This document shows, piece after piece, positions 1 through 32,000 of a stretch of DNA of 32,000 nucleotides. Origin of the DNA: Wallemia ichthyophaga EXF-994. Its lineage: Eukaryota > Fungi > Basidiomycota. The notes under the pieces were generated by a model that did not search any database, was not told the origin of the DNA, and worked only from the letters and a program-made list of their open reading frames with translations. The position numbers and the translations under genes are program-made. Each line of letters starts with the position of its first letter. Position 1 is the first letter of the stretch. The stretch spans positions 60,001 to 92,000 of the forward strand of contig NW_008806290.1 of assembly GCF_000400465.1 (NCBI RefSeq). Direction: 5' to 3'.

Positions 1-1
1 G

Positions 2-484
2 AACGTTGAATACTATAAGCGTGGTGACGTTATACCTGGTTTACAAGTAAACGCTATGGACATTCTCAGCGTTTACCAAGCTTCTCAATTCGCTAAACAG
101 TGGGCAATCGATCACAAGGGTCCTCTTGTTATGGAAATGGTTACTTACAGATACGGTGGACACTCCATGTCTGACCCTGGTACCACTTACAGATCAAGAG
201 AGGAGGTTCAACAAATGAGATCCACCAGAGATCCTATCAACGGTCTCAAAGCTAGACTTCTTGAGTGGGATGTCATGTCTGAGGAGGAATTGAAGAAGAT
301 TGACAAAAACGCTAAGCAAGAAGTTGACCAAGCTGTCAATGAGGCTAAGGAATCACCTGAGCCTTCAATGGATGACTTCTGGTCTGATGTCTACTACAAG
401 GGCACTGAGCCTGCTTATCTCCGTGGTCGTGAGCCTGAGGAGGGCAAATACTACAACACTGCACCAAATCTCGTTGGTGCTTAG
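2..484 (+). CDS. PDA1: Pyruvate dehydrogenase E1 alpha subunit, 3' part (5' end outside window)
   Basis: Frame open from base 2 (NVEYYKRGDVIPGLQVNAMD...). Contains TYRYGGHSMSDPGTTYRSREEVQQMRSTRDPI, the E1-alpha phosphorylation-loop region. Stop at 482-484. Confidence 0.97.
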   Translation, partial: NVEYYKRGDVIPGLQVNAMDILSVYQASQFAKQWAIDHKGPLVMEMVTYRYGGHSMSDPGTTYRSREEVQQMRSTRDPINGLKARLLEWDVMSEEELKKIDKNAKQEVDQAVNEAKESPEPSMDDFWSDVYYKGTEPAYLRGREPEEGKYYNTAPNLVGA

Positions 485-1143
485 AGTATAAAAAGTTCTT
501 AAACCACTTTCTCGACTTATTTCTAGATAAAGATGAAATTATATAATTTTACAATGATTAAGAAGTGTTTTGTGTGATGTGTATTATTGTGTGCAATAGT
601 ATCGGCAATACCACTGTGCAATGATTTCTGCAATAATATGTGCGTTTGTTTATATAGGGGTTTTCACGCCGAGTGCGTGCACCTGACACACACCCCTATG
701 CATAGAACAATAAGCGGGTCATATTCAATAAATATGATTAAGATGAACCATCACATGCGCAGTAAGAATAGTCATCATTCCAACACCACGGCAATCTAGA
801 ACGAGGTATGTGACACATTTCTCAGATTCACTCCACAATGCACAGCACAAATGAAGCCAGAAGTAGCTATGATTAAGCGTAGTGGCTGTCTCGGCGAGCG
901 AAAAAACTTTGCAATATGAACATTTGACCAAATTAGGTAGATTTACTAATGATCACCTTCCAAACGCGTCAAAATTTTCCATTCCTGACCACTATTAGAG
1001 GGACATGAATTAAACATGAGAATAGGTTCCATGAATTAAATCAGCCGATTCATTTCAATTATTTAAGGTAAACTTCTTCCTTATCTACAACAAACACAGT
1101 GATACAGAGACGCACAAAGACACGAAGACACAAACATACAAGA

Positions 1144-2509
1144 ATGAAATATATATCAACAAGTACAATTTTAGCAGCTCTTATGGCTTTAGGTACTTCA
1201 CTACCACATCAGAAACGATCAGTGGGAGATTTAGTCCGCGGAGTGAATCTCGGAGGTTTGTGAAAATATTCCGCGCCCGCACCAACTCACACTCCATACT
1301 CTATAGGTTTGTTTGTATTAGAGCCATGGATCACGCCGCAAGTATTTGACAGCACTGGTGACAGCCGAGTGATAGACGAATTTACATTCGGACAGTATGT
1401 AGATTCTGGGACAGCCGAGCAACTGATAACAAACCACCTCGACACTTTCATAACGCAAGATGATCTCACGCAGATCGCCGCAGCTGGTCTCAACGCCGTC
1501 CGCATTCCATTCCCACACTTCGCCATCAACCCTACTGCCGATGAACCTTTCTACGATTTCGGCCGTTTAAGCAAACTGAAGGAGGTAGTTGGATGGGCGC
1601 GCGATGCTGGTCTGCGCGTGTGGATTGATCTACACACCGCTCGCCAGTCCCAAAACGGTTTCGATAACTCAGGTCATAAAGGAGACGTGCTCTGGCATAC
1701 TGATCAGCAGAACGTTAATCTCGCTCTAGAAGCTATTACCACGCTCTCGACTGAGTTCTCCAAGCCTGAGTATGCTGGTGCTGTGGAAGTCGTTGAGCTG
1801 CTCAACGAGCCTGCCTCTTTCGCAAGCACCGCCGTCGATCCGGTCGTCCGCCAGTACTACTACGATGGCTATGGCCGCATAAATGAACAGAGTTCGGCTA
1901 TGGGTGTTGGCCTTCACGACGCTTTCGAAGAAATTTACGAATGGGATGGTTTCATGACTTCCCCACAGTTCGAGAATGTCTGGATGGATGTTCATAGGTA
2001 TCAGGTCTTTTCTCCTTCAGAGCTGGCTAGGGGCGACGATGAACGTATCAGCCATGCTTGTGGCTACGGTCCAGATATGTATGGACACTCACTCGCTCAG
2101 CATTGGACAGTTTGCGGTGAATTCACTTTGGCTAGAACTGATTGCGCTACTTACCTTAATGGCCGCGATGGTGATCTCAACAGATGGGAAGGTTCTTACC
2201 CAGGTAGTTACTACCAGGGCGGATGCGACTACTTCCATGCTAATAACGGCGCTGATTGGCCAGAGCAATACAGAACCTTCTTGAGAAAATTCTATGAAGG
2301 TGGGTTTCGTCTCAGTCGCGGTTGTTTCACTTTCTCACACCACACCTTCAGCTCAGATTAACTCGTTCGAGAGAGGTTCTGGATACTTCTTCTGGACTTG
2401 GAAAACTACCAACAGCAATGCCGCCGATTGGAACTACAGTAGACTGCTCGAACTCGGTATTATTCCTCAGAACCCTGACAACAGAATGTATCCAAACATC
2501 TGTGGCTAA
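1144..2509 (+). CDS. Secreted glycoside hydrolase family 5 (exo-beta-1,3-glucanase / glucan 1,3-beta-glucosidase, EXG-like), 3 exons
   Basis: ATG 1144 with signal-peptide-like MKYISTSTILAALMALGTS. VRGVNLGG|LFVLEPWITP is joined across intron 1256-1306. GH5 acid/base motif ELLNEP and nucleophile region VCGEF. Intron 2300-2351 joins YEA-QINSFERGSGYFFWTWK. Stop 2509. Confidence 0.93.
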
Positions 2510-2702
2510 AGGGTTGGCTGATGGAGTCATACGAATACTGATAGGAATATAAATATAATCATCTCGGATTTGCATTACAATATCTTTCTTTTTTTCTTCC
2601 TTTCGCTTTTTTTTTTTCTCGTTGATACATGCTACTTATATTACAAATATATGACACAATCTATGCAATAATAAAAATGCTAAAAGTATAAAACACAGTG
2701 GA

Positions 2703-3855
2703 CTACCTGAGATACTCAGGCCACTCACTGCGCATCCTTGCTCTGCCCCACTGGTCAAACCTTGGGTTATACTCAACATTAAGAAGGTCGTGGTGTGGTT
2801 TAGCGAATGGCACAAACCATACGAGAGGATTGGCGCCCATCCTGAAACACCAGTTGCGATAAGGTGACTCAAGCCACCATAAATTCCCCTCTGTGCGCGG
2901 ATTGCCCCAGACATAGTACCAGTGATCTTTACACGCTTTCTTCGCTTGCAACTGCCACGGATCGTAGTGTTTGCTGAGAATGGATGCATCTCTTGCGCGA
3001 ATTGTGCGCACCTCGAACATATCCTCGAAAGTTGTCAGCTGAAGCGTGTGAGTGTGAGTGTGAACAATTAAAGTTCCAACTTACACTATCGCACGCTAGC
3101 CAGATATGATTGAAGAGGAGCCCACCTACAAAGAAGGCGAAGAAGGAGGACACTGCTATAGCTCCGATGATGGGTCCGCGGCCACGACCACTCCACAATC
3201 CATCACCGTGCTCATCTGATATCAGAGAAGGATAGCTCACGCCCAAAGCTATCGCTGTGAATGAGAGGACCACAACACACCAAAAAAGGAAAGTAACGAA
3301 ATGCTTGTGGTTGTGCCCACCTACACTTTGACCAATCCACGGACAGTAATGGTCAAATTCCCACACGCAGCGGTTCGCATGACGGTCGTGGTGTGCGCGC
3401 GGCGGTCGCCATAGCTGACACTGAGAACAATAAGTAGCGTCAAATTGAGTTGCTTGGACGCGGAAAGTGGGAGGGTATGTAGTGCAGTCTGATTGATTGG
3501 AGTGGTTACTGGTACCAGTTCTATCGGTATCTTTGTCTTTATTTTGCGCTGCTCGTCCTGGGTGGTACGCTGGTATGAATGAATTTGTTATGTAGCCTGG
3601 GTGAATGAATAAAATAGCAGCGTAACTAGCGCAGAATATCAAAAATAGCACGTTGAAAACCACAAGTATCGTAACGCCTAATCCGAAACCACCAGCGCGG
3701 TTCTTGGTCACTAGCCCCACGCCCACAGCCACAGTGACGGAGAAGTAGTCAAATATAATAATAAGAACGACGAAGCCAACTATCCACTTTGTCTTTATAA
3801 ATCTCAACACGCTGTTTGTTTGCGCTACTTCGTTAGCGTCGCGCACGCATTGCAT
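2703..3855 (-). CDS. DHHC-family protein S-palmitoyltransferase, DHYC variant without ankyrin repeats (Pfa5-like), 2 exons
   Basis: Two N-terminal TM segments, then CSQCQLWRPPRAHHDRHANRCVWEFDHYCPWIGQSVGGHNHKHF and two more TM segments. An intron at ~3039-3074 (GTAAGT...TTCAG on minus) joins ACDS-LTTFEDMF, the TTxE motif. Confidence 0.9.
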
Positions 3856-3964
3856 GGAAGGTACAAACGAAGGTACAAACTAAACAAGAAATTTGAATTT
3901 ATTTGAAATGAAGACATACTTATTAGTAATCAAAGGGAATATTGCAATTTGTTTAGGGGGAATA

Positions 3965-5314
3965 TTAAAAGTAGAACGGCCATACGCGTTGATCCTGTGA
4001 TTACAGTCAGTATTCACTACAAGTAGCCCGTAAAATACTCCACACGTACGCGGAATCCATCCACGATAGCTTGTATGTCGCTGGTAGTGAGTTTACTATG
4101 CTTGCACTTGAAATTGAGCGTCTTCTTGATCTTTGATGGATCAAGAGCGATTGGATTCTTTTTAAAAAAGTGCTCATCGAGCTATCATCTGTGTTAGACG
4201 TGTGCTGAACAAGTCAATAACAACCCACATATGGCGTCAACGGGCTGTCTCGTATGTTACTCCGATGCAACATCTCAGACCACGCTTGGATATGTTTTTC
4301 ATTGACATCATCAATCATTTCCTCAATATCCATTCGTGCAAACGTAGAGACGAGTCCACCCAGGAAACCAGTCTTAACTCTAAATACATTGGCGATTACT
4401 TCAGCGACTGATGATTGTGTAGCGTTTGAATCATCTACGAGGTTGAATAGAGGAGCTTTACCGACTGCTTTTCTGCTTGGGAGTTTGAATTGCTCGAGTT
4501 TTTCGTCATTTGCGTAGGATATTATGTCGTTGAGGGTGGATTGCGGTGGATTGCAGTTAGACCTCCACTTTCCAAGCTCAACTAACGCTCTGGCAACATC
4601 TCGAGTGTGTACGGTGTTCAATTTGAGATCACCATCCCATAAAAATTTCATCTCTTCGCCCAAGTAACGATATATGTCACCACACATGACCCTAGGTGTA
4701 ATCTTACCGTGTATTTGGTTAGGACCATACCAAACACCTATCCTAAGTATGGACAGGGGTAGATTTGGAATTGTGGACAGACAGCGCAACGATTCATGCC
4801 ACCAAACACCTCTACCACCTTGAGGTTGGAGATGGGAGTGTTCAGAGACTGGATTGCTGGGGAATTCGTAGAAAGGGAAAGTTAGTTTGTTGTACGATTG
4901 GATAGAATGTGAAGCAGCGATCAAACCGAGCTGATAAGAAGCGATTGTGGATTGAATATGCTGTAACTCATTAACGTCGAATCTAATGTCACCAGATAAA
5001 TCAAAGACATGAGTTGGATTGAATGTCTCAAATATTGAATTGAGAGTGGATTTGTTGAGTAAGTTTACTTGGGTATAAGTGAGATTAGGAGTGTTTAATA
5101 AAGTTTCCTTGAATTCATTAGACAGATGTGTCGTTGAATATCCCTCGTTTATTGCGAATTTATCGATTACCCGTATTGTTGGCGTGTCATTGGGATTTCT
5201 GAGCTCGTCTATTAAATTACTAGTAAAGGTTTGAATTCCACCTATTCGAAATTTATTAGACCGACACTATTAATTTATTAACGACACACCGACTATAAGG
5301 ACCTTGGCTACCAT
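3965..5314 (-). CDS. NAD(P)-binding Rossmann-fold protein, epimerase/dehydratase (extended/atypical SDR) family, about 4 exons
   Basis: Spliced reading: MVAKVLIVG|GIQTFTSNLIDEL...RVIDK...HVFDLSG...ILRIGVWYGP...LNTVHTRDVARAL...FNLVDDS...PY|LDEHFFKKNPIALDPSKIKKTLNF...GFR|DQRVWPFYF*. All introns are short GT-AG. Confidence 0.8.
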
Positions 5315-5361
5315 GACTGTCAATCTCAAACCAAACGACCATCATCAACTTATAAAATAAT
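5315..5361. promoter_or_regulatory. 47-bp spacer between divergent start codons (SDR gene / GEA2); presumed shared bidirectional promoter
   Basis: Minus-strand ATG at 5314 and plus-strand ATG at 5362. The promoter role is inferred from geometry only. Confidence 0.5.
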
Positions 5362-8300
5362 ATGTCATCAACCGAGTCAAATCTCATGGACTTGGTGCAT
5401 AATCAGGTGGGTTTACTGATGTATAGTGCATCTCCCACCACTCACTTGCGTCCACAGATTTCAATTCTCATCTCTACGATGAAGTTGAATAGCAATTGGT
5501 CTAATTTTACTCCAAATTCACTCCCACTATCCAATTTGGCTGTTGATTTGGGCTTAAAGGGCTATTCTCCCGTGAATCCCCAGCCAAATATCATCCAACA
5601 CCTCTATTCTCTCAGATTTACTGGTAATATTCAAAATCCAAAAGAAATCCTTAGCCCCTTCCTCTTTATTATAACAAATCAATCAACTTCTGGTCCAATC
5701 ACTCTCGCTGCGTTGCAATCAATTGAGAAGTTTATATCCTCTGATTTGTTATCAATACACTCCCCCCACTCTCCCGCAGCGGTTGATTCTATCGCCGAAG
5801 CTATTTCCAAATGCTCTTTTGATCCCACTGACTCCCTCACTGACGATGCAATCCTCAATCGCATTCTTGACATCATCAAACTCATTCTCTCCTCAAATCT
5901 TGCCAAAATTACTTCCGATAAGTCCGCTTCCTCTCTTATCGAAACCGGCCTTGAAATGGCGTGTCAGATGAGGTTGTCTCCCTCCATACGCAATTCTGCT
6001 GAAAGAACTATCCAATCCGCCGTCAGATGCCTTTTACTTGACTTCAAATCAAGATACCAGCCTGGTAACAGCGAAGACAGCTCTATTTCCCCTTCGAAGC
6101 CTTCTAAATCTCCCTTACAAGACTTCTCCGCTTCTCAAAAGCCTTTCGGCGATGCTACCATGTCTGAGGTCATCAGAGTCCTTGTCAACCTCCTCGACCC
6201 ACACGACACCAAATACACTGACACCATTAGATTGGCTGCCCTCAGAATCCTAGATGTCGCTCTCACCACCGCCGGGATCACTCTCTCCAACATACCTCAA
6301 ATACGCTCTACCCTCTCTGACCAAGGTTGCAAATTCCTCTTTCAATTGGCTAGAGTTGAGTCTTCTAGCTTGTTAATTATGACTATCAGAGTTATTACTG
6401 TCCTCTTTGACACTTGCAAACCACATCTAAAGTTACAGCAAGAGCTCTTCTTCTCTTTCCTAGTCGAGCGTTTATCTCCATCTACTCAAGATAACGCCCA
6501 GTCATTCGATCCTTTCCACACCTGGGAAGCCTCTGTCATGCCACCAGAGCACCCTGACGACCACGATAAGCTTAATACTTCCACCTCTGGCTCTGCAACT
6601 CCCTCACTAGCTCCCGCCAAAGCTGCAAAACCCGCATATGGTCAAACTAGACAGCTTCTCCTCGAAACTCTCGTACACTTCATCCACACACCCAACTTTC
6701 TCTCTGAGTTGTGGCTCAACTACGACTCAGACATCGATTGTGACGATTTGTTCGAACGTGTTCTGTCGTTTACTATTGATGGTATTTTCCCATATGACAA
6801 CTCCTCACTTGAATCGCAGTTATTGTGTCTCGAGGGTGTCCTCACCTTCATCTCCCAGGTACACGGTACTCTCGTCAACACCCCCTCCGACGCTCACCTC
6901 CAATACCCCACCAATATCGCCCTCACAAAGTCTCGCAAGCGTATTATCCTCAATGGCGCACAAAAGTTCAATTCCAAACCGAAACTAGGATTGGAGTACT
7001 TGACGCGTCACGGTGTGATTGACGTGGAGATGGCTGATGAATCTTGGACCAAAGCGACTTGTGACAGTGTAGCCAAGTTTCTCAAGCAGTGCGCTCGTCT
7101 CGACAAGCGCCTTCTCGGAGACTACATCTCTCGCCCGGAGAACAGCGAGGTGTTGAAGTCATTCATGTCTCTTTTTGACTTTAGGGATGTGAGTGCATGA
7201 TGAGGAGTTTGAACATTCTAAAACATCTGCAGCTATCTATTGCCGACAGTATGCGCCAAGTGCTCGAGACGTTTCGATTACCCGGAGAAGCTCAGCAGAT
7301 TGCGCGTATCACTGAGGTATTTGCCGAGCACTATTTCTCATTTGCTCCTGAGGGTATCCGATCGCAAGATTCTGTTTACGTTCTCGCATACTCAGTCATC
7401 ATGCTCAACACGGATCTTCACAATCCGCAAAATCGCGCGCGACGGATGAGCGACGAAGCCTACAAGCGTAATTTGCGGGGAGTTAACGACGGCGCAGACT
7501 TCGACGCAGCGATGCTCGATGACGTTTACCATAGTATCCGTAAACGCGAGATAGTAATGCCGGAAGAGCATCACGACCAAGTCGGCTTTGATTATGCGTG
7601 GAAGGAGATGCTCGTGCGCAGTCGCACGGCGGGGCTAGTAAGAGATGCGCATTCTCCCAACCTCGTCAAACCTATCCTGGAGGCAAGTGTTCGCAGGGTG
7701 CTTGCCGGTCTCGCATACGCCTTCGCTAGCTTCGACGATAGCTCCGCTATCAAGCGCGTCATGGAGGCATATGCGCATATCGTCTATCTCGCGCATAGAT
7801 TGCAACTACACCTCATCCCTGATATAGCCTTTGTCAGCCTACGCAGAGCGGCTGCGGTGTTGATTGGGCGTTTTGACGAGACGGAGAATGAATTCGCTCA
7901 GGCGAAGGTGCCTCTGAGCGGGAGCAAAGATACACTCACCCAAATCAGCGTCTCGAGCCACACTGTCCAATTAGGGTACGATCTGCGCGCTCAGTTGGCC
8001 GCATGGACTATTTTTAATGTGATACTGCGCGACGTTCGCAATGTGTCAGACAGCTGGTTCGACCTATTTGACATGTTTCTTGTGCTTTTCGCCAACGAAA
8101 TGCTTCCAGAGAGCATCCAGACGCTCGAGGACTTTTTGGGTGGGAGCACGCCGATACCGCGCGAAGCGAGTGGGGATACACATGCGCAGGAAAATGGACA
8201 AGGACAAGGCAAGGATGTAGCACGGACAGGTAACTCGACCAGCCTCCTCTCCACTCTCAGCTCCTACTTGCTAGCGCCATACTCTAGCGAGCCTCACATG

Positions 8301-9790
8301 ACTCAGGCGAGTGACGAGGACGTCGACGCGACGTTGCACGCTCTCGACTGTATTCGCATTTGTAATTTGGAAGTCGTGTACAGCGGTCTGTGGCACCTAC
8401 CTGGTAGCGCACACTCGCGTGCGCTCTCGGCACTCACGGATATGCTCGATGCGCGCACGACGGCTAAACTAGCTGGGGTGCAGTACAACAGAAAAGGGAT
8501 CCCGCCAGTGTTTGTTCCGTACGACCGCAGGACTGTCTTTCTGCTTGAGCTGCTGGTGAGCATTAGTGTGCGCAATCGCGATGCAACAGAGACGACGTGG
8601 TGAGTGTATAGTCTTTGTGAAGGTACAGACATACTAATAACGTATTGTTAAGGCACACGGTGTTCCCGCTACTGGAAAAGTTGTTGGCACACGCTAACGT
8701 GTTCTCTACTCTCCTCACCGAACGCGCCGCTGTCGGACTGGCTAAGCTGACTGAGGGTATTAGTGCACATGCGCAACTACACGAGGAGCTTTTCATAGCT
8801 ATCGATCTTTTGCGCTCTCTTCCGCCACACGCGCTGCTGAGTGCGACAGACCATCTTGTCTCGCTGGTAGAATCTGTGCTCGCAAAGGCAGATGTGCAGA
8901 ACAGTACCGAGTGGCATCTCCTTATTGCGCTGCTCCACTGCTGCAGTGGCAGAGTGAGTGAGCGTGTATTAGGCTTGCTCACTACCATAATCGATCAGCA
9001 TCTCTCTCGAGACTCTCTTCCTGCCGTGCTCGACCTTCTCACTGCGCTCGCGCTGCATGAAAATAACGCTGCATTGGACATGCTTCTCACTTTGCGTCGC
9101 GAACCCAGTTGGGATTGGGAATGGGAGCAGGTCAGCGCTCTCGCTAGCAAACTTGGCACACTCTGCCTCCAACCAGCTAAGCACATTCGTCAACGAGCAA
9201 TTGAAGGCCTTGCAGCTATTTTGTTGGAGAAACCTCGCAATGATCTTATCGTATTCACCCATATCGCTTTTCCTCTCTTAGAGAATCTGTTGCGACCAGA
9301 TGTATTCAATCGTGATCCTACCAGTGCGGGTATGGGAAACACTCGCTCAGCCGTTACTAATCTCGTTTGCAAAGTGTGGCTGCTCCTCGATCTACACTCG
9401 CTCGATGACGAACATGTGGAGCGGGTGTGGCTGGAATTGTTGGATTTCTTAGATAGATTTATGTCTAGTTCGACCAATAGCAAGAAGATGAATATGGTCC
9501 ATGAGAGCATTCTCGAAAACATAAAAAACCTCCTACTCGTTATGCACGCGAATGGTATCATAGACCCTGGCACGAAGACAGATAGTCACAGCCATCAACT
9601 ATACATCAAGACGGCTGAGCGCATTGATCTATTTTTGCAAGGATTTGTCGGTGAAGTGTTGAAAGACACGCATCAGAAAGAGCAGACAAAGCAGACGGAG
9701 CATACAGCAGAGACGCAAGACAATGACGAAACAAACCAAGCACAGCAAACACACCAATCACACGACACAGGTACAGACACGCCCTCGTAA
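5362..9790 (+). CDS. GEA2: Large Sec7-domain Arf guanine-nucleotide exchange factor (GBF1/Gea1/Gea2 family), multi-exon
   Basis: N-terminal DCB-like region (SGPITLAALQSIEKF) and HUS-like ELWLNYDSDIDCDDLFE. Sec7 domain with FNSKPKLGL, FRLPGEAQQIARITEVF (glutamate finger) and SVIMLNTDLHNPQ. Introns near 5407-5457, 7188-7233 and ~8600-8650. Stop 9790. Confidence 0.92.
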
Positions 9791-9920
9791 ACATACTTTA
9801 TAGATATGCATCGTAATAGTCGATTTTCGATATTAATTTAAATTGGAAATGTAGTTGTAATGTGCAGATAACCTTTGGTCGTGCGTGGGAAGAAGGTAAT
9901 TTAACGGAATAATCCTAAAA

Positions 9921-12900
9921 TTAGCGTCTATTCCGACGCAATGGCTTCACAGGCCGCGATGAGTTGGGTGTGCCTGGAGCTGGCGATCCCGTGCCTATGT
10001 TGAAGAGGGAAGGTGATCCAGGAGCTTGTTGCGGGGTGGATGGGTTGGGCGCGGGAGCGGGTGCAGATGAACCGAATGCAAATGGAGAGCTAGGGGCGGT
10101 ATTGTTGGTGCTAGAGGCGCTTGGAGCTGGAGCTGGAGCGGGTGCTGCTCCAAAGCCGAAAGCTCCTGTGCTTGCGCCGCTCGAGGGTGCACTGCCGCCG
10201 CCGAACGAGAATGCAGGCGATGCTCCCGCTCCTGCTGCAGGTGCAGGTGGTTGTGACTGGCCGAATCCGAAGCCTCCACTGGAAGCACCACCTCCAAATG
10301 GCGTGGGTGTGGATGTGGGTGCAGTCGCTGGTGCACCGAAAAGTGGTGCTGAACCGGCTGGACGTGTTGGGGATTCTTCCATAGAATCACCACCGCCATT
10401 GCTCTGCTGCTGCTGCTGTGGTTGCGGTTTTGCCGCGCCAAATGCCCCACCAGCACTTCCAGTACCGCCAGCACCACCAAATTGGAAAGAAGGTATGCTA
10501 CCACCACCACCACCAAATCCAAATGAGGGCGTCGACGAGACAGTTTCACTCGTGCTCGTCGGCTTCGCTTCGCCACCGCCAAAAGCAAACGACGACTTGT
10601 TCTCACCCGCCGATGCAGACGCAGTGGCTCCACCAAATGAAAATGTGGGCTTATCGGTACTGGCTGGCTGCGAATTTCCAAACAAAGTCGTCTGCGAGCC
10701 GCCGAATGCGAATGGAGGTTTGGACGTGTTGGAAGAGGCGTCGGTGGGGTTCGTGGACGAAGCACCAAAGCTGAATGGACTTGATGGCTGTACGAGGAGA
10801 TACGTTAGTCTGTCGGTGTAGTTTAATCGACATAAGCCCAACTATATACTCACCTTTATTGGTTCAGTGGATTGAGATGCAGGTGCTGGCGCAGATGCAG
10901 GTGCTCCGAACACTGGTGGCTTTGCAGTGTCGTTACCACCAGCGCCAAAAGAGAATGGAGAGCTTGACTTAGGTTTGTTATCGTCTGTTGCTGGGGCACT
11001 ACCTCCAAAAGAAAATGCTGCTCCAGGTGACTTTTCGTCAGCTTTTGCAGGCTGCCCGAAAGAGAATGTCGGCTGTTTCTTCTCCTCATTTTCAGCGGGT
11101 TTAGGCTGTCCGAAAGCAAAAGAACCGCTGCCACCATTGACCTCATTCTTGCTCTCTTTGCTCTCCTTAATCTCACTAGGGGCACCAAAGGAGAATGCTG
11201 CTCCTGAACCTGAACTACCGCCTCCGAAAACGCCGTTGGAGCTGTTAGGTTTCGACTCATCCGATTGCGGTTTGGTGAATGAGAATGCACCACCCGTGCC
11301 TTTTTCGACATCTTTCTTCTCTTCTTCCGCTGGCTTTGTAGCTCCAAACGAACCACCAGAGCTACCACCTCCACCGAAGGAGAAAGGCGAGCTTGATGCA
11401 GGTTTGGTAGAAGGCGCAACACCGAAACTAAATGCACTGCTTTTGCTTGCGCTACTCTCACCCTTTTCTTCAGCTGGCTTGCCGAATAATGGAGCTGGAG
11501 ACGCTGGTTTATCTCCACCAGTTGCATCGGTGGTATCTGCCTTGCCTTCAGGCTTGTTGCTGAAGCGGCTGAGAAGAGAAGGCGTCTTCTCGTCCGTCTG
11601 TGCTCCCCCGAAAGAGAAGGGTGATGCAGGTTTGGAGTCTTGGCTTGGTGGCTTGCCGAATGAGAATCCACCTAATGAAGCGGGTGCAGCAGCTGGCTTT
11701 TCATTCTTCTGGTTATTTTCGTCCTTCTTTTCTAACGGAGCGCCAGGAGAGAATGGATTGGACTTGGTCTCCTCCTTGTCATCCTTGTCATCCTTATTAT
11801 GCTCTGCAGTACCACCAAAGCTGAAAGTAGGTACTGACTTTGGCTTGTCATCCTCCTTCTTGTTGGCTTCAAACAGGGCGAATGGATTTGGTTTTTCCGC
11901 TGCTGCTTTCTTTGAGTTCTCTTCTTCTTCTTTCTCCTTCTGGGTTTTTTCAGACTTGGGTGCGCCAAAAGAGAAACCGAGTGGTGGTTGTGATTGTGGC
12001 TTGCTGTCATCCTTCTTCTCCTTCTCCTTCTCATCCTTATTGTCAAAGATGGCTGCTGGTGGAGGTCCTTTGGGTGTTGTCGACTCACCGCCGAAAGAGA
12101 AAGGTGTTGCTGGTTTGGGTGTGGCAGGTTTAGTCTGCTCATTCTGCTCCTTAACATCAGTTTCTTCCGGTAAATTGAAGTTAAGCTTGGGATTAGGAGC
12201 AGGAGCAGGAGTAGGAGCACTTTGTTGACTGGCGATACCATCAAAGTTGAAATTAACCACTGGAACACTCTTCAAAGCATCCCTTTCCGCCTGACGCTTA
12301 CGTTCCTCCTCTTCTTCATCGATTTCAGCAGTATCTTCACGTGGTTTGCGAGCGGCTGATGAGTGTTGTCTGCTGCTGGTCATGGTGCGCGCCCTGAGCG
12401 ACGACCTAGCTCTATCGGTAGCACTAGGGCCTTTATCTGCGCCATTTGCGTCCTTTTCACCAACTTTGCCCGGTTTGAATTGATCCTGTCCAGACATTGG
12501 AGCGAACAATTTAGCCGCGCTCGTAGTAGCGATTGGGGCGGTATGTGGGGAAGAGTGGTTTGGCTTGTCTACGCCCTTACTTGAATTGTCTTGTTTATCC
12601 CCCTGCTCTCGCTCACCTACATACCCGTCTTCATGCTCATCCTCGTCATCGCTGGGTACAGCTATCTTGCTACGTGGTCGTTGTTGTGTTTTGGGCAGTC
12701 TCTCCTGTAATTTGCTACTTTTCAGGTCATGCTCGCGGTGGCGTCTCTCTTGTTCCCTGCGATGCTTGCTGCGTGCGTAGGGACTAATCATAGCTTCTGC
12801 CTTTTTGTTGACTGGAGGAGCTAGTTTGCTCTTTGCAGGGTTTGGCTTGGGAATAGGAATTGAGATGGTAGGCAAGTTGTATGACTGCTGTGATTGCTGT

Positions 12901-13837
12901 GATTGTGATGGAAGAGGTCCTCTAGCAGAAAGAGGATTTGATTTGCGTGCATCAGTGAGCGGAGTTCGCATCTTCTCCAAAGCCAGTAGAATTCTCTCAG
13001 CCTCGTTTTTTGGAGGTTGGGGTTGAGGTTCTGTGGAGTGTCTTAGTTAGAAAACACACGAAACACGCCAAACTCACTTCTGGCTTGGGCTTCCTCTAAA
13101 GACATGAACTCGTCTGCTTGTTCGTTGTATACCATTCTTCTCTTGGACGGTCTTTCAGGGGATGGATCGATAACAGATGATCGTTTATGGGCAGTCGAGT
13201 GGTAAGGATCGTTGGTTGCCGCGGAGAGAATGGATTGCAGAGGGTTGTGATCCTTAGTGGGAACAGTTGGAGTTCTATACCTGGTGCGTGGGAGTAAGGG
13301 GGAAGCGTTCCTGCCATTAGAGAGGAGAGAGCGGCGTGGGTGTTTAACGGGAGTGAAAGGAGAGTTTTGTAAATTGTTGTTGTTGTTGTTGTAGGCAGAG
13401 CCATAACCACTACCACTGCCATTGAAAGAAGAAGACATTTTAGGTGAAAGAGTAGTTTGCCTATTACCAGGAATCTGTAAATGATTAGATTTAGCCATTG
13501 AAGGCGGCAGATCATTATAAAAGGTGTGCGGCCTTTGTTTAGCCTTTGGTGGAGCGTGTGGTGCGCGTGGTGCGTGTTCTGAGCGTGGTTCTTCACCTTT
13601 AGACCATGGAGATTGAACTTGTTGAGCGGACTCTTCGTCTGGATGATTACTCACGCCCCCAGAAAGCCAGGAAAAAGGCTTGGAGACGAGTGAGCGTACG
13701 CTGGATAAGAGACTGGCAGTGTTATTCTGTGTCGGAGTGGGAGTTGGACTCGGTCTTTGATACGGTTTTGAAGGCTTAGAGGGCGTGTACCTTGAATCAC
13801 GCCTCTGTGGGCCAATTGAAGTGCCTAAATCTGACAT
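9921..13837 (-). CDS. FG-repeat nuclear-basket nucleoporin, Nup1/Nup153/Nup124-like, 3 exons
   Basis: Start MSDLGTSIG at 13837; introns at ~13031-13077 and ~10789-10854. Motif AERILLALEKMRTPLTDARK, dozens of FSFG/FAFG/FG repeats with K/E-rich spacers, and a basic C-terminal tail RPVKPLRRNRR* typical of Nup1/Nup153. Confidence 0.85.
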
Positions 13838-13943
13838 GATGATTTTTGTGTTGGTGGTGGAGCGGAGGAAGAAGACGAGTAGAATGAATATACGAATGTA
13901 CATCTTAAATATATTACATTATATTTCAAATTACAATCCAATT

Positions 13944-14667
13944 TCATCTTTTATTCCCCTTGAGCTTCTCGCTTACAAGCTCCTTGAAAGACGCGACTAC
14001 CTCATTCTCCCGCTTCATCTTATCCTCTGCAGCCTCTTTAACCATCTTACGCTTCTCTTCTGCGGTATAAACTTCATTCTCCTTCCTCACTCGAACTTCA
14101 TTCATACGCTTATGTCTATTACCAGACATTACGTAGCCTGCTTGCTCAAGCTTATCTATCTCACCGCTTTCAATTCCAATTTCTCCACGTCTTGGTATAC
14201 GCTGTCCATCTTGGACAAACTGTGCCATTGCGGTACCCTCTCCTCTAAGCATCTCCCTGCCAAAATCCTTATCGCTCAACTTAACCATGTCTTGTGGCAA
14301 GGGCATTGGGCCAATGTCCTCTATGCTATTGACTTGCTCTGTTTTCTCCACGTTTCTCTGTAACTTTCGATGTTTACGTTTTTCATCTCTGTCTTCTCTT
14401 TCTCTGCTTTTCCCTTTGTCTTTCCATCTTTCTTTCCCTTTCTTTCTGTCCTTATCATTCCTCTCTGTAGCGCTTTCGCTGTGGCTCCTTCTCTTCGCCG
14501 GCGGTGAGGCTGGCCAGATACTCAATTTTGTGTTTTTTCGATATTCTGCACGGCTATAAGGGGCGTGTTAGTATCACCACACAATACACTCCCCACACAC
14601 ACCTCTCTATCCACCGAGTACTCCCTGGTTCACCAGCGAATCGAGCTGGCTGTCTAACTTTGTACAT
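13944..14667 (-). CDS. NKAP-like protein (NF-kappaB-activating protein C-terminal domain, DUF926/UPF0396); start uncertain
   Basis: GEGTAMAQFVQDGQRIPRRGEIG...GYVMSGNRHKRMNEVRVRKENEVYTAEEKR is the NKAP C-terminal signature, preceded by an R/K/D-rich linker. A likely upstream exon (MYKVRQP...RWIES|RAEYRKNTKLSIWPASP) is joined across a GT-AG intron at ~14545-14602. Confidence 0.85.
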
Positions 14668-15004
14668 ATTCTGTGTTTGTTCTCTGTATTCTTTCTCTTA
14701 TTTCCCCTTTTAATCCAATTTTGTGAATTTTTTTCGACAGAATTGGTATAAATTGAACCAGCCATTATTCTTGCTTTCTTAATCCATCGCATCACATAGA
14801 GTTGTAATGTACTCGCTCCAAGCCGATTCATTGCGCTAAGTGACTGCGTAAATTGATGGTGGGATTTATCCCCGCTTTAAGGCTGCTCTTCCTGTCAATC
14901 TTGCTGGCTCTTGTGCCACTCAAGTAGGAATCTGCCTCTACATAAGTTTACTAATGTATTCTAATGTCTATCATATATACCTATACACCACAAATATCAT
15001 CTAA

Positions 15005-16237
15005 TTACTGCCTATTCTCCCAATGTGCTTTTCCCCATGTCGCTGCCACCAACATAGGGAAAACAAGCGTGGCATCTGCACTCACTTTTATTGACTCCGC
15101 TCCACTCCTTATCTTCCCCCATGATATGGCCTCATCAGGTCTAGCTCCTGCGTCTGATCCGTCGAATTCTTGGCCAGTATTGACATATACGGCGTAATCT
15201 GCCCCATTGCGCTGTAGTATTTTAGCAAGGGCTATCTAATCTAATCTCCAACCCACAAATAACATGGCATTGCACACTTGATGCTTGCATACACCACCAC
15301 CCAATATAATGATACCCGCCTTTTTAGACCTTACTGAAAGGTCATTGAGCCTTCTAATATCACCAACGAGATCGATATTCAGTCCTGGATTTTTGTATGA
15401 GTGAAAGTATATCATGTCTCCCAGTGAGCCATCTGTGAGTGCTGGACAGAAGACAGGAATGTCGTTCTTGTAAGCCCAGTAATACACACTCCGCTCATCG
15501 TTGATCTCCTTCCCCAGTCGGTGTATAACCTTGCTAGGTGTCCAACGTGTTTGTTCTGTATCTTGTTCCTCCCTCATCGCATCTAAAATGGGTACAACCC
15601 AATCCTCGAACCGACAATAAGCCTCATTTGGTACGAGGAGATTACCTATCCTGTTCATTCCCTTCTTGCGTAGATGAGCGCCATCAAGATTCCAGCCATC
15701 GCCGGTGGGTAAATAAGTACCAGGACCGAGGCATTTGATAAAGTCTTCTTCCACGCCGCCAGCAGTGGTGCACAGTACATTTACGTACTTATTCTTCACC
15801 AGGAACAGCATTATTTCTCTCAAACCACTTGAGATTAGATTAGATGTGTATCCGAGAAAGATATTCGCCGTGGTGTTCCTGCGCTCCTCTTCGGGTGTAT
15901 CATCGTCCTCAGCTCTATCTTCATCAGACAGCCTCCACGATCTCTGAGCTGTTTGTGAGAATGGTGGTGGGTAATGTAACAAGACATGCCATCTGGTTAA
16001 TCACTTCCACCGCCCTAGCCAGTCCCGTTGCTTGAAATCCTATAGTCTCGTACGCAGATAACAAACCCTGCAGAGACTGCGGCTGCTCAAAGTCAGGGCC
16101 TTGGACGAGCCTGGCTGAATCTGGGACTGGGTCTGATTTCACGAATACAGCTGCATTAGCTGTTGGTGTGTGTAAATATCTCTACCTTTATACATAGCCA
16201 CCTACTAACCTGCGTCTGTCTGATTGCAAGTGGACAT
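15005..16237 (-). CDS. DYS1: Deoxyhypusine synthase, about 4 exons
   Basis: [61 protein letters not shown]|[25 protein letters not shown] (catalytic Lys retained), [12 protein letters not shown]. Stop at 15005-15007. Confidence 0.97.
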
Positions 16238-16678
16238 TGATGACAGAATTAGTTGAAGCAGTGCATCTTTATAATTTACTAATGATTCTGTTAATTTAAT
16301 AGCATCACTATTATTTTATTAACAACACTATCATATAAATAGCCTTCTATTAAAAAATACTTGTTGACATTGTCCATTGACAGTCGCAGTACCTCGTTCA
16401 GTGTTTATCTCATACACGGTGACACACCCAAAGAAGCGATGAGTTGGAAGAAACGCAAAGCGAGCGGTGCAACGTCAGACGATGTAAGTTGAGTAATTTT
16501 GTTGAGTTTACCGCGTATCGCATATCCTTATCGCTGAGATGAATCGCAGGTATTTGAGAAACACAGCGATATACCTTACACTCCACCAATCACAAGCAAG
16601 CCTGTTAACTTGAATTTCAAGCAACACAAATTCACTGCCAGCACCGCCCACCCCAAGCCATCAAGTGGGAATAGCAAT

Positions 16679-18298
16679 ATGACGCGCTTTATTCGCCGTA
16701 GAGGGAGTTTTAAGGGTACAATACTCTTAGCGCTCACATTGCTTTTGCTATTTCTCTATAAAACACTTTCAAACACAACAATATCATCTGAGACACACCC
16801 ACCTAGCACACCTATGCTCATAACTAGCGGCGTACTCACCAAGGAAGATCCACGCTCTCTTCTCCATCGCCTTAATATCCTAACTGACAGAACAACGGTG
16901 CATTTCAATCGCCGCAACGACACAGCAGCTGACGTAGACGCAATCGTACATCTACGCCACAGAGCGGATAACTTACCGCTGATAGTAGCAAATCTGTGCT
17001 CAAATACTCTATCAGATGTTATACGCACTGTGACCGTGTACAATAACAACCCACTATCGACGGTGACACATGACGATATGGCCACGTCTCAATGCCCGCT
17101 GAGTAAGTTGAAAGTGGTGAATGATTACGATGACGGGGGTTTCGGTCAGATGGCGAGGTATGAATTGTGTGCAAGTGCAGATCCAGACTCACGCTACTGC
17201 TTCATTCAAGACGACAAGCACATCCTGCCGCCTTCTGTCATAAGGTCTATGCGCTTCTTACGCGATTTGGATCCTCATGGTTCGCCAATTGTTCCCGCTT
17301 CCAGCGAGGGTTATATACAGGCACGTTGGGAACACTGCCTGAACGCTCCTGATCTCAATATACACACATGCGCATATAGCATGGATCCTGGTGCACTTCT
17401 CTCGACGCGCGTGGCAGAGTCTTTCCTGCGCTATATGCAACAAGTTGGGGTAGATAATACGGTGGACACTGTGAGCATCGTTGACCGGGTAAACGGGGTA
17501 AATATGGTAGATGTGACGAATTCGGCATCGACAGACAGCTACTATAGCATCCTCTCTAACTCACACCCCTCATCCGTCATGGTCGTAGTCGTGCCCTCCT
17601 TGTGCGACTTGATGAGGAGCAGCGGTGAGGATGCGGCGGCAGTAATGACGAATGCAAAGGTTTACGGTGAATACGATGTGCTGCTAGACTCCTTAACGCA
17701 GCTTCCTTCACACTCATCATTCACTCAGGTGAAGGAAGATGGTGTGCACAAGCTAATGCATTCTGTAAAGGCTATTGGAGATAACGGACTAGTGCTTTTG
17801 AGCAATTTGCAGCTTCTGCCTTTTGTAGGTGCGCGCGATAGCTGGAATGGTACCACCCCTTTTGCGGAGTGGATTGAGTATCGTAGAAAGGAACTAGGCG
17901 AAGAGCGAAAAAAGCAAACGATCGAGAGCGGCTATGGAGCGATGCTTGATGGTAACTCAACCACTTACTTTAAATCTTTCGGCGCTGCTATGATGGCAGA
18001 CTTTGTTGGTTTTAAAGTGCCGAGTGGTGCACATTCACTCCATTTGGCTGTAGATTCTACCGCACTACTCGCACTACTCACAACACAGTACTCTCAAGAT
18101 GGCTTGTCGTACTTTTCTCTTGATCACTCTTTACATTGCCAGCCGGCTAAAATGCACACGATGCATGGCAACAGACTGTTTGAATGCTCAGTTCCACTCG
18201 TTCAAGGGTTTGAATTTGTCAGGTTTATCGTGACAGATGACGTTGACTTGTCAGTTGAATGGTCTATCAATGAAGCTTGGCTGGGGTGGAATGGATAG
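16679..18298 (+). CDS. Uncharacterised type II membrane protein with a putative GT-A glycosyltransferase-like domain
   Basis: Basic N-terminus and signal anchor (MTRFIRRRGSFKGTILLALTLLLLFLYK). Then AIVHLRHRADNLPLIV...IRTVTVYNNNP...ARYELCASA...YCFIQDD, a beta/alpha pattern ending in an acidic motif reminiscent of GT-A folds. Single long ORF. The function is inferred. Confidence 0.6.
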   Translation: MTRFIRRRGSFKGTILLALTLLLLFLYKTLSNTTISSETHPPSTPMLITSGVLTKEDPRSLLHRLNILTDRTTVHFNRRNDTAADVDAIVHLRHRADNLPLIVANLCSNTLSDVIRTVTVYNNNPLSTVTHDDMATSQCPLSKLKVVNDYDDGGFGQMARYELCASADPDSRYCFIQDDKHILPPSVIRSMRFLRDLDPHGSPIVPASSEGYIQARWEHCLNAPDLNIHTCAYSMDPGALLSTRVAESFLRYMQQVGVDNTVDTVSIVDRVNGVNMVDVTNSASTDSYYSILSNSHPSSVMVVVVPSLCDLMRSSGEDAAAVMTNAKVYGEYDVLLDSLTQLPSHSSFTQVKEDGVHKLMHSVKAIGDNGLVLLSNLQLLPFVGARDSWNGTTPFAEWIEYRRKELGEERKKQTIESGYGAMLDGNSTTYFKSFGAAMMADFVGFKVPSGAHSLHLAVDSTALLALLTTQYSQDGLSYFSLDHSLHCQPAKMHTMHGNRLFECSVPLVQGFEFVRFIVTDDVDLSVEWSINEAWLGWNG

Positions 18299-18358
18299 AT
18301 GAAGATTTTCAGTTTTACTAATTCGGTGTACAACAACAATTTAATGTTTATATGATCT

Positions 18359-19184
18359 TTAATCCCAGAGTAACTGCACGCTATAATTCTTTGCATCGAC
18401 ATCCCAGAAATCCCACCCAACGGCATCATCACCTAGTTGGTCCTGTTGGTTAATATTAACGGTACCAGAGGGGACTCTAAAGGCGATAGTTTCATAAGGT
18501 TCAGCAGCGATAAGAAGATATTGATATGCAGCGTTAGGCATTTCCCTGCGCTGTTCGAAAGCGCTCATTAAGCGTCTACGTGGTTTTTCATTGTCTTTGA
18601 TTTGAGGAAGGTGGACGTGAAAAAGGAGTCCGACCTTGGTGGTTGCGGGTTCGTTACCATCAGCACCACCATCAGAACTACCAATAACCTGTTTAACCTT
18701 TGTCACTTTATAACCGGGTCTTCCAATTTTAACGAAATGTTTCTTAGGGGTGATAGTGTCAGGGCCAGGGACGCCGTTTGAATTTGTAGTGGACATGCTA
18801 AGCTCGTTCTCTTTGCTCTCCTTTGCAGCGCGTCTGGCTAGATTAGTTTGGTGCTTCTTTCCTTGGGTGTGAGCGAGATAAGAGCCTTCATTTGGGTGTA
18901 GTGTGAGGCACAGCTTGCATTCTATTGTACCTAAGTGGGTGCGCAGGATGTAAGGGTCCTTTGAGGTGTGATGAGTATATCAACCAATAATTCCAATCAA
19001 CCACCCACTTTACTCAAATCTATAGTCTCTAAGGCTAGCTTCCTCAGTCTCTCTCTTCTGTCGGCGTTGCTCTCAGCTTCTCCGTATATTCCACCACCAC
19101 CGAATTTTGAACCAACGCGATTTTGGTGGTCTAAGCTGAACGTTAGTGGGGTCCTGCTATTTAAATCAACATTGTCTAACCCAT
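18359..19184 (-). CDS. PRP11: Splicing factor 3a subunit 2 (SF3A2/SAP62/Prp11), 3 exons
   Basis: M|DHQNRVGSKFGGGG...DRRERLRKLALETIDLSK|DPYILRTHLGTIECKLCLTLHPNEGSYLAHTQGKKHQTNLARRAA (U1-type zinc finger), then FVKIGRPGYKVTK, MSAFEQ and AAEPYETIAF. Confidence 0.96.
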
Positions 19185-19240
19185 TTTATAGAAATATTTC
19201 TACAATTCACAGTCACGGTGGTTATTCAACAACAGCCATC
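19185..19240. promoter_or_regulatory. 56-bp spacer between divergent start codons (PRP11 / EAF3); presumed shared bidirectional promoter
   Basis: Minus-strand ATG at 19184 and plus-strand start at 19241. The promoter role is inferred from geometry only. Confidence 0.5.
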
Positions 19241-20481
19241 ATGTAAGCAACGATAAGAAATTACATTAAAATTAAAATAACGTCATAAGGTCATTTTCTT
19301 ACTCAGATAAGGAGAATGTCTTGTGCTTTCATGGTCCGTTGCTTTATGAGGCTAAGGTGGGTGTATTGTGTGGTACAATTACGTATATTAATACATCCAG
19401 ATACTTGAAAGTGGCTTCAAGGATCTTCTATTCACAGGTGAACAAATCCCTTCTTACTTTGTACATTACAAAGGCTGGAAACAATCGTAAGACACGATGA
19501 GTTTGATTGGTTTACACACTCACAACCCACACGCAGTTGGGATGAATGGGTTCCTGAATCTCGTATGCACAAACTAACCCCTGATAATCGTCAGAAGCAG
19601 AAATCTCTAAAGGAAGCCATCTTGAAGAAGAAACAACCACAATCAAACACTCATTCCCATTCAATCCCCTCTAATAAGAGTAAAGGTAGACAATCTCAAC
19701 ACACTGATAACCCAAGGAAGCGTGGTAGAGATACTGAGGTTTGTTTGACGTTGCTGATTGACTTTTCACATCTGAGACATTCATCATCCACAGGATTCTT
19801 CCCTTGAATCTCAAAAACGTCCTGAAATTAAACTTGTTATACCAGATGAACTTAAGGTTACATTGGTCGATGACTGGGAGTTCATTACAAAGAATAATCA
19901 ACTTATTCCTCTCCCCCGTACTCCTAGCATTCAATCTATACTATCATCCTACAAATCGCACGCATCAAAGAATATTAAAGTTGCCGCTGGTCATCATAAA
20001 TCAAAGAAGATCGCCCTTATTGAGGAAGTTTTGAATGGTTTGGAGGTTTATTTCAATAGAGCAATCGCTTCGAACCTTCTCTATCGCTTTGAGAGACCTC
20101 AGTTTGTTAAAGTGAAAAAAGAGGCTGATGAAAGGCCACAAAACCATCAACTTAAACATATGACTTCTATTTATGGCGTTGAGCATCTACTAAGGCTGAT
20201 TGGTGGGTTTTAGTTAACTAAATTAAATAAACTAATCAAACACTTTCAGTAAACCTCCCCTCAATGCTCGCATACACATCAATTGATGCAGAAAGTGCGA
20301 CCATCCTTCATGAGACAGTACAGAATTTACTCGAGTAAGTTGTAGTGCTATTTCCACCACCAAAACTAACTCTAATCTCTCACAATTAAGCTGGATTATC
20401 GACAATAAGAAACAATTGTTCCTCCCCGAGTACGAGAACTCAAGCCCAAACTACCAAAATCGTGTCAACGCCGGTAGCTAA
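19241..20481 (+). CDS. EAF3: Chromodomain-MRG protein Eaf3/MRG15 (NuA4 and Rpd3S subunit), multi-exon
   Basis: VLCFHGPLLYEAK, YFVHYKGWKQ-WDEWVPESR (chromo barrel), LVDDWEFITKNNQLIPLP, GLEVYFNRAIASNLLYRFERPQF, YGVEHLLRL (MRG domain). Ends EYENSSPNYQNRVNAGS* at 20481. Confidence 0.94.
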
Positions 20482-20623
20482 TCGTGGTAATTTAAAGTGC
20501 AAATATTTAAACCCTATGTAATATACACATAAATGTACTCAAATTAATTTTTTTATGTAACCTCGCTTCTGATTGGCGAGATCCACATCCCTCACGACTT
20601 GGACTCGGACAACTCTTCCAAAA

Positions 20624-21524
20624 ATGTCATTATTTCGTTTAGCCAATAGAGGTCAATTCACCGCTGCAGCGACTTCTACTACTAAAGCTAATGGCGTCCC
20701 TGCCGCTGTTCAGGGCTTGAACTTTGCCCAGACTTACGGAAACGCTGAGCACCACCACCACAGCGGCAGAGCGGATAGTCCAGCTAAGTTTGCCATGGTG
20801 AACGGTTACGCGTCTACTAAGACTGTTTTTAATTGTGGGTTGTACCTGCTTGTTGCCATCGTATCCAACACTCACATCCAACAGCACCAACACCTACCCG
20901 TAACTTCTCCACTTCCTCAAAAGCCTTAGAAACTACCCAAGTCCCTGATTTCTCCCCTTACAAAAGCAAAAGCTCAGGCAACAACAAAGCTTTCTCATAT
21001 TTGATGGTCGGCTCAATGGGTCTTTTAGCCTCAGCTGGCGCAAAGGCAACCGTCACTGACATCCTCTCCAACCTCTCTGCCTCGGCTGACGTCCTTGCCC
21101 TCGCAAAAGCTGAAGTCGATATATCGTCCATCCCAGAAGGCAAGAACGCCACCATCAAGTGGCGTGGTAAGCCTGTCTTCATCAGACACAGAACACAAAG
21201 CGAGATCCAAGAAGCTGACTCTGTCGCCATGAGCGAGTTGAGAGACCCACAGAACGATGCTGATAGATTCGAGACTCGCGAGTGGCTGGTCATGTTGGGT
21301 GTCTGCACTCACTTGGGTTGTGTCCCTATTGGCGAAGCTGGTGACTTTGGCGGTTGGTACTGCCCTTGTCACGGTAGCCATTACGATATCTCGGGTCGCG
21401 CTAGAAAAGGTCCCGCTCCTACTAACCTTGAGGTGAGCATTGGTGATTTATTATTTCATTCTCTGACGTACTTCCTCAGGTCCCTGTCTACTCCCTTGAT
21501 GACGGCAAGTTGACCATCGGTTAA
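20624..21524 (+). CDS. RIP1: Cytochrome bc1 Rieske iron-sulfur subunit, 3 exons
   Basis: Mitochondrial presequence, then [24 protein letters not shown], and the Rieske boxes CTHLGCVP and [17 protein letters not shown]|[14 protein letters not shown] is joined across an intron at ~21433-21479. Confidence 0.98.
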
Positions 21525-23300
21525 GAATTCTAGGTATACACACTGATACTGACAAAATGTAAACTCATCTAAACATCTTATATAATTATCTTTCTTTATC
21601 TTTTTTTATCTTTTTATTACAATACCTCGCGCAAACATTGCTGCCCAAAAGCTTTGTGATGTAGCTGAGTTCGTGAGGTGTAAGGGTGGCTTTAGTGTCC
21701 TACTGATTACCTTACGCTGCTCTCGATCTTATACATTTCCAATCAAAACAATTCTGCTCAACTCATCCCGCAAATGGTCGAGCAATGCAGGGATTTGTAT
21801 AATATCAACATTCAAATATCCAAAGCTGCTGAATCACTCCGATGTACCTTTAAAGCCACCATAGACACAGTATCGAATTACTTGATTTTCAAAGATACCA
21901 CCAGTCACAGCCATCTGATAAATGTGTGTACGCCGTCAGCCATGTGACTAGGAACGAGGGTAGCTGGTGTGTTTATAGGATGACAGTGTGATTTAAATAG
22001 GCTGCTCAATTTTAACAGATTCCTGCAGTACTATAAGTCATTTTATTGAATCAAATCTGCTGAAGGCACCCGGCAATTGACCAGGTTAGTGAATAGACAA
22101 ACGTAGAATCAACGTATACTGACAATTTGAACAATTTAGCAAGGACATCATTTATATGACATTTTCAGCATTACAAAAACTTCTTATTCAACCCCGCTCA
22201 ATATACACAATCTTTGTATCCTCGACTACCGCCTATCTTATCTCGGATGGCTGTGTTCCGAATTTTCATGATCTCCGAATAGAAAAGCTTCATGTACAGC
22301 CCAAAAAATTATAATACTTCGCCAGATTCATATCCCTGAGTTTTAATTCGCGCCCTGCAGGGTATTCGAAATCTACCATCCGTCATCGCTCTGAAGCGTT
22401 TTAGGACAGATATGGATGATTAAACGCTCTTTATCAATAAGTACACACATTTACATCTGATGGATAATACAATAATCCAGGAATGTTAAGTGTCATCCTT
22501 TTAGACACGATTTACAGTTTCTGAAAAGAAGCGTCCACAGGACTTAGTGCTGGCTCCAGGCAAAAACTATTGTCACACTGGAATGTCACAAGCCTAACAA
22601 ATTCATCTCATGCAACAAAAGGTCGGGCTCAGTCCAACTCTGAAATCAGGGATTTGGTTTCTGACCAGTGCATTTCGAAATTTGAAACAACGGGAGTGAG
22701 GTTGTGTTTAAGACTGCAATAGAATGTTAGAAGTTAAAATTGTAGGAATTATAATTTAATACACCAAATCACACTCCCTGCATTGTGGCACATTTAGCTG
22801 GACGAGTTTAGAGCACCTTGATACATGGTTCATGAAAAGCACATCCAATTTATTGTCACACATTTAATCGCTACATAATTATTTCAGAGTCAGCCCAGTT
22901 GGTAATAGCAATGTTTCTATGAATTAATAGGTCATTAAACATGCTATTCTCTCCCGGGAAAAGGAAAGTACGATAAAAGAACCCCTAAGTGTATTGAAAC
23001 TTTATTCACGCTACCCAACACGATTATAGATGTAAAAATTTCAGAAATCAACGATGTCAACGCATACAACAATATCAAGAAGACAAATACGCTATATAGC
23101 TTACTCTCGTCATTTATTTTAAGGTCCCGTATTTCTGCTGGCTTTCTTCATCGTTGCTCCGGTTTTGTGGTCGGTTAGTCACTGATCGCAGGCCATTCAT
23201 GCTACATCCATCGGGGACCATCGTTGTATAACGTCGTGTACATTTACCTTACTAGCCAAAAAGCTTCTAGAAACCATTTTACTCCTGTATAATTGCTTTA

Positions 23301-24267
23301 TCATTTGCGGCGTGGAGATGGTCGAATTTGTTATCTAGTCTGGGTTATCTAAGTAGCCTATTGTATAATAGAAGCCATATTTGATGGAGTTGTACGATTC
23401 GTGTGATCTTAGTCAATTTGATCCGCTCTTCCTGGTTGCACAATCAATGAGTGAAAGGGGGGTTTCTAATCCCGCAATAGAATATCTCCAGTCCGTGAGC
23501 CAAGAAATAGACGCAATATGCCAATGGCACAATCATTTCGCCTGTAACTGCTACGTATCCATACTCTAAAAAATGATGGGAAGGAAGTATTTATTAGTTC
23601 TAACACATACTAAATATTTGTTTAAACATATGTTATGCAAATTAAAGGCAAGATTTCAGATGTATCATTAGTTACATTAACAATAGTGAGGAAAGGCATA
23701 GTTTAAATTACTTGCGAAGACGCGTGACACGCCAGCTACGCCTTTCCTCATGACCAGTCATACACTAACTTCACTATTATCATTCGCGTTATCTGATTTT
23801 ACGCTGTATTGTACAATTCAATCCTCAACCCTACTACAGTCTAAAACTTGTACGAATTGCTAAATTGTAAAGTGTGATAGGTGGAGGTTCTACTTCAGTT
23901 ACACGGTAATAGGACCTTCTATTTTCGATGTTGACTCATTTATTTCCTATCTTAGTCTCCGGTCCCATCCAGACCTTCCCTTGTTTTAACTTCCGAGACA
24001 CTTAGACATTTCAGACTATAAAAGCCATGCTATTGATACAATGTATCTTAAATAATTACTCATGATTCTATCTGCTAGATTTGCTGCGAAAACCTTTGCT
24101 CAAGTACAAGTCTGAACCTTTACGGGTGCTTATCAAATTATGCAATGAAAGTAAATATTTATATGTTTATCATTAACATTCAAAAACGTATAAAAAAGAT
24201 ATATATGGTTGCAATGGCTGAAGAAATCAAGGTCGATAAAGCTGTAACATTATTAGAGAAATCCTCA
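23301..24267 (+). repeat. Left arm of a 967-bp inverted repeat
   Basis: Manual comparison with the reverse complement of 27797-28763 showed no mismatch, from TCATTTGCGGCGTGG at the outer end to GAGAAATCCTCA at the inner end. The ORF track independently shows identical peptides on opposite strands (23381-23569/28495-28683 and 24145/27919). Confidence 0.97.
23687..23761. repeat. Nested dyad cluster inside the left IR arm
   Basis: TGAGGAAAGGCATAG (23687-23701) and CTACGCCTTTCCTCA (23736-23750) are a 14/15 inverted pair. They enclose the odd palindrome GCGTGACACGC and abut ATGACCAGTCAT (23750-23761). Confidence 0.85.
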
Positions 24268-27200
24268 TTATATCTTTTTGTATTTGTAATTATTAAATTG
24301 AGATACATGAACTTGATTTGCAGCCGTCATTAAGATGATTCAAAACATTCTTACTCACAGGCTTAAAGGTGATTAAATCCTGGAAATTGAGTGGTAAATA
24401 TTTTCACGCGTTACCATTTCTAATTCTCATTTCTTGGCAAAGAATTAGAAGCCATTATCAATTTTTATGATGCTGTTGATACTTTGATATGGCATTGGTT
24501 TTCTGTTTTTCAATCCAACTTTGTTTCATGCGTGGATCCGTAAGTCAATTTGTGGATGCGTAGTGACGTTGTCTTCACGTTGAGAATTTGATACGTACTT
24601 ATTTGTTATGATTTGGACCCCAAGCACAGTTTTAGAAGCAAAAGAAGATTGCTCTTATTTATTATGCTCGCTGTGAGCAAACGGCTTGTTATGCTAACTT
24701 TTAGGTTTAGCAGAGCTAAACGGTATTATTAGATATTTTCCACGCTGAACCACTGTCTGTCAAAAAGTGTTTCGTATTGTTCAATGTTAAATTGATGTGA
24801 TTGCTAAGTTATTTTCGAAACAAAACAGCTGCTATAATTTTTTGGTTTTTATAAGTTTGAATACTGTTTTCTATTGTGTTAAATATTTTCAAAACTTTAA
24901 AAATTCACGTTCTCTCCTTAAAACATGATTCAATGTGAATAATATCAACCAACTGCAATCATGTGCGCGATAAAAAACTAATTTTGACTTAGATGTGTAG
25001 ATTCTTTTGTAGAGCTACAAAAAGGATCTCACTGTTTTTCGCACTTGTAGTGTCTCAATATTTAGATTTTCAAATGTTTTCGCAGCAAGCAAGTCATATT
25101 CCAGTTAAACCTCAAAGGTCATAGTATTTATCTCTAATTGAAAACTTTTACTGTCCTGCCTCGTTGAATTGCTTAAGGTCATATCACAGAATCCTGATCC
25201 ATCAAGACCTGAGAGGCGCATACGTCAACGACGGCCGATTTTTGTTAAGATTAGGTTTCTGCTTTCTATGTCATCTTTTAATAATAATATTCTAATAATT
25301 CTATGCTGGGTATTGATTATACGTTCTAGTTTGATACTGCTTTTGTTTCTACTAAGCTATGCATCAGTGTGAATAAATTATTGATAAAACTCTGCTGATT
25401 AGCCTCAAAAACTACAATTTGAATACGACTTCTAATATCGTAAGCTGGTCCTATCATTTATCTTTGCGACACTCATAGGTTTTGTTCATATGAAATATTT
25501 AGCTTAAGGCCCTATTTACACATGATTTTCACTATTAGTTTAAATCGTGACACCACATGTATTGCTTAAATCTAATGTGTGGAAGTTTTCTTATTTCATC
25601 GAGAAATTTCTGCCCCAATATTACTTTCACTATGCCGCAACATTATAGAAAAACTTTCAACATTTTATTGTTTGTTTTGAAGTCCCTTTTTGATGACAGA
25701 AAATTGATGGCTGATTTATAAGCCTCGATTTTTTGTGCTACAGTGGTCATCTCTTGTCCCCTTGATATGTTGATGTAATTATAGAAGAAATATTAATCGG
25801 AGAGGTTGGCATCTATTTAGCTCTGAGTGGTTTGTGGCTCTTTTTTTACTTGTTGCCCTTTACGGTACGTATGAGGTCTTTAGAGAGTCACCGCTTTTAC
25901 CCTACGATATTACCTAACCCTTGTACACACTGAGCATGGTGTGATGTAGGTTCCAAGTAGCTAGAATGTTCACTGCAGACATTTTTACAAATAGAAGCAC
26001 TAAATACAGTGTCTGCCAATTCCCCACTACCATCCTCAGCTTGCCCAATTTGAGATTTATTTTGGAGGTGCTATCAAATTTCGATGGAGTGTTGCTTTTC
26101 AAGCTTACTAAACTTATGCCCTTTAAATTAACTTGTGTGCCGCTCTTAAAATTTCTCAGTGGATCATACTGGGATTTTCCACTGAGACACCCTGAAAAAT
26201 TACTAGTGAGCAAGCTATGATTCTCTTGGTAACCTTGCCTTGTGATTTTATCGGTATTTACACCTTATGTCTACTTTGGAATCATTCCGAAAATCTCAAG
26301 AGTCAGAGGCGGGTTAGAAGGGTCTGTGTCAGCACCAAGAGTTTCCATTGGCAAGATGGAGAATCATTTCCCATCCCTCATGGCCTCAAATTCAATGGTT
26401 AGATTGCATATTGCTGCTGCTATGGTGTCGACCGATATCATATGAATGTTTTTCCTGGTTTTTATAGGTATGGGGCTCTTGAATCCTACGTGATCAATTG
26501 AGATCTAATTAGCAATTCTTCGTACTTTTGAAGCTATCTGTAGTAAGAGTTTCTTTGGTCTTGCATTGATCCTATAGCTATTCCACTGATCGCAATAAGG
26601 AGGCTATTCGCGCAGGAAAGGTGACTCCATTTTGTGTCTCAAACACAGTGAAACTATGTTGATATACTAACTAATATGCTTTGGCTACGATAGCATCACT
26701 TTTACAAGTGTTTCACCGCAATTTTTAATATCAAACACCCTTCTGCCTATCAATTGGTGATGAGCATATACCAGCAACACGCAAAGAATAATTCGGTCAA
26801 AGAGCGTTACATTCAGACACATTAGTTCTATTTAATCATGACTGTTGTTCTACAGTTTGGACCCTTTACCTCCTTATCAAAACTAATCACAAGCCAGACA
26901 AATACTCACAAATCAAAACGGCATATTACACAACTTTTTCATCAGTTACACATGTTCTTTTAAATGATTATGCATACATTTTCATTGAATCGATCGGTGT
27001 GCATGAATTTTGCCATGATGTATAGTAAATTAATTATAATTCTAATTACCTCATAGCTATCGGCGTGTAATTAAAATATGAAGAGGCTATTGAAGTTTAT
27101 CCGTATCTAATTTCAGTTTTCACTAATTAGAATCTAACCTAGTGCTTGACAACTGTTGATTCCTGGACTTTTAAAAGTCCAATGGGCGAAAAAATGGTTT

Positions 27201-27796
27201 ATTCTGTCACCTTTCAGCTTTACCTAAAAGCCAAGCAAATGCATGCCAATTGGCTGAATAGTGTGGGTCTACCGTGATCCTACTTGGTCTGTCTTTATTT
27301 TTGGACATTTTGAATCCGATTGGTCCGATCCGATGTATATTCAGCTCATATTTTAGTTTTGCCTAACTGCAACCTAAACTAGTTCATGTCAATTGGCGGT
27401 AAAGAGAGGGAATTGCAATCCTGATTAAACCATGATCATGCCCAAAATTTTAGAATAAGAAAGTATCAATTAGATTCCCTTTCGGATCGTTTCAACATTT
27501 ATCACTAGTTGTGGCCTAAGTTATTGCACGTATTTTGTCATATTTTAATAGTCGGTCTTTTGAGCTTATGAATAAGGGCATAATTATCTAACAGTTTTTG
27601 GAAAACAAACAGTCCGTACAAATATCTATTCGGTTCACTTATCTCGTTTATCTATCCTAATGCACACATTTAGACTAGTGGGTGTATTAACATTCCAATT
27701 TTTGCATGATGATCTTTGACCTTTTTGATACGAATGACCTCCTAGCGCTTTTCTCCTCTTCCTTTCTATTTCCTGTGTTTCGTAGCCTACAGTGTT
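24268..27796. other. AT-rich 3,529-bp non-coding core between the inverted repeats; candidate centromere core
   Basis: No ORF reaches 100 aa and none resembles a protein family I recognise. Sampled 60-bp lines have 11-16 G+C (24781-24900, 25621-25680, 27001-27060) versus 31/60 in a sampled GEA2 coding line. The centromere label is inference from architecture. Confidence 0.5.
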
Positions 27797-28763
27797 TGAG
27801 GATTTCTCTAATAATGTTACAGCTTTATCGACCTTGATTTCTTCAGCCATTGCAACCATATATATCTTTTTTATACGTTTTTGAATGTTAATGATAAACA
27901 TATAAATATTTACTTTCATTGCATAATTTGATAAGCACCCGTAAAGGTTCAGACTTGTACTTGAGCAAAGGTTTTCGCAGCAAATCTAGCAGATAGAATC
28001 ATGAGTAATTATTTAAGATACATTGTATCAATAGCATGGCTTTTATAGTCTGAAATGTCTAAGTGTCTCGGAAGTTAAAACAAGGGAAGGTCTGGATGGG
28101 ACCGGAGACTAAGATAGGAAATAAATGAGTCAACATCGAAAATAGAAGGTCCTATTACCGTGTAACTGAAGTAGAACCTCCACCTATCACACTTTACAAT
28201 TTAGCAATTCGTACAAGTTTTAGACTGTAGTAGGGTTGAGGATTGAATTGTACAATACAGCGTAAAATCAGATAACGCGAATGATAATAGTGAAGTTAGT
28301 GTATGACTGGTCATGAGGAAAGGCGTAGCTGGCGTGTCACGCGTCTTCGCAAGTAATTTAAACTATGCCTTTCCTCACTATTGTTAATGTAACTAATGAT
28401 ACATCTGAAATCTTGCCTTTAATTTGCATAACATATGTTTAAACAAATATTTAGTATGTGTTAGAACTAATAAATACTTCCTTCCCATCATTTTTTAGAG
28501 TATGGATACGTAGCAGTTACAGGCGAAATGATTGTGCCATTGGCATATTGCGTCTATTTCTTGGCTCACGGACTGGAGATATTCTATTGCGGGATTAGAA
28601 ACCCCCCTTTCACTCATTGATTGTGCAACCAGGAAGAGCGGATCAAATTGACTAAGATCACACGAATCGTACAACTCCATCAAATATGGCTTCTATTATA
28701 CAATAGGCTACTTAGATAACCCAGACTAGATAACAAATTCGACCATCTCCACGCCGCAAATGA
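27797..28763 (-). repeat. Right arm of the 967-bp inverted repeat
   Basis: Reverse complement of 23301-24267; position p maps to 52064-p. Confidence 0.97.
28303..28377. repeat. Nested dyad cluster inside the right IR arm (mirror copy)
   Basis: ATGACTGGTCAT, then TGAGGAAAGGCGTAG...GCGTGTCACGC...CTATGCCTTTCCTCA. Confidence 0.85.
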
Positions 28764-29869
28764 GTGTACAGCGCAAATTATAAAGCAATCATACTAGAGA
28801 CCATTGACACACCAGTCCCATCGCAGTTTACGCATTCCAGCAATGCTGTATTCGACGAGGCGATATCATCTTCACTCGAAAGCCAAGCGATAGGCTAGGG
28901 AGAATGTCCTTGTCACAAAGAATCAAAAGTTAGAAGCACAGATGCATAGATGATGATTAACATAACTGTTTGACTCTACTGACGAGACACAAGAACGGTT
29001 TCCAAAGCTACCGCAATCAGCACTGCGCCAAGGCGGACCGCAGATTTCATCGTACAACGTCGTAGAGAAACGTTACAGAAATAACATTAAGATTCGCGTA
29101 CCCTTGTTGCTGCTGTATCATATATTAGGCAGCCTGAAGAAAGATCCTGTCCCTTAAGCACCTCAGGCTGGCTGGATGGCCATTTATAGACTGTTGAAAA
29201 GCAGCTTTGTTGTGAGTGGTGGTGACCCCATAGAGGAGACAGTTTCACGCACTCGGAAGCAGATACTTAAGCCGATGGGTCCGTGTTGCTCTACGTAACA
29301 AACAATTTTTACCCCAAAGATAGAACACTCAAGGATAGACAGACTGCACACATCTATGCTCCTATCCACGTCGCCTAACGAGATACCTTAGGTTAGCATT
29401 GGAAGGCAATATCAAAGATGCCCACCAGCTATGCACGATGGGTGCGAGTAATAAGAAAGCCGATTTGAACGTTTTGCAGAAGATCTCCAGCAGCGTCTCT
29501 GTATTAGCACTAGAAGAGCTTTGGAGTTTAATATTCACCCAAATGGTACAAGAGAAGGCATCAGTAGGGGATGTACAACTCATCAACAAAGCTGTTGGAC
29601 AGTTGGTGAGCTCTACAAGAAATCTACCAACGGTTGACACTATGTCTATGTTATCTGCTGCCATGTGGGCTTTATTACAGGGCAAGAAGGAGAGTGCGTT
29701 GCGTTTGGCAGCGCAATTAAGTGGTAGAACGGCGTCTTTGTAGTGCCTGAAGGTGTTTAGAATGCTCACCAAGACTTCTGAGAATCTGGACGATGCTGAT
29801 GGGGAGGATGAGATGTTTGATAGTCAAATTGATAGGGAGATTGAAGATGCGACGATTTGGCTACTATAA
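28764..29869 (+). pseudogene. Degraded SREBP-type bHLH transcription factor gene
   Basis: 29053-29088 encodes YNVVEKRYRNNI, matching the SREBP/Sre1/Tye7-type basic region HNxxEKRYR. After a frameshift the frame reads DSRTLVAAVSYIR...GWLDG, like helix 1 plus loop. Downstream helical frame 29339-29743 continues 41 codons past an in-frame TAG. No intact reading frame links these pieces. Confidence 0.5.
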
Positions 29870-30174
29870 CCATGCTTTACTTGTTACTCGAAATGTCTTT
29901 GCCAGGCAATAAAGGGAAAGAGCAGGGTAAGCGATTTATAGGCTCACACTGCGATTGCGCTCTTTGCTTGGCTCACTCTATGAAAGGAAAGGAAAGCTGA
30001 TTGTTGACGAAGCATATGATGCTGCTGTCGATTCTTTGCAAGTAATTGGCTACTAACTCATAGTAATCGAGATATGATGATTGTGTACTATTGGAGTGTA
30101 TTGGAAAATTGATTATTTATAACTCCTTCACATGGGCTTTGAAACCTCATCGACCAAGAACTCGCAGTCCGCAG

Positions 30175-31639
30175 ATGATACAAAAGAAAGCAGCAGAAGT
30201 GAGTTTCAGTGGTTACTTGCAAGCAACTTTCTAATAATCAACAGCGCTTTTGTCAATACGTGAATTCGTCTACTGATCCATTTCACGCAACGCACAGCGC
30301 AGTACAGCAGCTGGAGAGAGCAGGTTTCAAGAAGCTCAGTGAGCACGCTTCTTGGAATGGGCAACTTCAGGCCGGCTCCAAATACTATTTCACCCGCAAC
30401 CAAAGCTCCGTCATCGCATTCACCCTCGGTGCCAAGTACAACGGCAGCGGCGGTCTCAGTGTTATTGGTGCACACACAGACTCACCAAATCTGAGAGTTA
30501 AACCGGTGTCCAATAGAGTCGCCCAAGCTTATCTCCAAGTCAAATGCGAGACGTACGGAGGCGGTATTTGGCACACGTGGTTCGACAGAGATTTGGGTAT
30601 TAGTGGACGCGTAATAGTACAGGAAAGCGAATCATCACCTAAATTTATAAGTAGGCTCGTTAAGATTGATAAACCAATACTGAGGATACCATCATTGGCT
30701 ATTCATTTGGACCGAGAGGTTAACCCATTCAAATTCAATGCAGAAACTCATCTTACGCCTATTCTCGGTCTCGTGAATGAACAGTTGAACTCAGCTGAGG
30801 CCGTCGATGCAATGAAGTCCCAGCATCTCTACGACTCGCACCCAGTCGAGAAACACCACCCAATAATGTTAAAAGCTATAGCTAAGGAGCTCAATGTCGA
30901 AGTTTCTCAAATCCAAGACTTTGAACTGAATTTATTCGACACCCAAAAAGCGACTTTGGGAGGTATTAATGACGACTTCATTTACTCATCTCGCCAAGAC
31001 AACTTGCTGTCTTGTTTTGCTGGTGTAGAAGCGCTGGTCGAATCTTCCAAGAATCTGGAGAACGACGATAGGGTTAGCTGTCTGTGCCTATTTGATCACG
31101 AGGAAGTAGGGAGTGCATCCACATCCGGTGCTGACGGCTCACTCTTGCCTGACTTGATACATAGACTAAGTTCGGAGCTGAGCAAGTCCAACCACGCCAA
31201 AGCATCTTTCGAAGAAATCACTGCTAGATCATACATCATCTCTGCGGATATGGCTCATGCTGTACATCCAAACTACGCAGAAAAGCACGACGACCTGCTC
31301 AGGCCCAAGATGGGAGGTGGTGTTGTAGTGAAAACCAACGTCAAACAGCGCTACGCAACCAACTCAATCACTTCATTCTTGTTGAGCAGATTAGCTGAAA
31401 TAGCTAAAGTCCCTTTGCAGCATTTCAGCGTCAGAAACGATATACCCTGTGGATCAACCATCGCACCTATGCTAGCTAGCAAGACTGGTATTCAAACTGT
31501 AGACATTGGCTTGCCACAGCTGGCTATGCACTCGATACGCGAAGTAAGTGGAAGTGAGGATACCCAGCACCTCATCAACCTCTTCACGTCATTTTACGAG
31601 AACTACGGGCAGGTACAGACCTCAATTGTTGTAGACTGA
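30175..31639 (+). CDS. APE4: Aspartyl aminopeptidase, peptidase M18 family, 2 exons
   Basis: MIQKKAAE|RFCQYVNSSTDPFHA (intron ~30199-30244), then IGAHTDSP, TWFDRDLGISGRV, SRQDNLLSC, FDHEEVGS, ISADMAHAVHPNY, CGSTIAP and LAMHSIRE. Confidence 0.97.
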
Positions 31640-31658
31640 AAATTTATTTTAAAATAAG

Positions 31659-31970
31659 TTAAATCTTTTCATAAAAGTACACATAGCCTTTACCAATAAG
31701 CGAGTTGAGGTTAGTATCAGACTCCTTGACTACCTTCTCGTCATTGAAGAGGATCCACTCATCGTCATGTTTGACGTGTGCGACATAGTGTCCTGAATGA
31801 ACAGACGGACCTTTGTGAGAGATAAATGCCTTGAGTGCGTACTGTGCAGGAGTAGCTTTCGAGCCAGGCTTAACATCGTCTTCTTCCATCGGCGTATTTA
31901 GCACCTCCTCTTCGCCTGGGTCCGAAGGATTGTCGAATAACCAACCGACAGCAACTTCGACGTTATTAGA
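31659..31970 (-). CDS. UBP14: Ubiquitin-specific protease Ubp14/USP5 (isopeptidase T), last exon; rest of gene outside window
   Basis: The exon begins after ...ACTAG with SNNVEVAVGWLFDNP (end of a UBA domain), followed by the USP His box YALKAFISHKGPSVHSGHYVAHV and WILFNDEKV. Confidence 0.9.
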   Translation of the reverse strand, partial: SNNVEVAVGWLFDNPSDPGEEEVLNTPMEEDDVKPGSKATPAQYALKAFISHKGPSVHSGHYVAHVKHDDEWILFNDEKVVKESDTNLNSLIGKGYVYFYEKI

Positions 31971-32000
31971 CTAGTTTGTATGAGCATTATGTAGGAGTAT

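What the first reader, a model, noticed from the sequence alone, without database searches (positions are those of the whole stretch)
23301..28763. IR-core-IR structure in the only gene desert: candidate regional centromere of a compact basidiomycete genome
Seen: two 967-bp inverted arms around a 3,529-bp AT-rich core, inside an 8,650-bp interval (21525-30174) without an intact gene. Every other intergenic gap I measured in the window is 19-660 bp. I see no transposase, RT/integrase motif or tRNA. Established: K. phaffii and C. tropicalis centromeres are inverted repeats around a central mid region, and S. pombe has imr repeats around cnt. The characterised basidiomycete centromeres I know are different: retrotransposon-rich in Cryptococcus and Ustilago, short AT-rich tracts in Malassezia. 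Inference: this is a centromere, and an IR-mid-IR centromere would be an apparently undescribed, convergent architecture for this lineage. I cannot verify novelty without a literature and genome search.
Basis: partly seen in the sequence, partly recalled or inferred. Interest (0 to 1): 0.85.

Follow-up and report, generated by a model that had tools for sequence, protein, structure and literature searches.

The report
Perfect inverted repeat at rearrangement breakpoint
A real, nearly perfect 1-kb inverted repeat around 3.5 kb of anonymous non-coding DNA lies in the one gene-free stretch of this Wallemia ichthyophaga window, at a spot where the gene order was rearranged, so it may be a centromere but looks at least as much like rearrangement debris.

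Summary
The arms are 23301-24267 and 27797-28763, 967 nt and 100% complementary, around a 3529-nt core. There is no intact gene between RIP1 (ends 21524) and APE4 (starts about 30175).

The window is Wallemia ichthyophaga EXF-994, scaffold KE007240.1. The repeat is not an assembly artefact. Contigs of seven other strains run from the unique left flank 119-171 nt into the arm. In six of them the repeat is about 31 nt longer.

Arm and core contain no Pfam domain, tRNA or Rfam family. The longest open frame has no relative.

Three new facts change the context:
- The locus sits at a synteny breakpoint. The block APE4-UBP-VPS8-MLH1-SNZ is flipped relative to RIP1 when compared with W. mellicola.
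- An 850-nt piece of the left flank has a 65%-identical inverted partner at the other end of that block.
- The right flank is a decayed copy of an SREBP-like gene. In a sister species the intact copy lies inverted about 50 kb away.

The core's GC (0.354) equals that of ordinary intergenic DNA here.

No defining centromere property could be tested (CENP-A binding, one locus per chromosome, transcriptional silence). My estimates are about 0.5 for a homogenised inverted duplication in a breakpoint island and about 0.27 for a centromere.

The parts
20624..21524 (+). Left boundary gene RIP1 (Rieske iron-sulfur protein), three exons
   Evidence: The spliced product (introns 20835-20884 and 21433-21479) is exactly the reference protein EOQ99568.1. 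Pfam UCR_TM and Rieske.
21525..22027 (.). Anonymous spacer downstream of RIP1
   Evidence: No ORF, Pfam or Rfam signal.
22028..22879 (+). Element x: the left copy of an old, diverged outer inverted repeat. Its partner x' lies between SNZ and a Glyoxalase_3 gene at the far end of the rearranged block (L029 14802-13957, about window-equivalent 44527-45372).
   Evidence: blastn gives 62% over 879 nt, E 1e-54. Smith-Waterman gives 536/825 identical, score 143 against 14.8 +/- 1.5 for shuffles. It contains an intron-like signal at 22085-22139 that is kept in both copies.
22880..23300 (.). Spacer between x and the left arm. In six other strains the last bases belong to the arm.
   Evidence: 17-nt indel after 23300.
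23301..24267 (+). Left arm of the perfect inverted repeat
   Evidence: The junction with the left flank is seen in contigs of seven other strains.
24268..27796 (.). Core or spacer: 3529 nt of unique, anonymous non-coding DNA, GC 0.354
   Evidence: Stop codons in all frames, and no Pfam hit in six frames. The longest open frame (116 aa, 25917-26264, minus strand) has no true relative among 1.84 billion representatives. Only a weak 66% direct repeat occurs inside it. No similarity to any fetched Wallemia locus.
27797..28763 (-). Right arm of the perfect inverted repeat
28764..28794 (-). Outer 31 nt that belong to the repeat in six other strains. The reference left arm lost 17 nt here.
28811..30078 (+). 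Pseudogene of a Wallemia-specific SREBP-like gene (bHLH-like motif, membrane segment, 270-aa C-terminal domain). It has two internal deletions, at least two frameshifts and an in-frame TAG at about 29741.
   Evidence: Colinear with the intact sister-species gene at L031 1069-3331 (64-73% nucleotide identity over the four matched pieces). tblastn of P0254-P0257 needs three frames.
30175..31639 (+). Right boundary gene APE4 (aspartyl aminopeptidase, M18). It is the first gene of the conserved block APE4-UBP-VPS8-MLH1-SNZ.

Best explanation
The IR-core-IR is a real, species-wide inverted segmental duplication. The arms are about 1 kb (967 nt in the reference, about 998 nt in most strains) around 3.5 kb of anonymous non-coding DNA. 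It sits in a 'breakpoint island': the junction where the conserved five-gene block APE4-UBP-VPS8-MLH1-SNZ was re-joined to the RIP1 flank in the W. ichthyophaga lineage.

The island is layered debris of inverted duplications of different ages:
- an old pair x/x', 65% identical, at the two ends of the block;
- a decayed copy of an SREBP-like gene, whose intact partner in a sister species lies in inverted orientation about 50 kb away;
- the youngest or continually homogenised pair, the perfect arms.

Inferred mechanism: an inverted duplication arose during break repair, either by staggered-break inversion or by fold-back template switching. Intrachromosomal gene conversion between the nearby arms then keeps them identical. 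It should also allow flip-flop inversion of the core.

Shown: the structure, its presence in other strains, the breakpoint position, the older inverted pairs, and the absence of coding or known-RNA content.
Inferred: the origin by repair, the gene conversion, and the lack of a dedicated function.

This reading does not exclude that kinetochore chromatin sits on the same DNA.
For: The IR is verified and present in seven other strains, with an outer boundary that differs by a 17-nt indel. This fits a duplication boundary blurred by mutation and conversion, not a sharp element end.

Synteny:
- W. mellicola has ...EAF3-RIP1-SNZ-MLH1-VPS8 (L028) and M50-167aa-gap-APE4-UBP-VPS8-MLH1 (L002).
- W. ichthyophaga has RIP1-desert-APE4-UBP-VPS8-MLH1-SNZ-1.8 kb-Glyoxalase_3 (L014 and L029).
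- Block colinearity is confirmed by tblastx.

The outer inverted pair x/x' flanks the block. The right flank is a pseudogene copy. In the sister species the two copies are inverted at the two ends of one 54-kb contig.

Arm and core show no Pfam, Rfam or tRNA signal and no homologue. The base composition is that of ordinary intergenic DNA. Polymorphism in the left flank is about twice the genic level, as expected for unconstrained DNA.
Against: A neutral scar does not explain why 5.5 kb of functionless DNA persists in a genome that is 74% coding with 1.67% repeats. It also does not explain why the arms stay identical while the other duplicates decayed, unless conversion is frequent.

Whether the core is inverted relative to an ancestor is unknown. 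No homologue of arm or core was found in any relative, so the source of the duplicated DNA is unidentified.

Exact arm identity may be inflated by the K=21 short-read assembly.
Confidence: 0.5

Rival explanations
1. It is the centromere of this chromosome. A small regional centromere has a unique mid region flanked by a homogenised inverted repeat, as in K. phaffii, C. tropicalis, C. parapsilosis and the S. pombe imr/cnt. CENP-A nucleosomes would occupy the core and decline along the arms. The arms would be kept identical by conversion, and the neighbourhood would be prone to breakage and rearrangement.
For: It is the only multi-kb gene-free region in 32 kb of a very compact genome. A near-identical simple IR around a unique mid lies within a stretch of 7.2-8.6 kb without an intact gene. 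This closely parallels K. phaffii, which has non-transcribed regions of 6-9 kb, virtually identical IRs and unexceptional GC (PMC5010909), and C. parapsilosis, which has unique mid regions flanked by IRs (PMC7263194).

It lies at a synteny breakpoint with a pseudogene alongside. Short centromeres of Malassezia are described as fragile sites involved in rearrangements (PMC10410736). There are no TE remnants.
Against: No defining property was testable. The characterised basidiomycete centromeres cited in PMC10410736 are large and repeat-rich or, in Malassezia, short and AT-rich, and no IR architecture came up in the literature searched.

W. mellicola shows no IR, no sequence similarity and only a modest gap at the syntenic position. 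The gap is 4.2 kb, contains an unannotated 214-aa ORF, and has GC near that genome's average. The RIP1-SNZ junction there is 513 bp.

There is no GC trough below the intergenic baseline and no clear skew switch. The nested older inverted duplications show that this region makes inverted repeats for reasons unrelated to kinetochores.
Confidence: 0.27
2. It is a non-autonomous foldback or long-TIR DNA transposon. The arms would be its terminal inverted repeats, and it would have inserted upstream of the SREBP-like gene.
For: Long terminal inverted repeats around a non-coding interior. The reference genome is reported to hold about 85 kb of DNA transposons. Short-read contigs of all strains break at the arm.
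Against: There is no target-site duplication at either the 967-nt or the extended boundaries: the left flank reads ...TTGCTTTA and the right flank GTGTAC.... Similarity fades rather than ending sharply. No transposase remnant was found. No second copy occurs in about 75 kb of W. ichthyophaga sequence or in relatives. The contig breaks are fully explained by the two local copies at k=120.
Confidence: 0.06
3. It is a functional non-coding locus. One form would be an invertible regulatory segment upstream of the former SREBP-like gene. Another would be a long hairpin or ncRNA gene whose arms pair in the transcript.
For: The right arm ends 48 nt before the homology to the 5' part of the SREBP-like gene begins. 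The neighbouring element x keeps an intron-like signal and conserved islands in both copies.
Against: The adjacent gene is dead in this species. There is no Rfam match at E<=1. No conservation with any relative. No transcription data were available.
Confidence: 0.08
4. It is an artefact of the reference assembly, with a repeat contig placed twice by the scaffolder.
For: SOAPdenovo with K=21 and short reads. Exact identity is what a collapsed repeat would give. The right-hand junction was not recovered in the other strains, whose contigs start at 29575-29669.
Against: Seven independent strain assemblies show the left flank/arm junction. In six of them it carries 31 nt that in the reference exist only outside the right arm, in reverse complement. 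That requires both junctions to be real. There are no Ns in the region.
Confidence: 0.03

Closest known systems
Komagataella phaffii centromeres (2-kb IR + 1-kb mid; PMC5010909)
   Same: A simple, virtually identical inverted repeat around a unique mid region. It lies inside a gene-free region of 6-9 kb, the base composition is not exceptional, and the genome is compact and repeat-poor.
   Different: Here the arms are shorter (about 1 kb) and the mid is longer (3.5 kb). The organism belongs to another phylum. Cse4 binding, one locus per chromosome and transcriptional silence are shown there and untested here.
Candida parapsilosis / C. tropicalis IR-associated centromeres (PMC7263194, PMC7292649)
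   Same: An IR-mid-IR layout with a unique, kb-scale mid region flanked by inverted repeats. Interspecies rearrangements coincide with these centromeres.
   Different: In those yeasts the IRs are shared among chromosomes and are 85-99.8% identical. Here only one locus could be seen, and the arms match nothing else.
Malassezia short regional centromeres (cited in PMC10410736)
   Same: A compact basidiomycete genome, a centromere scale of less than 5 kb, and association with breakage and rearrangement.
   Different: Those are AT-rich tracts described without an IR. Here the GC equals the intergenic baseline and an IR is present.
Inverted duplications flanking evolutionary inversion breakpoints (staggered-break or NAHR models described for Drosophila inversions; from my own knowledge)
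   Same: Inverted duplicate copies sit at the two ends of a rearranged block (x/x'). Pseudogene copies lie at breakpoints, and duplications of several ages are nested.
   Different: The perfect arms flank only a 3.5-kb non-coding spacer, not the rearranged gene block. Whether that spacer was inverted is unknown.

Membership tests
IR-type fungal centromere (K. phaffii / C. tropicalis / C. parapsilosis / S. pombe cnt-imr) | Near-identical inverted repeat flanking a unique mid region of about 1-10 kb | tested here: met
   967-nt arms at 100% identity and a 3529-nt unique core.
IR-type fungal centromere (K. phaffii / C. tropicalis / C. parapsilosis / S. pombe cnt-imr) | Lies in a multi-kb region free of functional genes | tested here: met
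   No intact gene in 21525-30174. The only coding remnant is a pseudogene at 28811-30078.
IR-type fungal centromere (K. phaffii / C. tropicalis / C. parapsilosis / S. pombe cnt-imr) | CENP-A (Cse4) occupancy centred on the mid region | not testable with these tools
   No chromatin data were available.
IR-type fungal centromere (K. phaffii / C. tropicalis / C. parapsilosis / S. pombe cnt-imr) | Exactly one such locus per chromosome | not testable with these tools
   Only the window plus about 45 kb of neighbouring W. ichthyophaga sequence could be fetched. No whole-assembly scan was possible.
IR-type fungal centromere (K. phaffii / C. tropicalis / C. parapsilosis / S. pombe cnt-imr) | Transcription cold spot | not testable with these tools
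Nine arm and core ORFs are absent from the protein collection, which says nothing either way.
IR-type fungal centromere (K. phaffii / C. tropicalis / C. parapsilosis / S. pombe cnt-imr) | Position conserved in related species, even if the sequence is not | tested here: inconclusive
   In W. mellicola RIP1-SNZ is 513 bp apart. The APE4-upstream gap there is 4.2 kb, has an unannotated 214-aa ORF and has no IR. In the sister species a high-identity repeat starts upstream of the pseudogene, but its partner is 54 kb away.
Malassezia-type short AT-rich regional centromere | AT-rich centromere tract. I tested this as GC below the local non-coding baseline, which is my own stricter criterion. | tested here: not met
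   The core GC is 0.354 and the arm GC 0.362. The longer intergenic spacers here have 0.32-0.37.
Malassezia-type short AT-rich regional centromere | GC-skew switch at the centromere (a feature recalled from memory) | tested here: inconclusive
   No clear sign change across 23-29 kb in 500-nt bins.
TIR / foldback DNA transposon | Target-site duplication and sharp element termini | tested here: not met
   The flanks do not repeat. The arm boundary differs between strains by a 17-nt indel, and similarity fades over about 40 nt.
TIR / foldback DNA transposon | Transposase (autonomous element) or several dispersed copies (non-autonomous element) | tested here: inconclusive
   No transposase domain in six frames. 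No other copy in the sequence reachable, but the genome as a whole was not searched.
Inverted duplication at an evolutionary rearrangement breakpoint | Located at a synteny breakpoint between related species | tested here: met
   The block APE4..SNZ is reversed relative to RIP1 between W. ichthyophaga and W. mellicola, and the other flank differs too.
Inverted duplication at an evolutionary rearrangement breakpoint | Inverted duplicate copies at both ends of the rearranged segment | tested here: met
   Met for the outer pair x/x'. For the perfect arms the enclosed segment is the core, and its ancestral orientation cannot be determined.
Mating-type flip-flop locus (Ogataea / Komagataella type) or basidiomycete MAT | MAT genes (HD, STE3, pheromone) at or next to the repeats | tested here: not met
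   The putative W. ichthyophaga MAT locus holds BAP31, an HMG gene, STE3 and SXI1 (PMC6738226). None of these appears among the gene calls or long ORFs of the window.

The most novel reading that the evidence does not exclude
The IR-core-IR is the functional centromere of this W. ichthyophaga chromosome. Wallemiomycetes would then have K. phaffii-like IR-mid-IR centromeres. As far as I could find, that would be the first inverted-repeat centromere architecture in Basidiomycota, arisen convergently with those of Saccharomycotina and fission yeast.
Probability: 0.27. Interest if true: 0.75.

Novelty: new member of a known kind. Interest (0 to 1): 0.45.

Why it matters
If the mundane reading is right, the locus is a clean, small example of how inversion breakpoints in a very compact fungal genome collect nested inverted duplications and a dead gene copy. 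It also corrects the annotation: the reference 101-aa gene is a pseudogene fragment.

If the centromere reading is right, it would give the first centromere model for Wallemiomycotina. It would show that IR-mid-IR centromeres evolved outside the ascomycetes. That bears on the open question of whether inverted-repeat structure itself helps specify CENP-A chromatin.

One ChIP-seq or Hi-C experiment on strain EXF-994, or a self-alignment of a long-read assembly, would settle it.

Tried and rejected
Nothing found:
- Six-frame Pfam scans of arm and core, and of both flanks: one weak chance hit only. The first attempts failed because of stop codons.
- Rfam at gathering threshold and at E<=1, ARAGORN and TRF.
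- Exact look-up of nine arm and core ORFs, and of one further ORF, in the 15-billion-protein collection, to fish out core contigs of other strains: none on record.
- HMMER search of the longest core open frame against 1.84 billion representatives: one spurious hit, from summed weak matches to a tandem-repeat protein.
- Metagenome scan for a 31-mer of the arm: zero hits.

- A concatenated ORF query for the representative search.
- Look-up of the spliced RIP1 as letters. I solved this through the cluster look-up.

Rejected or corrected readings:
- Decayed extension of the IR into the flanks: rejected, since there is no left-versus-right similarity beyond about 40 nt.
- MAT locus: rejected.
- Integrated linear plasmid or invertron: rejected, since no polymerase remnants were found.
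- I first read L024 as showing a contig end at the right arm. This was wrong: L024 is a different species, with 85% nucleotide identity.
- I first read the right flank as a possibly live bHLH gene. It is a pseudogene.

Full report
**Identity of the window.** The aspartyl aminopeptidase ORF at 30209-31639 is 100% identical to Wallemia ichthyophaga proteins and 81% to W. mellicola. The reference scaffold KE007240.1 of strain EXF-994 matches the window base for base from 20175 onwards (L014). The genome is 9.6 Mb, 74% coding and 1.67% repeats. It was assembled from short reads with SOAPdenovo at K=21 (PMC3849046).

**The observation.** The repeat finder gives one inverted pair in 20000-32000: 23301-24267 and 27797-28763, 967 nt, 100% complementary, 3529 nt apart. 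It finds no direct repeat.
- No ORF of 100 aa or more lies between 21514 and 29361.
- RIP1 ends at 21524. My spliced model equals the reference protein exactly.
- APE4 starts at about 30175.
- There is no tRNA, no Rfam family even at E<=1 and no notable tandem repeat.
- Six-frame translations of arm and core, and of both flanks, match no Pfam family apart from two weak chance hits.
- The longest open frame of the core (116 aa) has no real relative among 1.84 billion representatives.

The description is accurate. One point needs correcting: the core GC (0.354) and arm GC (0.362) equal that of ordinary intergenic spacers in this genome. These are 0.32-0.37 for spacers over 100 bp, against 0.46-0.54 for coding DNA. 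'AT-rich' here only means non-coding.

**Is the repeat real?** Exact identity is what a K=21 assembler would give for a collapsed repeat, so I looked at the 21-strain population assemblies. These used IDBA-Hybrid with maximum k of 120 and 150-nt reads (PMC6738226).
- Nine left-hand contigs were fetched, standing for twelve contigs on record. They are colinear with the window from 9574.
- Seven of them run into the left arm and stop at 23393-23440. Their last 119-171 nt also match the reverse complement of the right arm. This is the expected behaviour at a two-copy inverted repeat.
- In six of these strains the match continues to 28794, 31 nt beyond the reference arm. They carry 17 nt (TAATTTGCGCTGTACAC) that the reference and one other strain lack at the outer end of the left arm.

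So both junctions exist. The repeat is about 998 nt in most strains and predates strain divergence, and its boundary is blurred by an indel. I found no target-site duplication.

One puzzle remains. The right-hand contigs of at least 15 strain assemblies start at 29575-29669, about 850 nt outside the right arm. I could not explain this.

**What the flanks are.** The right flank is not empty. A conceptual translation finds four ORF proteins of about 270 aa from other Wallemia genomes. By tblastn these align to 29381-30074 in three different frames and through an in-frame TAG.

In a sister species the intact gene consists of ORFs of 160, 218 and 268 aa (L031 980-3330). This species is Logan run SRR25399871, with 85% nucleotide identity in APE4. 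The gene has an SREBP-like layout: a basic region, hydrophobic segments and a C-terminal domain.

Window 28811-30078 is colinear with that gene. It shows two internal deletions and 64-73% identity over four matched pieces. It is a pseudogene, and the 101-aa gene of the reference annotation is a fragment of it. No intact copy from W. ichthyophaga turned up.

The sister species has two copies in inverted orientation at the two ends of one 54,101-nt contig. One is the intact gene. The other is a truncated copy next to APE4. Both contig ends stop at the same (CAT)n-containing 26-mer. This implies a high-identity inverted repeat just outside the contig.

**Synteny.**
- W. mellicola has ...SF3A2-EAF3-RIP1-SNZ-MLH1-VPS8 (L028), and M50-167aa-4.2 kb gap-APE4-UBP-VPS8-MLH1 (L002).
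- W. ichthyophaga has ...SF3A2-EAF3-RIP1-[desert]-APE4-UBP-VPS8-MLH1-SNZ-1.8 kb-Glyoxalase_3-tRNA synthetase (L014 and L029; L029 is 99.7% identical to the reference).
- tblastx confirms that the five-gene block is colinear, but it is attached to the RIP1 flank by its opposite end. Its other flank differs as well.

Both ends of the block are therefore evolutionary breakpoints, and the IR locus sits on one of them.

The left flank piece 22028-22879 (x) has an inverted partner at the other breakpoint, between SNZ and Glyoxalase_3. It shows 536/825 identical positions and a Smith-Waterman score of 143, against 14.8 +/- 1.5 for shuffles.

The region thus carries three generations of inverted duplication: x/x' (65% identical), the SREBP-like copies (decayed) and the perfect arms.

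**Interpretation.** The most economical reading is that the IR-core-IR is the youngest, or continually homogenised, inverted duplication in a breakpoint island. It would have been made by break repair and kept identical by gene conversion between arms only 3.5 kb apart.

That does not exclude a centromere. K. phaffii centromeres are exactly this kind of object: non-transcribed regions of 6-9 kb with a simple near-identical IR and unexceptional GC (PMC5010909). C. parapsilosis has unique mid regions between IRs, and rearrangements coincide with its centromeres (PMC7263194). Short Malassezia centromeres are described as fragile (PMC10410736).

Against a centromere:
- I found no report of an IR centromere in a basidiomycete in the literature searched.
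- W. mellicola has no IR, no sequence similarity and only a 4.2-kb gap, with an unannotated 214-aa ORF, at the syntenic place.
- There is no GC trough or skew switch.
- The older inverted duplicates show that the region produces such structures anyway.

The decisive properties were out of reach, because only about 75 kb of this genome could be fetched. These are CENP-A binding, one locus per chromosome and transcriptional silence.

My estimates are: scar 0.5, centromere 0.27, functional ncRNA or regulatory locus 0.08, transposon 0.06, artefact 0.03.

**Literature.** No paper in the held library treats Wallemia centromeres or this repeat. The putative MAT locus of the species (BAP31, HMG, STE3, SXI1) is elsewhere.

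**Verdict.** The new context makes an ordinary structural origin the leading explanation. The centromere reading remains a live and cheaply testable alternative.

Noticed in passing
window 28811-30078 (+): An unannotated pseudogene of a Wallemia-specific SREBP-like gene. It has a bHLH-like motif SYNVVEKRYRNNIKIR near 29040, an in-frame TAG near 29741, at least two frameshifts and two internal deletions. The reference 101-aa 'gene' at 29437-29742 is a fragment of it. No intact copy from W. ichthyophaga was found in the protein collection.
   Followed up: yes
window 22028-22879 and L029 13957-14802: An 850-nt pair of inverted, 65%-identical copies at the two ends of the APE4..SNZ block. Both copies keep an intron-like signal: GT(T/A)AGT ... 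(T)ACTGA(C/A) ... TTTAG, at window 22085-22139. They also share islands of near identity, such as GTGCATTTCGAAATTT. They may derive from an unannotated transcribed gene.
   Followed up: partly
window 29575-29669 (starts of L001, L006-L013): Right-hand contigs of at least 15 short-read strain assemblies all begin here. This is about 850 nt outside the right arm and inside apparently unique sequence. Two Logan contigs from other runs begin at 29949. The cause is unknown. It could be a strain difference from the reference, a second diverged pseudogene copy, or an effect of reference-guided assembly.
   Followed up: partly
window 23300/23301: A 17-nt indel polymorphism (TAATTTGCGCTGTACAC) at the outer end of the left arm. 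It is present in six strains and absent in the reference and one other strain. It lies between short direct repeats (ATTGCTTTAT.ATTTGCG), which suggests a slippage deletion.
   Followed up: yes
L015-L023, L006-L013 (strain annotations): The MAKER gene models of the population assemblies fuse neighbouring genes. EAF3+RIP1 is called as one 511-aa protein, VPS8+MLH1 as about 1446 aa, and DS+NKAP+nucleoporin as about 1840 aa.
   Followed up: no
L024 1-26, L031 4-29, L002 1587-1608 and 7306-7329: The motif ATATT..GATTTCATCATCATC marks both ends of the 54-kb sister-species contig, in inverted orientation. It occurs exactly at one W. mellicola site (L002 1587-1608). A weaker inverted match (about 92% over 24 nt) lies 5.7 kb away, in the gap upstream of APE4. 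The motif is absent from the W. ichthyophaga window.
   Followed up: partly
L002 8534-9178 (-): An unannotated 214-aa ATG ORF that looks hydrophobic, as if it spans a membrane several times. It lies inside the W. mellicola 4.2-kb 'gene-free' gap upstream of APE4.
   Followed up: no
L024 / L031 versus L029: In the sister species VPS8 is followed by an ornithine-cyclodeaminase-like gene instead of MLH1. The right end of the block has therefore been rearranged yet again in that lineage, and the neighbourhood looks like a rearrangement hot spot.
   Followed up: no
window 27156-27267 and 27294-27410: A weak direct repeat inside the core (66% over about 119 nt, E 7e-7). It is the only internal structure found in the core.
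   Followed up: no
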